This document shows, piece after piece, positions 1-64,000 of a DNA stretch of 64,000 nt (positions within the stretch are counted from its first letter, which is position 1; each line of letters opens with the position of its first letter). The stretch lies in NCBI GenBank assembly GCA_035534335.1, contig DATLSF010000024.1, positions 63,692-127,691 of the forward strand, read 5' to 3'. The stretch comes from Acidimicrobiales bacterium. Lineage in GTDB: Bacteria > Actinomycetota > Acidimicrobiia > Acidimicrobiales > RAAP-2. A program made the position numbers and the translations under genes. The notes beneath the pieces are model-generated. The model worked only from the letters and a program-made list of their open reading frames with translations, did not search any database and was not told the origin of the DNA.

Positions 1-160
1 GATCAAGCGCGTCGCCGCTCGCTCGGGGTCCGTGCTCGAGCTGCGTGGCGACAACCCCGACGCGTCCACCGACTCGCGCGAGTTCGGGCCCATGCCCGCG
101 CGCAGCGTGGCCTGGGTCGTCCTGGGTGGGCGCGCCCGTGGGCAGCGAGCTACAAGCTGA
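1..160 (+). CDS. 3' end of S26-family peptidase, SodX-like (Ni-SOD maturation protease); partial at window start
   Basis: Frame from nt 2 reads IKRVAARSGSVLELRGDNPDASTDSREFGPM...TS*, containing the S26 motifs IKRV, GDN and STDSR.FGP. Not in the supplied ORF track. Confidence 0.7.
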   Translation, partial: IKRVAARSGSVLELRGDNPDASTDSREFGPMPARSVAWVVLGGRARGQRATS

Positions 161-169
161 GATTTGTGT

Positions 170-1291
170 CTAGAGGCTGTGGCGGCGGACGGAGCGCCAG
201 GCCATGCGGCCGAACCACCAAAGCGCAATCAGGCACAAGACCGCGAAGAGAGTTGGTCCCGACGCACGGATCAGCCACTCGAAGCCCGAGACGAAGCCGT
301 GCACGGCCGAGTGGAAGGCCCGCGAGACGCCGTTGCTCGACTTGCCCACGTTGGCGTGTCCAGCCTCGGTCACGTTGACCGTGAGGTTGCCGTAGGTCGT
401 CTCGTGGCTGAGCAGTTGCAGTTGACCCTGGAGCTGCTCGATGCGACTCTGCAGTGAGTTCAACTGACTCTGCACGGCCAAGATGTCGTTGATCGACGAT
501 GCCCTGGCCATGATGGCCAAGTACTGACGCCGGCTGGCCTCGAGCGCCGTGATGCGCGCGCTCAGGTCCACGTACTGACCGGTCACGTCGACCGACGAGG
601 TGTTCACGTAGGTGCTGTGGCCCACCCCCTGGACCTGCGTCACCAGCTCGGTGAAGCGGGGCTGGGGGACCTCGAGCACGATGGTCCCGAAGGCGAATCC
701 GCCGTTGGACCGATTGGCTGACTGGAGCTGTGAGCTCACGACGGTGCCGCCATCACGCGTCGAGAGCCGAGACAGTCGGTCGAGAGTCGATGAGATCTGC
801 CCCTTGGCGACCCGCAGATTCACCTGCCCACTCGACTCGATCTTGGCGGAGGATTTGGCGGTCCTCGACGAGGTGACAGTCCCGTGCACGCCCGCCGCAA
901 ATCCCGATGCGGTCAGTGAGAGGTTCTGGGTGTTCGATAGGCCATACGGCTGACGCGATGAGTTCTGCGCGGCGCGGCTGAGGGCGAGTCCCGGAGCAGA
1001 ATGGGCCGTTTTCTCGAGCGCGCCGAACGCCGCGCCGGTTCGCGTTGCGGTCTCGGCGCGGACGAGGGGTACGGCAATGGCCGTGACGGCCAGTACCATT
1101 GCCGCGGCGACGAGGAACCGCTGACGCCGAGGATGACCGGTGAAGGCCGAGACCACGGGGAGAGCGGGGCTCTCGCTGACGGAGGTCCGAGCGGCGCTCA
1201 GGATGCGCGTGGTCGCCTCGTTAGAGACCTCGAAGGAGTCGGCGGCGGAGAGCAGTTCTTGTCGAATCGTCTCTTCATCGATCACGTTCAC
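170..1291 (-). CDS. DUF4349-domain membrane protein, probable anti-sigma factor
   Basis: Short N-terminal cytoplasmic segment, TM helix, DUF4349-like region (DVTGQYVDLSARI, coiled coil, TYGNLTV), C-terminal TM. GTGA overlap with the sigma gene stop. Confidence 0.75.
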   Translation of the reverse strand: MNVIDEETIRQELLSAADSFEVSNEATTRILSAARTSVSESPALPVVSAFTGHPRRQRFLVAAAMVLAVTAIAVPLVRAETATRTGAAFGALEKTAHSAPGLALSRAAQNSSRQPYGLSNTQNLSLTASGFAAGVHGTVTSSRTAKSSAKIESSGQVNLRVAKGQISSTLDRLSRLSTRDGGTVVSSQLQSANRSNGGFAFGTIVLEVPQPRFTELVTQVQGVGHSTYVNTSSVDVTGQYVDLSARITALEASRRQYLAIMARASSINDILAVQSQLNSLQSRIEQLQGQLQLLSHETTYGNLTVNVTEAGHANVGKSSNGVSRAFHSAVHGFVSGFEWLIRASGPTLFAVLCLIALWWFGRMAWRSVRRHSL

Positions 1292-1845
1292 CGTTGCTCC
1301 TTGGAGGTTGAGGGGACGAACTCGGAGAGTGCGGGCTGTAGCGCGGCGTGACGCGCGAGTTGGCGGCGGGCTTCACTAAGACGCGACTTCACGGTTCCGG
1401 CGGGACGACCAATGGCGGTTGCGATGTCGCGCTCGCTGAGGTCGGCGTAGTAGCGCAGGACGACCACGACGCGCAGATTGGGCGCCAGGTCACGCAAGGC
1501 TCGGGTCATATCGAAGGTCGACGCGACCCGGCTGGCCGGATCGTCATAGTCGCTCAGTGTCGCCAGCTCGGCGTCGGGGGCCCGCAGGTCGCGGTGTGGA
1601 ATCTCCTTGCGCAGGCGCGAGTAGCACGAGTTCACCACGACGCGGTACAACCATGGCTTCATGCCGGATCGCGTCGTGATCGCGTCGCGGAATCGCCAGG
1701 CGCGCAAGAACGCGTCCTGAACGGCGTCCTCCGCGTCGGACCGATTTCCCAAGATGAGGTACGCCGTGCGCACCGACGAGGCGTAGGAGTCGCGAAGCCA
1801 CTCCTCGAGGACCGTCAGGTCGACCTCGTCGTCATTCGGGCTCAC
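1288..1845 (-). CDS. ECF RNA polymerase sigma-70 factor
   Basis: Region 2 (DAEDAVQDAFLRAW, WLYRVVVN) and region 4 (VVVLRYYADLSERDIA...GTVKSRLSEAR). Confidence 0.93.
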   Translation of the reverse strand: MSPNDDEVDLTVLEEWLRDSYASSVRTAYLILGNRSDAEDAVQDAFLRAWRFRDAITTRSGMKPWLYRVVVNSCYSRLRKEIPHRDLRAPDAELATLSDYDDPASRVASTFDMTRALRDLAPNLRVVVVLRYYADLSERDIATAIGRPAGTVKSRLSEARRQLARHAALQPALSEFVPSTSKEQR

Positions 1846-1883
1846 GTTGATCCTCTGTCCTTCGCGTCGTCGTCGTTACCCAA

Positions 1884-1912
1884 TAAGACTCCGGCGGGGC
1901 GCATTTGGTTCA
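1884..1912 (-). promoter_or_regulatory. Candidate ECF-type autoregulatory promoter TGAACC-N17-GTCTTA
   Basis: Minus-strand -35 TGAACC (1912-1907), 17-nt spacer, -10 GTCTTA (1889-1884), about 40 nt upstream of the sigma start. Confidence 0.5.
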
Positions 1913-1995
1913 GAGAAAGTTCCTCGGCGGCCAATGTCGCGGTAGGAGATCCTGCCAGGGGCCGTTGGGCGAACCGGGAATCATGACCGCACAGG

Positions 1996-2001
1996 TAGGC
2001 T
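1996..2001 (+). promoter_or_regulatory. -10 element TAGGCT, leaderless mshA
   Basis: TANNNT hexamer 7 nt before GTG 2009, no SD. Confidence 0.55.
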
Positions 2002-2008
2002 TTCGCCC

Positions 2009-3223
2009 GTGGCTCGCCTCGCCGTCCTCTCGTACCACACGTCGCCCCTGGCCCAGCCGGGTACCGGCGACGGTGGGGGGATGAACGTCTACGTCCGCGA
2101 GCTTTCCAGTGGTCTCGCCCGCCTCGGCCACGAGGTCGACGTGTTCACCCGTCGCGACGACCCGAAGGTGCGTGACGTCGTTCTCGTGGAGCCCGGTTTC
2201 CGGGTCCATCACGTGACGGCAGGTCCGGCTGCTGCGTTGATGCGCGACGAGTTCGAGCGTTTCGTGCCCGCCTTCAGCGACGCCGTGGCGGCCCACCTTC
2301 GCGTCCACGGCGCTGACGCGCTGCACGCCAACTACTGGCTGAGCGGTCTCGTGGGTCACCGCCTCAAGCACGAACTCGATCTGCCGCTCGTCATGACCTT
2401 CCACACACTCGAGCGAGTGAAGGCCGAAGCCCTGGGCGCGCACTCGGACGAGCGAGCCCATCAGGAGGCCGCCATCCTGGCGTGCGCGGACGCCGTGCTG
2501 GCCAGCTGCGACGTCGAGGCCGAGCAGTTCGTGCGGCTGTATCACGCCGACCCCACTCGCGTTCACGTCGTGCCCTTGGGCGTCGAGCACGCCTTCTTCG
2601 CGCCGGGGCACCGTCCCCAGGCCCGACGAGCGCTGGGCGTCGCTGCCGAGTCGACCTTGCTCCTGTTCGTCGGTCGGCTTCAGTACCTCAAGGGAGCGGA
2701 CCTGGCGCTCGACACCCTCGTCGAACTGCGTCGACGCGGCCACGCCAGCCAGCTGGCGATCGTCGGGGGACCCTCGGGTCCCAACGGGCGCGACACGCTC
2801 GGCGAGCTGCACGAGCGCGTGGCGTCGGCCGGCGTCATCGACCAGGTGAGCTTCGTCGCCCCGCAGGCGCACCAGTTGCTGTCGACGTGGATGCGCGCAG
2901 CCGACGTCACGTTGGTGCCGTCGCGCTCGGAGAGCTTCGGTCTGGTGGCCCTCGAGTCGTCCGCCTGCGGCACGCCCGTGGTGGCCAGCGACGTGGGCGG
3001 GCTCTCGACGCTCGTCGAGCCTGGCGTCAACGGACTGCTGCTGGCCGAGCGCGACGCCGCGCACTGGGCGAACGCGGTCGAGTGGGTCACCGATCCGTCT
3101 CGGTCGACCGCGCTGTCCACCGGCGCGGTGCTGCTCGCGCGTCCCTACACGTGGCGCGCCGCGGCCGAGTCGCTGGCGGATTTGGTGGACGAGCTTTCGG
3201 CGACCAGCCTGGTGCGCTGTTGA
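2009..3223 (+). CDS. mshA: D-inositol-3-phosphate glycosyltransferase (mycothiol synthesis, GT4)
   Basis: SYHTSPLAQPGTGDGGGMNVYV, HANYWLSG, TFHTL, PSRSESFGLVALE motifs. Confidence 0.88.
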   Translation: MARLAVLSYHTSPLAQPGTGDGGGMNVYVRELSSGLARLGHEVDVFTRRDDPKVRDVVLVEPGFRVHHVTAGPAAALMRDEFERFVPAFSDAVAAHLRVHGADALHANYWLSGLVGHRLKHELDLPLVMTFHTLERVKAEALGAHSDERAHQEAAILACADAVLASCDVEAEQFVRLYHADPTRVHVVPLGVEHAFFAPGHRPQARRALGVAAESTLLLFVGRLQYLKGADLALDTLVELRRRGHASQLAIVGGPSGPNGRDTLGELHERVASAGVIDQVSFVAPQAHQLLSTWMRAADVTLVPSRSESFGLVALESSACGTPVVASDVGGLSTLVEPGVNGLLLAERDAAHWANAVEWVTDPSRSTALSTGAVLLARPYTWRAAAESLADLVDELSATSLVRC

Positions 3224-3708
3224 GCGAACGCGCTCCGCTGCGCGACGACGCGGCGCCCGAGCGCCTCGACACCGTTGTGCGCGAGTGGGTTGAGCAGTGG
3301 TGCGCGGGTGGACAGGTGGGCGAGGTCGAGCACCGCAACGAACCGGATGACCGAGGTCACTACCACTGGCTGATTCGAGTGCGTGCCGATGAGAAGCCCC
3401 ACGTCACGATCTGGCTCGCCCTTCGCCAACGCACGGTGCACGTCGAGACCGAACTCACCCCGGCGCCCGAGGAGAACCTCGAGGAGGTCTATCGGTATCT
3501 GCTCACGCGAAACGCCGACCTGCGTGAGCTGCACCTGGCGATCGGCCCGGAGGCGGGGATCTATCTGGTGACGGCGGTGCCGGTGGGCGACCTCAACGCC
3601 GAGCGCCTCGACGAGCTCGTCGGCGCGACGATCACGTACGTCGATGAGATCTACCCGACCGCGATGTCGTTGGGACTGCCCGCGCTGTACCGGCGCCGCG
3701 CGCAGTAG
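3220..3708 (+). CDS. YbjN-domain (T3SS chaperone-like) protein
   Basis: TTG start overlaps the mshA stop. WLALRQRTVHVE and YRYLLTRNADL motifs. mshA-YbjN synteny is common in actinobacteria. Confidence 0.7.
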   Translation: MSERAPLRDDAAPERLDTVVREWVEQWCAGGQVGEVEHRNEPDDRGHYHWLIRVRADEKPHVTIWLALRQRTVHVETELTPAPEENLEEVYRYLLTRNADLRELHLAIGPEAGIYLVTAVPVGDLNAERLDELVGATITYVDEIYPTAMSLGLPALYRRRAQ

Positions 3709-3727
3709 CTCTGTGTAGCGTGACGCC

Positions 3728-4531
3728 GTGGCGTATCGACTGGTCATCGTGGGCGCGGGCCGCCTGGGCTCGGCCCTGGCCGAGGGGCTCTTGGCGTCCG
3801 GCTACCCGCCGGGCGACCTCTCGCTCGTCCAGCACACCTCGGCGACGCGCGAGCAGCTCGCGCAACGTTTCCCCGGCGTCGACGTCGCGGCGACCTTCGA
3901 GGCCGCTCACGTCGGTCCCGACACCGGAGTGGTGCTCGCAGTCAAGCCCGACTACGCCGAATCGGTCGCACGCGAACTCGGCGGCTACGGCGTCACGCGG
4001 GTGTTGTCGGTGGTGGCGGGGCTGTCGACGGCGCGCCTGGAGGCCGCCTTCCCGGGCCCGGTGGCGGTGATCCGCTCGATGCCTAATACACCGATCCTCA
4101 TTCGCAAGGGCGTGAGCGCGATCGCCGGCGGCGCGCACGTGACGAAGGCGGACCTCGAGTGGGCCGAGTCGATACTCGGGGCTGTGGGCACGGTCGTGCG
4201 CGTGACCGAGCGCCAGCTCGAGGCGGTCACCGGCCTTTCGGGCCCGATGCCGGCGTACCTGTACCTGGTCATTGAGGCGCTGATCGAGGCGGGGGTCCAC
4301 CAGGGCCTCGAGCGCTCGGTGTCGCGCGACTTGGTCGTCGGGACCTTCGAGGGCTCCGCGGCGCTGCTGGCCGCGAGTGACGACGGTCCCGAGGAGTTGC
4401 GCGCCCAGGTGACCTCGCCGGGTGGGTCGACGGCCGCCGGGCTTCGCGTGCTCGAGGGCCGAGCGGTGCGTGCCGCGTTCTTGGACGCCGTCGCCGCGGC
4501 GGCCGAGCGCGGCCGACAGATGGGTCGCTGA
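3728..4531 (+). CDS. proC: Pyrroline-5-carboxylate reductase
   Basis: GAGRLG Rossmann motif, LAVKP, RSMPNTP, VTGLSGPMPAY, VTSPGGSTAAG. -10 TAGCGT (3716-3721) lies 6 nt upstream. Confidence 0.95.
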   Translation: MAYRLVIVGAGRLGSALAEGLLASGYPPGDLSLVQHTSATREQLAQRFPGVDVAATFEAAHVGPDTGVVLAVKPDYAESVARELGGYGVTRVLSVVAGLSTARLEAAFPGPVAVIRSMPNTPILIRKGVSAIAGGAHVTKADLEWAESILGAVGTVVRVTERQLEAVTGLSGPMPAYLYLVIEALIEAGVHQGLERSVSRDLVVGTFEGSAALLAASDDGPEELRAQVTSPGGSTAAGLRVLEGRAVRAAFLDAVAAAAERGRQMGR

Positions 4532-4552
4532 GACCGGATATAGGTTGTGTCC

Positions 4553-5242
4553 GTGGTGACGCCGCGGCGACCTCGCAGACTCTCGGAGCCGACCATCGCT
4601 CGTCTGCCCGTCTACCAACGCATCGTTGAGGGGTGGCGGGCGCGCGGCGAGAAGCGCATCGACTCACGCCAGATCGGCGTCCTGGCCGGGGTCACCGCGA
4701 CCACGGTGCGCCGCGACCTCGCGGGGCTGGGCCAGCTCGGCACTCGCGGCGCCGGCTACGACGTCGACGTGCTTGTCGACCGCATCGGCGAGGCCCTCGG
4801 CCACGACCGCAGCTACGACGTGGTGGTCGTCGGGATCGGCAACCTCGGTCGCGCGCTGGTCAACTCCACCAACTTCTTGATCCGTGGCGCGACGCTCGCC
4901 GCCCTCTACGACAACGACCCGCGGGTCGTGGGCACCGAGGTCGCAGGCCACATGGTCACCCACGTCGACCAGGGGATCCAGTCAGCCACGGTGGGGGTCA
5001 TCTGCGTCCCCGCCAGCGCCGCCCAGCACGTCGCCGAGCGTCTGGTGGCCGCCGACATCCACGCGCTGCTCAACTTCGCGCCCCAGGTGCTCAACGTGCC
5101 GATCGGCACCGCGGTCCACTACGTCGACTTCTCGATCGAGCTGCAGATCCTGATGTACCACCTCAACAACGGCACGGGACCGCTGGGCGGCGTGCTGCAC
5201 TCCATCGGTCTTGGGACGAACCCCGGTCGCTACGGGTCGTAA
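4553..5242 (+). CDS. rex: Redox-sensing transcriptional repressor Rex
   Basis: TIARLPVY, VRRDL..LG..GTRGAGY, GIGNLG, LLNFAP. Start placed at GTG 4553, 6 nt after -10 TAGGTT (4541-4546). Confidence 0.9.
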   Translation: MVTPRRPRRLSEPTIARLPVYQRIVEGWRARGEKRIDSRQIGVLAGVTATTVRRDLAGLGQLGTRGAGYDVDVLVDRIGEALGHDRSYDVVVVGIGNLGRALVNSTNFLIRGATLAALYDNDPRVVGTEVAGHMVTHVDQGIQSATVGVICVPASAAQHVAERLVAADIHALLNFAPQVLNVPIGTAVHYVDFSIELQILMYHLNNGTGPLGGVLHSIGLGTNPGRYGS

Positions 5243-5250
5243 AGTACAAC

Positions 5251-6492
5251 GTGGCCTTGATTTCGGTGGGCGTCGACCACGAGCACGCCTCCCTTGACTT
5301 CCTCGAACGCACCACCGTGCCCGAGCACGAGTGGTCCAAGGTCCTGCGTACTCTCGTCGCCCAGCCCAACGTGGAAGAGGCCGTCTTCGTGTCGACCTGC
5401 CTGCGCACCGAGGTGGTGGCGGTCGTCGACCGCTTCCACGGTGCCCTCGAGGAGGTCACCGCGACGCTCGCCGAGGCCACGGGGCTGGCCCCAGGTGAGT
5501 TCGCTGACCACCTGACTGTCCACTTCGACCGCGGGGTCGCCGCTCATCTCTTTTCCGTCGCCGCGGGACTCAAGTCGGTGGTGCCGGGCGAGTTCGAGGT
5601 CCTGGGCCAGCTGCGTCGCGCGCTCGACCTGGCCCTGGAAGAAGGGGCCGCGGGACGCGGTCTCGACGAACTCTTCCACCGAGCGCTGGCCAGTGGGCGA
5701 CGCGTTCGAACCGACACCACGATCAGCCGCGGCTCGACGAGCTTCGCCCAGGCCGCGGTCGGATGGGCGCTCGAAGAACTGGACAGCGAACTGACAGGCG
5801 CCGACGTCGTCGTCGTGGGCGCCGGACAGTTGGCCGCGGGCGTCGTGCGTGGCCTACTCGACGCCCCGGCGCGCGTCGCGCGCGTGACCGTGCTCAATCG
5901 CGGCGCCGCGCGCGCCGAGTCCCTGGCGGTCGACCTCGCTGACGCGCGGGTTACGTCAGCACCCCTAGAAAGCGTGAGCGACGCCCTGGAGTCGGCGCGA
6001 CTCGTGGTCACGGCCCTGGAGACGCCCACGCCGGTCATCACCTTCGAGCACGTGGCGCATCGCACGGCGCCGCTGCTGGTGATCGACCTGGCCATGCCGC
6101 GCGCGGTCGAGTCACGTGTCGGGGAGGTCGAATCGATCCGCCGGGTCGACATCTCGGACCTGCGCGAGCGGGTGGAGCGCGCCCTCGGTGATCGGCGTGA
6201 CGCGGTCGAGCAGGCCCGCGGGCTGGTCGCCTTCGACGTCGAGCGTTTCCTCGCGGACCAGCGCGCGCGCGGTGCCGCGGGCATCGTGTCGGACCTGCGC
6301 AGCCGCCTCGATCAGATCCTTGACGCCGAGCTCGACTCGTTGAGCGCCGAGGAGCGAGCCCGGGTCGAAGAGACCGTACGCGCCGTCGTGGCCAAGATCG
6401 CCCACCAGCCCACCGTCGCGCTGAAGGAGGCCGCCGGAACCGACCGGGGAGCGCGACTCACCGAGGCCACCCGCACCCTGTTTGACCTATGA
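5251..6492 (+). CDS. hemA: Glutamyl-tRNA reductase
   Basis: STCLRTE catalytic Cys motif, HLFSVAAGL, GAGQLA, IDLAMPR, KIAHQPT. True start is inside the long 4633 ORF. Confidence 0.92.
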   Translation: MALISVGVDHEHASLDFLERTTVPEHEWSKVLRTLVAQPNVEEAVFVSTCLRTEVVAVVDRFHGALEEVTATLAEATGLAPGEFADHLTVHFDRGVAAHLFSVAAGLKSVVPGEFEVLGQLRRALDLALEEGAAGRGLDELFHRALASGRRVRTDTTISRGSTSFAQAAVGWALEELDSELTGADVVVVGAGQLAAGVVRGLLDAPARVARVTVLNRGAARAESLAVDLADARVTSAPLESVSDALESARLVVTALETPTPVITFEHVAHRTAPLLVIDLAMPRAVESRVGEVESIRRVDISDLRERVERALGDRRDAVEQARGLVAFDVERFLADQRARGAAGIVSDLRSRLDQILDAELDSLSAEERARVEETVRAVVAKIAHQPTVALKEAAGTDRGARLTEATRTLFDL

Positions 6493-7388
6493 GCGTGCTG
6501 CGTCTGGCCACGCGCCGGTCGCCGCTGGCGTTGACACAGGCCGAGAGCGTGCTCGCGCGCCTCGCCTCGGTGGGCTGTGACGCGGACCTCGTGCTCGTCG
6601 AGACCGGAGGGGACCAACACGCGGACGTGGCGTTGGCCACGATCGCCGGTCAAGGCGTGTTCGCCGTCGAGGTCCAACAGGCGGTTCTGCGCGGGCGCGC
6701 CGACGTCGCGGTGCACAGTGCGAAGGACCTTCCCGCCGAGACACCCCAGGGCCTCTCCTTCGCCGGTGTCTCGGAACGCCGCGACGCGGCCGACGTGCTG
6801 GTCGGCCGGTCGCTGGCCGGTCTGGGTCCGGGCGCGACCGTCGCCACCGGTTCGCCGCGACGACGTGCGCTCTTGCTCGAGCGTCGACCCGACCTTCGCG
6901 TGGTCGAGTTGCGCGGCAACATGGCGCGGCGCCTCGCGGCGGCGGGCGTGGACGGCGTCGACGCGATCGTCGCGGCGGCCGCGGCGCTCGAGCGCCTCGA
7001 CGAGATGGAACGCGTGGCCGAACGCTTGGATCCCTCGTGGTTCATCCCGCAGGTCGGTCAGGGGGCAATCGCCCTGGAGGTCCGTGACGACGACGTCGCG
7101 ACCCGCGCGATCGTCGACGACGTGTTGGATCCGGTCGCGTCCCTGGCCGTGGCGGCCGAGCGGGCCTTTTTGCGTGAGTTGGGACTCGGGTGCTCGATTC
7201 CCGCCGGCGCACACGCCACGGTCGTCAACGCCGTCGTGACGCTCAGCGCGGTCATGGTCGCGGTCGACGGGAGTGCCAGCGTGCGCGAGTCCCAGCGCGA
7301 CGCCGACGCCGACGCGCTCGGTCGACGCCTCGCGAGTCGCCTGCGCGACGAGCTCGGCGGCGGCGACCTGCCCGGTTGGCGGACCTGA
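6489..7388 (+). CDS. hemC: Hydroxymethylbilane synthase
   Basis: ATRRSPLALTQ, VHSAKDLP, TGSPRR, LRGN, PQVGQGAIA, LGCSIP. Confidence 0.95.
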   Translation: MSVLRLATRRSPLALTQAESVLARLASVGCDADLVLVETGGDQHADVALATIAGQGVFAVEVQQAVLRGRADVAVHSAKDLPAETPQGLSFAGVSERRDAADVLVGRSLAGLGPGATVATGSPRRRALLLERRPDLRVVELRGNMARRLAAAGVDGVDAIVAAAAALERLDEMERVAERLDPSWFIPQVGQGAIALEVRDDDVATRAIVDDVLDPVASLAVAAERAFLRELGLGCSIPAGAHATVVNAVVTLSAVMVAVDGSASVRESQRDADADALGRRLASRLRDELGGGDLPGWRT

Positions 7389-7389
7389 C

Positions 7390-8070
7390 GTGCTCGTCGT
7401 GCTGACGAGGGAGGCGGGCTTCAACGATCAGGTGCGCCAGTGGATCGGTGGCGTGGGCGACGTCGTGGAGGCTCCGCTGACGACGACGATCTTCCACGAC
7501 GTCGAGGACGTTCGTCGCGAGATCACCGCCACCGCCCTGGCGGGACAGTTCGCGGCTCTGGCGGTCACCAGCGTTCGCGCCCGCGCGTATGTCGCGGTCG
7601 CCGTGGCTGCGCTGGCCGAGGGTGCGGGGGTCTACAGCGTCGGACTCGCGACGACCCACATGCTCGAAGAGGAGGGTGTGACCGTGGCCGGCGTCGCGAC
7701 GAGCCGCGCACAGGACCTCGCGACGCTGATCGACGTGGGGCCTGTCTTGCACGTCTGCGCGCGCGACGCGCGGCCGGAGCTCTCGACGGCGCTCGCGGCC
7801 AAGGGCGTGGACGTCGTGCCCGTCATTGCCTACGAGACGGTCGCGGTGTCGGTCAGCGATGACGTCGCGTGGTTGCTCGCGCGCGCGGACGTCCTCGTGA
7901 TAGGTGCTCCCTCGTCGTGGTCGGTCGCGCGCACCTATGTCAGCTCGTCGTCATGGGTGGTCGTGCCGGGGGCGACGACGGCCGCGGAGGTCAAGCGTGA
8001 CCACGCGCGCGTGATCGAGGTCTGGGGTCCCGAGTTGGGAAACGTGCTCACCACGCTTGACGGCGACTGA
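7390..8070 (+). CDS. hemD: Uroporphyrinogen-III synthase (stand-alone, divergent)
   Basis: VLTRE start, VTSVRA, YSVGLATT, AYETV. Lies between hemC and hemB. Confidence 0.7.
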   Translation: MLVVLTREAGFNDQVRQWIGGVGDVVEAPLTTTIFHDVEDVRREITATALAGQFAALAVTSVRARAYVAVAVAALAEGAGVYSVGLATTHMLEEEGVTVAGVATSRAQDLATLIDVGPVLHVCARDARPELSTALAAKGVDVVPVIAYETVAVSVSDDVAWLLARADVLVIGAPSSWSVARTYVSSSSWVVVPGATTAAEVKRDHARVIEVWGPELGNVLTTLDGD

Positions 8071-8104
8071 GGACGCCGAGAGGGCGGGCAATAGGCTGTC
8101 GGCA

Positions 8105-9085
8105 GTGTTCCCCACCGAACGTCCACGCCGGCTTCGTCGAACGGCCGCGCTGCGTCGCCTGGTCGCCGAGACCACCCTGTCGCCCGACGACCTGGTCGCG
8201 CCGCTCTTCGTTGCCGAGGGCGCCGAGGGTCCTCGAGCCATCTCCTCGCTGCCCGGCCAGGCGCAGCACTCGATGGAGTCCCTGGTCGCCGAGGTGAAGG
8301 CGTTGACCTCGGTCGGGGTCGGTGGCGTCATCCTCTTCGGGGTTCCCGCCGCTAAGGACGAACTGGGATCCGGGGCGTTCGATCCCGCGGGAGTGGTGCA
8401 GGTGGCACTCACGCGCCTGCGCGACGAGTTCGGTGACGACCTCGTGGTGATGGCCGACCTCTGCCTGGACGAGTACACCACTCACGGCCACTGCGGAGTG
8501 GTGCGCGACGACGGGTCCGTGGACAACGACGCCACCCTCGAGCTCTACGCGCGCACCGCCGTGGTCCAGGCGAACGCGGGTGCCGCGGTGGTGGCCCCCA
8601 GCGGGATGATGGACGGTCAGGTCGCGGCGATCCGCTCGGCGCTCGACGACGCCGGTCACGTCGACACCGCGATCCTCGCCTACGCCGTGAAGTACGCGAG
8701 CGCGCTCTACGGGCCGTTTCGCGAGGCGGTGCAGGTCGAGATCAAGGACGGCGGTGATCGTCGCGCCTATCAGCAGGACTACCGCAACCGTCGCGAGGCG
8801 CTGCGCGAGGCGCGCCTCGACGTGGAAGAGGGCGCCGACGTCATCATGGTCAAGCCCGCCATGACCAACCTCGACGTGCTCGGTGATCTCTACGCCGAAC
8901 TGGACGTCCCCCTCGCCGCCTACCACGTGAGCGGCGAGTACGCGATGGTGAAGGCCGCCGGAGCCCAGGGATGGATCGACGCCAACGCCGTGGCCGTCGA
9001 GCAGCTCACCGCGGTGCGGCGTGCGGGAGCGGACTTCATCCTCACCTACTTCGCGCGCGAGGTCGCCGAGGAGCTCTCGCGTTGA
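8105..9085 (+). CDS. hemB: Porphobilinogen synthase
   Basis: RPRRLRR, DLCLDEYTTHGHCG, APSGMMDG, KYASALYGPFREA, MVKPA, AYHVSGEY. Start GTG 8105 is 7 nt after TAGGCT (8092-8097). Confidence 0.96.
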   Translation: MFPTERPRRLRRTAALRRLVAETTLSPDDLVAPLFVAEGAEGPRAISSLPGQAQHSMESLVAEVKALTSVGVGGVILFGVPAAKDELGSGAFDPAGVVQVALTRLRDEFGDDLVVMADLCLDEYTTHGHCGVVRDDGSVDNDATLELYARTAVVQANAGAAVVAPSGMMDGQVAAIRSALDDAGHVDTAILAYAVKYASALYGPFREAVQVEIKDGGDRRAYQQDYRNRREALREARLDVEEGADVIMVKPAMTNLDVLGDLYAELDVPLAAYHVSGEYAMVKAAGAQGWIDANAVAVEQLTAVRRAGADFILTYFAREVAEELSR

Positions 9086-10347
9086 CCAACCTCGAATGGT
9101 TTGCAGCGGCGTCGCGAGTGATCCCCGGCGGCGTCGATTCGCCGGTGCGCTCCTTTGGTTCGGTGGGCGGCACCCCCTACACCGTCGTGAGCGGCGCGGG
9201 CGCGTACGTGACCGACGTCGAGGGCCGTCGCTACCTCGACTTCGTCCAGTCCTACGGCGCGTCGATCCTCGGTCACGCCCACCCCGCGGTCGTCGACGCC
9301 CTCCAGTGCGCCGCTGGTCTCGGCACGACCTTCGGTGCGCCGACGCCCGGCGAGGTGCGACTCGCCGAGATGATGACTGAGCGCGTCGCGGGCCTCGAGC
9401 AGGTGCGCTTCGTATCCTCCGGCACCGAGGCGGCGATGAGCGCGGTGCGCCTGGCGCGAGGGGTGACCGGGCGACAACGAATTGTGAAGTTCGACGGCTG
9501 CTATCACGGCCACTCCGACGCGCTCTTGGTGGCGGGGGGCAGTGGCGTGGCCCAATTGGGTCTGCCCGGTTCGGCGGGCGTGACGCCCGGTGCGGTGGCT
9601 GACACCGTGGTCGCGCCCTACAACGTGGTGCCGGGGCTCGACGAGACGGTCGCCGCGGTGGTGGTCGAGCCCGTGGCCGCCAACATGAACCTGGTCGCGC
9701 CGCAGCCGGGGTTCTTGGAGGGCCTGCGCACCGCCTGCGATGAGGTCGGCGCGCTGCTCATCTTCGACGAGGTCATCACGGGGTTCCGTCTGGCGGTTGG
9801 GGGAGCCGAGGAGTACTTCGACGTGACGCCTGACCTTTGGTGCTTCGGCAAGGTGATCGGCGGGGGACTTCCGGTCGGGGCCTTCGGGGGTTCGCGCGAG
9901 GTGATGGGACAACTCGCGCCGAGCGGGCCGGTCTACCAAGCCGGGACGCTGTCGGGCAATCCGCTGGCGACCGCCGCCGGCTCCACCGTGCTGGAGCTCG
10001 TGACCGCTCCAGAGCTGGCTCAACTCTCTTCGCGCGTCGCTGCCTTCGCCGCGTCGCTGGCCGCGTCGATCGCAGAGGGCGGATTCTTCGCGGCGACGCC
10101 CACCGCCGGACCACTTATGGGTCTCTTTCTCGACCGGGCACCAATCAGCGTGCCGACCGACTTCAGCACCGCCCAGCGCCTGGCCGACAACGGCCTCTAC
10201 GCGCGGTTCTTCCACGCGATGCTCGCGCGCGGGGTGGCGCTGGCCCCGGGCGCCTACGAGATCCTGTTCGTCTCGCTGGCCCACAGCGACGCCGACCTCG
10301 AACGCACCGTGCAGCTGGCGGGCCAAGCCGCGCGAGAGATCTCGTGA
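9082..10347 (+). CDS. hemL: Glutamate-1-semialdehyde 2,1-aminomutase
   Basis: IPGGVDSPVR, VSSGTEA, KFDGCYHGHSD, FDEVITGFR, FGKVIGGGLPVGAFGG, YQAGTLSGNP. Confidence 0.96.
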   Translation: MTNLEWFAAASRVIPGGVDSPVRSFGSVGGTPYTVVSGAGAYVTDVEGRRYLDFVQSYGASILGHAHPAVVDALQCAAGLGTTFGAPTPGEVRLAEMMTERVAGLEQVRFVSSGTEAAMSAVRLARGVTGRQRIVKFDGCYHGHSDALLVAGGSGVAQLGLPGSAGVTPGAVADTVVAPYNVVPGLDETVAAVVVEPVAANMNLVAPQPGFLEGLRTACDEVGALLIFDEVITGFRLAVGGAEEYFDVTPDLWCFGKVIGGGLPVGAFGGSREVMGQLAPSGPVYQAGTLSGNPLATAAGSTVLELVTAPELAQLSSRVAAFAASLAASIAEGGFFAATPTAGPLMGLFLDRAPISVPTDFSTAQRLADNGLYARFFHAMLARGVALAPGAYEILFVSLAHSDADLERTVQLAGQAAREIS

Positions 10348-11441
10348 CCGCGTTGCGCAGCCCGGGCTGGACCGTGCGGCCGAGCTTCGTGCCCCACGGC
10401 GCGACCAACGACGTCACCCTGGTGGCCGATGATCGCGCGCTCACCCAGCTGACCGGGGTGCCGGACGTTGCCTGGCAGACGCCCTGGGAGGAGTTGACGC
10501 AAATGCACCTCGTGCGGCTGCGACGCGGTATGGCGCTCTTCGCCACGGTGGCCGGCGTGCGCTACTGCTGGCGCACGAACAACCTCTCCGATTACGAGGC
10601 CTGGCGCGAGATCGTGACCGCTCGCGGTGGGGTGGTGGCGCGACGACCGCGCCGCGTCGGGGCCCTCGTCGTGGTGATCGTCGTGCTGCTGGCCTCCTTC
10701 GCTGGTGGCATCGCGGCCTTCTTCACGAGCTCGTCGGGTCCCTCGGGCGAGTTGACCGCGGCTCGCGCCGTGAATCTGCGCCTCGATGACCTGCCACTCG
10801 GGTGGAGCGTCACCGCACAGTCGTACCTCTCGGCGATCTTCACTGCGCCGGGCAAGGTCGTCCATTCGTCATCCGTAACCGTGACGACCGCGGCGCCCAG
10901 TTCGCAGTGGGGCCAGATCTCCTCGGTGTTTCAGAGTTGCCTCGGGGTGTCGGGCGCGAGCGACCGCATGTTCGGGGCCGCCGGACAGGCGCCGGACTAC
11001 CAGTTGACCTCGTCGATCTTTCGTTCCGACTCCTTCGGGGGCATCGACCTGGCGTCGGCGACCCAGTACTACCGCACGACGACGATGGTGCGCCGCGACG
11101 TCGCCGAGATGTCCCAGCCGCGCTTCGGCCCGTGCATGGCGGCAGTGAACAAAGCGCTCATCCTCACGGCGGTCAATCGCAAGGTGCCGAAGGTCGCACC
11201 GGGGACCGCGTGGCACCCGATTACCTTCGTGCACGGCTTCGCGCGCGGCGGGGTGGTCCAACTCTCCGTGCCGGGCATCTCCACGCCCGTTCACCTGGTG
11301 GTGGTCGAGGTTGCGTCCGGACACTTCGAGGTCGAGCTCGGCGCTCTGGTGGTCCAGTGGCCTCAGAGCGAGAAGTTCATCGCGTCGACGGTGAACACCT
11401 TGTTGGGGCGCGAGACGTCAGCGACCGCGACGCCGGCCTGA
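10344..11441 (+). CDS. Hypothetical single-pass membrane protein
   Basis: GTGA overlap with hemL. One TM (VGALVVVIVVLLASFAGGIAAFF), then an extracytoplasmic domain with LDDLPLGW and two Cys. Confidence 0.65.
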   Translation: MTALRSPGWTVRPSFVPHGATNDVTLVADDRALTQLTGVPDVAWQTPWEELTQMHLVRLRRGMALFATVAGVRYCWRTNNLSDYEAWREIVTARGGVVARRPRRVGALVVVIVVLLASFAGGIAAFFTSSSGPSGELTAARAVNLRLDDLPLGWSVTAQSYLSAIFTAPGKVVHSSSVTVTTAAPSSQWGQISSVFQSCLGVSGASDRMFGAAGQAPDYQLTSSIFRSDSFGGIDLASATQYYRTTTMVRRDVAEMSQPRFGPCMAAVNKALILTAVNRKVPKVAPGTAWHPITFVHGFARGGVVQLSVPGISTPVHLVVVEVASGHFEVELGALVVQWPQSEKFIASTVNTLLGRETSATATPA

Positions 11442-12260
11442 TCAACCGCCGGCGCTGGTCACGATCACGTCGGTGAGGAACCCCACCAGCAGGCCCGTGC
11501 AGACCCCCACGTAGACGGTGGTCGGATTCGTGCTGCGCGAAGCGACGTAGAGCAGCTGGCAGATCACGAAGATGATCGAGCCTCCGGCGAGTGACAGGAA
11601 GAGTATGGACAGAGTCGTACTCGACCAGGTCCATCCCACGATGGCGCCGAGGGTCGTCGGGCCTCCGCCGATCAGGGCGACGAGACCGAGGAACCCCCAC
11701 GACGGTCGGTGCTGGGACCCCGCCAGCGGCGACACGATGCCGAATCCCTCGGTCGCGTTGTGAAGGCCGAAACCGATCACCAGCACCGTCGAGAGGCCGA
11801 GGGCCCCCAGGCGTGCCGACGATCCGATCGCGAGGCCTTCGCCGAAGTTGTGCAGTCCGATGCCGATGGCGATCATCATCGACAGGTGGGTGGGCGTGGG
11901 CACGAACTCCAACCCCGAACTGGCGTCGTGTTCCGCCTCGCGTCGACCGCGTGCCCACTTCTGGTAGACGGCGAGGCTCATCAATCCGACCGCGGCACCC
12001 CCGACCAGCAGGACGATGTCCAGAACGGCGCGCCCCACCGACCCGCCGTGGTGCACGTGCAGGTCGTGCAACTGGGTCTGGATCGGGTCGTAGGCGTGGG
12101 AGAACACGTCGATCACGAGAAAGAAGAGGACCCCGACGGCCAGCGCGTTGAGCAGGGTGCGCAGCTGTGCCGCGGGCGTCTTCATGCGCCCGACCGGCAG
12201 GCCGAGCACGATGGTCGCTCCGGCGACGAAGCCCAGGATCAGCGTGCGCGTCAGCGACAC
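11442..12260 (-). CDS. ZIP-family metal transporter
   Basis: GIGLHNFGEGLAIG and GFGLHNATEGFGI ZIP signature motifs. Confidence 0.9.
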   Translation of the reverse strand: MSLTRTLILGFVAGATIVLGLPVGRMKTPAAQLRTLLNALAVGVLFFLVIDVFSHAYDPIQTQLHDLHVHHGGSVGRAVLDIVLLVGGAAVGLMSLAVYQKWARGRREAEHDASSGLEFVPTPTHLSMMIAIGIGLHNFGEGLAIGSSARLGALGLSTVLVIGFGLHNATEGFGIVSPLAGSQHRPSWGFLGLVALIGGGPTTLGAIVGWTWSSTTLSILFLSLAGGSIIFVICQLLYVASRSTNPTTVYVGVCTGLLVGFLTDVIVTSAGG

Positions 12261-12285
12261 TGCGTCTCGGGGGTCTCGCGAACTC

Positions 12286-13629
12286 TCACGCCACGGGCGC
12301 TGTCTCGACGTTGTGGAGCAGCAGTTGGTAGGCGCGCTCGGGGATCACGTCGGCCAGTCGCTCCAGCGCGCGGTAGCCGAACTCGCCGGCCCCGGGGTCC
12401 TGGCTCGACATGAGATTCGCCATGACCTTGAGCAGCTCGCGCATGACCGGCGCGATGCGCATGCCCACACTCATGCAGGCCGTCAGGATGCGCGGCTCGG
12501 AGATGACGCGCACGAAGGCCCGCGCCACTTTGAAGTAGTCGCCGTAGGCCGCCTCGACGCGTTCGTCGTAGAGAGCGAGCGCCGCGCGGTCGCCGCTGGC
12601 CAGGGCCTCACCGAGGACGCCGGCCGCCAGGCGTCCGGTTTCGTATCCGTAGGCGATGCCTTCGCCGTTGAACGGGTTCACCGTTCCGGCGGCGTCGCCA
12701 ATCACCAGGGTGTTCGGTCCCGTACGCGGACCGACGGCCAGGCCCATGGGGAGACGCCCGCCGGTCGCGGGACCTTCACAGGAGGCCTCACTCAGTCCCC
12801 AGTCCGCACCCACCTGGTTGACGAAGTACTCCTGGAGCTTCGTGGTGTTGACGCCCTTCCAGGCGCCTGCGGTCGAGAGCAGACCGACACCGACGTTGAC
12901 GCGACCGTCGCCCAAGGGGAAGATCCATCCGTAGCCGGGCACGACACGTCCGAGGGGATCGCGGATGTCCAGGTGCGAGTCGATCCACGGTTCGTCGTGG
13001 CGCTCGCTGCGGTAGTAGCCGCGTAGCGCCATGCCCTGGGGCCACTCTCGGTTGCGCGTCGTGCCGAGCTCGCGACCCATTCGCGAGTTCTGGCCGTCGG
13101 CGACCACGACGTAGCGTCCGAGCACCTCGGCGTGCGCGCCGGAGGCTTTGTCGGCGACCGCCACGCCCCGCGCGCCCCGAAGTGAACCGTCCGGCGCGGG
13201 CGTGGCGTCAACGAGGCCGAGCGCCTCGACGCCGGCGAGAAGCACGGCCCCGCGCTTCGCGGCGTCGTTGGCCACGAGCCCGTCGAGGTCGAAACGGGTG
13301 ATGCAGTAGCCGTAGTTGGGAAAGACCGGGTGTTCGGGCCACTCCAGCTCGAGCGACGCGCCGTAGCCGAAGGCCCGCAGTCCGTGGTAGCGGTGACCGT
13401 GCTCGGCCACGGTCTCTTCGAGTTCCATGGCCGCGAGTTGATAGACCGAGCGCGGTGTGAGTCCGTCGCCACAGGTCTTGACGCGCGGGAACACCTTCTT
13501 CTCCACGAGGGCGACCGACCAGCCGGCGCGAGCCAGCCAGTGCGCGCACGCAGAACCGCTGGGTCCCGCGCCCACCACCACGACGTCGAAGGTCGTCGAG
13601 GTGACGAGAGGGTTTCCGAGCCCGGGCAC
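12286..13629 (-). CDS. Geranylgeranyl-reductase family FAD oxidoreductase, MenJ-like
   Basis: VVGAGPSG, FPRVKTCGDGLTPR, GYGWIFP, GDAAGTVNPFNGEGIAYG. -10 TAGGCT (13642-13637) lies 7 nt upstream. Confidence 0.85.
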   Translation of the reverse strand: MPGLGNPLVTSTTFDVVVVGAGPSGSACAHWLARAGWSVALVEKKVFPRVKTCGDGLTPRSVYQLAAMELEETVAEHGHRYHGLRAFGYGASLELEWPEHPVFPNYGYCITRFDLDGLVANDAAKRGAVLLAGVEALGLVDATPAPDGSLRGARGVAVADKASGAHAEVLGRYVVVADGQNSRMGRELGTTRNREWPQGMALRGYYRSERHDEPWIDSHLDIRDPLGRVVPGYGWIFPLGDGRVNVGVGLLSTAGAWKGVNTTKLQEYFVNQVGADWGLSEASCEGPATGGRLPMGLAVGPRTGPNTLVIGDAAGTVNPFNGEGIAYGYETGRLAAGVLGEALASGDRAALALYDERVEAAYGDYFKVARAFVRVISEPRILTACMSVGMRIAPVMRELLKVMANLMSSQDPGAGEFGYRALERLADVIPERAYQLLLHNVETAPVA

Positions 13630-13800
13630 GGCTGCCAGCCTACGGTGTGGGCTTTACGTTCTCCGCGACGAACTCCGTAGAGTTGCTGGCGTGAAGCGAA
13701 CGGCGAGGAGTCGCGGTGGTGGCTCCGCGGCCTCCACGGGCAGCACGCGGGACCGAACGACCCGTTGGGCGCCCTCAACTCGGCGTCGGACCGGTCGCGC

Positions 13801-14997
13801 GTGACGGGACCGCTGGCGGGCGTACGCGTCGTGGAACTGGCGTCGGTCATCATGACCCCGTACGCCGGCCAGTTGCTCGGAGACCTGGGCGCCGACGTCA
13901 TCAAGGTCGAGCACGCGGGCATGGATTCCAGTCGCGTCATGGGCGGCGGGCCCCGAGTGGACCTGTCGGGTATCGCCCTCAACCTGCACCGCAACAAGCG
14001 GTCCCTCTTCCTGGACGTCAAGACCCCCAGGGGAGGCGAGGTCTTTCGCCGGCTCCTGGTTAACTGCGACGTCCTGCTCACGAACCTGCGTCCCGGGGCC
14101 CTGGCCCGACTGGGACTGAGTTACGACGACCTGTCGAGCTCGTTCCCGGGACTCGTCTACTGCCAGTCCCAGGGTTTCGCCTCCGACGGTGACGACGCGG
14201 ACCGGCCCGCCTACGACGACATCATCCAGGCCATGGTGGGCATGCCGTGGTTGAACGAACGGGTGCTGGGTCAGACGTCGTACTTCCCGTCCATCATCGG
14301 CGACAAGATCGCGGGCCTGACGATCACCTACGGGGTCCTCGCTGCGCTGGTGCACCGCGAGCGCACGGGGCAGGGACAGAAGGTCGAGGTCCCGATGTTC
14401 GACGCCGTCCTGGCCTTCAACCTCGTCGAGCACCTGAGCGGCGCGACGTTCCCGGGCGGACCGGCGGGGTACACGCGGATCATGACGCCGCATCGCGGGC
14501 CGCACCGTACCTCGGACGGCTACATCGCGATGATGCCCTACACCGACGAACACTGGAACGCCCTCTTCGCGGCGTTGGAACGAGACGACATCAAGCAGCG
14601 TCCCTGGTTCGCCAGTCACCGTGAGCGTTTGCTCCAAGCGGACCGCGTCTATCGAGACCTGGCCGAACTCATTGCTCAGCGCACGACGGGCGAGTGGTTG
14701 GAGTTGTGCGCACGGCTCAACATCCCCGCCAGTCCCGTCGCGTCCCTGGATGACATCGTCAACGATCCGAACGAACATCGCGGGGTCCTGCGCGACGAGG
14801 TCCATCCCATCGTCGGCGCGTACCGCCACATCAACTCGCCGGTCAAGATGTCGGCGACGCCGGAGTCGACGCTGCGCCACGCGCCGATCGTCGCCCAGCA
14901 CACCCAGGAGATACTCGGCGAGCTGGGATTCACCGACGTTGAGATCGACCAACTGGTGGCCGAGGGCGTCGCGGCGCGGCCCGACGACCTCGCGTGA
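13801..14997 (+). CDS. CaiB/BaiF family III CoA-transferase
   Basis: PLAGVRVVEL, DLGADVIKVE, LHRNKRS, AYDDIIQA, GDKIAG. GTG 13801 preferred over TTG 13765. Confidence 0.9.
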   Translation: MTGPLAGVRVVELASVIMTPYAGQLLGDLGADVIKVEHAGMDSSRVMGGGPRVDLSGIALNLHRNKRSLFLDVKTPRGGEVFRRLLVNCDVLLTNLRPGALARLGLSYDDLSSSFPGLVYCQSQGFASDGDDADRPAYDDIIQAMVGMPWLNERVLGQTSYFPSIIGDKIAGLTITYGVLAALVHRERTGQGQKVEVPMFDAVLAFNLVEHLSGATFPGGPAGYTRIMTPHRGPHRTSDGYIAMMPYTDEHWNALFAALERDDIKQRPWFASHRERLLQADRVYRDLAELIAQRTTGEWLELCARLNIPASPVASLDDIVNDPNEHRGVLRDEVHPIVGAYRHINSPVKMSATPESTLRHAPIVAQHTQEILGELGFTDVEIDQLVAEGVAARPDDLA

Positions 14998-15016
14998 GAC
15001 TCCGTACGCTTAGGCC

Positions 15017-16159
15017 ATGTCCGGCCCCCTAGACGGCCTCAAGGTCATCGAGCTCGCGGGCCTCGGGCCGGCCCCGTACGCGTGCATGCTGCTGGCCGAC
15101 CTCGGCGCGGACGTGCTGCGCCTGGAGCGCGGCGACCCCGACGCCGACGCGGTCACGACCCACGACCTGCTGAACCGTTCGCGCGACTCGGTGGCCCTGG
15201 ACCTCAAGAGCGACGCCGGGCGCGAGTTGGTCCTCGACCTGTGCGAACAGGCGCACGTGCTCATTGAAGCGTTCCGTCCGGGGGTCACCGAACGGCTGGG
15301 GCTGGGACCGGACCAGGTCCTCGCTCGTAATCCGTCTCTGGTCTACGGCCGCATGACCGGGTTCGGTCAGGAGGGCGTGCTTGCCCAGTCGGCCGGCCAC
15401 GACATCAACTACATCGCGATCTCGGGAGCTCTGTGGCCGATCGGGCGCTCGGGTGAGCGACCAGTGCCGCCGCTCAACTTCGTGGGCGACTTCGGCGGCG
15501 GGGCGATGTTCCTCGCACTGGGCGTGCTCGCCGGGGTGCTCTGGGCGCGCCAGAGCGGCGAGGGACAGGTGGTGGACGCCGCGATGGTCGACGGGTCGGC
15601 CTCGCTGTTGGCCATGACGCACTCCCTGATCGACGCGGGAGTTTGGCACGAGGAGCGTGGGGCCAACATCTTGGACTCGGGCGCGCCCTTCTACGAGGTC
15701 TACGAGACGTCCGATCACGGGTACGTGGCCGTGGGGGCCATTGAGGAGTCGTTCTACCGCCAACTCCTCGATGGCCTGGGCCTGGGTGACGCCGAGCTGC
15801 CCGCGCAGATGGACCGGAAGGCCTGGCCCGAGATGAAGGCCAGATTCGCGCGGATATTCGCCGAGCGCACCCGCGACGAGTGGACGAGCACCTTCGAAGG
15901 CACCGACGCGTGCGTCACGCCCGTGCTGGCGCCGCGCGAGGCGGCGCACCATCGTTACAACGTTGATCGCGAGGTCTTTGACACATCCGGTGCCGTGCAA
16001 CCCCGGCCGGCTCCGCGGTTCTCACGCACTCCGGGCTCCGTGCGGCAGCCGCCGACGCGCGCCGGGTCCGGAACGCGCGCCGGACTACTTCGCTGGGGGG
16101 TCAGCGAGGATCGACTCGCCGCGTTGCGTGAGTCCGGGGCGTTCGGTCGCTCGACGTAG
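15017..16159 (+). CDS. Alpha-methylacyl-CoA racemase-like CaiB/BaiF protein
   Basis: GHDINY and GDFGGG (His/Asp pair of Mcr/AMACR), NILDSGAPFYEVY. -10 TACGCT (15005-15010) lies 6 nt upstream. Confidence 0.88.
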   Translation: MSGPLDGLKVIELAGLGPAPYACMLLADLGADVLRLERGDPDADAVTTHDLLNRSRDSVALDLKSDAGRELVLDLCEQAHVLIEAFRPGVTERLGLGPDQVLARNPSLVYGRMTGFGQEGVLAQSAGHDINYIAISGALWPIGRSGERPVPPLNFVGDFGGGAMFLALGVLAGVLWARQSGEGQVVDAAMVDGSASLLAMTHSLIDAGVWHEERGANILDSGAPFYEVYETSDHGYVAVGAIEESFYRQLLDGLGLGDAELPAQMDRKAWPEMKARFARIFAERTRDEWTSTFEGTDACVTPVLAPREAAHHRYNVDREVFDTSGAVQPRPAPRFSRTPGSVRQPPTRAGSGTRAGLLRWGVSEDRLAALRESGAFGRST

Positions 16160-16213
16160 GTCCGCGAGGCGACGCGCGCCGGCCAGAGGTCGAGTCGTGG
16201 TCTGGTAGAAATT

Positions 16214-16663
16214 ATGGACGTGGACCAGTACCTGCCAATACTGGGACTCCTCGTTCTCGGAGTGGTGTTCGCCGCGGGTTCGCTCGTCGCGTCGTCACTT
16301 TTGGCTCCGCGCAAGCGGCCTTCGGACGCGAAGTTAGCGCCCTACGAGTGCGGGATCGTCCCCGAAATCGAGCCGCCGCAGCGCTTCCCGGTGCGGTTCT
16401 ACCTCGTGGCGATGATCTTCGTGATCTTCGATATTGAGATCGTCTTCCTCTACCCGTTCGCGGTGGTCTTCCGCCAACTCGGCGCCTTTGGACTGGTCGA
16501 GGTGCTGGCATTCTCGGTCACCGTATTCGCGGCGTTGCTGTTCTTGGTGAGTGAGGGCGCGCTGTCGTGGGGGCCGGTCAAGCACCTCACGCGCGGGACC
16601 CCGGAGCGCACGAGTTCCTCGACGATCGTGCGCGTGGGCGCCGACCCGGACCGGGCGGCGTGA
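16214..16663 (+). CDS. nuoA: NADH-quinone oxidoreductase subunit A (start may be GTG 16220)
   Basis: [26 protein letters not shown]. Confidence 0.95.
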
Positions 16664-16664
16664 C

Positions 16665-17225
16665 GTGGCACTCGAGGACCTTCCCCACAACTTCCTGACC
16701 GGTCGACTCGAGGACCTCGTGCGCTGGGCGCGACGCGCCTCGGTGTGGCCGGCGTCCTTCGGACTCGCGTGCTGCGCGATCGAGATGATGGCGACGGGCG
16801 GAGCGGACTTCGACCTCGCGCGCTACGGCATGGAGGTCTTTCGTAACTCGCCGCGTCAGGCGGACCTCATGATCGTGGCCGGTCGTGTCTCTCAGAAGAT
16901 GGCCCCGGTCCTGCGCCAGGTCTACGACCAGATGATGGAACCCAAGTGGGTCATCTCGATGGGCGTGTGCGCCTCGACCGGCGGTCTGTTCAACAACTAC
17001 GCCATCGTCCAGGGCGTCGACCAGATCGTTCCCGTGGACGTGTACGCGCCGGGATGCCCCCCGAGCCCCGAGACGTTGATGCACTCCATCCTCACCCTGC
17101 ACGAGAAGATTCGCACCGGCGAACTGATGCGTCGCCCCGCGCGACCCGAGCCCGAGGTCATTGCCTCGGACAGCCCGTGGACGCCCGACGTGGCGGTCGC
17201 GGTTCGGCTGGGTACGCCCAAGTGA
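16665..17225 (+). CDS. nuoB: NADH-quinone oxidoreductase subunit B
   Basis: [31 protein letters not shown]. Confidence 0.96.
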
Positions 17226-17716
17226 CGTACCCCGATCCCGAGGCCCCCCCGGGCGTCGTGACCGCCAGCGGTCATTCGACGGACCTGGTGTGCTTTCCCA
17301 CTCGTGAGCGCTACGTCGAGACGGTCAAGTCCTTCAAGGAGAGCGGCTTCGAGCTCTGCGCGGACCTGTGCGCCGTTGACTACCTCGAGTTCGCGGAGCG
17401 CTCTCTCCCCGAGGGTGTCACGCCGACTCGCTTTGAGATCGTGGTCAACCTGCTCAGCCTCAGTCGCTCCCAGCGCGTGGCGGTGCGCGTCCAGGCCGGC
17501 GACGACGGCCCCGAGGTCGACACGCTCTTCTCGCTCTACCCGGGGACCGAGGCCATGGAGCGCGAGGCCTTCGACATGTTCGGCGTGCTGTTCACGGGTC
17601 ATCCCGACATGACACGCATCCTCATGCCCGAAGAGTGGGAGGGACATCCGCTGCGCAAGGACTACGGCAGCGGGCGTGTGCCGGTGCAGTTCAAAGAGGC
17701 GCCAGGTCCACGATGA
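17222..17716 (+). CDS. nuoC: NADH-quinone oxidoreductase subunit C
   Basis: [27 protein letters not shown]. Confidence 0.93.
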
Positions 17717-19065
17717 GCGATCCGACCATCCGCACCGTCGAGCGCGTCGACCTGCTGGCCGCCGAGACCTCCGAGGGCGCCCAGGAGCTCCAGCGGCGCG
17801 CGAGGACGTCGTCGGGCGAGCTGGGCCGCGAGGTCGGCTCGGTCCTGCGTCTCGACGGACGGGCCTTTGACCCGGACTCGGTCGACTACGAGCGCCGCGA
17901 CGACGAAACGATGATCATCAACATGGGTCCGTCGCACCCGTCGACCCACGGCGTGCTGCGACTGATGCTCGAACTCGACGGTGAGTTCGTCCTGCGCACC
18001 AAGCCGGTGATCGGTTACCTGCACACCGGCATGGAAAAGACCGGCGAGGAGCTGACCTACGTGCAGGGCGCGACCAACGTGACGCGCATGGACTACCTCA
18101 GCCCGGTGATCAACGAGCTGTGCTTCTCCATGGCGGTCGAGACCCTGTTGGGCGTCGAGGTGCCGGCGCGCGCGGTGTGGATCCGCATGCTCATGAGCGA
18201 GCTCAACCGCGTCTCGTCGCACCTGGTGTGGATGGCGACCAATGGGATGGACCTGGGCGCGTCGTCGATGATGATCTACGGGCTGCGCGAGCGCGAGCTC
18301 ATCCTGGCTTTCTTCGAGAAGACGGCCGGCCTGCGCATGAACCTCAACTACGTGCGCCCCGGCGGGGTGGCCGCCGACCTGCCTGACGGTTGGCGGGACG
18401 ACGTCGAGGTCATCTGCGACACGATCTACGAACGGACCTTCGAGTACGACCAGCTGCTGACCGGCCAGCCGATCTTCCGCCAACGCATGGTTGGCGTCGC
18501 GCCAATCACGTCGGAAGAGGCGCTGGCCCTGGGCGTCACTGGTCCGCTGCTGCGCTCGACCGGCGTTGCCTGGGACCTGCGGCGCAACATGCCGTACCTC
18601 GCGTACGACGAGGTGGAGTTCGACGTCATCGTGGGCACGTTCGGTGACAACTTCGACCGGTACGCCATCCGGCTCAACGAGATCCGTGAGTCGCTGCGCA
18701 TCGTGCGCCAATGCCTCGAACGCATGCCCGCGGGCGACTACCGCAGCCAGGACCCGAAGGTGACCCCGCCACCGCGCGCGCGCATCGACGAGTCGATGGA
18801 GGCGCTGATCCACCACTTCAAGCTCTTCACCGAGGGCTTTCATGTGCCGCCCGGCGAGGTCTACACGGCCGTCGAGTCGCCGCGCGGCGAACTGGGCTGT
18901 TACCTGGTGGCCGACGGCGGACCCAAGCCCTACCGCCTGCACACCCGCGCGCCGAGCTTCGTCAACCTCCAGGCCGTGCCGCTGCTGATGCGCGGGGGCT
19001 CGGTGTCCGACACCATCACCGTGATCTCGACGGTCGATCCCGTCATGGGCGAGGTCGACCGGTGA
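17713..19065 (+). CDS. nuoD: NADH-quinone oxidoreductase subunit D
   Basis: NMGPSHPSTHGVLRL, GYLHTGMEK, TRMDY, ESPRGELG, GEVDR. Confidence 0.96.
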   Translation: MSDPTIRTVERVDLLAAETSEGAQELQRRARTSSGELGREVGSVLRLDGRAFDPDSVDYERRDDETMIINMGPSHPSTHGVLRLMLELDGEFVLRTKPVIGYLHTGMEKTGEELTYVQGATNVTRMDYLSPVINELCFSMAVETLLGVEVPARAVWIRMLMSELNRVSSHLVWMATNGMDLGASSMMIYGLRERELILAFFEKTAGLRMNLNYVRPGGVAADLPDGWRDDVEVICDTIYERTFEYDQLLTGQPIFRQRMVGVAPITSEEALALGVTGPLLRSTGVAWDLRRNMPYLAYDEVEFDVIVGTFGDNFDRYAIRLNEIRESLRIVRQCLERMPAGDYRSQDPKVTPPPRARIDESMEALIHHFKLFTEGFHVPPGEVYTAVESPRGELGCYLVADGGPKPYRLHTRAPSFVNLQAVPLLMRGGSVSDTITVISTVDPVMGEVDR

Positions 19066-19682
19066 GCCACCTACGCACCGACCTGCGCCAGCGCGCCGAG
19101 GAGCTGGTCGCGCTCTATCCGCGCAAGCGTTCGGCGATGCTGCCCCTGCTGCACCTGGTGCAGGAGCAAGACGGTTTCGTCACCGACGAGGGCATGGCCG
19201 AGGTGGCCGAGCTCACCGGCACCACCCCGGCCGAGGTACGCGGCACCGCCTCCTTCTACGACATGTTCCACCTGAGCCCGGTCGGGCGCTACGTCGTGGG
19301 GGTGTGCACCAACATTGCCTGCCTGCTCGCCGGCGGCGAGGAGATGCTGACCCACGCGGGCGCCACGCTGGGCTGTGAGGTCGGCGCCACCTCCGACGAT
19401 GGACTATTCACGCTCGAAGAGACCGAGTGCCTCGCCGACTGCGACCGCGCACCGTGCGTGCAGGTGAATCACCGCTACGTGCGCACGACCACTCCGGAGG
19501 CCTTCGACGCCCTGGTCGGCGAGTTGCGCGACGGCAAGCGTGACGCCGACATCCCGGCGCACGGGACGCTGATGCGCGTGCGCCGAAGCGGGCCACTGCA
19601 CGTGGAGTCCGAGCAGCTGGCCGCCGAGCGCGTGAAGGCGTTGGCCGCGCGCGAGAAGCGCACCGCGAAGGAGGGCGCGTAG
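19062..19682 (+). CDS. nuoE: NADH-quinone oxidoreductase subunit E
   Basis: SFYDMF, CTNIAC, ECLADC 2Fe-2S ligands. Confidence 0.93.
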   Translation: MSHLRTDLRQRAEELVALYPRKRSAMLPLLHLVQEQDGFVTDEGMAEVAELTGTTPAEVRGTASFYDMFHLSPVGRYVVGVCTNIACLLAGGEEMLTHAGATLGCEVGATSDDGLFTLEETECLADCDRAPCVQVNHRYVRTTTPEAFDALVGELRDGKRDADIPAHGTLMRVRRSGPLHVESEQLAAERVKALAAREKRTAKEGA

Positions 19683-20983
19683 TGGCGGTCCTGGAGGCTC
19701 CCATGATCGTGTCCGCGCGGCGCGAATACGACGACTCGTATACGCTCACGCGGTTCTTGGCCACGGGCGGCTACGACGGCCTGCGCAAGGCGCTCACCAT
19801 GTTCCCCGAGGACGTTGCCGCCCAGGTCGACGCGGCCTCACTCCTGGGACGCGGCGGTGCCGGCTTCCCGGCCGGACGCAAGTGGTCGATGCTGCGCCGT
19901 GCGCCGATCTCGTATCTGGTCGTCAACGGTGACGAGTCCGAGCCCGCGACCTTCAAAGACCACTACCTGGTCGAGCGTGACCCCCACCAGCTCGTCGAGG
20001 GCGTGGTGATCGCGGCCTACGCGCTGCAGGTGACCCGTGCATATATCTTCGTGCGCGGCGAGTTCGCCCTCGGTCTGGAGCGGGTCCAGCAGGCCGTCAA
20101 CGACGCCTACGAGTACGAGGCGCTGGGGCGCAACATCTTCGGTTCGAAGTTCTCACTTGACGTCGTGGTGCACCCGGGCGCCGGGGCCTACATCTGCGGC
20201 GAGGAGACGGCTCTGCTCGAGGCCCTCGAGGGCAAGCGCGGATTCCCGCGCATCAAGCCGCCGTTCTTCCCGGCGGTCAACGGCCTCTACGGCGAGCCCA
20301 CCGTGGTCAACAACGTCGAGACGATGTCAAACCTGCCGTGGATCGTGACCAACGGCGGGGCCGCCTTCGCCGCGCTGGGCTCCGGGCGCTCGACGGGGAC
20401 GCGACTGTTCGCGCTGGCCGGACGCGTGCGCAACCCGGGCGTCTACGAGGTGGAGATGGTCAAGAACACCTTCCGCGACCTCATCTACGACCCGCGGCTC
20501 GGCGGCGGCACCATCGACGACCGCCCGTTGACCGCCTTCATCCCCGGCGGGGTGTCGGCACCCTGGTTTGGGCCGGACCTGTTGGACCTGCCCCTCGGTC
20601 AAGACGAGGTGGCAGAAAAGGGATCCATGCTCGGTTCGGGCTCCATCGTCGTCTTCGACGACACGACGTGCCCGGTGCGTGCCGCCTGGCGGATCACGCG
20701 GTTCTTCGCTCGCGAGTCCTGCGGACAGTGCACGCCGTGCCGGGAGGGCTCGGGCTGGCTGGAACGCGTGCTCTATCGACTGGAGAACGGTGAGGGGCGC
20801 GCCGAGGACGTCGCGCTGCTGCTGGACCTCAGCGACAACATCTCGCCGGGGTTGGCGTGGCCACCACAGCAGACGACCATCTGCGTGCTCGGCCCGTCGA
20901 TCCCGTCGTCGATCCACTCGGCGATCGACATGTTCGCCGACGTCTTCGCCGACCACGTGACGCGTGGGTGCACCTATGACTGA
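19682..20983 (+). CDS. nuoF: NADH-quinone oxidoreductase subunit F
   Basis: GRGGAGFP, DESEP, YICGEETAL, ESCGQCTPCREG. Confidence 0.96.
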   Translation: MAVLEAPMIVSARREYDDSYTLTRFLATGGYDGLRKALTMFPEDVAAQVDAASLLGRGGAGFPAGRKWSMLRRAPISYLVVNGDESEPATFKDHYLVERDPHQLVEGVVIAAYALQVTRAYIFVRGEFALGLERVQQAVNDAYEYEALGRNIFGSKFSLDVVVHPGAGAYICGEETALLEALEGKRGFPRIKPPFFPAVNGLYGEPTVVNNVETMSNLPWIVTNGGAAFAALGSGRSTGTRLFALAGRVRNPGVYEVEMVKNTFRDLIYDPRLGGGTIDDRPLTAFIPGGVSAPWFGPDLLDLPLGQDEVAEKGSMLGSGSIVVFDDTTCPVRAAWRITRFFARESCGQCTPCREGSGWLERVLYRLENGEGRAEDVALLLDLSDNISPGLAWPPQQTTICVLGPSIPSSIHSAIDMFADVFADHVTRGCTYD

Positions 20984-23567
20984 CACCGTCACGCAGGTCA
21001 CGCTCACCATCGACGGCCGAACCGTCACCGCACGTCCCGGCGAGCTGCTCATAGAAGCAGCCGAGCGCGCCGGGACGTACATTCCGCGGTTCTGCTACCA
21101 CCCGCGCATGGCACCGGTAGGGGTCTGTCGCATGTGCCTGGTCGAGGTCGAGGGTCCGCGCGGCGCGACCCTCCAGCCCGCGTGTTTCCTACACGTGAGC
21201 GACAACATGACCGTCGTCACCGAATCGGAGAAGGTGAAGAAGGCCCAAGACGGCGTCTTGGAGTTCCTGCTGGCCAACCACCCGCTCGACTGTCCCGTCT
21301 GTGACAAGGGCGGCGAATGTCCACTCCAGGACCAGACGCTGACCCACGGCGCCGGCGAGACCCGTTTCGTCGAGGAGAAGCGCCACTTCGTCAAACCGGT
21401 CAGCATCGGTGAGCTCGTGCTGTTGGACCGCGAGCGGTGCATCCAGTGCGCGCGCTGCACACGCTTCGCCGCCGAGGTGTCCGGCGACGCCCAGATCGAC
21501 TTCGCCGGGCGCGGCGAGCAGATGGAGGTGGCCCCGTCACCCACCGAGCCCTTCGACTCGGTGTTCTCGGGCAACACGGTCCAGATCTGTCCCGTCGGGG
21601 CCCTCACCGCCAAGCCGTACCGGTTCAGCGCCCGGCCCTGGGACCTCGACCAGGTCGAGAGCAGTTGCACGACCTGCGCGGTGCAGTGCCGTGTCGCGGT
21701 CCAGTCCTCAGGCAACCGCCTCACCCGGGTGCTCGGGATCGACTCGGACGCGTTGAACCACGGGTGGCTCTGCGACAAGGGTCGCTTCACGCTCGACGCC
21801 ACCGACGGCAACCCCGACTCGCTCGACCCGCTGAGCGCGGCGACGCGCATCACCGAGCCGATGGTGCGCCGCGACGGACGCCTCGAAGCCGTCAGCTGGG
21901 GCGAGGCACTGGCCGCGGCAGCCGCGGTCCTGCGCGAGGGCATGGGTGACGCCGACGGCGTGGGCGCCATCGGGGGAGCGGCCCTGACCAACGAGGGGGC
22001 GTTCGCCTGGCAGCGCTTCGTGCGCGACGTGCTCGGCAGCGAGAACATCGACGCCCAGTACGGCGACGGCCTCGACCCGGCACTGCTGCAGTCGCTGCCC
22101 AGCGCGACGGTCAACGAGGCGGCGAACGCGCGCGTCGTGGTCACGCTGACCGGCGACCTGCGCGAGGAGCTGCCGATCCTGTTCCTGCGCCTGCGCGAGG
22201 GGCTGGTCGCGGGCCGTTCGAAGTTGGTCGAGTTCTCCTTCGGCGCCAGCGCGCTTCGTTCGCTGGCGACGGTCTCACTGGTCACGCGACCCGGTGAGGC
22301 TCATCGGGTGGCGGCCGCCGTGGCGTCGACGTCGCCGGTGCACGACCTGGCGGTGAGCGACGGTGACCTTGAACAGGCCCGCTCGTTGCTCGGCGAGTCC
22401 GGCGAGGGCGTGGTGATCGTCGTGGGACGGCCCAACATGGCCGAGGGCGCCGCGGTCATCGAGAGCGCGGTGCGCACTCTGGCCGAGCGGTACCCGTCGG
22501 CCACTTTCCTCGGAGCGCTACGACGCGCCAACGTGCGCGGCGCGCTTGACATGGGTTTGGCCCCGGGAATGGCACCGGGCCGGGGGATCAGCGAGCGCCG
22601 GGGACGCGACACGCTGGCCCAACTCGACGCCCTCGCGTCGGGCGAACAACGCGCGCTCCTCCTGCTGGGCGGATGCCTGCTGGGCAACGTCGCCGACGCC
22701 GAACACGCCGGTGCCGCTCTGGCCGCGGCGCGCGTGGTGGTCGTGACGGGACACGGCGGGGCGAGCCTGGCGCACGCGGAGGTCGTGTTACCCGCTGCCG
22801 TCGCGCAAGAGCGCGTGGGCACCGTGACCAACTTCGAAGGTCGGGTCAGTGCGCTGAGCGCCAAGTTGGTCGCGCCCGGCTCGGCGTGGCCCGACGTTGC
22901 CATCGCCTCGGAACTGGCCGAGGAGTTCGGCCAGACACTCGGTCTGGCGTCGGTGGTCGACGCCGCGCGCGCGATCGAGGAGACCACGGGCTACCCGGCG
23001 CTGTCGGTCGCGGCGCACGGTGTCGAGGGCGTGGTCGTCGACCGCGCGGAGTCGCCGCCGCCGGCCCGGCCCTTGGACCCCATGGCCAATCCGGGGATTA
23101 GCTCCATCGAGACCTCGGGCACCACCTCGCGGGCCGGGGCCGTCACGCTCGAGCGTGCGGCACCCCCCGAGCGCGTGCGTCGCGCAGTTCTGAACGACGT
23201 CGCCACGGGCCGCGGCGTCGACGTGCCTCACGCTGACGCGTACGCGTGGCGCCTCTACGTCAGCCGACGCCTCTACGACCGTGGGGTGGCGATGCAGGGT
23301 TCACCGGCGCTGGCCGCGCTCGTCGGCGTGACGACGCTGCACCTCAACCACCTCGACCTGGACCGCCTCGGTGTGACCGACGGCGGCGAGGTGCTCGTCA
23401 GCGGACCGCGCGGCGAGGCGCACCTGTCGGTGACGCTCGATGACGCCGTCGGACGTGGCGTCGCCGAGGTCGCCTTCGGAACGCTGGACGCCGAGGGCCA
23501 CGACGTCGTGCGGTCCTGGCTCGTGGCCCACGCGCTCACCGCCGAGATCGCGCTGGAGGCACGATGA
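20976..23567 (+). CDS. nuoG: NADH-quinone oxidoreductase subunit G
   Basis: PRFCYH, CRMCLVE, HPLDCPVCDKGGECPLQD, CIQCARC, ICPVGAL, WLCDKGRF. Confidence 0.95.
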   Translation: MTDTVTQVTLTIDGRTVTARPGELLIEAAERAGTYIPRFCYHPRMAPVGVCRMCLVEVEGPRGATLQPACFLHVSDNMTVVTESEKVKKAQDGVLEFLLANHPLDCPVCDKGGECPLQDQTLTHGAGETRFVEEKRHFVKPVSIGELVLLDRERCIQCARCTRFAAEVSGDAQIDFAGRGEQMEVAPSPTEPFDSVFSGNTVQICPVGALTAKPYRFSARPWDLDQVESSCTTCAVQCRVAVQSSGNRLTRVLGIDSDALNHGWLCDKGRFTLDATDGNPDSLDPLSAATRITEPMVRRDGRLEAVSWGEALAAAAAVLREGMGDADGVGAIGGAALTNEGAFAWQRFVRDVLGSENIDAQYGDGLDPALLQSLPSATVNEAANARVVVTLTGDLREELPILFLRLREGLVAGRSKLVEFSFGASALRSLATVSLVTRPGEAHRVAAAVASTSPVHDLAVSDGDLEQARSLLGESGEGVVIVVGRPNMAEGAAVIESAVRTLAERYPSATFLGALRRANVRGALDMGLAPGMAPGRGISERRGRDTLAQLDALASGEQRALLLLGGCLLGNVADAEHAGAALAAARVVVVTGHGGASLAHAEVVLPAAVAQERVGTVTNFEGRVSALSAKLVAPGSAWPDVAIASELAEEFGQTLGLASVVDAARAIEETTGYPALSVAAHGVEGVVVDRAESPPPARPLDPMANPGISSIETSGTTSRAGAVTLERAAPPERVRRAVLNDVATGRGVDVPHADAYAWRLYVSRRLYDRGVAMQGSPALAALVGVTTLHLNHLDLDRLGVTDGGEVLVSGPRGEAHLSVTLDDAVGRGVAEVAFGTLDAEGHDVVRSWLVAHALTAEIALEAR

Positions 23568-24796
23568 GCTGGGCGACGGTCGACCCGCTCTACGCGCACG
23601 GACTGAACCTCGCGGTCTGGGTCATCGTGATCGTGCGTCTGGTGGCGGCCTTCGCCCTGCTGCTCAACGCCGTCATCTTGATGATCTGGTTCGAGCGCAA
23701 GGCCATCTCGGACATGCAGAGTCGCATCGGCCCCCAGCGCTGGGGTCCCTTCGGGCTCCTGCAGACCGTGGCCGACGGCATCAAGCTGATCTTCAAAGAG
23801 GACCTCGTGCCGACCGAAGCCGACCGCACCGTCTTCAAACTGGCGCCGTTCCTGGTGGTCATCCCCGCCTTCATCACCTTCGCGATCGTCCCGATCGGCG
23901 GGACGCTCACCATCGCCGGCCACGTGGTCGAGCTGCAGGCGGCCAACCCGCCGATGGGCATCCTGTTGCTGCTGGCGATGTCGGGCATCTCGGTCTACGG
24001 CGTGATGCTCGCCGGATGGTCCTCGGGCTCCAAGTACCCGCTGCTCTCCTCCGTGCGCGCCAGCGCGCAGATGATCTCGTACGAGGCGGCGCTCGGACTC
24101 ACGGTCGTCACCGTCGTTTTGGTGACCGGGTCGCTGTCCACGCACGACATCGTCACCTCCCAGTCCCAGGGCATCTGGCACTGGAACCTGATCCGCCTCG
24201 GACTGATCCCGTTCGTCGTCTTCGTCATCGCCATCACCGCGGAGCTCAATCGGCCGCCCTTCGACGTGGTGGAGGCCGAGAGCGAGCTGGTCGGAGGATT
24301 CCACACGGAGTACTCCTCGTTCCGCTTCGCGATCTTCTTCCTGGCCGAGTACATGAACACGATCACGATGTCGGCGGTGATCGTCACCCTCTTCCTGGGC
24401 GGGCCGGCCGGCTGGGTGCCGCCGGTGTCGCACCTGCGCTGGGTCTTTCCCATCGCCTGGTTCCTTCTCAAGACCGTGACCTTCGCCTTCATCTATGTGT
24501 GGTTCCGCGCGTCGCTGCCGCGCTTTCGCTACGACCAGCTCATGGACCTGGGCTGGAAGCGCCTCATCCCCCTGTCGCTCGGCTGGATGATCGTGGTGGC
24601 CGGCTTCCTGATCAACCGGGCGTGGGGCTTCGGGATGGGGGCGCTGGTGCTGTTCGCCTGGACCGTGCTCACGCGCGCCTTCGAGCTCGGTCAGGTCCGT
24701 GAACGTGGCGCCGCCGCGGTGCTGCCCACGGTGGGTGAACGGCCGCTGCCCGGCGAGGTGCTGCGCGCGCACACCGACGAGGAGGATCCGTCGTGA
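23564..24796 (+). CDS. nuoH: NADH-quinone oxidoreductase subunit H
   Basis: WFERK, ADGIKL.FKE, AQMISYE, AELNRPPFD..EAE.EL, RFRYDQLM. Confidence 0.96.
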   Translation: MSWATVDPLYAHGLNLAVWVIVIVRLVAAFALLLNAVILMIWFERKAISDMQSRIGPQRWGPFGLLQTVADGIKLIFKEDLVPTEADRTVFKLAPFLVVIPAFITFAIVPIGGTLTIAGHVVELQAANPPMGILLLLAMSGISVYGVMLAGWSSGSKYPLLSSVRASAQMISYEAALGLTVVTVVLVTGSLSTHDIVTSQSQGIWHWNLIRLGLIPFVVFVIAITAELNRPPFDVVEAESELVGGFHTEYSSFRFAIFFLAEYMNTITMSAVIVTLFLGGPAGWVPPVSHLRWVFPIAWFLLKTVTFAFIYVWFRASLPRFRYDQLMDLGWKRLIPLSLGWMIVVAGFLINRAWGFGMGALVLFAWTVLTRAFELGQVRERGAAAVLPTVGERPLPGEVLRAHTDEEDPS

Positions 24797-25548
24797 GTAA
24801 GGCCCTGGACTTCTTCGGCGGCTTCAAGTTGACGCTGCGCCACATCGTGCGACCCACGGTGACCACCAGCTACCCGCAGGCCAAGCGACCCAAGCAGCCG
24901 CGCCAGCACGGTCGCCACGTCCTCAATCGCTACGAGGACGGGATGGAGAAGTGCATCGGCTGCGAGTTGTGCGCGGGAGTCTGCCCGGTGGACTGCATCT
25001 TCGTGCGCGGACTCGACAACCCGCCGGACCACCCGGTCAGTCCCGGCGAGCGCTACGGCTACGTCTACGAGATCAACTACCTGCGGTGCATCCACTGCGA
25101 CCTGTGCGTCGAGGCGTGCCCGACCCAGGCGATCACCGAGTCCAAGCTGTTCGAGTTCTCCTTCACCAACCGAGCCGACGCCATCTACACCAAAGCCGAG
25201 CTGCTGGTCGACGACCAGGGCAATCCGCGTCGCCTGCCGTGGGAGGACTGGCGCGAGGGTGAGGCCGAGATGACGGGCGGGTGGATGCGTGCGACCTCGC
25301 CCAGCGGCGACGCCGACTTCGAGGGCGTGGTGCAGTGGTCGGCCGACCTGGGCTTCGGCGTGCGCGCACCCGAGGGAGGACAGTCCGACGCGCGCGACGA
25401 CGAGGCCACTGGCACCAAGTCGATTCGCCGGGCGTTCTCACGCCACCTGCAGCCCGAGGACGTGCCGCTGGACCAGCGCGGGCCCGCCGCGATGGCCGAT
25501 CGCCTGCGCGACCGTCTGAAGCAGGCCCGCAAGAAGGGGGCTGCGTGA
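24793..25548 (+). CDS. nuoI: NADH-quinone oxidoreductase subunit I
   Basis: CIGCELCAGVCP and CIHCDLCVEACP. Confidence 0.96.
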   Translation: MSKALDFFGGFKLTLRHIVRPTVTTSYPQAKRPKQPRQHGRHVLNRYEDGMEKCIGCELCAGVCPVDCIFVRGLDNPPDHPVSPGERYGYVYEINYLRCIHCDLCVEACPTQAITESKLFEFSFTNRADAIYTKAELLVDDQGNPRRLPWEDWREGEAEMTGGWMRATSPSGDADFEGVVQWSADLGFGVRAPEGGQSDARDDEATGTKSIRRAFSRHLQPEDVPLDQRGPAAMADRLRDRLKQARKKGAA

Positions 25549-26111
25549 TCGCCGTCACCTACTCGGGCGCCGGCGTGCTGGTCTTCGCCACCGCGGCCGT
25601 GCTGATCCTGGTCGGCGCGGTCGGGGTGCTGGCCTCGCGCAACCCGGTTCACTCCGCGCTGTGCCTCATCATGACGCTCTTCGGCGTCGCCGTGGCCTTC
25701 GTGGCCCAGTCGGCCGACTTCCTGGCGGCGGTGCAGGTGATCGTCTACGCCGGGGCGATTGTTGTCCTCTTCCTCTTCGTCATCATGTTCCTGGGCGTCG
25801 ATCGTCACGACCCGGTGGGTGTCGAGCCCCTGGTCGGGCAGCGGGCCTTCGCCGGTGTCGGCGTGGCCATCACCGTCGCGGGACTGATCGCCTTGATGGC
25901 CCGCTCGCATTGGGTGACCGGCGCGACGGCGGTGTCGACCAACGGGGTGCCCACGACCAACGGTGCCGGCAACGTCAAGGAGCTGGGCACGGCGGTCTTC
26001 ACCACCTACCTCTTCGCCTTTGAGGCCACGGCCGCGTTGCTGGTCATCGCAGTCGTGGGCGCGGTCCTGCTGGCGCGTCGTGAGCGGCGCCTCGACGAGG
26101 AGCCCTCGTGA
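25545..26111 (+). CDS. nuoJ: NADH-quinone oxidoreductase subunit J
   Basis: [33 protein letters not shown]. Confidence 0.93.
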
Positions 26112-26413
26112 ACGTGCCCGCCGCCTGGTACCTGATCCTCGCCGCGATCCTCTTCGGTATTGGGGCGTTCGGACTCCTCACGCGCCGCAGCGCGCTCATC
26201 ATGTTCATGTGCATTGAACTGATGCTCAACGCCGTGACGCTCACCTTCGTGACCTTCTCGCGGACGCTGGGCGACATCGGGGGACAGGCCAGCGTCTTCT
26301 TCGTGATGGTGGTGGCCGCCGCCGAGGTGACGGTCGGCCTCGGCATCGTGGTGGCGGTCTTTCGGCGACGGTCCTCGACCAGCGTCGACGAGCTGTCCGA
26401 GATGAAGGGCTGA
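26108..26413 (+). CDS. nuoK: NADH-quinone oxidoreductase subunit K
   Basis: [19 protein letters not shown]. Confidence 0.95.
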
Positions 26414-26414
26414 G

Positions 26415-28286
26415 ATGGCCCACGTCGCCACGCTCATCATCCTGTTCCCGCTGATGGGTTTCCTCATCGTCGTGATCAACGGCAAGTGGTTCAGCGAGCG
26501 CGCTGTCGGCGCCATCGCCACCGGGGTCGTCGCGACCAGCTTCGTCACGTCGGTGATCGCCTTCGTGCTGCTCCTGGGTGGCGCCAAGCGCGAGGTGACG
26601 GTCCAGCTCTTCACCTGGATCACCGTGGGGACCCTGCACGTGCCGGCGGCGCTGCTCGTCGACCCGCTCTCGATCACCATGTGCCTCTTCGTCACCGGCA
26701 TCTCGGCGCTCATCCACCTGTACTCGATGGGCTACATGAAGGGCGAGCGCGACTACCGCAAGTTCTTCCTCTACATGAACCTCTTCGTGTTCTCGATGCT
26801 CCTGCTGGTGCTGGCCAACAACCTCGTGCTCACCTTCGTCGGCTGGGAGGGCGTGGGGGTGTGCTCCTACTGGCTGGTGAGCTACTACTTCGACCGCGAC
26901 GCCGCGGCCAGCGCGGGCAAGAAGGCCTTCATCTACAACCGCGTGGGTGACGTGGGTCTGCTGATCGCGATGTTCCTGATCTTCTCGCACCTGCACACGC
27001 TGACCTACCGGACCGTCTTCGCCCACGCCGGCGCATTGAGTCCGACCGTGGCCACGCTGGTGGTCCTGGCGCTGCTCCTCGCGGCGACGGGCAAGTCGGC
27101 CCAGATTCCGCTCTTCAACTGGTTGCCCGACGCCATGGAGGGCCCGACACCCGTGTCGGCGCTGATCCACGCGGCCACCATGGTGACCGCGGGCGTCTAT
27201 CTGTTGGTGCGCATGTCGCCGGTGCTCGCGCTCTCCTCCTCTGGACGCATGACCATCGCCGTGGTCGGTGGTCTCACGGCGTTCGTGGCGGCCACCATCG
27301 CCACCTCCCAACGCGACATCAAGAAGGTGTTGGCGTTCTCCACGGTCAGCCAGATCGGCTACATGGTGCTGGCCGTCGGGGCCGGGGCGTATTCGGCCGC
27401 CATCTTCCTCATGATCAGCCACGCCTTCTTCAAGGCCCTGCTCTTCCTCGGCTCGGGCTCGGTGATCCACTCGCTGCACGGCGAGCAGGACATGCGAAAG
27501 ATGGGCGGGTTGGCCAAGTACCTGCCGCTCACGTTCCCGACCTTCCTGGTGGGCTGGCTCACCATCTCGGGCATCCCGCCCTTCGCGGGGTTCTGGAGCA
27601 AGGGCGAGGTGCTGACCAACGTCTTCGAGTTCTCCAAACCGCTGTGGGTGTTGGGGGTCGTCACCGCGATGCTCACCGGCTACTACATGAGCCGCCTCTT
27701 CGTGCTCACCTTCCGCGGCACCGAGCGCTTCCGCGAGGACACGCACGGCGAGGACCCGCACGAGGCGCCGTGGGTGATGACCCTGCCCCTCGTCGTTCTG
27801 GCCGGGCTTTCGGTATTAGGTGGCGTGCTCGACCTGCCCTGGATCCACGGGGCGTCACTGGCCGGCTTCCTTGATCCCACCTTCGGGTTCATCCCCGCGC
27901 ACGCGCACGCCTCGACGCTCGCCCAGGTCACGCTGGCCGCGGTCGACGTGGTGGTGGCCGTGGCCGGGGTGATGGCCGCCTTCGCCATCTGGCGCGACCG
28001 GGTGAGCTCGGACCGCTTCGAGCCGAGCTTCTTGGAGCACGTGTGGCGCTGGGACGACGCCTACGACGCGGCGATTGGCCGACCGTTGACGGCGGCCAGC
28101 CAGTACGGCGACGACGTCATCGAGCCGCGGGTGATCGACGGAGCCGTCGGCGCGGTGGCGGTCGGGGTTCGCCGCAGCGCCGAGGGCGTGCGCAAGGTCC
28201 AATCGGGCTTCGTGCGCCACTACGCGCTGGCCACGGTGCTGGGGATGGCTGTCATCGTGATCTTCTTGTTGGCGCGGGCGGGTTAG
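26415..28286 (+). CDS. nuoL: NADH-quinone oxidoreductase subunit L
   Basis: GWEGVG, KSAQIPL..WLPDAMEGPTPVSALIHAATMVTAG, HAFFKALLFL. Confidence 0.96.
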   Translation: MAHVATLIILFPLMGFLIVVINGKWFSERAVGAIATGVVATSFVTSVIAFVLLLGGAKREVTVQLFTWITVGTLHVPAALLVDPLSITMCLFVTGISALIHLYSMGYMKGERDYRKFFLYMNLFVFSMLLLVLANNLVLTFVGWEGVGVCSYWLVSYYFDRDAAASAGKKAFIYNRVGDVGLLIAMFLIFSHLHTLTYRTVFAHAGALSPTVATLVVLALLLAATGKSAQIPLFNWLPDAMEGPTPVSALIHAATMVTAGVYLLVRMSPVLALSSSGRMTIAVVGGLTAFVAATIATSQRDIKKVLAFSTVSQIGYMVLAVGAGAYSAAIFLMISHAFFKALLFLGSGSVIHSLHGEQDMRKMGGLAKYLPLTFPTFLVGWLTISGIPPFAGFWSKGEVLTNVFEFSKPLWVLGVVTAMLTGYYMSRLFVLTFRGTERFREDTHGEDPHEAPWVMTLPLVVLAGLSVLGGVLDLPWIHGASLAGFLDPTFGFIPAHAHASTLAQVTLAAVDVVVAVAGVMAAFAIWRDRVSSDRFEPSFLEHVWRWDDAYDAAIGRPLTAASQYGDDVIEPRVIDGAVGAVAVGVRRSAEGVRKVQSGFVRHYALATVLGMAVIVIFLLARAG

Positions 28287-28287
28287 C

Positions 28288-29787
28288 GTGCACTGCTCCG
28301 CGTGGCTGGATGTCTTAGTTGCTCTGCCCTTCGTCGGCTCGCTGGTCGCGGGCTCTCTGCGTCGACGTGAGGGCGCGGCCTACGTGTGCGCGGTGGTGAC
28401 CGCGAGCGCACTGATGGTGCTGACGATGATCGTCGCCGCGATCTACAACTGGCGCGTCGCCGGGGCGCAGACCTTCGACTTCGCGAGTCGCCACGTGCTC
28501 TCCGCCCCCTTCGGTCTGGCCTGGGACGTCGCCCTCGACGGCATCTCGCTGCTGATGATCGTGCTCACCTCGTTCGTGCTGCTGGTCGCCCTCTTGGGCG
28601 CGCGCGACAAGCGACGCGAGCCGGCCTTCGTCGCCTGGCTGCTGATGCTGACGTCGTTCGTCATGGGCAGCTTCGTCTCCCACGACCTGCTGGAGTTCTT
28701 CATCTTCTTCGAGCTCACCCTGGTGCCCAGCTACTTCATCATCGCCGGGTGGGGCGCCAAGGAGAGGTCGCGCGCCGCGCTCAAGTTCTTCATGTACACC
28801 TTCACCGGGTCGGCGTTCCTGTTCGTCGGCGCGCTGTACCTGGCCGTCCTGCACCAGCACCAGGCCGGCGGGGCGCTGACCTTCTCCTACGCCGCTCTCA
28901 GCGCGACGACGATGAGCCACTCGAGCGCCGTGTGGATCTTCGGCGCGTTCGCCATTGCCTTCGCGGTCAAGTCGCCCATCTGGCCGTTGCACACCTGGTC
29001 GCCGCTGGCCTACGCCGAGGCGCCCACGGCCGGGGCCGTCGAGCTGTCCGCGCTACTGGCCAAGCTGGGCTCCTACGGACTGCTGCGCTTCGCGGTCGGG
29101 CTGGCGCCGCTGGCGCTGCCGACGATGCGCCCGGTGCTGCTGACGCTGGCGGTCATCGGCATCGTCTACGGCTCGGCGCTGGCCTGCGTGACGCCGGACC
29201 TCAAGCGGTTGGTGGCGTACTCCTCGCTGGCCCAGATGGGCTTCATCACGCTGGGCGTGGTCACGGGGTCCAAGATCGCGATGGTCGGCGCGGTGCTGTT
29301 GATGTTCAACCACGGCGTGATCACCGCCGGCTTCTTCCTCCTCATCGGCTTCGTCGAGCGCCGCCGCGGCACGGCCACCATCGCGGACCTGCGCGGTCTG
29401 CAGGGACCGGCCCCGGTGCTGGCCGCGCTGTTCACCGTCGTGATGCTGGCGTCGATCGGGCTACCCGGGCTGTCGGGATTCGTGAGCGAGTACCTCATCC
29501 TCATCGGCACTTTCGCGACCCACGCCTGGTGGGGCGTCGCGGCGACCTTCGGGGTCCTGTTGGCCGCGCTCTACCTGCTCTGGGCCTACCAGCGGGTCTT
29601 CCAGGGGCGCGCCAGCGCCGACAACGCCGAGACGGCCGACGTCAACTCGCCCGAGCGCTGGGTCATGGTGCCCATCGTGGTGCTGATCGTGGTGCTCGGC
29701 GTCTTCCCCAAGCCGGTGCTCGATCGGATCTCGCCGTCGGTTCAGCAGCTCATTAGCCACGTCGCGCCCGCGGGGTTGACGAAGTGA
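28288..29787 (+). CDS. nuoM: NADH-quinone oxidoreductase subunit M
   Basis: FFELTLVP, AFAVKSPIWPLHTW, KRLVAYSS, GLPGLSGFVSE. Confidence 0.95.
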   Translation: MHCSAWLDVLVALPFVGSLVAGSLRRREGAAYVCAVVTASALMVLTMIVAAIYNWRVAGAQTFDFASRHVLSAPFGLAWDVALDGISLLMIVLTSFVLLVALLGARDKRREPAFVAWLLMLTSFVMGSFVSHDLLEFFIFFELTLVPSYFIIAGWGAKERSRAALKFFMYTFTGSAFLFVGALYLAVLHQHQAGGALTFSYAALSATTMSHSSAVWIFGAFAIAFAVKSPIWPLHTWSPLAYAEAPTAGAVELSALLAKLGSYGLLRFAVGLAPLALPTMRPVLLTLAVIGIVYGSALACVTPDLKRLVAYSSLAQMGFITLGVVTGSKIAMVGAVLLMFNHGVITAGFFLLIGFVERRRGTATIADLRGLQGPAPVLAALFTVVMLASIGLPGLSGFVSEYLILIGTFATHAWWGVAATFGVLLAALYLLWAYQRVFQGRASADNAETADVNSPERWVMVPIVVLIVVLGVFPKPVLDRISPSVQQLISHVAPAGLTK

Positions 29788-31259
29788 GCGCCGTCACCAC
29801 GCCGTCGATCCACTACCTGGCCATCGCGCCGGTCATCATCCTCTTCGTCGCGGCGCTGGTACTCGTCTGCGCGACGGCACTGGTGCGCGGGGCGCTGCCG
29901 CGCGTGGTCTCGACCTCGGTCACGCTCATCGCGGCCCTCGGCGCGGGGGCCGTCGCGTGGTGGCAGTGGTCCTACGTGGCCGACCACGGCGCCACCACGA
30001 CGATCGCCCACGCGGTCGTGCTCGACGGCTTCTCGGTGGTCACCTCGGGGATCGTCGCGATCGGCCTGGCGTTGGCCACGCTCGTCGCCCACGACTGGTC
30101 GGCGCGTGAGCACGTTGCCGGCGCCGAGTACCAGGTGCTGAGCCTGGCCGCGGCGTCGGGCGCGATCCTCATGTGTCAGGCCAACGACCTCATCGTGATC
30201 TTCCTCGGCCTCGAGATCCTCTCCATCGGCCTCTACGTGCTGGTGGCCTTCGACCGCGAGCGCGCGACGTCCTCGGAGGCGGCACTGAAGTACTTCCTAC
30301 TGGGCGGGTTCGCCTCGGCGATCTTCATCTACGGCGCGGCGCTGGTCTACGGGGCAACGGGCAGCACCAACCTGACCTCGCTGTCGTACTACCTGGGCAC
30401 CAACACGCTGCTGCGACCGGGCCTGCTCTACGCCGGCGGGGGACTGCTCCTGGTCGGCTTCGCCTTCAAAGTGGCCGCCGTGCCCTTCCACCTCTGGTCG
30501 CCCGACGTCTATCAGGGCGCACCCACGCCGGTGACCGGCTTCATGGCCTCGATCGTCAAGGTCGGCGCCTTCGCCGCCTTCCTGCGCGTGACGGTCTCGG
30601 CCCTGGGCACCCAGATGGCCACGTGGCGCCCGATTCTCTTCGTGCTGGTGGTGCTGACCACGCTGGTTGGCGCCGGCCTGGCCACGGTGCAGCGCAACGT
30701 GAAGCGCATGCTCGCCTACTCGTCGATCAACCATGCGGGCTTCATCCTGCTCGGCCTCTACGCGGCCGACGCGCGCGGCAGCGCCGCCACGCTCTTCTAC
30801 CTCGCGACCTACGCGCCGGTGGTCGTGGCCACCTTCGCGATCGTCACCCTGGTGGGCGGCCGCGGCGACGAGGACCACGACATCAACGCCTACCGCGGGT
30901 TGGCGCGCCGCCAGCCGTGGCTGGGTGGCGCGCTGGCCGTGCTGCTGCTGAGTCAACTCGGCGTCCCCCTCACGACCGGCTTCTACGCCAAGTTTGCCGT
31001 GCTGGCCGCCACGGTCGACGCCGGCGGCGCCGCGCTGGCCCTGGTCGCGTTGCTGGGCGCGGCCATCGCCGCCTACTTCTACCTGCGCTGGGTGCTCGCC
31101 CTCTACGCCGACGAGGACCGTGACGCGACGCGCGTCGCGGTTCCGAGCGCGACCGGCTTGGTCATCGCGCTTGGTGTTGCGTTCACCGTGTTCTTCGGGA
31201 TCTGGCCCGGACCCTTGGCCGCCCTCAGCCAGCACGCCACCGTCCTCTTCACGCCGTGA
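29784..31259 (+). CDS. nuoN: NADH-quinone oxidoreductase subunit N
   Basis: EAALKYF, FKVAAVPFHLWSPDVYQGAP, KRMLAYSSI. Confidence 0.96.
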   Translation: MSAVTTPSIHYLAIAPVIILFVAALVLVCATALVRGALPRVVSTSVTLIAALGAGAVAWWQWSYVADHGATTTIAHAVVLDGFSVVTSGIVAIGLALATLVAHDWSAREHVAGAEYQVLSLAAASGAILMCQANDLIVIFLGLEILSIGLYVLVAFDRERATSSEAALKYFLLGGFASAIFIYGAALVYGATGSTNLTSLSYYLGTNTLLRPGLLYAGGGLLLVGFAFKVAAVPFHLWSPDVYQGAPTPVTGFMASIVKVGAFAAFLRVTVSALGTQMATWRPILFVLVVLTTLVGAGLATVQRNVKRMLAYSSINHAGFILLGLYAADARGSAATLFYLATYAPVVVATFAIVTLVGGRGDEDHDINAYRGLARRQPWLGGALAVLLLSQLGVPLTTGFYAKFAVLAATVDAGGAALALVALLGAAIAAYFYLRWVLALYADEDRDATRVAVPSATGLVIALGVAFTVFFGIWPGPLAALSQHATVLFTP

Positions 31260-32104
31260 AACGCGTGGCGCTGGCCACCGCGCATGTCTCGGATGACCCC
31301 GACGAGCCACTGCTCCTCGCCGCGTTGGCGGATGAGGGGATCTCAGCGCGCGCCGTGCCGTGGGACGCCAACGACCCCTTCGACGACGACCTGGTGGTCA
31401 TCCGCTCCACGTGGGACTACACGACGCGTCGTGACGAGTTCCTCGCCTGGGCCCGTGGCGTGGCACGCCTCGCCAATCCCTATGAGGTCGTGGCCTACTC
31501 CAGCGACAAGATCTACCTCGGCGACCTCGCCGCACGCGGACACGCCGTGGTGCCGACGACGTTCGTCGACGTGGGCGACGCGCCGAGCTTCTACGACGGC
31601 GATGTCGTCATCAAGCCGCGGGTGGGGGCCGGATCGCGGGATACGGCGCGATATTCGCCGGCCCAACGTGACGAGGCGTGGGCCCACGTGATGCGCCTCC
31701 ACCAGTCCGGACGCGACGTCATGATCCAGCCCTACGTGGACTCGGTCGATTCGCAGGGTGAGCGCGCCCTGGTCTTCATCGACGGCCAGTACTCCCACGC
31801 CATGACCAAGGGTGCGATGCTCAACGTGGCCGAGCTCGAGCGCTCGTGGGAGTTTCGGCTGGCGCAGATGTCGCCAGCCGCGGGCGAGCCGGAGGCGCTC
31901 GCGCTCGCGACACGGGTATTGGCCGACCAACCCGGCGACCTGCTGTACGCGAGGGTCGACCTGGTCCGCTGGGCGGGCGCATGGGTGGTGATGGAACTCG
32001 AACTAATCGAGCCGTCTCTCTTCCTCACTTACTATCCGCCGGCGGCCGTCGCGCTGGCGCGGGCGATTGACGGGCGCCTGGGCGGCCTCGTGGCGGACCC
32101 GTAA
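31256..32104 (+). CDS. ATP-grasp protein (RimK/glutathione-synthetase-like)
   Basis: IRSTWDY, DKIYL, VIKPRVGAGS, YARVD, MELELIEPSLF. GTGA overlap with nuoN. Confidence 0.8.
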   Translation: MKRVALATAHVSDDPDEPLLLAALADEGISARAVPWDANDPFDDDLVVIRSTWDYTTRRDEFLAWARGVARLANPYEVVAYSSDKIYLGDLAARGHAVVPTTFVDVGDAPSFYDGDVVIKPRVGAGSRDTARYSPAQRDEAWAHVMRLHQSGRDVMIQPYVDSVDSQGERALVFIDGQYSHAMTKGAMLNVAELERSWEFRLAQMSPAAGEPEALALATRVLADQPGDLLYARVDLVRWAGAWVVMELELIEPSLFLTYYPPAAVALARAIDGRLGGLVADP

Positions 32105-32143
32105 CCCCTCGATGGCGTCCTCCGTTGAGTCGCTCGCGTCGGC

Positions 32144-32707
32144 TCAGGCGGGCGTCTCATCGGCCTGCGCCTCATCGCCGACTTGGAAGTCCAGCAAGAG
32201 GTAGCCGGCCGGGGATACGCCGGGCCGAGTCAGAGTTAGCCGTCTCGACGGTCCCCCCGCGAAGAGCTTGCGGCCGTGCATCTGCAGGTCCGGCGCGACG
32301 GCGAGCCGCACCTCATCGATCCGCCCTTCTTTGAGTAGCGACTGTGTCAGTGCGATGCTCCCTTACACGCCGATATCGGCGCCCGGTCGACGCTTCAACT
32401 CGGCAATGAACGTGCGAAGGTCGCCGCCGATGACGGTGGTGTTCGCCCACGCCACGTCGGGTGTCGTTGAGGTCACGACGAATTTCTCGACGTCGTTAGT
32501 GAAGCTGGCGAACGGCTCGATATCGCTGGTCGGCCAGAACCTCGCCCACTCATCGCAGGTACGCCGGCCCAGGAGCACGGTGTCCAGGGTGGCGATGGTG
32601 CGAGCGCCGTACTCGTCCAACACTTCGTCCCCGTCGGTGACGAACTCGTCGGGCTGCTCGGCTACACCGTCGAGGGACAAGAACGATGACGCGACTACCT
32701 TGCGCAC
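32144..32707 (-). pseudogene. DHFR/RibD-C family protein interrupted by an in-frame TAA at 32365-32363
   Basis: SLDG, LLGRRT and KFVVTST motifs. The frame continues past the stop as GSIALTQSLLKEGRIDEVRLAVAP...GRKLF...GYLLLDFQV to TGA at 32146-32144 (188 codons). Confidence 0.8.
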
Positions 32708-32848
32708 GGCTTCGTCTCCTTGTTGGTGAAGAGGATGGAAGATACTGACGTACGACCGATCGAAGGCTAACTGGTGGACCGTCTAACGGACTCGCCACTT
32801 CGATGACTGCGCCATCATCTCTAGACGTGTTCGATCGAGGACGTCCAT

Positions 32849-35800
32849 CTAGCTCAGGCGACTCGCGCGGTGGGCGTCCGCCTCTTCAGTGGGGCGCTGT
32901 GCAGCCTCGAGGATCTCGGGCGGGATGACGGTGCCGGGTCGGTTTGCGGGGTCGTTGGCGAAGAATCGTCCCAGCACGGGAATCTCGGTGATCGATTCGG
33001 CGCGCAGCGTCGCCGCGACCACCGGAACGAAACTCTCGGCCGCGGGGTACACCAGGTAGCGCGGTAGCCACGCCGGGTCGTACTTGGCGTTGAAGGCCCA
33101 CAGCGACTCGATTGGCAGGATTCCCGAGAGTCGCTTGAGTGCCCAGCGCTCCACGCGGGTGAATGTGCCCTCGCCGCGCTCGCCGTCGAGCACCGATCGA
33201 AAGGCGGCGAAGTTGAGGCTGAGGCCGCGCCCGCCACTCGCGCGAACGTGCTCGATGGTCGAGCACAGCGCGTAGTCGATGAGTCCGTTGGGGTGTTCGC
33301 CGGGGTCGCGGCGCATCAGGTCCAGCGAGTAACCGTTGAGCGCGGGCGTCGGCACGAACTGACAGACCGCGACGGGACACCCATCGGGCCCGTGGACCAC
33401 CGTTAAGAGCAAACCCTTGTCCTTGGGGTCGAACAGGCGTCCCAACATCATCGAGAAGCCGCGTTCGCCTTCGCCGCGGCGCAACATCGAGATCACATTG
33501 ACGATCTCGGGCACCCGAGAAGGCTCGATGGTGCTGGGGTCGAGGAACTCCACGGTGTACCCGTGACGCGCGAGGCGCGTGCACGCCTGGCGCAGGCTCT
33601 TCATCTTGTGGCCGGACAGGGAGAACGTGGGGCAATCGACGATGGCCTCGTCGCCCAGATAGATCGAATGCAGTCCCGCGCCGTGGTAGATCGGCAGCCA
33701 CTCGGCCCCCGCGCCCATGATCCCGATGGTCCATCCGCGCGACTCCGCGAAGCTGCGAAACGCGCTGAACGACTCGGCGCGTTCGGCCCCGGGTCCAATG
33801 GGATCCGGTGAGATCAGCGCCACCCCGCCGTAGACGGCGTAGGCCACGAGTGAGTCACGGAAGAAGAAGAACTGTTTGTCGTCGCGCAGCGCGAAGTAAT
33901 CCAGAGTGCCACGTCCGTGGCGGCGCACAATCTCGCGCGCGCGGAACTCCGCCACGCGGCGTTCGGCGCTCGTGCCTTTCTCGGAGAGCCGGCGATCGAC
34001 CACCGGTCGAGTGATCAGGTAGATGGTCGTGACGACCAACGAGATGCCGACCGCCAGCAACGAGGGATTGATGAAGTCACCCACCCGATCCGGCAGCGTC
34101 GCCAGGCTGATCGCGGTAATGCCGACCATCCGCTCAGCGCAAGCGGCGAGGACGACTCCGAATGCCGGCAGGTGGCGATGAACGCCCGACGCCTCGATCC
34201 CACTCGCGCCCGCCAACACTGCGACCGCGGCCACGAGGCCGATGCGCGCCATTGCGACGGTGAGATTCGCGCGGTCGCTGGTCGCCTGGAAGTGGTCGCG
34301 CTCGATAACCAACAGCGCAAGGATTGACACTGCGACCAATGACGCGGTGACGCTGCCGCCGCGCGCCAGGTGGGCGACCACCGTGACCGCCAGAGCCAAC
34401 GAGGTGAGAAACCATGCTCGGCGCTGGCCGCGCCGAATCCCGCGGGCCATCATGATCATGGCCACACCGGCCACCGCCGTGAGGGCCGCGGCTGACTGGG
34501 CGACGCTGAGCGGGAGAACGTTGAGCACCGTATGTAGTCGGCTGCGCAACGGCGCCGACACGGTCACGGCGACGTTGACCAGACCGTCAACGAAGATGAG
34601 GCCCGACGCCCAACGGCGCACCGAACGGCGCCGGCGTTGCGCGCTGAGGCGGTCGTGGGATACCGGGAAGGGATTCCCGTTGGGCCACGAGCCAATCGTG
34701 AGCGTGGCCGCGCCCGGTTCTGGCTGCGCGGCGGCACCCCCGAGCAGGCGCTCGAGCAACCGGGCGCGCCAGCGCGGCGACTGGCCTGCGTAGAGGCGCA
34801 CCTGAACCGTCGAGGCAGCCTCGATCTCGACAACGCCAAGGCGCTCGGCCGTGGCGAAGACCGGAGGCAGACCCAGTCGGCCTCTCCTCTCGACAACGAC
34901 TGTTCCCGACGGACCCGGGGCCGCGCACATCCCGCGATCGAGGAATGCCAGGGCCGGTCGAGGGCAACCCCCGACGACGGCGCCCGCGCCGCCACGTTCG
35001 GCGACACGCCGTGCGAACTCCAGGGCGTCGACGTCGTCAACGTACGTGAGCGCGAGCGGCTCGAACGGGCCGGGTGGCTCGCTCGAGCGCGTGCCGCGCA
35101 CGAAGCGACGTCGCACGATGAGTCCGGCTACCGCGACTACGAGCGCCTCCACGAGCACGATGATGAGGAGATTTGCGGTGAGGTCGCCCCAGAAACTGGT
35201 CGTATGGGGAGTCTTCACCGTGATGTCGTGATGGGTGAAGTGACTCACGACCTCGAAGCCGGTATTGAGCAGATCGAAGATGGCCATCGCGATGACCGGG
35301 AACCACACCCACGGCGCAAAACGGCGGTAGAGGACGCGCGACGCGACGAAACGTTCCATCGCGGTGGGATCTTCGAGTCGTCGCGCGTCGTCACGCTCGG
35401 CGATGTCCGCGCGCTCGGCGTCGATGCTGGTGCGTCCGGCCGCGATCGCGAGATCGCGCACGCCGTTGGCAGTCGCGACCCGGAGCATGAGCTCGCCGGT
35501 GACCCGAACGCCGAGCGCGCCCAGGATCCTTCGCGCGCCCACGGAGTCGAGACTGGCGTCATCGCGACCCGGCAGGACGATGAGCTGGTGATCGCGGTTG
35601 GTGGTGAACGCTCGAATCGCCTCGACCAGCGGCTCCAGCGCGGCGAGTGTGCTGGTTAGCGCGACAACCGCGTCGCGGTCCGTCGGCGCCAAGAGATTGC
35701 CCGCGATGACGACCGTTGCGGGGTCGTCGATGTCGCCTAGCAGTTCCGTGAGCTCAATCACTGCGCGCCCGGCGGGATCACTGGAAACCGAGAGCCCGAG

Positions 35801-35866
35801 ATCGCTGACGACGTAGACGTGGTGGCCGTACGGGATCGGTAACGTCAACCGCTCACTGGGTGCCAC
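32849..35866 (-). CDS. Aminoacyl-phosphatidylglycerol synthase (MprF/LysX-type DUF2156 domain) with N-terminal metallophosphoesterase-like region
   Basis: C-terminal DDKQFFF, SPDPIG, LGDEAIVD, GERGFSM, SLDLMRR, FNAKY.P.W.PRY. About 6 TMs precede it. The N-terminus has SDL/GN/GRDD motif remnants. Confidence 0.8.
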   Translation of the reverse strand: MAPSERLTLPIPYGHHVYVVSDLGLSVSSDPAGRAVIELTELLGDIDDPATVVIAGNLLAPTDRDAVVALTSTLAALEPLVEAIRAFTTNRDHQLIVLPGRDDASLDSVGARRILGALGVRVTGELMLRVATANGVRDLAIAAGRTSIDAERADIAERDDARRLEDPTAMERFVASRVLYRRFAPWVWFPVIAMAIFDLLNTGFEVVSHFTHHDITVKTPHTTSFWGDLTANLLIIVLVEALVVAVAGLIVRRRFVRGTRSSEPPGPFEPLALTYVDDVDALEFARRVAERGGAGAVVGGCPRPALAFLDRGMCAAPGPSGTVVVERRGRLGLPPVFATAERLGVVEIEAASTVQVRLYAGQSPRWRARLLERLLGGAAAQPEPGAATLTIGSWPNGNPFPVSHDRLSAQRRRRSVRRWASGLIFVDGLVNVAVTVSAPLRSRLHTVLNVLPLSVAQSAAALTAVAGVAMIMMARGIRRGQRRAWFLTSLALAVTVVAHLARGGSVTASLVAVSILALLVIERDHFQATSDRANLTVAMARIGLVAAVAVLAGASGIEASGVHRHLPAFGVVLAACAERMVGITAISLATLPDRVGDFINPSLLAVGISLVVTTIYLITRPVVDRRLSEKGTSAERRVAEFRAREIVRRHGRGTLDYFALRDDKQFFFFRDSLVAYAVYGGVALISPDPIGPGAERAESFSAFRSFAESRGWTIGIMGAGAEWLPIYHGAGLHSIYLGDEAIVDCPTFSLSGHKMKSLRQACTRLARHGYTVEFLDPSTIEPSRVPEIVNVISMLRRGEGERGFSMMLGRLFDPKDKGLLLTVVHGPDGCPVAVCQFVPTPALNGYSLDLMRRDPGEHPNGLIDYALCSTIEHVRASGGRGLSLNFAAFRSVLDGERGEGTFTRVERWALKRLSGILPIESLWAFNAKYDPAWLPRYLVYPAAESFVPVVAATLRAESITEIPVLGRFFANDPANRPGTVIPPEILEAAQRPTEEADAHRASRLS

Positions 35867-35916
35867 GGGTCTAGTCTCGCAGAGTCGCCTGCGGAGTTGT
35901 CCGAGGCGCCAGACCC

Positions 35917-36405
35917 ATGGACGAGGACTACCGCAGAGACAACTGGCGCTGGCGCGACGAGCCGCGCGACCCTGGCCCGACGGTCGTCTTCGATATTGAC
36001 GGGGTTCTCGCCGACGCCGCCGGCCGTCAGCACTACCTCGACTGGGGAGACTGGAAGCAGTTCTTCGAAGCGTGCGGTGACGACCCGGTCATCGAGGAGA
36101 TTGAGCGTCTGCTCGAACTGCTCGACGCGTCACTGGCGATCGTCTTACTCACCGGTCGGCCGCGGCGGGTCCAGCCCCACACCCTGGCGTGGTTGGAGCG
36201 CTACGGCCTTCGCTGGGACCTGCTCATCATGCGCGAGTACGGCGACTACGCCGGCGTCGACGTGTTCAAGCGAGGTGCAGTCCGCGACCTGAAATCCCAA
36301 GGTTTCGACCTGCGACTCGCCCTCGACGACGATCCGAAGAACCACGCGATGTACATCAGCGATGGCGTCCCGTGCATTTACATCCACTCCGGTTACTACC
36401 TCTGA
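35917..36405 (+). CDS. HAD-superfamily phosphatase (T4 PNK 3'-phosphatase-like)
   Basis: FDIDGVLAD motif I, LTGRP motif II, FK motif III, LDDD motif IV. Confidence 0.8.
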   Translation: MDEDYRRDNWRWRDEPRDPGPTVVFDIDGVLADAAGRQHYLDWGDWKQFFEACGDDPVIEEIERLLELLDASLAIVLLTGRPRRVQPHTLAWLERYGLRWDLLIMREYGDYAGVDVFKRGAVRDLKSQGFDLRLALDDDPKNHAMYISDGVPCIYIHSGYYL

Positions 36406-36426
36406 CCTCGGATGTCCCGGCGCCGT

Positions 36427-37449
36427 TCAGCGCCGCGCGGCGAAGACGCGAAAACCCGTGGGCGACTCGCGAGTCGACACCGAAGAAAAGCCCGCAGCCT
36501 CGAACGCGCGCATCGCCCACGCCGGACCGTCGCCACCCGATTGACCGGCACCGCCGTTGCGCAGATTCTCCTGGAGGCAGTACATCAAACCGGTGCTGAA
36601 GACAATGGCTGACATCGGGCTCTGGAGGTCGGTCACGAGATCGCCGCTCGAAGCCGTTTCGGCGACCATGAACACCCCTCCGGGGGCCAAGGATGACTTG
36701 ACCTCGCTCGCGACCGACGCCGGATCTCCGAGATGGTGGAATGAGTCGAGGCACGTCACCAGCTGGTATGTGTCGCGCGGCATGGCGTTCGTACCTGCGG
36801 CCACTCCGCGCACATTGGCGAGTCCTTCGGTCCGGGCTCGAGTCACCGTGGACTCGACCAGATCCTCGTCGAGGTCGTAGGCAGTCACCTCAGCGGCGGG
36901 GAAGGCTCGCGCCATCAACAAGACGGCCTCTCCGGTGCCGCTGGCGAGATCGGCGATACGCCCGCCGCGCAACAGCTCGTCGGTTACGCCGTCGCACCCG
37001 CCGATCCACTCGTCGACGAGCGCGGAACGATAGATCGGCGCGTTGATACGCCCCACGGCATCGCCGTAGACGTCGTGGAACCGCTGCGGGGCGATTCCGG
37101 TTCCGGTGCGGATGGCCGCGACGACGTCGCCCGTGAGGGCGCCCGACCGTTCGACGAAATCGACGATGGCCCGCGCGTCAACCGGAAACTTCGATCCGAG
37201 GACGAAAGACGTCATCGGTTCGATCGTGAATTGTTGCCCGTCGTACGTCGCGTAGCCCGCGGCGGCCATGGCGCGCAGCCACTCGAGTGTGTTGCGCTCG
37301 TCTGTCCCCGATCGCTCGGCAATCTCGCGCGCAGCACCGGGCTGGGCGCGCAACGCATCCAGCATCCCGGTGCTCGCGCCGAGTGCGCACGTGGTGATGG
37401 CGTACCAACCCAGCAGGTCGGACATCCACTTCGGACGCTCGTCGGCCAT
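36427..37449 (-). CDS. Class I SAM-dependent methyltransferase with N-terminal winged helix
   Basis: ERNTLEWL, DLASGTG, YDLD, LDSFHHLGDP, MYCL. ATG 37449 follows a GGAGG SD. Confidence 0.85.
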   Translation of the reverse strand: MADERPKWMSDLLGWYAITTCALGASTGMLDALRAQPGAAREIAERSGTDERNTLEWLRAMAAAGYATYDGQQFTIEPMTSFVLGSKFPVDARAIVDFVERSGALTGDVVAAIRTGTGIAPQRFHDVYGDAVGRINAPIYRSALVDEWIGGCDGVTDELLRGGRIADLASGTGEAVLLMARAFPAAEVTAYDLDEDLVESTVTRARTEGLANVRGVAAGTNAMPRDTYQLVTCLDSFHHLGDPASVASEVKSSLAPGGVFMVAETASSGDLVTDLQSPMSAIVFSTGLMYCLQENLRNGGAGQSGGDGPAWAMRAFEAAGFSSVSTRESPTGFRVFAARR

Positions 37450-37530
37450 ACCCACCTCCCCGGGGTCGCCGCACTTCGCCGGGTCTTGGAACCCGTCGCG
37501 TCGGCCACCTATTTTGGGTCGTCGTCGCGG

Positions 37531-37559
37531 ACACTAGCGGTGGTCGTAGCGGGCGTCAA
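37531..37559 (-). promoter_or_regulatory. Near-consensus sigma70 promoter TTGACG-N17-TAGTGT for the methyltransferase
   Basis: -35 TTGACG at 37559-37554, 17-nt spacer, -10 TAGTGT at 37536-37531. Confidence 0.65.
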
Positions 37560-37597
37560 CCCGCTGTACGTTTCCAGCATCCGACCTGTGACGACGA

Positions 37598-39025
37598 TCA
37601 GGTTGGGCCCAAAAGCTTCAGGACCTCGCCTGCGGCGCGCCGACCCGACCCGATCGAGGCGGGCACACCAACACCGTCGTAGGCGCCGCCCGCGAGAGCC
37701 ACGCCGAGGGCGGCGGCGGCGCCGCGGGCGCCGCCCACCATTGCTTCGTGGTCCACTCGGTATTGGGGCAGGCCCTTGGGCCAGCGTTGAACTATCGCGT
37801 CTCGCGGCGCCCCGGCGCGCGCCAGCACGACCGCGAGCTCGGTGGCTACTCGTGCGGACAGCTCGTCATCGCTGAGTGACGCCCAGCGGTCGTCGTCGCT
37901 GCGCCCCACGTGCGCGCGAACTAGGACGTCGTCGTCGCGTCGCAGGTGCGGCCACTTGCGATCGAGGAAGGTAATGGCGGTCACCATGAGGGTCCCCTCG
38001 CCGCGCCACGGCGTGCCGAGGGGTATCAGGACGCCGGTGCCGTGCGCAGGCAACGTGAGCTCGTCGCGCGAATAGGAGAGCGTGACCATCGCCGCCCCGG
38101 CGTACGTGACCGCTCCCAGCGCCGCCAGCGCCGGGTCCATCTCGCCGAGCAGTCGAGCGGCGACCGGTGCGGGCGCGGCGAGAACCACCGCGTCGGCCGG
38201 GGTCGTCGTACTGGCCGTGTCGACCTCCCATGGATAGTCGCCGGAGCCGCTGCGTCGAAGCGCCGTGACGGCGACGCTCTCCCTGATGAAGACGCCTCGT
38301 TCGCGCAGCTGACGCGCCAGCTGCATCGGCAGAGACCCGACGCCCTCGGCTAGGGAGTAGAAGAGTGGCCCGGGGCTCGCGGCTGTCGGGGAGTGGCCCG
38401 GGCCAGAACGCGCCGGTCGCAAGCCCTTCATCAACGACCCGCCCCGACGCGCCGCTTCATATAGGTCCGGAAAGATCGACTTCGCCGAGAGGTCGTCGAT
38501 GCGACCCGCCTGTATGCCGCCCACCATCGGCTCGACGAAGCGGTACGCGAGTTCGGCGCCGAGCTTGGTGCGCACTATCTCACCGATCGTGATGTCGTCA
38601 CCGACGTCGAGGGCCCGAGGAAAGTGCTCGTCGCGCCAGGCCGCCCACCGCGCATGTCGACTCAGTCCCGCGACGGCTCGCACAGTGTCGAACGACGTCG
38701 GTACGCCGAGAACGACTCCGGCGGGAATCTCGTAGAGGGCGCCGCGCAGCCAGATGCTGGCGCCACTGGCGTCAACGGCCTCCAATTGATCGGCGAGACC
38801 CAACTCGGTGACCAGCGCGGTCGCCTCGTGGCGGCGCGCCAGGTACCCATCCGCGCCAAGGTCGATCTCGCGGCCGGCGAAGCTAGTGGTCGCGAGCAAT
38901 CCGCCCACGCGCGACGACGCCTCGATGACCTCAATGCGCGGTGGCTCCGTGGCGCGACTCAGTTCCCACGCCGCGGCCAAGCCGGCGATTCCTCCACCTA
39001 CGACCACCACCGACGAGCGCGTCAC
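37598..39025 (-). CDS. hemY: Protoporphyrinogen/coproporphyrinogen oxidase (HemY/CgoX)
   Basis: VGGGIAGL, DLGADGY, EPMVGGIQAG, RW..GLPQY, GAYDGVGVPASI. Confidence 0.92.
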   Translation of the reverse strand: MTRSSVVVVGGGIAGLAAAWELSRATEPPRIEVIEASSRVGGLLATTSFAGREIDLGADGYLARRHEATALVTELGLADQLEAVDASGASIWLRGALYEIPAGVVLGVPTSFDTVRAVAGLSRHARWAAWRDEHFPRALDVGDDITIGEIVRTKLGAELAYRFVEPMVGGIQAGRIDDLSAKSIFPDLYEAARRGGSLMKGLRPARSGPGHSPTAASPGPLFYSLAEGVGSLPMQLARQLRERGVFIRESVAVTALRRSGSGDYPWEVDTASTTTPADAVVLAAPAPVAARLLGEMDPALAALGAVTYAGAAMVTLSYSRDELTLPAHGTGVLIPLGTPWRGEGTLMVTAITFLDRKWPHLRRDDDVLVRAHVGRSDDDRWASLSDDELSARVATELAVVLARAGAPRDAIVQRWPKGLPQYRVDHEAMVGGARGAAAALGVALAGGAYDGVGVPASIGSGRRAAGEVLKLLGPT

Positions 39026-39931
39026 CTAGGCCTCGCGGCGCACGACGTTGGCGAGGACCTCGATGAAAGCCGGGTCGTCGTTGAGCGACGCCGTGCGCAC
39101 GAGAGTGATTCCCGCCTCACTGGCGACACGTTGAGCGTCGATGTCGATGTCGTAGAGGACCTCGAGGTGGTCGGAGACGAACCCGATTGGACACGACACG
39201 ACGTCGGTGACGCCACTCGCGGCCATGGCGCGCAGCTCGTCGAGGATGTCCGGTCCGAGCCAGGTGTCCGAGGTGCGTCCCGCCGATTGCCAGGCGACGT
39301 CGACGTTCACCACGCCGGCGAGGTGGGCGGCCCGCGACGCGCTTTCGTGGAGTTGCGCCGGGTACGTGTCGCCGGCACTCAAGATCCCCTCGGGCAAGGA
39401 GTGAGCCGAGAAGAGGACGACCGCCGCGGCTCGCCGCTCCTCTGGGACGCGGGAGAGGGCCTCGGTGACCCTGGCGGCGACGAGTTCGAGGAATCCCGGC
39501 GCGTCCCACCACTCGCCGATCGGCGAGAAGTCGACGCCGGCGCCCAACGCCTCTCTCGCTCGCGCCATGTACTGGTCGGTCGACATGGTCGACGAGTGCG
39601 GCGCCAGCGCGAGTCCGATGACCCGTGCGACGTCGTCGTCGACGAAGGAAGCCGCCGTCTCTTCGATCATCGGCGACTCGTACTTGGACCCGAAGCGCAC
39701 GTCGAACTCGCCCGGGTGGCTGTGCTCGAGCGCGGCCGCCAGTGCCGACACTTGGTCGAGCGTGCGACGTGTTAGTGGAGAGATGCCGCCGATGGCGTCG
39801 TAACGGCGAGTGAGGTCGGCCAGTTGCTCTTCGGTAGGTGGCCGCCCGTGGCGGATCCGGGTGTAGTACGCCTCGACGCCGTCTCGCGACGCCGGCGTCC
39901 CGTAGGCCATGACGAGGACGCCGGTACTCAC
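39026..39931 (-). CDS. hemH: Ferrochelatase (coproporphyrin ferrochelatase type)
   Basis: MAYGTP, IRHGR, RYDAIGGISPL, FSAHSLP, WQSAG, WLGPD, GFVSDHLEVLYDID. Confidence 0.95.
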   Translation of the reverse strand: MSTGVLVMAYGTPASRDGVEAYYTRIRHGRPPTEEQLADLTRRYDAIGGISPLTRRTLDQVSALAAALEHSHPGEFDVRFGSKYESPMIEETAASFVDDDVARVIGLALAPHSSTMSTDQYMARAREALGAGVDFSPIGEWWDAPGFLELVAARVTEALSRVPEERRAAAVVLFSAHSLPEGILSAGDTYPAQLHESASRAAHLAGVVNVDVAWQSAGRTSDTWLGPDILDELRAMAASGVTDVVSCPIGFVSDHLEVLYDIDIDAQRVASEAGITLVRTASLNDDPAFIEVLANVVRREA

Positions 39932-40962
39932 GCGACCCCCGCGAGGCCTTCGTCGTGCACGACGCGCACGACGGCCTCGAGCACCGCGGGGTCCGTCGAG
40001 GGCAGGACCCCGTGACCCAGGTTGAAGACGTGTCCCGGCTCGCGGCCGGCGCGGGCCAGAACCTCGCGCGCGCCCGCGATCCCCTGGTCCACACTGCCCA
40101 GGCACCGCGCGGGATCGAGGTTGCCCTGGACCGCCCGGGCGCCGACGCGACGCCGCCCCTCGTCGAGGTCGACGTGCCAGTCGACGCCGACCACATTGGG
40201 TCCGCACGCGGCCATGAGGTCTAGCAACTCTCCCGTGCCCACCCCAAACAGAATGGTCGGCACGTCGAGATCGGCGAGTGCGTCGAGGACTCGCGTCGTC
40301 GCCGGCTGGGCAAACCGGCGGTACTCGTCGCGCGTGAGCGCTCCGGCCCACGAGTCGAACAGCTGCAACGCCGAGGCGCCGTGAGCCACCTGGAGGCGCA
40401 GGAAGGAGATCGTGATGGCGACCAAGCGGTCCATCAGTCGATCGAAGAGGTCCGGCTCGGCGTGCATGAAACTCTTGATGACGCCGAAGTCTCTCGTCGG
40501 CGCACCCTCGACGAGGTAGCTGGCCACGGTGAAGGGTGCGCCGGCGAAGCCGATGAGCGGCGTGGCGCCTGGGGCCAGCGCGGCCACCACGAGGTCGACG
40601 GTCGTGGCGACGTGGGCCACGTCGGAATCTTCCAGGTCGCGCAAGCGTTCCAGGTCCGACGCGCTCGCGAAGGGCCGGGCCACCACCGGACCGCGGCCCG
40701 CCTCGACATCGACGCCGAAACCCAGTGCGTGATAGGGCACGACAATGTCCGAGAAGAGGATCGCCGCGTCGACGCCGTAGCGGCGCACGGGCTGCAGGGT
40801 GACCTCGCAGGCGAGGTCGGGGTCGGCCACCACGTCGAGGATCGACCCGGTGCCGCGAAGGGCGCGGTACTCGGGAAGTGAGCGTCCCGCCTGGCGCATG
40901 AACCAAACCGGGACGTGATCGACGCGTTCGCCGCGGCAGGCCCGCAGGAAGACTGACTCCAC
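39928..40962 (-). CDS. hemE: Uroporphyrinogen decarboxylase
   Basis: PVWFMRQAGRSLPEY, FSDI, GAPFTVASY, FDSW, QGNLDP, FNLGHG. GTG 40962 follows an AAGGAG SD. Confidence 0.96.
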   Translation of the reverse strand: MESVFLRACRGERVDHVPVWFMRQAGRSLPEYRALRGTGSILDVVADPDLACEVTLQPVRRYGVDAAILFSDIVVPYHALGFGVDVEAGRGPVVARPFASASDLERLRDLEDSDVAHVATTVDLVVAALAPGATPLIGFAGAPFTVASYLVEGAPTRDFGVIKSFMHAEPDLFDRLMDRLVAITISFLRLQVAHGASALQLFDSWAGALTRDEYRRFAQPATTRVLDALADLDVPTILFGVGTGELLDLMAACGPNVVGVDWHVDLDEGRRRVGARAVQGNLDPARCLGSVDQGIAGAREVLARAGREPGHVFNLGHGVLPSTDPAVLEAVVRVVHDEGLAGVA

Positions 40963-41071
40963 TTTGCTCCTTCGCCGCATCTCAATCTAGGGGAGTACTT
41001 GCGACCGCTGGGGTGGTGCGGTTCGCCTAGACTTGTCAGACCCCAATCGCAGATTCTGAAGAGAGGTCGAC

Positions 41072-43390
41072 GTGGCCCACGAGCGCGAAATCGCCGAGGA
41101 ACAGAAGTTCCTTGACGTAGCTCTCAACGCCCTGGACCACATGCGAGATGAGGCGCGTTCGATGCGTGACGGCGCCGCGGTGGCGACGATGCGTGGCGCC
41201 GGGGACCTGGTCGAGCGAGACGTCGTGATGGGCACCGCGCTGCAGCGTCTCGACCAACTGGCCATTGGTGACCAGCCACTCTTCTTCGGGCGACTCGACT
41301 ACCAGCCGGACGAGGTCGGTCGCGTCGACCGCTTCCGCGTCGGTCGCCTCGCGGTGACCGACGAGCACCAGAACCCTTTGGTCGTCGACTGGCGAGCCCC
41401 GGTAGCCGAGCCGTTCTACCGCGCCACCGGCGTCGAGTCGCTCGGTTTGTCGCGCCGCCGCCACGTCGCCGTGCGCGGACACGAGGTCATCGGCGTTGAG
41501 GACGAGTACTTCGCCGACGCCGATGGCAACCTCACGCTCCCCGAGGACGCGGTGCGCGACGCGACACCCGATGGTCTGGTCGAGGGCGGCCTCGCCCTCG
41601 GCGGTCCCGGCGCGCTGCTCGCGGCGTTGGGTCAGGCGCGCACCGGCCACATGGGCGACATCATTGCGACGATCCAAGGTGAGCAGGACCGCATCATTCG
41701 CACGCCGCTCGCCGGCGTCCTGCTGGTGCAGGGCGGGCCGGGCACCGGCAAGACCGCTGTCGCCTTGCACCGTGCGGCGTACCTGCTCTACACGCACCGC
41801 GCGACCCTCGAGCGCCAGGGCGTTCTCGTCGTCGGACCGAATCCGCTCTTCCTCAACTACATCGAGAACGTGTTGCCATCCCTCGGCGAGTCCGGCGTGA
41901 CGCTCTCGACCATCTCGGGCCTGGTGACCAACATTGCGGTGCGTGGTCGCGATGACGACCGCGTCGACCGGCTCAAGGGTGACCTGCGGATGGTGCAGTT
42001 CCTGACGCGGGCCCTGGCGACGCGCCAACGCCCGCTGCGCGAGGACGTCGAGATCCCGATCGGCCGGGCCATCGTGGTGCTGCGCGCGCGTGACACCAAG
42101 GAGGTGGTCGAGCGCGCGCGTCGGCGCCCCGGCAACCACAACCAACGCCGATCCGCGGTCGGACGTGAGTTGGCCCAGCGACTGGCTGTGCAGTACCGCA
42201 GCCGGTTCGCCCACGACCAGGCCGACGTCGACGACGCATTGAGTGAGCTGTCGGAAACCATTCGCACGAGCGCCGAATTCCGTGCGGCCCTCCAGCGGAT
42301 CTGGCCGCGACTGAGCGGTCCGGAGCTTCTCCATGACCTCTTCGGTGCCAAAGCCCTCATTCGCGCGGCCGGTGAGGGTCTGCTCAGCGAGGAGGAGCAA
42401 TCACTTCTCTACCGCGAACGCTCCGACGGGTTCGAGAACATCGCCTGGACCAAGGCCGACGCCGCGCTCATCGACGAGGCGCGAATCCTGCTCGGCCCCC
42501 AGCGTCGACCCCGACCCGTGATTCGACCGGGTGACGTTCTGGAGGGAATCGACCTGGACGCGTACCAGGGAGACCAGCGCGCGGCGGCCCTGCGTGAGGC
42601 GCAGCGTCAGGCGCCGACACCGGTCTTCGAGCTGGATGAAGCCGAGTTCGTCACCTACGGCCACATCGTCGTCGACGAGGCCCAGGACCTGTCGCCGATG
42701 GAGCTGCGCGTCCTGCGCCGGCGCGACCTGAACGGCTCCATGACCGTGGTGGGCGACATGGGTCAGGCGACGACCGCGTCGTCGTCGGCCTCGTGGGGCA
42801 CCGTGTTGGAGGTCCTCTCGCCTCGGCGTCCCCCGACGCGCGTCGACCTCACGGTCAGTTACCGCACCCCTGAAGAGGTCCTCGCCTTCGCCGCGCCGAC
42901 GCTGGAGGCCGCGTCGGCGGACCTGACCTCGCCGCGACCAGTGCGCCGCGCCGGGGTGAATCCGATCGTCGAGGAGGTGGCCGCCGACGACCTGCTGGCG
43001 AGTCTGGTCGCGGCCGTGAACCGAGAGACCGCGGCGGTGGCCCCGGGTCGCGTCGCCGTCCTCGTGAGCGAGTCGTGCGTTGCCGATACCGTGGCCCAGT
43101 TGCGTCGCGAGGGCGTCGACGCCGTCGATCCCCTGGGCCCCGAGTCCCGGGGCCTCAGCGCCGACCTCGTGGTCCTGGCCGCCGAGGGCGCGAACGGGTT
43201 GGAATTTGACGCCGTCGTGGTGGTCAATCCGGGCCGCATCGCGCGTCGCGAGTCGCGCGACACCGAGCCGACACCGCGCGGACTTCGCACCCTCTACGTC
43301 GCGATGACCCGACCGACTCGACGCCTGTCGATCCTCTCCAGCGAGCCGCTGCCCGCGACAATTGAGGTCGCGCGGGACCGCCAGTCGTAA
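41072..43390 (+). CDS. helD: HelD-family UvrD-like RNA polymerase recycling ATPase
   Basis: FFGRLD, VDWRAP.A.PFY, IIATIQGEQD, GGPGTGKT, VDEAQD, GDMGQ, GLEFD, LYVAMTRPT. Confidence 0.88.
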   Translation: MAHEREIAEEQKFLDVALNALDHMRDEARSMRDGAAVATMRGAGDLVERDVVMGTALQRLDQLAIGDQPLFFGRLDYQPDEVGRVDRFRVGRLAVTDEHQNPLVVDWRAPVAEPFYRATGVESLGLSRRRHVAVRGHEVIGVEDEYFADADGNLTLPEDAVRDATPDGLVEGGLALGGPGALLAALGQARTGHMGDIIATIQGEQDRIIRTPLAGVLLVQGGPGTGKTAVALHRAAYLLYTHRATLERQGVLVVGPNPLFLNYIENVLPSLGESGVTLSTISGLVTNIAVRGRDDDRVDRLKGDLRMVQFLTRALATRQRPLREDVEIPIGRAIVVLRARDTKEVVERARRRPGNHNQRRSAVGRELAQRLAVQYRSRFAHDQADVDDALSELSETIRTSAEFRAALQRIWPRLSGPELLHDLFGAKALIRAAGEGLLSEEEQSLLYRERSDGFENIAWTKADAALIDEARILLGPQRRPRPVIRPGDVLEGIDLDAYQGDQRAAALREAQRQAPTPVFELDEAEFVTYGHIVVDEAQDLSPMELRVLRRRDLNGSMTVVGDMGQATTASSSASWGTVLEVLSPRRPPTRVDLTVSYRTPEEVLAFAAPTLEAASADLTSPRPVRRAGVNPIVEEVAADDLLASLVAAVNRETAAVAPGRVAVLVSESCVADTVAQLRREGVDAVDPLGPESRGLSADLVVLAAEGANGLEFDAVVVVNPGRIARRESRDTEPTPRGLRTLYVAMTRPTRRLSILSSEPLPATIEVARDRQS

Positions 43391-43424
43391 CTCGGACCCC
43401 GCGCCATCTACTAGAAATGTAGGC

Positions 43425-44021
43425 GTGAGTCAGGCGATTCCCCTCAATAGCCTGGCGAAGTCGGAGAAGATAGTTCACGATCGGCCGCCGATGCTCGCCA
43501 TCGGCGTGATGATCTGGCTCGGCAGCGAGTTGATGTTCTTCTCCGGGCTCTTCGCCGCCCTGTTCACCATCCGCGCGCATCTGGCGGCGTGGCCCCCCAA
43601 GGGCACGCACCTGGACGTGCTGCAGGCGGGCATCTTCACGCTGGTCCTGGTTTCGTCGTCGTTCACGATGCAGTGGGCCGTGTGGCTGATTGAGCATCGG
43701 CGCCGCGCCGAGGCCCGACGCTGGGTCTACATCACGATCGTCCTGGGCGCGCTCTTCATCGGCAACCAGGCCTACGAGTGGACCCACATCGTGACGCGCT
43801 GGTACACGAACTCCTACGGCTCGATCTTCTTCATCACGACGGGACTGCACGGACTGCACGTCTTCCTCGGCCTCGTCGCCATGGCCTTCCTCCTCTTTCG
43901 CATGCGCGGCAGTGAGGGCGACCCGGGAGAGCTGTCGACGTTCCAGGGCGTGAGCTACTACTGGCACTTCGTCGACGTCGTGTGGATCGGCCTCTACTCG
44001 TCCCTCTTCCTGCTCAAGTAA
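43425..44021 (+). CDS. ctaE: Cytochrome aa3 oxidase subunit III
   Basis: WLGSELMFF, TGLHGLHV, YWHFVDVVW. Confidence 0.93.
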   Translation: MSQAIPLNSLAKSEKIVHDRPPMLAIGVMIWLGSELMFFSGLFAALFTIRAHLAAWPPKGTHLDVLQAGIFTLVLVSSSFTMQWAVWLIEHRRRAEARRWVYITIVLGALFIGNQAYEWTHIVTRWYTNSYGSIFFITTGLHGLHVFLGLVAMAFLLFRMRGSEGDPGELSTFQGVSYYWHFVDVVWIGLYSSLFLLK

Positions 44022-44023
44022 CG

Positions 44024-44914
44024 ATGACTCGATCCGCGCTCACTCGACTTGGGGCCACGGCGTTCATCGCCGTGCTCGGCTGCGCCCCGGTGCTGCTGCT
44101 GGCGACCGGCGCGCACGCGGCGGGCAAACCCCCGTATCAGACGACGCGCAAGAACGCGGGCACGCCCAACTCCTCTCAGGTCGTGACGGGTGCCAACGGC
44201 CAAGTCATCCGTTACGGCAACGGCGCCATCACCTATACCAATCCGTCGCCGGGGCTGACCCAACTGGGCGAGGCCCTCTTCCAGGAGAACTGCGCCACCT
44301 GTCACGGGGTCGAGGCCAACGGCGTGCCGGCCGCGGGCACCACGGGCGCGTTCCCGAACCTGGTCGGACTGGGCAGCGCCACGATCGACTTCTGGATCGA
44401 GTCCGGCCGGATGCCCGCCACGAATCCGCGCGTGGTCGAGGCCGTGCGTCGCACCCCGCGGCTGACCCACGACCAGGCCCTGGCGATCGCCGCGTGGATC
44501 AACTCGCTGTCACCGGCCTACCCGGCGATCCCGACCGTTCACCTGGCCAACGCCAACGTGTCCGACGGAGCCGCGCTCTTCGCGGAGAACTGCGCGTCGT
44601 GCCACACCATTGAGGGCATTGGTGACGCGTTGGCCAAGAGCACCTTCTCGCCGTCGCTACGCCACATTCCGGCGACGCAGGTCGCCGAAGCGATTCGCAC
44701 CGGTCCCGCGAACATGCCGCGCTTCACCGGCAACCTCAGTGACTACCAGGTGCGCGACATCGTCAAGTACGTCACCACCGAGATAGAACACCCCCGCAAC
44801 CCCGGAGGTTTCGGACTCGGCGGGCTCGGTCCGGTCGCCGAGGGATTCGTCGGACTGGCCCTCGGCGTCGGTGTGCTCGCGCTCGCGGGATTCTGGGTGG
44901 GGGAGCGCCAGTGA
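44024..44914 (+). CDS. qcrC: Cytochrome bcc complex diheme cytochrome c
   Basis: Two CxxCH motifs (CATCH, CASCH), GRMP, GPANMP, GPVAEG. Confidence 0.92.
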   Translation: MTRSALTRLGATAFIAVLGCAPVLLLATGAHAAGKPPYQTTRKNAGTPNSSQVVTGANGQVIRYGNGAITYTNPSPGLTQLGEALFQENCATCHGVEANGVPAAGTTGAFPNLVGLGSATIDFWIESGRMPATNPRVVEAVRRTPRLTHDQALAIAAWINSLSPAYPAIPTVHLANANVSDGAALFAENCASCHTIEGIGDALAKSTFSPSLRHIPATQVAEAIRTGPANMPRFTGNLSDYQVRDIVKYVTTEIEHPRNPGGFGLGGLGPVAEGFVGLALGVGVLALAGFWVGERQ

Positions 44915-45843
44915 GCGACGAACAGCGCACTCCCGTGACCCTCGGCGGACTGTCCGAGGACGATCCGCACCTGCAGCCGGCCTCGGCGCATCCGAAGCGC
45001 GCCGAGGCGATCATCGCGGTGACAATGTTCCTCGGGCTCGTTCTGTGCGCCGCCTTCGGCGCGTGCTACTGGGTCAACGCCGCGCCATGGACGTTGGGGG
45101 CAACCCTCGGGGGTGGACTGAGCTTCCTGGGAATTGGGATGGCCGCGTGGGGCAAGTACCTGATGCCGCGCGGCCCCTTCGTCGAGCAGCGCCACCCGCT
45201 CGCCGCGTCACAGGACGAGCGCGAGGCCTTCGTGGGCTCGATCGTCCAGCGCGGCGGCAGCCTGATGAAGCGCCGCAAGCTGTTGGGCGGCCTGCTGGGC
45301 GGCGGGCTCGGCATCTTCTCGGTGGTCGCGATCTTCCCGCTGTTGCGCAGTCTTGGTCCGCTGCCGAAGGGGACGCTGTTTCACACCGACTGGCGCAAGG
45401 ACTCCTACGTGGTGGACCAGGGCGGGCGACGCGTCTCGGTGGGCGACCTCGCGGTCGGTTCGATCATGACGGTCTTTCCCGAGGGCACCGAGGACACCGA
45501 CCGCGGACAGGCCGTCGACCAGACGGTGTTGATCCGCGTCTCTAACGAGAGCTTCACCACCCAGAAGGGCCGTGAGAGCTGGGCGCCGATGGGCTACGTC
45601 GCGTATTCCAAGCTCTGCACGCACCTGGGCTGTCCGGTCGGCCTCTACGAGCAGCAGCTCCAGCTGTTGGTGTGCCCGTGCCACCAGTCGATGTTCGACG
45701 TGACCAACGGCGCGATCCCCAACTTCGGTCCGGCCCCGCGGCCCCTGCCCCAGCTGCCGCTCTACATCGACGCGGCGGGTTTCCTGCGCAGCCAGGACGG
45801 CTACAACCAGCCCGTGGGCCCCGGATTCTGGGAGCGCGCGTGA
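44911..45843 (+). CDS. qcrA: Cytochrome bcc Rieske Fe-S subunit
   Basis: CTHLGC and CPCHQS, GPAPRPLPQL. Confidence 0.94.
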   Translation: MSDEQRTPVTLGGLSEDDPHLQPASAHPKRAEAIIAVTMFLGLVLCAAFGACYWVNAAPWTLGATLGGGLSFLGIGMAAWGKYLMPRGPFVEQRHPLAASQDEREAFVGSIVQRGGSLMKRRKLLGGLLGGGLGIFSVVAIFPLLRSLGPLPKGTLFHTDWRKDSYVVDQGGRRVSVGDLAVGSIMTVFPEGTEDTDRGQAVDQTVLIRVSNESFTTQKGRESWAPMGYVAYSKLCTHLGCPVGLYEQQLQLLVCPCHQSMFDVTNGAIPNFGPAPRPLPQLPLYIDAAGFLRSQDGYNQPVGPGFWERA

Positions 45844-47375
45844 GCGACGTCGTCGTCACCCGGCGCTCCCAGCGCAAGGCCCTCGGCCAGTTCGGCCAGG
45901 TCGGCAAGGTCATCGACGACCTCGACGACCGCTTGGGGATCGCCAAGGGCGGTCGGAGCTTCCTCGACAAGATCTACCCCGACCACTGGTCGTTCCTGCT
46001 CGGCGAGATCGCCCTCTACTCCTTCGTCGTCCTGCTGGCGACGGGCGTCTTCTTGACCTTCTATTACACGCCCAGCCAGGCCCTGGTCACCTACCACGGC
46101 AGCTTCCTGCCCCTCGACGGCCAGAAGATGACCGAGGCGTACTTCTCGAGCGTCAACCTCTCCTTCGCGGTGCGCGGCGGACTACTGATGCGCCAGATGC
46201 ACCACTGGGCCTGCGACATCTTCGTGGGCGCCATCGTCGTGCACATGGCGCGGATCTTCTTCACCGGCGCCTTCCGCAAGCCGCGCGAGCTCAACTGGAT
46301 TATCGGCCTGACGCTGCTGATCCTGGCCATCGTCAACGGCTTCTTGGGCTACTCGCTGCCCGACGACCTCGTCTCGGGCACCGGCATCCGCATCGCCTAC
46401 TCGATCATCCTGTCGATTCCGCTGGTCGGTTCCTACTTGGCGTTCTGGATCTTCGGCGGCAACTTCCCGGGCAACGGGGTCTTCGAGCGCTTCTACATCG
46501 CCCACGTGCTGCTGGTGCCGGGCATCATGATTGCGTTGGTCAGCGTGCACATGTTCTTGATGTTCCGCCAGAAGCACACGCAGTTCGACGGCGGGGGCCG
46601 CACCGAGGACAACGTGGTGGGTAAACCGTTCTTCCCGGTGTTCATGGCCAAGACCACGGGCTACCTGCTGATCATCGCCGGGGTGATCGCGCTGTTGGCC
46701 GCCTTCGCCCAGGTCAATCCGATCTGGCAGTTCGGTCCCTACGAGGCCGCGCGCATCTCCTACGCCGTCCAGCCCGACTGGTACATGGGGTTCCTCGACG
46801 GGGCGCTGCGCATCTGGCCCAGTTGGAGCTTCCACAGCTTCGGCCATACGATTCCGCTCGAGGTCACGATCCCCGCGGTCGTCTTGCCGGGGCTCATCTT
46901 CAACCTGGCCTTCGCGTGGCCGGCGATCGAGCGGCGCTTCACGCACGACGACGAGTTCCACAACCTGCTGGACCGTCCGAGCAACCGACCCAAGCGCACC
47001 GCAATCGGTGTCGCGCTGCTCACGTTCCTCTTCGCGCTCTTCGTGGCCAGCTCCACCGACGTCCTGGCCAACTTCTTCCACGTCTCGCTCAACACGGTGC
47101 TCATCGCCATGCGCGTGATCGTGCTCGTCACGCCGGTCATCGCCTACGTGGTCACCTACGTGATCTGCAAGGAGATGCAGGCGGTGCGCGGGGCCGGCCG
47201 GCGCAAGACCGCGAACATCGTGTCGCGCTCGCACGAGGGCGAGTACACCGCGACCCCGTCGCCCGTGTACCCCGACGACCGTCACGACAAGCTCGAGCCC
47301 ATCCCCGTGCCCGACTTCATCAGCGCCCCGGAGCCCGACGTCGTTGAGTCGGGCGTTCGCACGGTCGAACGCTAA
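45840..47375 (+). CDS. qcrB: Cytochrome bcc cytochrome b subunit
   Basis: HWSFLLGEI, RQMHHWA, RKPRELNW, GYSLPDD, QPDWY. Confidence 0.95.
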   Translation: MSDVVVTRRSQRKALGQFGQVGKVIDDLDDRLGIAKGGRSFLDKIYPDHWSFLLGEIALYSFVVLLATGVFLTFYYTPSQALVTYHGSFLPLDGQKMTEAYFSSVNLSFAVRGGLLMRQMHHWACDIFVGAIVVHMARIFFTGAFRKPRELNWIIGLTLLILAIVNGFLGYSLPDDLVSGTGIRIAYSIILSIPLVGSYLAFWIFGGNFPGNGVFERFYIAHVLLVPGIMIALVSVHMFLMFRQKHTQFDGGGRTEDNVVGKPFFPVFMAKTTGYLLIIAGVIALLAAFAQVNPIWQFGPYEAARISYAVQPDWYMGFLDGALRIWPSWSFHSFGHTIPLEVTIPAVVLPGLIFNLAFAWPAIERRFTHDDEFHNLLDRPSNRPKRTAIGVALLTFLFALFVASSTDVLANFFHVSLNTVLIAMRVIVLVTPVIAYVVTYVICKEMQAVRGAGRRKTANIVSRSHEGEYTATPSPVYPDDRHDKLEPIPVPDFISAPEPDVVESGVRTVER

Positions 47376-47380
47376 GTCGC

Positions 47381-48469
47381 GTGTCGAGCCCGCGCGAGGG
47401 CTTCGCCACCTCGCTCGGCGTGGTCGTGCTCGCGCTGGCCGCGGTCGTGGCCCTGACCACACTCGCCGTTGGACGTGGGGCGACCCCCACGACGTCGACG
47501 TCACCGCCCGTGACCACGACCACGGTGGTACGCGAGCGACCCCAGGCCGGGTGGGCCGTGGCCTCGGCCTCGGGGCGCGGGGTCATGGTCGACGTCACCA
47601 CGATCCGGGTCCACGGCGCGCGCTTTCGCGTGGTGCGCCTGCGCGCGCGTACGACGTTTCTGCGTTGGCACGTCGGACTGGGGGACCCGGCCAACTACGC
47701 GCTGGTGCCCCTCGACGCCGGGCCTTCGATTGACTGGCCCGACGAGGGCCCCGCCGGCGTGGTGGCGGTCTTTAACGGCGGCTTCAAGCAGGCGGCCCAC
47801 GCCGGCGGGGCGATGGCCGACGGGCTGGTCCTCGTGGCGCCGACGCCCGGGCTCATGACGATCGCCCTGGACGCCGCCGGGCACTGGGCGATGGGCGAGT
47901 GGGGACGCAACTTTCCCCCGATCGGCTTCCACGCGGTGAGCTGGCGCCAGAACCTGGGTCCGTTGGTGCTCAACGGCGCGCCCACCGCCGCGGCGTCCGG
48001 ACCGGTGGGCGCCTGGGGCTCGCCGCTCGGCCAGGTGCCCTCCGAGCCGCGCACCGGTATCGGCGTCGACCGGTCCGGCAACCTGCTCTACGTCGCGACC
48101 ATGAGCGCCGTCCTACCCATCCAGTTGGCGACGGCGCTGGTGCGCGCCGGCGCGGTGACGGCCATGGAACTCGACATCAATCCCTACTGGCCGATCCTCG
48201 GGGTACCCACCGCCGAACGCCACCACCCCGGGATGCCCTACGCGATCGGCCTGGCCGGGAGCGAGCACGCGGCCACCGTCTACGACACCGGGTGGTTCCG
48301 CGACTTCTTCGTCGCGCTCGCCGAGCCGACGCGCTGGACCTGCCAGTGGACCGGCCCGGGACTGCACGCGGGCGCGGTGCCCCAGCCCCAACGGCTGCGC
48401 CGCGTCGGCGTCTGCTCGCCTCGGGCGCCGTACGTCGCCTCGTCTGCGGGCTCCTTCTCGTCGCGGTGA
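47381..48469 (+). CDS. Membrane-anchored phosphodiester glycosidase (NAGPA/DUF2233-like) protein
   Basis: N-terminal TM, Thr-rich linker, VFNGGF, RQNL.PLV, RTGIG, AMELDIN, RDFF. Confidence 0.6.
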   Translation: MSSPREGFATSLGVVVLALAAVVALTTLAVGRGATPTTSTSPPVTTTTVVRERPQAGWAVASASGRGVMVDVTTIRVHGARFRVVRLRARTTFLRWHVGLGDPANYALVPLDAGPSIDWPDEGPAGVVAVFNGGFKQAAHAGGAMADGLVLVAPTPGLMTIALDAAGHWAMGEWGRNFPPIGFHAVSWRQNLGPLVLNGAPTAAASGPVGAWGSPLGQVPSEPRTGIGVDRSGNLLYVATMSAVLPIQLATALVRAGAVTAMELDINPYWPILGVPTAERHHPGMPYAIGLAGSEHAATVYDTGWFRDFFVALAEPTRWTCQWTGPGLHAGAVPQPQRLRRVGVCSPRAPYVASSAGSFSSR

Positions 48470-48498
48470 CGACCATGCCCGTGGCTAGCGTGGGTCAG

Positions 48499-49407
48499 GT
48501 GAGCACGGCGACCGATCCTCGTTGGCCCTCGGCCGCCACCCTGGTCGCAGAGTCACCCTGGCCCGCGCGCCGCAACGTGGGTCTGGTGGGTGTCTCGACC
48601 TACCTGACGTCGGTGACCACGCGCTCGTGGAAGTCGACGCCGGAGGCCGTGCGCGAAGCACTCACCAAGTACTCCACCTGGTCCGAGGAGGCGGGCGTCG
48701 ACCTGGCCGAGCACGTCGGCCTCGTCGACTACGGCGACGTCTTTGACCCCGATGGCGAGAGCGGCACCGCCAGGGTGGCCGCTCACCTGGCCCAGCGCGA
48801 CGAGGGCCTGGACCTGCTCCTCGTGCTCGGCGGGGACAACGCGGCCACCTACCACGCGTTCGTGGGTCTCGCCGGCGAGGACCTCGCGTCGTTCGGCCTG
48901 GTCACCCTGGACGCGCACCACGACCTGCGCGACGGGGTCTCCAACGGCTCGCCGGTACGCCAGTTGCTCGAGGCGGGGCTGCCCGGCTCCCAGGTGGTCC
49001 AGGTCGGCATCGCCGACTTCGCCAACTCGGCCCAGTACGCGGCCGCCGCGCGTGACGCCGGCGTCACGGTGATCGCGCGTTCCGAACTGCGCCGACGCGA
49101 GGTCGAAGAGGTCGCCGCGGCGGCGCTCGCGGTGGCTGGCGCCGGGGGCCGCTCGGTCTACGTGGACGTCGACCTGGACGCCGCGGACCGCGCCGTGGTG
49201 CCGGGGTGCCCCGCGGCCCTGCCGGGGGGACTGAGCGCCGACGAGGTCCGCCGGTTCGTGCGCGCCGTGGCCAGCGACCCGCGCGTTCGCGCGCTCGACC
49301 TGACCGAAGTGGACGTCGGACGCGACAGCGAGGACCAGCGCACGGTGCGCCTGGTGGCGCTGTGCGTCCTCGAGGCCCTGGTGGGCGTCACGGCGCGCGC
49401 CTCGTGA
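48499..49407 (+). CDS. hutG: Arginase-family formimidoylglutamase
   Basis: GGDN, DAHHD, DVDLD Mn-ligand motifs. First gene of the hut cluster. -10 TAGCGT (48486-48491) lies 7 nt upstream. Confidence 0.78.
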   Translation: MSTATDPRWPSAATLVAESPWPARRNVGLVGVSTYLTSVTTRSWKSTPEAVREALTKYSTWSEEAGVDLAEHVGLVDYGDVFDPDGESGTARVAAHLAQRDEGLDLLLVLGGDNAATYHAFVGLAGEDLASFGLVTLDAHHDLRDGVSNGSPVRQLLEAGLPGSQVVQVGIADFANSAQYAAAARDAGVTVIARSELRRREVEEVAAAALAVAGAGGRSVYVDVDLDAADRAVVPGCPAALPGGLSADEVRRFVRAVASDPRVRALDLTEVDVGRDSEDQRTVRLVALCVLEALVGVTARAS

Positions 49408-50933
49408 CCGTCGTCAAGGGCCTCGAGCCGCTCACGCGCGCGCAGCTCCTCGCCGTGGCGCGCGGCAACGAAGAGATTCAGTTGAGCGAGGACGTGTTGA
49501 CGCGCCTGGAGCATCAGCGCGTGGCGATCGACGCGCTGGTGGCCAGTGGCACGGCCATCTACGGACTCTCGACGGGCTTTGGCGCGTTGGCCACCACCTT
49601 CATCTCGCCCGAGCAGCGCCAAGAACTGCAGCGATCACTGATCCGCAGTCACGCGGCCGGCGTGGGCGCCGAGGTGGAGACCGAGGTGGTGCGCGCCATG
49701 ATGGTCTCGCGCCTGTCCACCCTGTGCTCGGGTGTCTCGGGGGTACGGCCCTCGACGGCTCAGGCCTACGCGGCGCTCATCAACGCGCACGTGACGCCGG
49801 TGGTGCACGAGTTCGGGTCGCTCGGCTGTTCGGGGGACCTGGCCCCGCTCGCCCACGTGGCGCTGGTCTTGATGGGTGAGGGCGACGCGCGCGACGCGGG
49901 TGGACGGCGTCGTCCCGCGGCCCAGGTGCTGGCCGACGCGGGACTGACGCCCGTGGTCCTGGCCGAAAAAGAGGGACTGGCGCTCATCAACGGCACCGAC
50001 GGGATGCTGGGCCAATTGGTCATGGCCATCGAGGACCTCGGCCGACTGCTCACGCTCAGCGACCTCGTCGCCGCGTTGTCGATCCAGGCGCTGCGCGGGA
50101 CCGACAGTGTCTTCGCCGCCGAGATCCACGCGCTACGCCCGCACCCGGGCCAGCGCGACAGCGCGGCCAACCTGGCGGCGCTGCTGGCCGACTCACCTAT
50201 CGTCAGCTCGCACTTGGAGGACCTGACCCAGGTCCAGGACGCCTACTCACTCCGCTGCGCACCCCAGGTCCACGGGGCGGCCCGCGACACGCTGGCTCAC
50301 GCGACGCGCGTGGCGGACATCGAGCTCATCTCGGCCATCGACAACCCGTCCGTGTTGTCTAACGGCAACCTGGTCACCAACGGCAACTTCCACGGTGCGC
50401 CCATCGGGTACGTGCTCGACTTTCTGGCCATCGCGGTGACCGACGTCGCGTCGATGTCCGAGCGGCGAACCGACCGACTGCTCGACGTCGACCGCAGTCA
50501 CGGCCTGTCGCCGTTCCTCGCCCACGACGCCGGCGTCGACTCGGGCCTGATGATCGCCCAGTACTCCCAGGCGGCGATGGTGACCGAGATGAAGCGCTGG
50601 GCCGCACCGGCGAGCGTGGACTCGATCCCCTCGTCGGGCATGCAAGAGGACCACGTCTCGATGGGCTGGCACGCGGCGCGCAAGTTGCGCCGGGTGCTCG
50701 ACGCCTTCGCCGACGTGCTGGCGATCGAGTTCATGGCCAGCGCGCGTGCGCTGTCGCTGCGCGAGCCGCTGGTGGGTTCGCCCGTCACCACGGCGGTGGT
50801 CGAGTTGGTCAACGGCGTCTCCGGCGGCCCGGGTCACGACCGGTGGCTGGCCCCGGAGATCGCCGCGGTCAGCGAGCTCGTGCGTACCGGCGCGCTGGCC
50901 GACGCGGCCAGCCGTTTCGTCACCTTGGCCTGA
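49404..50933 (+). CDS. hutH: Histidine ammonia-lyase
   Basis: [28 protein letters not shown] (CSG MIO triad), [30 protein letters not shown]. Confidence 0.95.
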
Positions 50934-50941
50934 GGGGGAGC

Positions 50942-52600
50942 ATGGAGGGAGCCCGTCCGGTGCGCGCCGCGCGCGGCACGACGCTCAGCGCCCTCGGCTG
51001 GCCCCAAGAGGCCGCCCTGCGCATGCTCCAGAACAACCTCGATCCGGAGGTGGCCGAGCGGCCCGACGACCTGGTCGTCTACGGCGGGACCGGGCGCGCC
51101 GCGCGCGACTGGCGCAGCTTCGACGCGCTGGTGGCGACGTTGCGCACGCTCAAGGGCGACGAGACGCTGCTGGTGCAGTCGGGCCGACCGGTCGGCGTCT
51201 TCACGACCCACGAGTGGGCGCCGCGCGTCCTGATCGCCAACTCCAACCTGGTGCCCGACTGGGCGACGTGGCCGGAGTTTCGTCGGCTCGAGGCGCTGGG
51301 GCTCACCATGTACGGCCAGATGACCGCGGGGTCGTGGATCTACATCGGCACCCAGGGGATCCTCCAGGGCACCTACGAGACCTTCGCCGCGGTGGCCGCG
51401 CAGCGCTTCTCGGGCACGTTGGCCGGAACGCTCACCTTGACCGGCGGCGCGGGCGGCATGGGCGGAGCCCAGCCGCTCGCGGTCACGATGAACGACGGGG
51501 TGTGCCTGGTGGTCGACGTCGATCCGTCGCGTCTGGCCCGGCGCGTCGAGCAGCGTTACCTCGACGGGTGGACGGCTGACCTGGACGAGGCTCTCGCCAA
51601 GGTGCTCGCGGCTAAGGCGCAGCGGCGCGCGCTGTCGGTCGGTGTGGTGGGCAACGCGGCGACGATCTTTCCCGAGCTGCTCGCGCGTGGCGTCGAGGTC
51701 GACATCGTCACCGACCAGACGTCGGCGCACGACCCGCTCAGTTACCTACCCGAAGGAATCGACCTGGGCGACTGGTCCGACTACGCCGAGAAGAAGCCCG
51801 AGGAGTTCACCGAGCGCGCGCGGGTCTCGATGGCCCGCCAGGTCGAGGCCATGGTCGGCTTCATGGACGCCGGCGCCGAGGTCTTCGACTACGGCAACTC
51901 ACTGCGCGGCGAGGCCGCGCTGGCCGGGTATCCGCGCGCGTTCGCCTACCCCGGCTTCGTGCCCGCCTACATCCGCCCGCTCTTCTGCGAGGGCAAGGGC
52001 CCGTTCCGGTGGGCCGCCCTGTCGGGCGACCCCGCCGACATCGCCGCCACCGACGCCGCGGTGTTGGCGATCTTTCCCGAGAACGAGGCGCTGGCGCGCT
52101 GGATCACCAAGGCCCAGGACCGCGTCGCGTTCCAGGGACTGCCCGCGCGCATCTGCTGGCTCGGCTACGGCGAGCGCGACCAAGCCGGCGTGGCCTTCAA
52201 CGACCTGGTGGCAAAGGGCGTGGTCTCGGCGCCGATCGTCATCGGGCGCGACCACCTCGACAGCGGATCGGTGGCCTCGCCGTATCGAGAGACCGAGTCC
52301 ATGCTCGACGGCTCCGACGCCATCGCCGACTGGCCGCTGCTCAACGCCCTGCTCAACACGGCCTCCGGGGCCACGTGGGTCTCGATCCATCACGGCGGGG
52401 GAGTCGGCATCGGCCGCTCCATTCACGCGGGCCAGGTCTGCGTGGCCGACGGCACGGCGCTGGCCGAGCAGAAGCTGCGCCGGGTGCTGACCAACGACCC
52501 GGGCACCGGCGTCATGCGCCACGTCGACGCCGGCTACGAGCGCGCCGACGAGGTCGCCGCCGAGCGCGGCGTGCGGATCCCCATGCGCGAGGGTCAGTGA
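50942..52600 (+). CDS. hutU: Urocanate hydratase
   Basis: [43 protein letters not shown]. Confidence 0.97.
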
Positions 52601-53769
52601 CCGCGACGCTCTACGCGCGTATCGGCGAGCTGACGACGAACGACCCGACGCTCGGCGACGAGACGCCCATGGGTCGAGTGCGTGACGCGGCCCTCGTGGT
52701 CGTCAATGGCGCCGTGGCGTGGGTCGGCTCGAACAACGAGGCGCCCGAGGCCGACACGTACGTCGACCTCGACGGCGCGGCGGTGGTGCCGGGCTTCGTC
52801 GACTCGCACACTCACCTCGTCTTCGCGGGGGAGCGATCCGACGAGTTCGAGGCCCGCATGGCCGGGGCGACCTACGACGGCGGCGGCATCACGCGCACCG
52901 TCACCGCCACCCGCGCGGCCAGTGACGAGCGCCTCCGGCGCGACGCCGCCGCGCGCGCCCGGGCGATGCGCGACGCCGGCACCACCACCCTGGAGGTGAA
53001 GTCCGGGTACGAGTTGACCCTCGACGGCGAGGTTCGGCTCCTGGAGATCGCGGGGGTCATCACCGACGAGACGACGTTCCTCGGCGCGCACGTGGTGCCC
53101 GACGAGTTCGCCCGCGACCGTGACGACTACGTGAGCCTGGTCGCGGGCGCGATGATGGACGCGTGCGCGCCGTTGGCTCGCTGGGTCGACGTCTTCTGCG
53201 AACGCGGCGCCTTCAGCGTGGACGAGGCGCGCCTCGTCTTGGACGCCGGATCGCGCCACGGGCTCGGGCTACGGGTACACGGAAACCAACTCGGTGAGTC
53301 CGGCGGCGTCGCGCTGGCGGTCGAACGGGGCGCGGCCAGCGTCGACCACTGCACCCACGTGAGCGACGGTGACGTGGCGGCCCTCGCGGGGTCGTCGACC
53401 GTGGCGACGCTCCTTCCGGGCGCGGAGTTCTCGACCCGTTCGATTTACTCGTCGGCTCGGCGCCTGCTGGACGCCGGCGTCACGGTGGCGCTGGCCACCG
53501 ACTGCAATCCCGGCACCAGTTACGTGACCTCGATGCCGTTCGTGATCGCGCTGGGCGTCCGCGAGATGGGCATGACCTGTGACGAGGCCCTGCGGGCCGC
53601 GACCGCCGGCGGGGCCGCCGCGCTACGGCGCACCGACGTGGGCCACCTGGGCGTCGGCGCGCGCGCCGACCTGGTGATCCTGGACGCGCCACGCGCCGCC
53701 CACCTCGCGTACCGGCCCGGTGACCAGGTCGTAGCGAGCGTTCGCGTCGCACGAGCCCACTCGTCATGA
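52597..53769 (+). CDS. hutI: Imidazolonepropionase
   Basis: [39 protein letters not shown]. Confidence 0.95.
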
Positions 53770-53790
53770 CCCGACCCATAAAGTTGGACC

Positions 53791-55215
53791 ATGACAACCC
53801 CCCTCGCGCCCGCTGACCTCGCCACGACCCTGGGGGCGCTGCGCGCCGCCGGCTACCGATCGGTGCCCGTGCGCGACGAGATGCGCGCCAATTTGGAGCA
53901 GCGCCTGATCGAGGGTCGGCCCCTGGTGACCGGACTGTTCGGCTATGACGACTCCGTGCTGCCCCAGCTGGAGACCGCATTGCTGGCCGGTCACGACGTG
54001 ATCCTGCTGGGCGAGCGCGGCCAGGCCAAGACCCGGCTGATCCGTTGCTTGGTCGAGCTGCTCGACGAGTGGCTGCCCATTATCGAGGGTTCGGAGGTCC
54101 GCGACGACCCCTTCGCACCCATCTCGGCCTACGCGATCGACCTCGTGGCCCAGCGCGGCGACGACGCGCCGATCGCCTGGGTTCACCGCAGCCAGCGCTT
54201 CGCCGAGAAGCTGGCCTCCCCGGACACGTCAATGGCCGACCTCATCGGCGAGGTCGACCCGATCAAAGTGGCCGGTGGCCTGTATCTGGACGACCCCCGG
54301 GCGCTCTCCTACGGGTTGGTCCCCAAGTCCAACCGCGGCATCTTCGCGATGAACGAGCTGCCCGACCTGGCTGAACGTATCCAGGTGGGCCTGCTCAACG
54401 TGCTCGAAGAGCGTGACGTGCAGATCCGCGGGCACCTGGTGCGCCTCAACCTGGACGTCATGGTCGTGGCCACGGCGAACCCCGAGGACTACACCAACCG
54501 CGGGCGACTCATCACCCCGCTGAAGGACCGCTTCGGGTCCCAGATCCGCACCCACTACCCCGACGACGTCGACACCGAGATGGCGATCGTGCACCAGGAG
54601 GTGCGCCTGCCCGCCTCGCCCAAGCCGATTATCGTGCCGTGGTTCATCGATGACGTGGTCTCGCGCATCACGCACGTCGCGCGGCGCAGCCACGTCATCT
54701 CCCAGCGCTCGGGGGTGTCGGTGCGCCTGTCCATCGCCAACTACGAGACCGTGGTGGCCAGCGCGCTGCGCCGCACGCTGCGCACCGGTGACGACGCCGT
54801 GGTGCCGCGCGTCAGCGACCTGGCGGCGATCACCCAATCGACCCAGGGCAAGCTCGAGCTCGACACGATGGAAGACGACGACCTCGACCAAGTCATCGCG
54901 GCCCTGGCCGGCCTGGCGCTTCGTCAGTGCTTCGCCGAGCGCGTCGTGCTCGAAGAGGCCGCCGAGATCGTCGAGGCGTTCCAGGGCGAGGTGTTGGTGC
55001 ACACCGGAGACGACCTGGCCGACCGTGAGTACCTCGACGTCCTCGCGGCCTTGCCCGCGCTGGAGGCACCGGTGCGTCGTGTCGCGGGACCCAGCGCCGG
55101 ACCCGGTGAGATGGCCGCCGCCACCGAGTTCGTGCTCGAGGGTCTCTATCTGACCAAGCGCCTGGCCAAGGACGCGTCGGGCGCGCGTGCCCTCTATCGC
55201 GCCCGTACCCGGTAG
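53791..55215 (+). CDS. AAA+ ATPase, Mg-chelatase/MoxR-like (Rv0958-type)
   Basis: GERGQAKT Walker A, NELPDL Walker B variant, ATANPEDYTNRG, LKDRFG. -10 TAAAGT (53779-53784) lies 6 nt upstream. Confidence 0.85.
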   Translation: MTTPLAPADLATTLGALRAAGYRSVPVRDEMRANLEQRLIEGRPLVTGLFGYDDSVLPQLETALLAGHDVILLGERGQAKTRLIRCLVELLDEWLPIIEGSEVRDDPFAPISAYAIDLVAQRGDDAPIAWVHRSQRFAEKLASPDTSMADLIGEVDPIKVAGGLYLDDPRALSYGLVPKSNRGIFAMNELPDLAERIQVGLLNVLEERDVQIRGHLVRLNLDVMVVATANPEDYTNRGRLITPLKDRFGSQIRTHYPDDVDTEMAIVHQEVRLPASPKPIIVPWFIDDVVSRITHVARRSHVISQRSGVSVRLSIANYETVVASALRRTLRTGDDAVVPRVSDLAAITQSTQGKLELDTMEDDDLDQVIAALAGLALRQCFAERVVLEEAAEIVEAFQGEVLVHTGDDLADREYLDVLAALPALEAPVRRVAGPSAGPGEMAAATEFVLEGLYLTKRLAKDASGARALYRARTR

Positions 55216-57209
55216 TGCCGGTCCGTTACGGGTTCCGTCGCTTCGGCGAGGGTGACGACTTCGAGGACCTCGACGTCGACGAGCTGCTCAGCCTGCTGGC
55301 CGACGACTACATGGACACCGGTGACCTGGACGAGGCGATGGACCGGCTGCTGCGCGAGGGGTACCTCACGCGCGACGGTCAGAAAGTCGAGGGGTTGCGC
55401 GAGTTGCTCGAGCGCGCGCGGTCGCGACGCCGCGAGCTCGAGTCCCGGGCCGACCCCGACGGCGAACTGTCGCGCTACCGAGAGCTACTCGACGAGATAG
55501 AGGCCCTGGAGTCGGCGGAGCTGGACCAACTGCTCAACGACGCGCAGACCTCCGGCGACGAGCGACGCCTCGAGGTCACCCAAGACGTCGTGGATCAAAA
55601 GCGCCTGCAGCGCGAGATGATGAGTGACCGCCTGGCCGAACGTTTGCGTGACTACCAGGACTACGAGTTTGTGTCGTCCGAGGCCCGTGAGCGCTTCGAG
55701 GAGATGATGGACGAGTTGCGTCGCGACACACTCAATACGTACTTCGAGCAGAGCAAGGAGTTCCTGGGTAGCCCCGACCCCGAGGAGTTGGCGAGGCTAC
55801 GCGACATGATGGACGCCTTGTCGACGATGATCGAACAGGACCGACGCGGCGAGCCCCTGGACCCGACCTTCGACTCCTTCATGGAGCGCTTCGGGGACTA
55901 CTTCCCCGGGGCCGAGAGTCTCGAGGACGTCGTGCGGATGATGGCCGAACGCGCGGCGGCGGCCGAAGCGATGTTCAACTCGCTCTCTGGCGACCAGCAG
56001 CGAGAGTTGCGCGGTCTCTTCGATCAGATGATGGGCGACATGGCGTTGGACCTGTCGCTGTCGAGGCTGGTGTCGAACCTGCGTCAGGCGACGCCCGATA
56101 TTGACTGGAGTCGGGCGCACCGGATGCGCGGAACGACTCCGTCGTCCTTCGCCGACGCGACGTCGGTGGCTGAACAGCTCGGTGAACTTCGCGGACTCGA
56201 AGACTTTCTGGGCAGCTCGCACGCGGCCCAGCAGCTTCCCGAGGTCGACGTGGAAGCGGTGCGACGGAACTTGGGCGACGACGCGGCGCGTCACGTCGTG
56301 CGGCTGCAGCGTGCCGTCAAGGGACTGCGCGACCAGGGCTTCGTCGATCGCGAGGGACGTCGCCTGACGCTGACCGCCAAGGGGGTTCGTCAGATCGGCC
56401 GGTCGGCGCTGCGCGACCTCTTCGCCCAGCTGCGCAACTCACCGACGCTGGGCGCGCATCGCGAAGCCAGCGTGGCGCGCGGGGGCGACCGTGAAGAGAC
56501 CTCGCGGCCGTGGGCTCCGGGCGAGCCGTTCAGCTTGCATCTGTCACGCACGCTGCGCAACGCCGTCTTGCGTCAAGGTCCCGGAACGCCGGTTCGCCTG
56601 CACCCCGACGACTTCGAGGTCGAGGAGTACGAGGCAACCCGGCGCTCGGCGACCGTGTTCGCGATTGACCTGTCGCTGTCAATGGCCATGCGCTCGAACC
56701 TCGTGCCGGCCAAGAAGATGGTCCTGGCCCTGACGCAGCTGATTACGTCGAAGTTCCCGCGCGACTACGTGGCCGTGGTGGGCTTCGGCGAGACGGCGCG
56801 TGAACTGCGCATCGAGGACGTTCCTGCTCTCGTCATCGACTACAACTACGGAACCAATCTGCAACACGCGCTGGCGCTGTCGCGCCATCTCATGCGTTTC
56901 GAGCGCGGCGACCGACAGATCGTCGTGGTGACCGACGGCGAACCGACCGCGCACCTGACCGACAATGGTGAGCCGTTCTTCGCGTGGCCCCCGGTTCGCG
57001 AGACCCTTGAGCGCACGATGGCCGAGGTGCTGCGCTGCACCAAGGCGGAGATTCAGATCAACACCTTCGCGTTGGACATCGAGCGCAGCCAGTTCCCCTT
57101 CGTTGAGCAGATCGCCAAGGTCAACGGCGGTCGGACCTTCTACACCTCGGTGGACGAGTTGGGCCGCTACGCACTCGATGATTTCGTGCGCCACCGCCGG
57201 GCGGGGTAA
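55215..57209 (+). CDS. VWA-domain protein (Rv0959-type)
   Basis: C-terminal MIDAS DLSLSM, TNLQHAL, VTDGEPTA. Long helical N-terminus. Confidence 0.85.
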   Translation: MPVRYGFRRFGEGDDFEDLDVDELLSLLADDYMDTGDLDEAMDRLLREGYLTRDGQKVEGLRELLERARSRRRELESRADPDGELSRYRELLDEIEALESAELDQLLNDAQTSGDERRLEVTQDVVDQKRLQREMMSDRLAERLRDYQDYEFVSSEARERFEEMMDELRRDTLNTYFEQSKEFLGSPDPEELARLRDMMDALSTMIEQDRRGEPLDPTFDSFMERFGDYFPGAESLEDVVRMMAERAAAAEAMFNSLSGDQQRELRGLFDQMMGDMALDLSLSRLVSNLRQATPDIDWSRAHRMRGTTPSSFADATSVAEQLGELRGLEDFLGSSHAAQQLPEVDVEAVRRNLGDDAARHVVRLQRAVKGLRDQGFVDREGRRLTLTAKGVRQIGRSALRDLFAQLRNSPTLGAHREASVARGGDREETSRPWAPGEPFSLHLSRTLRNAVLRQGPGTPVRLHPDDFEVEEYEATRRSATVFAIDLSLSMAMRSNLVPAKKMVLALTQLITSKFPRDYVAVVGFGETARELRIEDVPALVIDYNYGTNLQHALALSRHLMRFERGDRQIVVVTDGEPTAHLTDNGEPFFAWPPVRETLERTMAEVLRCTKAEIQINTFALDIERSQFPFVEQIAKVNGGRTFYTSVDELGRYALDDFVRHRRAG

Positions 57210-57251
57210 CGACGCTCCAGCACGCGGCGTGCGCGGTGCTAGGTTCCGCGC

Positions 57252-58067
57252 GTGGCGAGTAACGAGGCTGAACGACAGCGCTGGAACGACGAGTATTGGA
57301 CGTCGGTGTGGCCCCGCCGCGAATCGATGACGTCGATCGTCACCGACTACCTCATCGACGCGCTCGCCCCGGTCAGTGGCGAGCGGGTCCTCGAGGTCGG
57401 CTCCGGCGGCGGCACCGCGACGTTGGCGATCGCCCAACGCCTGGCCGCGGGTTCCGTCGTGGGAGCGGACATCTCTGAGAATCTGGTCGAACTGGCCCGA
57501 TCCCGGGTCGCTGAGCGCGGGGTCACCAACGTGACCTTCGTCGTCGCCGACGCGCAGGTCGACGTCGTCGTAGGCGGACCTTTTGACGCGGTGGTCAGTC
57601 AGTTCGGGGTGATGTTCTTTGATGACCGGGTGCAAGCGTTCGCCAACCTCCGCGCCCAGACGGCCGCGCAGGGCCGGCTGGTCTTCGTGTGCTGGGGACC
57701 GGTCGAGCTCAACCCGTGGTTCCTCGGATCGGTGATCGCGCCGTTCCTGGAGCCGCCGCCGCCCCCGTCACCGGACAAGAGCCCGACTGGGCCATTCGCA
57801 CTGTCCGACGTCGCCCAGACGGTTGCAATGTTGACCTCGGCGGGGTGGTGCGACGTCCAGTGCACGCAGCACGCCACCGTCGCGCAGATCGAGCGCAGCG
57901 TTCTTGTTGACGACGACAATCTGCGCCATATGGGTCTCGTCGACGACGACCTCGACGCCGTGCGACGTGCACTCGACGCGCATCTCGCGCCGCTGACCGG
58001 GCCTGACGGAGTGCTGCGGGCGCCACTGGTCTTTCTAGTTGTGACGGGGCGCAATCCTCTCGATTGA
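57252..58067 (+). CDS. Class I SAM-dependent methyltransferase
   Basis: LEVGSGGG, GADIS, ADAQ, SQFGVMFF. Extended -10 TGcTAGGTT (57237-57245) lies 6 nt upstream. Confidence 0.88.
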   Translation: MASNEAERQRWNDEYWTSVWPRRESMTSIVTDYLIDALAPVSGERVLEVGSGGGTATLAIAQRLAAGSVVGADISENLVELARSRVAERGVTNVTFVVADAQVDVVVGGPFDAVVSQFGVMFFDDRVQAFANLRAQTAAQGRLVFVCWGPVELNPWFLGSVIAPFLEPPPPPSPDKSPTGPFALSDVAQTVAMLTSAGWCDVQCTQHATVAQIERSVLVDDDNLRHMGLVDDDLDAVRRALDAHLAPLTGPDGVLRAPLVFLVVTGRNPLD

Positions 58068-58084
58068 CGGCCATATCGAACGTT

Positions 58085-58104
58085 GCGGGGACTGACCTCC
58101 CCGC
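58085..58104 (+). terminator. Hairpin GCGGGG-N8-CCCCGC after the methyltransferase, possible terminator without a U-tract
   Basis: Perfect 6-bp GC stem 17 nt after the stop codon. Confidence 0.35.
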
Positions 58105-58277
58105 GTGGAGCCCCTGATCAGCGGCGTTCTCCTCGCGCCCCTCCACCCGGACGCCTTCGCCAAAGACCCGCCCGGCGAAGGGAAATCCCAATTCCATTTG
58201 CAATTTGGGCCGAATCCAGCCACAATGACACCGTTGTAATTACATCAGTGGCGGGGGCCGCTAGGGAGGGTTGCACA

Positions 58278-58553
58278 ATGGACATCACCGAATTGCTGAG
58301 TGGCATGGAAGATCGAGGCTGGCAGGCCCGGTCCAACTGCATGGGTGTGGACCCCGACCTCTTTTTCCCCGAGCGAGGCGCCTCCACCCGCGAGGCCAAA
58401 GAGGTCTGCCGGGGCTGCGTGGTGCGTGAGGACTGCCTGGAGTTTGCCCTCGACAATGGGGAGAAGTTCGGCATTTGGGGGGGCATGAGCGAGCGCGAGC
58501 GGCGTCGACTGCGTCGGGCTCGTGCGCTGGAACGTCGCACCCAGGCGAGCTGA
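58278..58553 (+). CDS. whiB: WhiB-family Fe-S transcription factor (WhiB/WhiB2-like)
   Basis: Four Cys (NC...VCRGC...DC), FFPERG, GIWGGMSERERR. ATG 58278 follows GGAGGG. Confidence 0.92.
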   Translation: MDITELLSGMEDRGWQARSNCMGVDPDLFFPERGASTREAKEVCRGCVVREDCLEFALDNGEKFGIWGGMSERERRRLRRARALERRTQAS

Positions 58554-58650
58554 GCCGTAGCGGCGCCTTGAGCGAGGCCGGGCGATCTACTTCGCTAGAA
58601 CGGTGACGGCCCAGAAATATATTTATTGTTTCGGTGACATCGAGGGAGAC

Positions 58651-59472
58651 CTAGAGGGCAAGTCTCGCCTCAATTGTGGCGTCGGGGCTCAGGTCCAACT
58701 CCACCCAGCGCGACGGATCTTCAGCATCGAGTAATGCTTGAGGCACGAGTCCTACGAGTTCGGCGTGATCGATCTGTCCACTGCCCTCGAGTTTCTCCGC
58801 CACGGCGTCGTACACGAGAGACGGCCGGGCGTTAGGTACGTCAATCAGGTTGCAACTCACCTGAACGTCATCACCGACCTCGAGGGCCAGCGCCCGCACG
58901 TGCGGCCCGCGAACCGCCGCCGCCATCGACTGGGCCCGTTCCAGGCTGACGTCGCGCAACCAAAGATTCCACGCCACCAAGATCGGTCGGCACCCGACCG
59001 CCACTGCGCCCTTGGAGGACGACGCGTCGTTCGGTCCGAGGTCGGGGGCCACTGTCTCAAAGGCGCCCCGACGCACGTCGGGCAGCGTGCGCGCCGTGCC
59101 GTCGCTGAGCGCGCCGTAGAGGAAGACGGGAACGAAGAACGTGTCGGCGAACCACGCGGCGGTCTCGTCTCGCAGCGCACACGCCTGGTCGGGATCCTCG
59201 CCGCCGAGGGCCACGAAGGGCACCACGTCGACGACCCCGAAGCGTGGGTGCACGCCCTGATGGCGGCGCAGATCGATCTTTTGGTACGCGGTGCTGGCCA
59301 AGGTGTGCAGGTCGCTGAGCAGCTGCTCGGGCTCGTTGATCAGCGTGAAGACGCTGCGGTGGTGGTGGCGGTCACGATGCCGGTCGCGCAGCGATTGGCC
59401 GGCCGCGCGCGAGAGCTGCTCGAGGACGGGCAGGTCACGGCCCTCAGAGATATTGACCACGCACTCGAACAC
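58651..59472 (-). CDS. ftcD: Glutamate formimidoyltransferase (FtcD transferase domain only)
   Basis: ECVVNISEGRD, D.HHHRSVFTL, HQGVHPRFG..DVVPF, VGCRPILVAWN, VSCNL, ELVGL. -10 TAGTCT (59484-59479) lies 6 nt upstream. Confidence 0.85.
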   Translation of the reverse strand: MFECVVNISEGRDLPVLEQLSRAAGQSLRDRHRDRHHHRSVFTLINEPEQLLSDLHTLASTAYQKIDLRRHQGVHPRFGVVDVVPFVALGGEDPDQACALRDETAAWFADTFFVPVFLYGALSDGTARTLPDVRRGAFETVAPDLGPNDASSSKGAVAVGCRPILVAWNLWLRDVSLERAQSMAAAVRGPHVRALALEVGDDVQVSCNLIDVPNARPSLVYDAVAEKLEGSGQIDHAELVGLVPQALLDAEDPSRWVELDLSPDATIEARLAL

Positions 59473-59509
59473 GCGGCGAGACTACCGGAGTTGCCGGCGT
59501 CGAGGGTGG

Positions 59510-59758
59510 TTACGACGGGTCGGTGTAGAGGGGGGCGTGACGGCGCAGTCGCGCGATGCGACGGCGCTCGCGCTCGCTCTTGCCACCCCAGACGCCGTGG
59601 TCGACGTGGTTGGCCAGCGCGTACTCCAGACACTGCTCGGCCACCGGGCAGGTGGCGCAGATCTTTTGGGCCTTGATGACGCCGAGACCGTCGCGTGGGA
59701 AGAAGACCCCCGCCGGGTACTCACGGCACTTGCCGTCGGCCATCCATTCGGTGTTCAC
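59510..59758 (-). CDS. Second WhiB-family transcription factor
   Basis: W...GKC...FFP...ICATC...QCLEYA...GVWGG.SERERRR. Start GTG 59758 follows GGAG. Confidence 0.9.
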   Translation of the reverse strand: MNTEWMADGKCREYPAGVFFPRDGLGVIKAQKICATCPVAEQCLEYALANHVDHGVWGGKSERERRRIARLRRHAPLYTDPS

Positions 59759-59778
59759 ACGGAACTCCGGGTGCTCAT
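59755..59778 (-). other. Candidate 7-aa leaderless uORF MSTRSSV* overlapping the whiB start (GTGA)
   Basis: -10 TACGCT (59791-59786), 7 nt, then ATG AGC ACC CGG AGT TCC GTG TGA. Confidence 0.4.
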
Positions 59779-59922
59779 AACGGTCAGCGTAGCCACCGCC
59801 CCTGAGAGAGGACTGTGCAGTCGATTGCAGTTCCGTTACAGTTCTCGACGCCCGATGTAGGCCCCAAGGGGCCTTTCGGTGCGCGCCAGTAGGCTGGCCC
59901 TCGCGATCAGCGAAGGAGTGCC

Positions 59923-60201
59923 GTGAGCCAGGTCCCAATCAGTGAAGCAATCGAGGTCATCGACCCGGTGGGCCACGTCCAGGTCGTCTATCTCGGTCCA
60001 GTCGCCCCGCACTGGGAGTGCCGAATGGTCTTCGGCGACGAAGAGCAGATCCAATCCTTCGTGGACCGCATCGACGCGCGCCTGCGCTTCCTGCCGCCCC
60101 ACGACCCGCAGTTCCGGCGCAACCGTGAGCGGGTCAACCGCGACGCCGAGCGTGAGAACCTGTTGGTGGAGTGGAACCTCGGCTACGAGGAAGAGTCCTA
60201 A
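59923..60201 (+). CDS. Hypothetical small protein
   Basis: 92 aa, AAGGAG SD, -10 TAGGCT at 59890-59895, plausible codon usage. Confidence 0.7.
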   Translation: MSQVPISEAIEVIDPVGHVQVVYLGPVAPHWECRMVFGDEEQIQSFVDRIDARLRFLPPHDPQFRRNRERVNRDAERENLLVEWNLGYEEES

Positions 60202-60210
60202 ACAGCCCGA

Positions 60211-61332
60211 CTAGGCCAGCGGCGACGTCGTGACCCGTTCGTACCAGAGTTCGGGCTTGGTCAGTTCGTCGTAGCTCGGCAGTCCGTCCACGCGCAGCAG
60301 CGCGTCGAACACCGACAGCGAATGGGCCGCAGTGAGCGTGGCCACGAAGGACTGCGCCGCGTCGTGGTGGGCGCCCTGCGTGGAGATCCCAAAGAGCGCC
60401 GCCGCGGCGTCCTCGCCGCGCGCGTCGCTGCGCCGGTGGCGACGGTACGCCTCGACGAGGGCCGGTCGCGGACCCAGCAGCGTCTCGGTGATCTGGTGGG
60501 CGGCCGCGTCGAAGAAGGCCAGCAGCACGCTCGTCGCGGCGTTGAGCGCGCGCGTCGCCGCTGAGTCCTCCGGCACGGTGATGCCCTCCAACAGTGCTTC
60601 GGGGTTCTGCATCAGTGACGACAGGTCGTCGGGGTTGACGAGTGAGGAGAGCCGGTCCAACAGGTCGCCCTGAGCCGCCGCGGCCTCGCGCACGCCGTCG
60701 AGCAGCAACGCGCGCAACGCGTCACCGGTGCCCGGCTGGGACAGTACCAGCGACGCCACGAACTCCTGGGCCATCGCGAAGACGTAGACCTCATCACGCT
60801 CCAGCGACCACGACTCGCAGAAGGTCGCGAGGTTGTTGACCACCACGAGACGCTCGTCGTTCTCTCGCGGCAGCGCCAGTGCGGCCAGGGACCACGCGCG
60901 CTCGGTGAAGTGGCCGGCGACCGAGCCCATCTGGAACCCGGTGAAGAGTGGACCCAGGGCCGCCACCATCTGGGCCAGCACGGGACCCTGGTCGTCGTCG
61001 AGGTCTTCGGGAAGCGCCAGGGTGCGCGTGACGATGGGCTCGATCAGTGGTCGCCACTGCGCCAGGGCCGCGACCGCCAGCGCGGAGCGGTTGATCGCGG
61101 TGACCTTCGGCTCGCGTGCCACTGAGAAGATTGCGTCGACGTGGCGGCCCACCAGGGGCGCCCACTCCTCGAGACGCTGACGCTCCACCGGCTGGGGATT
61201 GGGGTCACCGTCCTCGCCGCGCGCGATCGACAGCGCCAGCTGGGTGGCGGTGTCGAACCACGCGTTCGGCCCCTGTTGGCCCAGGAGGTTGAAGATGTCC
61301 CCAAAGAAGCCGCCAAAGGGGTTGTCGGTCAC
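60211..61332 (-). CDS. DUF2342 (zinc-metalloprotease-like) protein lacking the HExxH motif
   Basis: W...QLALSIA...DPNP, FTGFQMGS..GH...A, LVVVNNL..F...W. The motif position reads MAQEFVA. Confidence 0.7.
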   Translation of the reverse strand: MTDNPFGGFFGDIFNLLGQQGPNAWFDTATQLALSIARGEDGDPNPQPVERQRLEEWAPLVGRHVDAIFSVAREPKVTAINRSALAVAALAQWRPLIEPIVTRTLALPEDLDDDQGPVLAQMVAALGPLFTGFQMGSVAGHFTERAWSLAALALPRENDERLVVVNNLATFCESWSLERDEVYVFAMAQEFVASLVLSQPGTGDALRALLLDGVREAAAAQGDLLDRLSSLVNPDDLSSLMQNPEALLEGITVPEDSAATRALNAATSVLLAFFDAAAHQITETLLGPRPALVEAYRRHRRSDARGEDAAAALFGISTQGAHHDAAQSFVATLTAAHSLSVFDALLRVDGLPSYDELTKPELWYERVTTSPLA

Positions 61333-61341
61333 CAAAACAAC

Positions 61342-62430
61342 CTAGAGGGCACAGGCGAGTATGACCACGGCGTGGTGTGTCACCGAGCCGCGCAGGAAGG
61401 CGATGTTGGTCAGTGCGCCGGCGGGCGTCAGGTAGAGCGCGGTGAGGAGGGAGTTCCAATTCTCGATGCTGTGCCCGGCAACCTTGAGGACCACGTCGCC
61501 CGCACGCAAGAAGCCGGTGGCGCTGCCGTGTCGGGCCACCGACGTGACCATCACGCCGCCGCCCTGAGCGCTGGTGCCCGTGATGCCCAGGCTCGAGTGG
61601 CAGCCGTTGCCGGTCGCCACGATGTCGGCGACGCGCGCGACGAACTGCGCCGAGTACCACAGGTGATTGGCCGAGAGCACGGCGACGACCGTTCCGTTGG
61701 CGTCGACCGCCACGGCGTCGGTCAACGCGTTCAGGTTCCAGTGCGGCTGCGTGGCCAGGTAGCTCACGACGCCGTTGGCGGTGAGCGTGGGGTCGCCGAG
61801 GGTGGTGGCCGCGGACACGAATCGCAGCGGTGCGCTGGCCGAGGTGACGATCGGAGCGACCGCGGTGACCGACGCCGCGGCGGGAAGCGGACCCAACTTC
61901 AACGCCGGCACGCCGACGCCAAGGCGCACGATGGAAAAGCCCATGGTGTCGTCGTATCCCACCCAGGTCACCGGGACGCGGGCCCTGGTTGCCGTCGAGG
62001 CGAAGAGGAGGGCGCCGTGGGGGATCGGCGAGGTGGTGACCGCGAGATTGTTGGCCAACACCATCGCGGCCACGGTGTAGATGTGACCGGGGCCGGGGTC
62101 GGTGATGGTCAGATCCACCGTCCTCGCGGCGGCCTGTTGCGCCACGGCCGGAAGGTGGGACCAGGTCACCGCCGTCTGCGTGAGCATGTCGATGTTGCTG
62201 GGTGTGACGCCGCGCGTCGAGGCGAGGCCCGCCCCGCCCGCCAACAGGGCGACGACCGTGACCGACGCCAACACCGCCGCGACGCGTGATCGAAGGCGCT
62301 TACGGGTGGCCGCCAGGGAGTCAAAACTGGGCAGTTCACTGGGGTGCATCCACGCCCGCTCGCCCGCCGGCGGCGGCGCGCCGTGGCGCCGCCACGGCAG
62401 CCACGCAGACGTTCGAGAGACCCAACCCAT
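61342..62430 (-). CDS. Membrane-anchored trypsin-like/PDZ protein (HtrA-like, no recognisable catalytic triad)
   Basis: WMHPSE, TM, trypsin-like fold remnants (VGYD..GFSIVRL, VDANGTVV), PDZ (LGITG, GGVMV.SV, LRAGDVV). Confidence 0.65.
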   Translation of the reverse strand: MGWVSRTSAWLPWRRHGAPPPAGERAWMHPSELPSFDSLAATRKRLRSRVAAVLASVTVVALLAGGAGLASTRGVTPSNIDMLTQTAVTWSHLPAVAQQAAARTVDLTITDPGPGHIYTVAAMVLANNLAVTTSPIPHGALLFASTATRARVPVTWVGYDDTMGFSIVRLGVGVPALKLGPLPAAASVTAVAPIVTSASAPLRFVSAATTLGDPTLTANGVVSYLATQPHWNLNALTDAVAVDANGTVVAVLSANHLWYSAQFVARVADIVATGNGCHSSLGITGTSAQGGGVMVTSVARHGSATGFLRAGDVVLKVAGHSIENWNSLLTALYLTPAGALTNIAFLRGSVTHHAVVILACAL

Positions 62431-62489
62431 GATTTTCAAGGCTAGTTAGCGAAAGGCCTTGCAAACAGGTCGCTCTAGCATCGTTGGCT

Positions 62490-63494
62490 ATGGCCACCGA
62501 CGTTGCACTCGACGTGGGCACGGGCTGGACCCGATTGGCGAGCGCCGACGAGGGGCTGCTGTTCAACGAGCCGACGATCGTGGCCATCGACACGCGCTCG
62601 GGCGAAGTTGTCGAGCTCGGCTTCGGTGCGTTGGACCTCGTCGCGAGAACCTCGCGTCACGTCATCGCATTTCGTCCGCTCTCCCAAGGTGCCACCGTCG
62701 ACTTCGACGTGACGGCACGACTTCTGTCGGGGCTCTTCGACCGGGCGGGCATCTCCAAGATCAGTCGCGTGCGCGCCCTGATGAGCGTCCCGTCCCTGGC
62801 TACGCCCATCGAGCGTCGGGCCTTGCGCCAGGCGGCGATTCAGGCCGGCGCGCGTGAGGTCAGCCTGCTCGAGGCGCCCCTGGCCGCGGCGATCGGTTTG
62901 GGTCTGCCGGTCCAGGACCCCGTTGGTTCGGCCGTCACCGTGCTCGGCGCAGGTGCGTCAGAAGCGGCGTTGCTCTCGTTGGGTGGGATTGTGACGTCGG
63001 CGACTCGACGACACGGTGGTGTCGACCTTGATGCGGCCATCGCGTCGCTGCTTCGGCAACGTCACGGTGTCGTCGTCTCACCCGCCGTGACCGAGGCGTT
63101 GAAGGTGAACCTGGGATCGGCGCGCGGACTCACGCGCGGCCTCACCGAGGAGGTGGTCGCGCGCACGGTGAGCCGCGGCGAGCCGGTGCGACTGACCGTG
63201 GGCGCCGACCTCGTCAACGTCGCGCTGCACGACGTCGTGGCTTCCACGGTGCGGATGGTCCAGGACTCCTTGGCCGACGCGCCGCCGGACCTCTCCCAGG
63301 ACGTCAGCGCACGAGGACTCACGCTGGTGGGCGGTCTGTCGCGTCTCGGTGACCTGGCCGACCTGATCTCGACGAACACCGGTGTCGAGATCCGCGTGGC
63401 CGACGACCCGGAGCTCGTCGTGATCCGAGGACTGCAACTGTGCCTGGAGGAGATGTCCTCGCTGCACCCGTTGTTCCGCGACGCCGACCTCTAA
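62490..63494 (+). CDS. mreB: MreB-like actin-fold protein, solo paralog with degenerate ATPase motifs
   Basis: LDVGT, NEPTIVAID, RPL..G, ATPIERRAL..A..AGAREV, AAAIG.GLPV, PPDLSQD...RGLTLVGG, ADDP. Confidence 0.85.
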   Translation: MATDVALDVGTGWTRLASADEGLLFNEPTIVAIDTRSGEVVELGFGALDLVARTSRHVIAFRPLSQGATVDFDVTARLLSGLFDRAGISKISRVRALMSVPSLATPIERRALRQAAIQAGAREVSLLEAPLAAAIGLGLPVQDPVGSAVTVLGAGASEAALLSLGGIVTSATRRHGGVDLDAAIASLLRQRHGVVVSPAVTEALKVNLGSARGLTRGLTEEVVARTVSRGEPVRLTVGADLVNVALHDVVASTVRMVQDSLADAPPDLSQDVSARGLTLVGGLSRLGDLADLISTNTGVEIRVADDPELVVIRGLQLCLEEMSSLHPLFRDADL

Positions 63495-64000
63495 AGCTCG
63501 TCGTCACCGAGTTGGTCGGCGGCTGCACGCACCTGCCAATCACGGTCCTCGCGCGCTCGCGCCAGCGCCGCCTCGACGTCGGGCCCCTCAAAGTTGGCCA
63601 GTGCCACGACCGCGCGACGCCGAACCGGCGGCTTGTCGTCCAGTGCCGCGATGATGGCCTCGCGGCCCCGGTCGTCGCCGAGTGTCCCGAGGGCGGCGAC
63701 GGCCGCCTCACGACACCGGGCGTCCGCGTGGTGGCCCGCCACTCGCACCAGATCGTCCACTGCCGCGACGACCAATCGCTCACCCAGGGCGAAGGCGGCC
63801 GCGTCCACGACGAGTGCATCGGCGTCGTCGAGCGCCTCGACCATGGCCGCGCGCACCGCGTCGTCGTCGGATCCGTCGTGCGCGTAGAGCGTGAGGGCGT
63901 CGCGACGCACCTCGGCGCTCGCGTCGGTCATCGCACGACGCCACGCCGCTGGGCTGAGCAGGTGGCGTTGAGCCCCCGCGCGCAGCGCGAGGACGCGAGC
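63491..64000 (-). CDS. HEAT-repeat protein, 5' end beyond the window
   Basis: Repeated VRRxA/CREAAVAALG/VRRRAVVALA/WQVRAAA units. The frame is open to nt 64000. Confidence 0.8.
   Translation of the reverse strand, partial: ARVLALRAGAQRHLLSPAAWRRAMTDASAEVRRDALTLYAHDGSDDDAVRAAMVEALDDADALVVDAAAFALGERLVVAAVDDLVRVAGHHADARCREAAVAALGTLGDDRGREAIIAALDDKPPVRRRAVVALANFEGPDVEAALARAREDRDWQVRAAADQLGDDEL

What the first reader, a model, noticed from the sequence alone, without database searches (positions are those of the whole stretch)
59923..64000. Cluster of adjacent apparent pseudoenzymes around a shared divergent promoter: candidate undescribed envelope or morphogenesis scaffold module
Three neighbouring full-length, uninterrupted ORFs each keep their fold but lack catalytic residues: DUF2342 without HExxH, HtrA-PDZ without a triad, and MreB without E136/D158. 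They are flanked by a HEAT-repeat protein and a 92-aa unknown. The PDZ and MreB genes diverge from a 59-bp gap (62431-62489) that holds two back-to-back TANNNT elements (TAGCCT 62444-62439 and TAGCAT 62476-62481), each 8 nt from an ATG. Inference: a non-catalytic signalling or scaffolding system linking the membrane (PDZ sensor) to the cytoskeleton. Chance co-location in a fast-evolving lineage is the main alternative.
Basis: partly seen in the sequence, partly recalled or inferred. Interest (0 to 1): 0.62.

Follow-up and report, generated by a model that had tools for sequence, protein, structure and literature searches.

The report
Three catalytically dead enzymes, conserved cluster
Three neighbouring genes (a zincin-like protein, an HtrA-like PDZ protein and a second MreB actin) have all lost their catalytic residues yet are kept by selection. 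They sit in a gene neighbourhood shared across Actinomycetota, so they probably work as non-catalytic binders or scaffolds, but the losses arose separately, not as one module.

Summary

- **DUF2342/Zincin_2 protein:** HExxH now reads QEFVA.
- **PDZ protein:** it folds as an HtrA protease plus PDZ (AF2 pLDDT 80; Foldseek E about 1e-15) but has no triad.
- **MreB paralog:** it lacks CcMreB E140 (Ala), D162 (Val) and T167 (Ala).
- **Promoter boxes:** both TANNNT boxes are the only conserved blocks in the 59-bp gap across five relatives.

- **Neighbourhood:** DUF2342, HtrA-like, MreB2, HEAT, PDZ-Lon, DivIVA and UPF0182 keep this order in about 50 genomes of the class. The core DUF2342..PDZ-Lon..UPF0182 is phylum-wide.
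- **Selection:** all three dead enzymes are under purifying selection (dN/dS 0.07-0.30).
- **Separate losses:** the triad is gone in 28 of 34 syntenic HtrA copies and HExxH in 33 of 50 DUF2342 copies, with no association between the two. Every MreB2 in the class lacks the catalytic Glu (usually Gln). Only this genus-level clade also lost the Asp and remodelled the Gly loop, on a very long branch.
- **Divergent promoter:** it is specific to this lineage, because moaE intervenes elsewhere.

The best reading is a set of non-catalytic binder or scaffold proteins in an envelope-proteostasis and cytoskeleton neighbourhood. No physical link between them was shown.

The parts
59510..59755 (-). WhiB-family transcription factor. 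The real start is probably internal to the 142-aa ORF that runs to 59938.
   Evidence: Pfam Whib E 1e-20. Close relatives are called at 77-81 aa.
59923..60201 (+). unk92: a 92-aa, very conserved protein of unknown function. It is divergent from whiB and lies tail-to-tail with DUF2342.
   Evidence: No Pfam or NCBIfam hit. 3289 related clusters, with LLPPHDPQFRRNRERVNRDAERE nearly invariant across them. dN/dS 0.06. AF2 pLDDT 83, with no PDB fold match.
60211..61335 (-). DUF2342/Zincin_2 protein without a metal site (pseudo-zincin). It is the only copy in the genome.
   Evidence: PF10103 E 2.4e-26 over the full profile. The HExxH column reads QEFVA at residues 190-194, window 60748-60774. dN/dS 0.11-0.17. 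Single copy.
61342..62430 (-). Pseudo-HtrA. It has a cytoplasmic N-tail with a W-x-HPSE motif (residues 27-32), a TM helix (about 49-71), an extracytoplasmic trypsin-fold domain without a triad, and a PDZ domain (about 276-357) that keeps the SLGI carboxylate-binding loop.
   Evidence: Pfam PDZ only. AF2 and Foldseek match DegP and Mtb HtrA at E 4e-15. Syntenic orthologs carry Trypsin_2 plus PDZ. Triad columns are lost. dN/dS 0.28-0.30.
62431..62489 (.). 59-bp divergent intergenic region with two back-to-back -10-like boxes: TAGCCT at 62444-62439 (minus strand) and TAGCAT at 62476-62481 (plus strand). Each lies 8 nt from a start codon. A conserved GTCGC sits just 5' of the plus-strand box.
   Evidence: Sequence. 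These are the only conserved blocks across five relatives. Genome-wide leaderless signal. No transcript data were available.
62490..63494 (+). MreB2*: a divergent second MreB paralog with a degenerate ATPase site (P1 DVGTGWT; L-L-E-A-P; V-T-V-L-G-A-G-A-S-E; LVGGLSRL).
   Evidence: PF06723 260.9 bits, against 495.8 bits for the canonical MreB on C33. Alignment to CcMreB. Motif tables. Long branch in the tree. dN/dS 0.07-0.09.
63491..64000 (-). HEAT-repeat protein (3' part only; the gene continues beyond the window end). It is convergent with MreB2* and overlaps it by 4 nt.
   Evidence: HEAT_2 E 1.6e-13. It is adjacent to MreB2 in most genomes of the class.

Best explanation
The stretch is this lineage's version of an old Actinomycetota gene neighbourhood: DUF2342 zincin-like protein, [HtrA-like membrane protein], a second MreB paralog (MreB2), [HEAT protein], YlbL-type PDZ-Lon protease, DivIVA-domain protein and the UPF0182 membrane protein.

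Here three members are catalytically dead but maintained by purifying selection, so they most likely act by binding rather than by catalysis.

(i) The pseudo-HtrA is a single-pass membrane protein. Its extracytoplasmic trypsin-fold barrel and intact PDZ loop could hold envelope proteins or C-termini as a holdase, adaptor or sensor. It may work beside the neighbouring PDZ-Lon protease, which keeps its catalytic residues.

(ii) The pseudo-zincin is a cytoplasmic binder or regulator.

(iii) MreB2* is an actin-fold protein that cannot hydrolyse ATP by the normal E...T-X-[D/E] mechanism. It would serve as a static filament or adaptor, separate from the canonical MreB-MreC-MreD-PBP2 elongasome encoded elsewhere.

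The pseudo-HtrA and MreB2* genes are probably co-regulated from overlapping divergent promoters that give leaderless or near-leaderless mRNAs.

Shown: homology, folds, residue losses, synteny, selection and conserved -10 boxes. Inferred: the non-catalytic roles, any physical contacts, and the tie to membrane or envelope proteostasis.
For: - Families and folds.
- Residue losses.
- Synteny in 52 class loci and 20 loci from other classes.
- Downstream genes are PDZ plus Lon_C, DivIVA and UPF0182.
- The PDZ-Lon Ser-Lys dyad is intact in 40 of 40 loci, which serves as an internal control.
- Purifying selection: dN/dS is 0.07-0.09 for MreB2*, 0.11-0.17 for DUF2342* and 0.28-0.30 for pseudo-HtrA. Neighbours with intact catalytic residues give 0.10-0.28.
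- 120 metagenomic relatives at 69-100% identity all keep the new motifs E[AS]P and LGAGASE.
- The genome has separate copies with intact motifs: canonical mreB-mreC-mreD-pbp2 on C33 and an HtrA with a full triad on C3.
- The -10 boxes are conserved.
- Precedent: Spiroplasma MreB3 lacks the same motif, releases Pi very slowly and still polymerises (PMC9597168).
- UPF0182 is linked to FtsH/YccA membrane-protein quality control (bioRxiv 10.1101/2025.11.14.688347).
Against:
- The losses are independent across the class, so the three proteins need not work together.
- The adenosine motif of MreB2* is also altered (GGG to GGL, GGH or GSH), so even nucleotide binding and polymerisation are uncertain.
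- The 8-nt box-to-start spacing is off the genomic mode of 6 nt.
- The proteostasis link rests on one preprint about mycobacteria and on gene adjacency.
Confidence: 0.55

Rival explanations
1. Inherited synteny without functional coupling. The three genes sit together only because the ancestral neighbourhood is old. Each lost catalysis on its own schedule and has an unrelated non-catalytic role, so the 'pseudoenzyme cluster' is a coincidence of common states.
For: The triad is lost in 28 of 34 syntenic HtrA copies and HExxH in 33 of 50 DUF2342 copies. The two losses are not associated: with an intact triad, 2 keep HExxH and 4 have lost it; with a lost triad, 13 keep it and 15 have lost it. All 52 MreB2 lack the catalytic Glu. 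The HtrA-like and HEAT genes are undetected in several lineages that keep the rest of the block.
Against: Order and orientation persist across a class and partly across a phylum. That is unusual for functionally unrelated genes. In this lineage the pseudo-HtrA and MreB2* genes share a compact conserved control region.
Confidence: 0.3
2. Residual or rewired catalysis. The proteins still act as enzymes through other residues. Candidates are the conserved His116 or Cys277-His278 in the pseudo-HtrA family, the retained Glu in QEFVA, and the retained P1 Asp and E169 equivalent in MreB2*.
For: The new motifs are themselves strongly conserved. dN/dS for MreB2* is as low as 0.07. In Spiroplasma MreB3, slow Pi release persists (PMC9597168).
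Against: Both zinc-ligand His residues, the whole Ser loop of the protease, and three separate ATPase elements are gone. No known precedent rescues such combined losses.
Confidence: 0.08
3. The genes are decaying pseudogenes in a fast-evolving, streamlined genome.
For: The genome is small at 2.08 Mb. The MreB2 branch is very long.
Against: Full-length open frames are kept in well over 100 diverged relatives for each of the pseudo-HtrA and MreB2*. dN/dS is 0.07-0.30, similar to or lower than neighbours with intact catalytic residues.
Confidence: 0.02

Closest known systems
Spiroplasma MreB3 (SpeMreB3; PDB 7E1C/7E1G)
   Same: A natural MreB isoform that lacks the E...T-X-[D/E] catalytic motif, which is conserved in 95.8% of non-Spiroplasma MreBs. 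It has very slow Pi release, coexists with catalytically normal MreBs and has a specialised role (PMC9597168). PDB hit at E 3.5e-33.
   Different: It belongs to a different phylum, and no specific relationship to MreB3 was tested. MreB3 carries E to D, T to K and E to S/T. Here the changes are E to A and T to A, with the last Glu kept, plus loss of the phosphate-2 Asp and a changed adenosine motif. Polymerisation is untested here. The sister genus (G119) does show T167 to K.
Acidimicrobiia 'MreB2' paralog clade (syntenic, unnamed)
   Same: Same position between the HtrA-like or moaE gene and HEAT/PDZ-Lon. It lacks the catalytic Glu.
   Different: Typical members carry actin-like Gln (EQP) with intact DLGTANT and DIGGGT[TS]E motifs, and they evolve slowly. 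The window's clade is 37-40% identical to them, sits on a branch of 1.5-2 substitutions per site, and has lost Asp162, Gly165 and Thr167.
HtrA/DegP/DegS family (S1C), for example M. tuberculosis HtrA or PepD
   Same: A membrane-anchored trypsin-fold domain followed by a PDZ domain. Foldseek E about 1e-14 to 1e-15. Syntenic orthologs match Trypsin_2.
   Different: No His-Asp-Ser triad, and the Ser loop is deleted. Pfam sees only the PDZ domain. The genome has a separate HtrA with a full triad.
Zincin_2/DUF2342 (TIGR03624; PDB 3CMN 'putative hydrolase'; M. tuberculosis Rv3195, the last from memory)
   Same: Full-length family match. Same neighbourhood with PDZ-Lon and UPF0182 as in other Actinomycetota.
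   Different: HExxH is replaced by QEFVA. It scores below the NCBIfam cut-offs. The family's function is unknown even where the motif is intact.
UPF0182 / PDZ-Lon (YlbL, Rv3194c-like) block of Actinobacteria
   Same: UPF0182 and PDZ-Lon lie immediately downstream. UPF0182 was recently tied to FtsH/YccA membrane-protein quality control (bioRxiv 10.1101/2025.11.14.688347). Rv3194c is described as a serine protease.
   Different: Those studies do not mention MreB2, HEAT or pseudo-HtrA partners. Mycobacteria lack MreB.

Membership tests
MreB/Mbl (PF06723) | Whole-protein score above the Pfam gathering cut-off | tested here: met
   260.9 bits against a cut-off of 27.
MreB/Mbl (PF06723) | NCBIfam MreB subfamily cut-offs (NF010539 at 293; TIGR00904 at 365.75) | tested here: not met
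   260.6 and 231.6 bits. The canonical copy on C33 scores 495.8 bits on Pfam.
MreB/Mbl (PF06723) | Catalytic motif E...T-X-[D/E] (CcMreB E140, T167, E169) and the phosphate-2 Asp | tested here: not met
   E140 is Ala129, T167 is Ala156 and D162 is Val151; E169 is kept. The motif definition comes from PMC9597168.
MreB/Mbl (PF06723) | Genomic association with mreC, mreD and pbp2 | tested here: not met
   mreC (PF04085) and PBP2 follow the canonical mreB on contig C33, with a short membrane protein between them that Pfam did not match and that is called MreD here by position only. This copy is instead flanked by the pseudo-HtrA and HEAT genes.
MreB/Mbl (PF06723) | ATP-dependent polymerisation into antiparallel double filaments | not testable with these tools
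   Needs purified protein.
HtrA (S1C) protease with PDZ | Trypsin-like fold followed by a PDZ domain | tested here: met
   AF2 pLDDT 80. Foldseek to DegP and Mtb HtrA at E 4e-15, covering about 300 columns.
HtrA (S1C) protease with PDZ | His-Asp-Ser catalytic triad with a GxSGG loop | tested here: not met
   His is Pro, Asp is Gly and the Ser loop is deleted. The triad is intact in syntenic orthologs L042, L057, L058, L060, L061 and L081.
HtrA (S1C) protease with PDZ | Sequence match to Trypsin_2 (PF13365) | tested here: not met
   Only PDZ models match the window protein. Orthologs L041 and L042 do match Trypsin_2.
Zincin_2 / DUF2342 (PF10103) | Full-length Pfam match above the cut-off | tested here: met
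   93.3 bits against a cut-off of 25, covering profile 3-343 of 344.
Zincin_2 / DUF2342 (PF10103) | HExxH zinc-binding motif | tested here: not met
   QEFVA aligns to HEMTH of 3CMN and to HEVVH or HELAH of relatives.
Leaderless divergent sigma-A-type promoters | TANNNT -10 box a few nt upstream of the start codon, conserved in relatives | tested here: met
   Both boxes are invariant or near-invariant in five relatives. Spacing is 7-8 nt against a genomic mode of 6.
Leaderless divergent sigma-A-type promoters | Mapped transcription start at or next to the start codon | not testable with these tools
Functional module (co-operating proteins) | Conserved adjacency across lineages | tested here: met
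   52 class loci and 20 loci from other classes.
Functional module (co-operating proteins) | Correlated loss of catalytic residues | tested here: not met
   No association between triad loss and HExxH loss.
Functional module (co-operating proteins) | Physical interaction or co-expression | not testable with these tools
   No multimer prediction and no RNA data were available.

The most novel reading that the evidence does not exclude
The second MreB paralog, the HEAT protein and the membrane-spanning HtrA-like protein together form a cytoskeleton-to-envelope bridge. The HtrA-like protein would contribute its conserved cytoplasmic W-x-HPSE tail. This bridge would position or regulate the neighbouring membrane-proteostasis machinery (PDZ-Lon protease and UPF0182/FtsH). 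It would be an undescribed actin-guided quality-control system in several classes of Actinomycetota. In this clade it would have become fully non-enzymatic, with a nucleotide-hydrolysis-independent MreB.
Probability: 0.12. Interest if true: 0.8.

Novelty: new variant of a known kind. Interest (0 to 1): 0.5.

Why it matters
MreB function is thought to depend on ATP hydrolysis. The only studied natural exception is Spiroplasma MreB3.

Here a whole, environmentally widespread actinobacterial clade (more than 120 sequence clusters) keeps an MreB paralog without the hydrolysis residues, under strong purifying selection. Its class-wide parent clade carries an actin-like Gln at the catalytic position.

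This paralog also sits in a phylum-wide neighbourhood with DUF2342, a PDZ-Lon protease and UPF0182. Those families are still poorly understood, and UPF0182 has only just been tied to FtsH regulation. The series from intact to dead forms in one syntenic context offers natural mutants for asking what each protein does apart from catalysis.

Tried and rejected
- **Decay hypothesis:** rejected by dN/dS.
- **Coordinated co-loss:** the triad-versus-HExxH table shows no association.
- **W-x-HP[ST]E as a shared docking motif:** the motif occurs only once in the genome, so it gives no support for a wider interaction code.
- **unk92 function:** no Pfam or NCBIfam hit and no PDB fold match; the best Foldseek E is 0.09.
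- **Literature on Acidimicrobiia MreB:** none found.
- **Earlier scan notes:** nothing for relatives or by keywords.
- **Tree placement:** placing the window's MreB2* inside the class MreB2 clade is unreliable because of long-branch effects, and the careful tree search did not finish. Orthology therefore rests on synteny.
- **Not run:** no Rfam search was made.

Full report
**What is there**

The window is G000:C24:63692-127691 of a 2.08-Mb, 38-contig genome. The class label Acidimicrobiia is taken from source annotations of relatives.

ORF listing and family scans give these genes:
- glutamate formimidoyltransferase, 58651-59472 (-)
- a WhiB protein, 59510 to about 59755 (-)
- a 92-aa unknown, 59923-60201 (+)
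- a DUF2342/Zincin_2 protein, 60211-61335 (-)
- a PDZ protein, 61342-62430 (-)
- an MreB-like protein, 62490-63494 (+)
- a HEAT-repeat protein, 63491 onward (-), which runs past the window end

Beyond the window the contig continues with three more genes:
- a PDZ plus Lon_C protease (YlbL/Rv3194c type)
- a DivIVA-domain protein
- a 960-aa UPF0182 protein (788 bits)

**Are they pseudoenzymes? Yes, all three.**

*MreB-like protein.* Alignment to Caulobacter MreB (PDB 4CZ*, E about 3e-54) and to relatives shows these replacements:
- LIDEPMAAA becomes LLEAPLAAA
- VVDIGGGTTE becomes VTVLGAGASE

In CcMreB numbering, E140 is Ala129, D162 is Val151, G165 is Ala, T167 is Ala156, and E169 is kept. A published analysis defines E...T-X-[D/E] as the hydrolysis motif. 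It is conserved in 95.8% of non-Spiroplasma MreBs, and its absence from Spiroplasma MreB3 causes very slow Pi release (PMC9597168).

*PDZ protein.* Pfam sees only the PDZ domain. An AlphaFold2 model built on 36 homologs (pLDDT 80) matches DegP, DegQ, DegS and M. tuberculosis HtrA over about 300 columns (E 4e-15, probability 1.0). Syntenic orthologs match Trypsin_2 plus PDZ. In the window protein the His column is Pro, the Asp column is Gly, and the GxSGG loop is missing. The model and sequence give this layout:
- a cytoplasmic tail with a W-x-HPSE motif
- a basic cluster followed by a TM helix (49-71)
- an extracytoplasmic barrel plus PDZ domain

The PDZ carboxylate-binding loop (SLGI) is conserved.

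*DUF2342 protein.* It matches the full Pfam profile, but HExxH reads QEFVA. This column aligns to HEMTH of the one solved homolog, 3CMN, and to HEVVH or HELAH of relatives.

*Copies with intact motifs elsewhere in the genome.*
- A canonical mreB lies on C33, followed by mreC (PF04085), a short membrane protein taken to be MreD by position only, and pbp2.
- An HtrA with TNNHV, DVALI and GNSGG motifs lies on C3.
- There is no second DUF2342 copy.

**Is the neighbourhood conserved? Strongly.**

I fetched about 18-20 kb around the best MreB2-type hit in about 50 genomes from about 30 families of the class. Annotating them by BLAST with seed proteins gave a recurring order:

DUF2342< [AhbAB<] HtrA-PDZ< [MoaE>] MreB2> HEAT< PDZ-Lon> DivIVA> UPF0182>

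One family (f3) has the right-hand side rearranged.

Sampling other classes of the phylum around UPF0182 showed DUF2342< ... PDZ-Lon> UPF0182> in 17 of 20 loci. A second MreB paralog lies between them in 10 of those loci. The core block is therefore phylum-wide. The HtrA-like and HEAT genes were detected only within the class.

In the window's genome moaE has moved about 90 kb away. This brings the pseudo-HtrA and MreB2 genes head to head.

**Was catalysis lost together? No.**

Motif tables over the 52 class loci show:
- **MreB2:** it lacks the catalytic Glu in all 52. Gln (EQP, as in actin) is present in 49, including G119 (TQP). Ala, Thr or Ser is present in the three genomes of the window's genus. 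The P1 and P2 motifs are perfectly conserved except in family f1. There the window's genus has lost Asp162 and remodelled the Gly loop. The sister genus (G119) shows T167 to K, the same change as Spiroplasma MreB3.
- **Syntenic HtrA-like gene:** it keeps a full triad in only 6 of 34 genomes.
- **DUF2342:** it keeps HExxH in 17 of 50.
- **Association:** triad and HExxH states are not associated. With an intact triad, 2 keep HExxH and 4 have lost it. With a lost triad, 13 keep it and 15 have lost it.
- **Control:** the neighbouring PDZ-Lon protease keeps its GPS[AG]G Ser and its Lys in 40 of 40 loci.

Outside the class, the second MreB paralogs sampled mostly keep EEP.

**Are the dead genes still functional? 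Yes, by the test of selection.**

- **Close relatives:** two were recovered with the whole neighbourhood.
- **dN/dS (Nei-Gojobori):** the values were MreB2* 0.07-0.09, DUF2342* 0.11-0.17, pseudo-HtrA 0.28-0.30, HEAT 0.27-0.28, PDZ-Lon 0.24-0.26, UPF0182 0.15-0.21 and unk92 0.06.
- **MreB2* relatives:** 120 metagenomic clusters at 69-100% identity all keep E[AS]P and LG[AG]GASE.
- **Pseudo-HtrA relatives:** this protein has more than 120 full-length relatives.
- **Tree (quick method; the careful search did not finish):** the f1 MreB2 sequences sit on branches of 0.5-2.7 substitutions per site behind a stem of 1.5-2. The canonical MreBs of the same genomes sit on branches of 0.05-0.11.

So there was a burst of change followed by renewed constraint. 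This is the pattern of a functional shift, not of decay.

**Promoters**

Across five relatives the 59-bp spacer varies freely except at AGGCTA (which is TAGCCT on the minus strand) and at GTCGC[TC]CTA..[AC]T on the plus strand. Spacing to the start codon is 7-8 nt.

Genome-wide, TANNNT peaks sharply 6 nt before start codons (140 of 1151 long ORFs). Spacings of 7-9 nt are about 3-fold above background. Leaderless or 1-2-nt-leader transcripts from two overlapping divergent promoters are plausible.

**Interpretation**

The idea of a dedicated scaffold module made of pseudoenzymes is only partly borne out.

What the data support is an old, conserved neighbourhood whose flanking members point to envelope or membrane proteostasis. 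These are an intact PDZ-Lon protease and UPF0182, which a recent preprint ties to FtsH/YccA (10.1101/2025.11.14.688347). The neighbourhood also contains cytoskeletal proteins (MreB2, DivIVA domain). Within it, the HtrA-like and zincin-like members are dispensable as enzymes in most lineages, and MreB2 is a low- or no-hydrolysis actin throughout the class.

The window's clade is the extreme case, with all three dead and MreB2 deeply remodelled. I favour non-catalytic binding or scaffolding roles at confidence 0.55. The main rival is inherited synteny without coupling, at 0.30. A physical membrane-to-cytoskeleton link is untested.

Noticed in passing
window 59923-60201 (+): The 92-aa unknown is the most conserved gene of the neighbourhood. 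It has 3289 related clusters, with LLPPHDPQFRRNRERVNRDAERE nearly invariant across them, and dN/dS 0.06. The AF2 model is confident (pLDDT 83; beta-beta-alpha-alpha-beta). It has no Pfam or NCBIfam family and no PDB fold match. It is divergent from whiB.
   Followed up: partly
window 59510-59938 (-) and about 58215-58493 (+): Two WhiB-family genes flank the formimidoyltransferase gene. The 142-aa ORF for the first overlaps unk92, and relatives call it at only 77-81 aa. This leaves a divergent whiB/unk92 control region of about 167 bp.
   Followed up: partly
window 62470-62475: A GTCGC element immediately 5' of the MreB2* -10 box is invariant in five relatives. It could be an extended promoter element or a regulator site.
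   Followed up: no
L046 (G119:C81), MreB2 gene: The sister genus in the same family has MreB2 with TQP and GGGKSE. The T167 to Lys change is the same substitution as in Spiroplasma MreB3. The syntenic HtrA-like gene is undetected there.
   Followed up: no
whole genome G000: There is a strong leaderless-mRNA signature. TANNNT ends exactly 6 nt before the first start codon in 140 of 1151 long high-GC3 ORFs, against about 5 per offset in the background.
   Followed up: partly
L129-L145 (other classes of the phylum): DUF2342< ... PDZ-Lon> UPF0182> is conserved in 17 of 20 sampled loci outside the class. A second MreB paralog lies between them in 10. MreB-less lineages keep the block without it.
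   Followed up: partly
L034:6900-7937 (C24, just beyond the window end): The PDZ-Lon (YlbL-type) protease next to the dead enzymes keeps its Ser-Lys dyad in all 40 genomes examined. It is a candidate catalytic partner for the pseudo-HtrA.
   Followed up: partly
pseudo-HtrA family alignment A1 (window 61342-62430): Cys277, His278 and the C-terminal Cys360 are invariant in 36 family members. This may be a disulfide or a metal site in the extracytoplasmic PDZ region.
   Followed up: no
window 53791-57209 (+): A MoxR-type AAA+ gene and a VWA-domain gene (with an Rv0959-like third domain) form an overlapping pair upstream. Both are under purifying selection (dN/dS 0.10-0.17).
   Followed up: no

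Follow-up and report, generated by a model that had tools for sequence, protein, structure and literature searches.

A second MreB paralog encoded in the window (the whole 64,000-nucleotide stretch of Acidimicrobiales DNA that was analyzed) is best read as a functional, maintained, and highly diverged ortholog of an old Acidimicrobiia lineage, most likely holding nucleotide, unable to hydrolyze it, and acting as an MreB-like polymer or scaffold. We put the probability of this reading at roughly 0.6. Judged by its residues, the protein is a natural counterpart of the hydrolysis-dead MreB mutants made in the laboratory: all three hydrolysis residues are gone, and the gene is kept genus-wide.

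The gene is a real open reading frame, with an ATG start, a TAA stop, and a product of 334 amino acids. An in-frame TTG lies two codons upstream, at 62484; the ATG is the likelier start, since the N-termini of orthologs read MAxDVALD. Residues 3–325 of 334 match the Pfam family MreB_Mbl (PF06723), far above its cut-off of 27 bits, and the protein aligns end to end with the MreB structures of C. crescentus, Geobacillus, and T. maritima (E values of 1e-50 to 1e-54). The NCBIfam cut-offs for MreB are not reached (260 vs 293 and 231.7 vs 365.75; NF010539 / TIGR00904). An AF2 model of moderate confidence only (pLDDT 74, pTM 0.76), weakest in subdomain IB (residues 40–70) and around the phosphate-2 loop (150–175), matches solved MreB structures with TM scores of 0.79–0.84. 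The top 25 Foldseek matches in the PDB are all MreB or Mbl (TM 0.74–0.84), with MamK, actin, and Hsp70 scoring below them. This bears out the earlier note on this DNA, which had read the rest of the fold as MreB-like. A scan of positions 62200–63700 for promoters and terminators found nothing.

Table 1. Features of the divergent mreB paralog and its neighbors; positions are those of the window.
Feature	Position	Strand	Basis
MreB-family ORF, divergent second paralog	62490..63494	+	Pfam MreB_Mbl 260.9 bits; fold model
Phosphate-1 motif D8-V-G10-T11-G-W-T14, retained	62511..62531	+	Ortholog alignment
A129, codon GCG, catalytic Glu position (actin Q137)	62874..62876	+	Alignments
V151, codon GTG, phosphate-2 Asp position	62940..62942	+	Alignments
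A156, codon GCG, at CcMreB T167 (catalytic-water positioning)	62955..62957	+	PMC4051119, PMC9597168
Adenosine-1 helix GERTAExxK, here S197-P-A-V-T-E202-A-L-K205	63075..63104	+	Alignment
Adenosine-2 motif GGG, here G281-G282-L283	63330..63338	+	Alignment
PDZ-domain protein, divergent, predicted N-terminal membrane segment	61342..62439	-	Pfam PDZ only, residues 281-359
Zincin_2-like protein	60211..61335	-	PF10103, 93 bits
HEAT-repeat protein, convergent	63491..63931	-	Pfam HEAT_2

The residues that position the attacking water and the Mg2+ ion are all replaced. Residues were mapped by a HMMER alignment to CcMreB and a MAFFT alignment to the canonical MreB of the same genome. The motif LIDEPM/IIEEPM reads LLEAPL, placing A129 at CcMreB E140 and BsMreB E136, while VVDIGGGTTE reads VTVLGAGASE, placing V151 at CcMreB D162 and BsMreB D158. 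The E...T-X-[D/E] motif (CcMreB E140, T167, and E169) reads A129...A156-S-E158. In the adenosine site, LTGGGAL has become LVGGLSR (L283, codon CTG at 63336–63338), and GERTAE of the adenosine-1 helix has become SPAVTE. Two presumed ribose contacts are kept: E202 and K205, equivalent to CcMreB E213 and K216. The third Gly of GGG is also absent from Hsp70 (GGS/GGQ) and actin (GGT); thus, its loss is weak evidence that adenosine binding has been lost. The earlier note had read IEEP as LEAP, VVDIGGGTTE as VTVLGAGASE, and TGGG as VGGL; the alignments agree on each, down to the exact coordinates of the GCG and GTG codons. The changes at T167 and in the adenosine-1 helix go beyond what it had noticed.

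These substitutions are fixed across the genus and hence are not due to chance. We placed 72 genus orthologs in one alignment; a further genus member, L133, was added later, giving 73 in total. The catalytic Glu position is Ala in 70/72 orthologs, Ser in the other two, and Thr in L133; it is never Glu or Gln. At the phosphate-2 Asp position the 72 orthologs have Val (37), Leu (26), Ile (4), Met (3), Thr (1), or a gap (1), never Asp, and L133 has Cys; such drift is expected of a site without a chemical role. The A156 position is Ala in 70/72. The third Gly of GGG is replaced in all 72 (H47, Q10, L4, S3, M3, V3, F1, and P1). Other parts of the pocket are retained. D8, G10, and T11 are invariant (72/72), with T14 reading T, S, or C; E202 (70/72) and K205 (71/72) flank the lost G-E-x-T, where P198 is present in 71/72; and E128 and E158 are invariant. 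By CcMreB numbering, D16, G18, T19, G164, G166, E169, E213, K216, G294, and G295 are kept at 99–100% in the clade.

The gene is selectively maintained under strong purifying selection. Against orthologs at 99, 93, and 91% identity, dN/dS is 0.013, 0.068, and 0.088, respectively, and the median over 1906 pairs, taken from the multiple alignment, is 0.18. The earlier note had asked whether the losses of Glu and Asp are clade-conserved with dN/dS below 1, and both prove to be the case: 0/73 members keep Glu/Gln or Asp at these positions. The host is an uncultured member of Acidimicrobiales, and its genus comes from soil and peat. Four copies from metagenome-assembled genomes (L024, L025, L102, and L103) carry frameshifts that look like assembly artifacts.

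An intact canonical MreB system exists elsewhere in the same genome. The canonical folC-ndk-mreB-mreC cluster lies on another contig (C33), and its MreB scores 496 bits against Pfam MreB_Mbl. The mreD position after mreB-mreC is occupied by a 175-amino-acid ORF without a Pfam match. The genome search proposed in the earlier note thus finds the canonical copy, and two MreB homologs are present in 40 of 41 related genomes. Beside the divergent gene itself there is no mreC or mreD, as the earlier note had seen; its flanks are the PDZ and HEAT genes.

The paralog has a conserved neighborhood of its own. The 3′ end of the HEAT gene overlaps its stop codon by 4 nt, and a HEAT gene adjoins the paralog in the genus loci and in 8/14 loci of other families, and never adjoins canonical mreB. 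The PDZ gene is syntenic at every genus locus checked and in L132; no protease domain was detected in its product, and PDB matches are confined to the PDZ domain. The Zincin_2-like gene is syntenic with the paralog in the genus and lies within 3 kb of it in 3/14 other-family loci, and HExxH is absent from its product here and from eight aligned orthologs. The HEAT, Zincin_2, and PDZ neighbors are shared among these loci and absent from canonical mreB loci.

This synteny identifies the gene as a positional ortholog of Acidimicrobiia “MreB2,” the second MreB paralog of the class. In other families MreB2 is class-wide and slowly evolving (68–82% identity across orders), and its residue at the E140 position is Gln, the actin state; the genus copies are only about 38–40% identical to it. 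In the IQ-TREE phylogeny the genus stem is ~1.2 changes per site long and falls outside the Gln-paralog group, with a warning of long-branch attraction. Orthology rests on synteny because this long branch kept the tree from placing the clade inside the Gln group, and we read the tree as neither for nor against orthology. The genus protein is therefore not derived straight from canonical MreB; it descends via an old second paralog that already had Gln. Sister lineages hold intermediate states: the sister-genus protein L136 has Gln and Asp with Thr replaced by Lys, P0129 has Ala and Asp with the same Thr-to-Lys change, and P0123 has Gln and has lost Asp. A sequence search with the Gln paralog returned only Acidimicrobiia proteins from metagenome-assembled genomes named “rod shape-determining protein,” and a cluster look-up of it yielded no further name.

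Divergence is protein-wide. Of 123 sites conserved in canonical MreBs and in the second paralogs of other families, 49 (~40%) differ here, and the nucleotide motifs show no excess of changes (15/34 vs 34/89 sites, Fisher p = 0.68). Decay limited to the pocket was dropped as an explanation on this account. The catalytic losses could therefore be one facet of a broader functional change and not its core.

I107, equivalent to V118 of the CcMreB dimerization helix, is invariant, and few segments are conserved better than this helix. At the intra-protofilament position of CcMreB S283 the residue is Gln. The protein lacks the amphipathic N-terminal extension seen in the canonical copy, and its membrane loop has one hydrophobic residue only, the second having been lost. 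Polymerization and membrane binding are thus not assured, given the Gln at the S283 position and the missing extension.

Mutant data from other MreBs provide the analogy from which we infer loss of hydrolysis. CcMreB E140 and T167 position the attacking water (PMC4051119). [quoted passage not shown] In BsMreB, E136A and D158A, which the earlier note had rightly named as ATPase-impaired mutants, markedly reduce Pi release and polymerize with wild-type kinetics. E136A filaments are hyperstable, and the mutation raises nucleotide affinity, whereas D158A reduces ATP affinity, leaves ADP binding undetectable, and gives largely nucleotide-free filaments. E136A cells stay normal rods, and hydrolysis is reported mainly to enable disassembly (2026 preprint, bioRxiv 10.64898/2026.07.24.740542).

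We propose that MreB2 already had Gln in place of the catalytic Glu, and that change at ~40% of otherwise conserved sites followed on the family stem. Within the genus, the residues serving Mg2+ and the attacking water have all been lost (Glu/Gln to Ala, Thr to Ala, and phosphate-2 Asp to a hydrophobic residue); the fold of MreB and the framework of its phosphate loops persist, as do the presumed ribose contacts and the dimerization helix. The protein may hold nucleotide weakly, or simply keep the pocket geometry, without hydrolyzing it. Neither ATP turnover nor the ATP/ADP ratio would govern the stability of its polymer or scaffold. The protein would act alongside the intact mreBCD, probably with its PDZ membrane, Zincin_2-like, and HEAT neighbors. 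Polymer formation and these partnerships are speculative. The earlier note had put forward a scaffold or modulator of canonical MreB, a role that the protein may have.

Whether the pocket holds nucleotide at all bears most directly on this proposal. The earlier note had suggested a perhaps nucleotide-free protein, which would then serve as a static adaptor or scaffold whether or not it polymerizes, and we consider this rather unlikely. The Mg2+ Asp, the catalytic Glu/Gln, the Thr, the adenosine-1 GExT, and the third Gly are indeed gone, D158A alone leaves BsMreB filaments largely nucleotide-free, and CcMreB crystallizes as an empty double filament (4cze). However, the conservation at 97–100% in the clade of D-x-G-T, G-x-G, E158, E202/K205, and G281/G282 would be unexpected without a ligand, even if these residues could be structural, and the affinity gained through an E136A-type change might offset loss of the Asp. 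That D-x-G-T of phosphate-1, the glycines and E158 of phosphate-2, and E202/K205 are invariant suggests that the pocket is kept. We favor a nucleotide-binding, non-hydrolyzing protein because the phosphate-loop Gly, the phosphate-1 Asp, and E202/K205 are retained. A slow but active NTPase, in which water is activated by other residues such as E158 or the residue preceding A129, E128, is less probable still. Neighboring residues of a beta-strand alternate in direction, so the side chain of E128, adjacent to A129, should face away from the gamma-phosphate. Furthermore, E136A or D158A singly cuts Pi release in BsMreB and three residues are lost here, loss of Glu and Thr explains the low activity of SpeMreB3, and the Asp position has no fixed residue (V, L, I, M, T, or C). 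This has to be set against the invariance of E128 and E158, a Gln-bearing ancestral paralog resembling actin, which hydrolyzes ATP with Q137, and strong purifying selection, which means that some function is conserved.

The protein may instead have abandoned its cytoskeletal role and become a non-polymerizing ASKHA-fold regulator or chaperone-like partner of the PDZ, Zincin_2-like, and HEAT proteins. The extent of protein-wide change, the tightly conserved four-gene neighborhood, the missing N-terminal extension, and a membrane loop with a single hydrophobic residue fit such a role. We nonetheless give it little credence, as MreB provides all the top matches in both sequence and fold, far above Hsp70, MamK, FtsA, and EutJ, the dimerization helix is well conserved, and the V118-equivalent residue is still hydrophobic. 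The unusual residues and the frameshifted copies described above might raise the suspicion of a pseudogene in decay, an accident of one lineage, or an error of sequencing or assembly. The chance of this is close to nil: about 70 independent assemblies carry a full-length frame with matching substitutions, and dN/dS is 0.01–0.2, which refutes it.

A wider and doubtful reading extends the favored one to the whole locus. Here the protein would be a polymerizing actin homolog with filaments independent of nucleotide state, whatever the ATP/ADP ratio. That polymer would form the cytoskeletal core of an undescribed, conserved envelope module of Acidimicrobiia whose members are largely catalytically degenerate, namely the HEAT-repeat protein, the Zincin_2-like protein that lacks HExxH, and the PDZ membrane protein, in which no protease domain is detectable. 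Such a module might run parallel to the MreBCD elongasome, for example, holding shape or envelope organization when cells in peat and soil are starved of energy.

What ATP hydrolysis contributes to MreB function remains under debate. The clade is a natural experiment on this question, as an MreB-fold protein without Glu, Thr, or phosphate-2 Asp is kept genus-wide beside an intact MreB. If hydrolysis is lost as predicted, the clade would show what purpose a hydrolysis-free MreB serves in cells. Sister lineages add stepwise intermediates (Gln only; Gln with Thr replaced by Lys; Ala with Asp kept), and together these are ready sequences for dissecting nucleotide affinity, hydrolysis, and filament stability. 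The E...T-X-[D/E] motif has been described as conserved in MreBs except Spiroplasma MreB3 (PMC9597168). That description is too narrow, since Glu, Asp, and Thr are all kept in only 50/146 of the nearest 50%-identity clusters, a sample biased to divergent proteins.

The protein belongs to the same Pfam family as canonical MreB (C. crescentus 4czj/4czl, T. maritima 1jcg, Geobacillus 8azg, and the copy on C33) and shares with it a predicted four-subdomain actin fold, DxGT in phosphate-1, G-x-G...E in phosphate-2, E...K in the adenosine helix, and GG; the V118 position is hydrophobic in both. Identity to canonical MreB is 33–35%, and E140, D162, T167, GExT, the third Gly, the N-terminal extension, linkage to mreCD, and scores above the NCBIfam MreB cut-offs are all missing here. 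With MreB2 it shares the HEAT/Zincin_2/PDZ neighborhood, the short N-terminus, LVGG, APP(D/E)L(S/A)QD, and a similar C-terminal tail; unlike the genus copies, MreB2 keeps D162, T167, GGG, and GERTAE, and has Gln at E140. That Gln is also the state of eukaryotic actin, in which Q137 positions the attacking water and ATP is hydrolyzed (PMC9597168); the genus has Ala, Ser, or Thr instead, and actin differs in family and filament architecture.

The closest precedent is Spiroplasma MreB3 (SpeMreB3, PDB 7e1c/7e1g), a natural MreB paralog without E...T-X-[D/E] that coexists with active paralogs. The likeness is a functional analogy without phylogenetic relation: SpeMreB3 comes from an unrelated lineage of wall-less Mollicutes, is 24% identical, and matches the AF2 model with TM scores of 0.77–0.79. 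Its motif reads D...K where ours reads A...A, and its Thr-to-Lys change is shared by L136 and P0129. The BsMreB E136A and D158A mutants alter two positions identical to those changed here. They are single engineered changes in a canonical background, whereas in this genus the changes are natural and combined with Thr to Ala and with protein-wide divergence.

Judged by profile and predicted fold, the MreB-like protein belongs to the MreB family. Pfam MreB_Mbl spans the whole protein (260.9 bits), and its top solved-structure relatives by sequence are the MreBs of C. crescentus, Geobacillus, and T. maritima (E 1e-50 to 1e-54, ~35% identity), with much weaker matches to the Hsp70 family. An AlphaFold2 model from 50 orthologs has moderate confidence (pLDDT 74, pTM 0.76), with subdomain IB and the surroundings of the phosphate-2 loop modeled least confidently; a Foldseek search of the PDB with this model gives only MreB or Mbl among the best 25 matches (TM 0.74-0.84). 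The protein is nevertheless not canonical: it misses NCBI's curated canonical-MreB cut-offs (260 vs 293; 231.7 vs 365.75) and lacks the hydrolysis motif, the phosphate-2 Asp, and linkage to mreCD.

Features of the MreB-like gene and its neighbors in the window (Cc, C. crescentus; Bs, B. subtilis)
Feature	Position	Strand	Details
WhiB-family gene	58083-58553	+	
Formiminotransferase-like gene	58651-59472	-	
WhiB-family gene	59510-59938	-	
Conserved ORF	59923-60201	+	92 aa; no Pfam match
Zincin_2 protein	60211-61335	-	PF10103; conserved neighbor
PDZ protein	61342-62439	-	365 aa; N-terminal hydrophobic segment, C-terminal PDZ domain
MreB-like ORF	62490-63494	+	334 codons, uninterrupted; Pfam MreB_Mbl
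A129 codon	62874-62876		GCG; CcMreB E140 = BsMreB E136; LIDEPM/IIEEPM to LLEAPL
V151 codon	62940-62942		GTG; CcMreB D162 = BsMreB D158; VVDIGGGTTE to VTVLGAGASE

Three nucleotide-site motifs differ from canonical MreB. Motif positions were read from a HMMER alignment to CcMreB and a MAFFT alignment that included the canonical MreB of the same genome. Both confirm what an earlier note had read from the sequence, namely E to A, D to V, and TGGG to VGGL (LTGGGAL becoming LVGGLSR), and the codon coordinates it gave for A129 and V151 proved exact. Two further losses were found: A156 stands at CcMreB T167, and the GERTAE helix reads SPAVTE. The E...T-X-[D/E] motif has thus become A...A-S-E.

These changes are shared throughout the genus. 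Among 72 full-length orthologs, from MAGs labeled Acidimicrobiales or Acidimicrobiaceae (palsa, bog, fen, and Danish soils), the catalytic Glu position (129) is Ala in 70 and Ser in 2; the phosphate-2 Asp position (151) is Val in 37, Leu in 26, Ile in 4, Met in 3, Thr in 1, and a gap in 1; the T167 position (156) is Ala in 70; and the third Gly of GGG (283) is His in 47, Gln in 10, Leu in 4, Ser, Met, and Val in 3 each, and Phe and Pro in 1 each. An additional member, L133, has Thr and Cys at the catalytic and Asp positions. None of these 73 proteins retains Glu or Gln at the catalytic position or Asp at phosphate-2, so the close homologs with E/D that would have spoken against the earlier note are absent. 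Pairwise dN/dS (Nei-Gojobori) is 0.013, 0.068, and 0.088 when the gene is compared with orthologs 99, 93, and 91% identical to it, and the median is 0.18 over 1906 ortholog pairs with unsaturated dS. The clade-wide replacement with dN/dS below 1 that the note proposed as a test is therefore observed; the gene is under purifying selection, which rules out decay or sequencing error. Four MAG copies (L024, L025, L102, and L103) are broken by frameshifts and were excluded from the counts; because purifying selection is strong elsewhere, these are probably assembly errors.

A framework within the nucleotide motifs is retained. At 123 sites conserved in canonical MreBs and in the second paralogs of other families, the genus differs at 49, with no excess of changes in nucleotide motifs (15/34 vs 34/89 elsewhere, p = 0.68). 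By CcMreB numbering, D16, G18, and T19 (phosphate-1), G164, G166, and E169 (phosphate-2), E213 and K216 (adenosine helix), and G294 and G295 (adenosine-2) are 99-100% conserved in the clade. The entire dimerization helix, ATPIERRALRQAAIQAGA, ranks among the best conserved stretches, and I107, the counterpart of CcMreB V118, does not vary; changing V118 to Glu breaks double filaments (PMC4051119). Three other features make polymerization and membrane binding less certain: both paralog groups carry Gln at the CcMreB S283 equivalent, the protein has no counterpart to the canonical copy's N-terminal extension, and its loop for membrane insertion contains a single hydrophobic residue between basic ones.

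The genome also encodes a canonical MreB. A search of the assembly (2.08 Mb, 38 contigs, 92% complete) gave three PF06723 matches: the MreB-like gene, a canonical MreB on another contig (496 bits) carrying IIEEPM, VDIGGGTTE, and TGGG, and a 628-residue open frame (69 bits) whose length and low score suggest DnaK. The gene order around the canonical copy is folC-ndk-mreB-mreC; the next gene, occupying the place of mreD, is a 175-aa ORF without a Pfam match. The earlier description of a "solo" paralog thus holds for the missing mreCD linkage, but the gene is not the genome's sole MreB. Two MreB homologs occur in 40 of 41 related genomes.

The MreB-like gene appears to be the positional ortholog of a Gln-type second paralog of other Acidimicrobiia families. 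A MAFFT alignment yields three groups: canonical MreBs, this other-family paralog, and the genus copies. The other-family proteins carry IEQP, with Gln at the catalytic position, while keeping VDIGGGT(T/S)E, GERTAE, and VGGGG, and are 68-82% identical across the class; several Acidimicrobiia families have no such paralog among the class-wide matches. Like the genus copies, they have a short N-terminus, LVGG, and an APP(D/E)L(S/A)QD segment, and the C-terminal tails of the two groups resemble each other. Shared neighbors form the more decisive link: a convergent HEAT-repeat gene adjoins the paralog in 8/14 other-family loci, a Zincin_2-like gene is no more than 3 kb away in 3/14, and a PDZ gene in 1/14, and all three were absent from 10 canonical mreB loci. 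The family's copies are only ~38-40% identical to the Gln-type group, to which canonical MreB is closer (58%). In a maximum-likelihood tree, the genus stem spans ~1.2 changes per site and its attachment point is not resolved; orthology therefore rests on synteny.

Intermediates indicate that the losses were stepwise, in an order differing among lineages. L136, from a sister genus of the same family, has the catalytic Gln, the phosphate-2 Asp, Lys at the T167 position, and an intact GGG; metagenomic P0129 has Ala, Asp, Lys, and GGA; the fragment P0123 has Gln, no Asp, Val, and GGH. All 14 aligned other-family copies (L030-L043) have the catalytic Gln, matching Q137 of eukaryotic actin; databases name this slowly evolving paralog only "rod shape-determining protein". 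Two Gln-type genes from different genera of family f39 (G123:C43:65888-66877 and G095:C4:630270-631259), full length and 75% identical to the query, each contain a single in-frame TAG, which might reflect recoding, a start-site artefact, or a pseudogene common to both.

The gene neighborhood is conserved. The PDZ and MreB-like genes are transcribed divergently, with 50 bp between them, and the order of the genes upstream of Zincin_2 is kept throughout the genus and also on contig L132. The order WhiB, FTCD_N, WhiB, small ORF, Zincin_2, PDZ, MreB-like also occurs on the unrelated metagenome contig encoding P0129. The layout of the PDZ protein recalls HtrA-like PDZ proteases; its central ~200 residues match no protease domain in Pfam or the PDB. 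HExxH is absent from the Zincin_2 protein (AQEFV) and from 8/8 aligned orthologs (L034, L036, L039, L054, L056, L070, L005, and L132), other-family copies reading HELTSH, NEITHH, or VADVS at that place. Throughout the order, the protein may be a degenerate metallopeptidase.

Published work ties the altered positions to catalysis. In CcMreB, E140 and T167 hold the attacking water in place (PMC4051119; PMC9597168), and actin uses Q137 at the E140 position (PMC9597168). Purified BsMreB E136A and D158A show markedly reduced Pi release with wild-type polymerization kinetics; E136A binds nucleotide more tightly, its filaments resisting ADP and ATP depletion, while D158A binds ATP weakly and ADP undetectably, its filaments being largely nucleotide-free and faster to disassemble (bioRxiv 10.64898/2026.07.24.740542). 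Lacking all three residues, the MreB-like protein would not be expected to hydrolyze nucleotide at a useful rate (probability about 0.8). A nucleotide-free protein seems unlikely, given that the pocket framework is under constraint; for the same reason we somewhat favor a protein that binds nucleotide and cannot hydrolyze it. Such a protein might, speculatively, form a stable MreB-like polymer or scaffold that does not respond to the ATP/ADP ratio and act alongside an intact elongasome, possibly partnered by its conserved PDZ, Zincin_2-like, and HEAT neighbors.

The evidence supports a natural MreB lineage that lacks the hydrolysis motif and whose evolutionary path can be clearly traced. The literature describes the E...T-X-[D/E] motif as conserved in MreBs, Spiroplasma MreB3 excepted (PMC9597168). 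Among the nearest 50%-identity cluster representatives, only 50 of the 146 covering these positions keep E, D, and T, 35 of 146 lack the Asp, and 34/150 have Gln, in a sample that over-represents motif-less proteins because its members were ordered by how closely they resemble a degenerate query; motif-less MreB-like clades are, by these sequences, not rare. A 1010-aa metagenomic protein, P0125, appears to fuse an MreB-like module (residues 683-995; degenerate motifs VEQTM and IVAIGGDVTQ) to a long N-terminal region. The closest engineered analogs of the MreB-like protein are BsMreB E136A and D158A. Functionally, the closest described case is Spiroplasma MreB3, an unrelated natural low-ATPase paralog in which D...K replaces E...T and thereby slows Pi release (PMC9597168).
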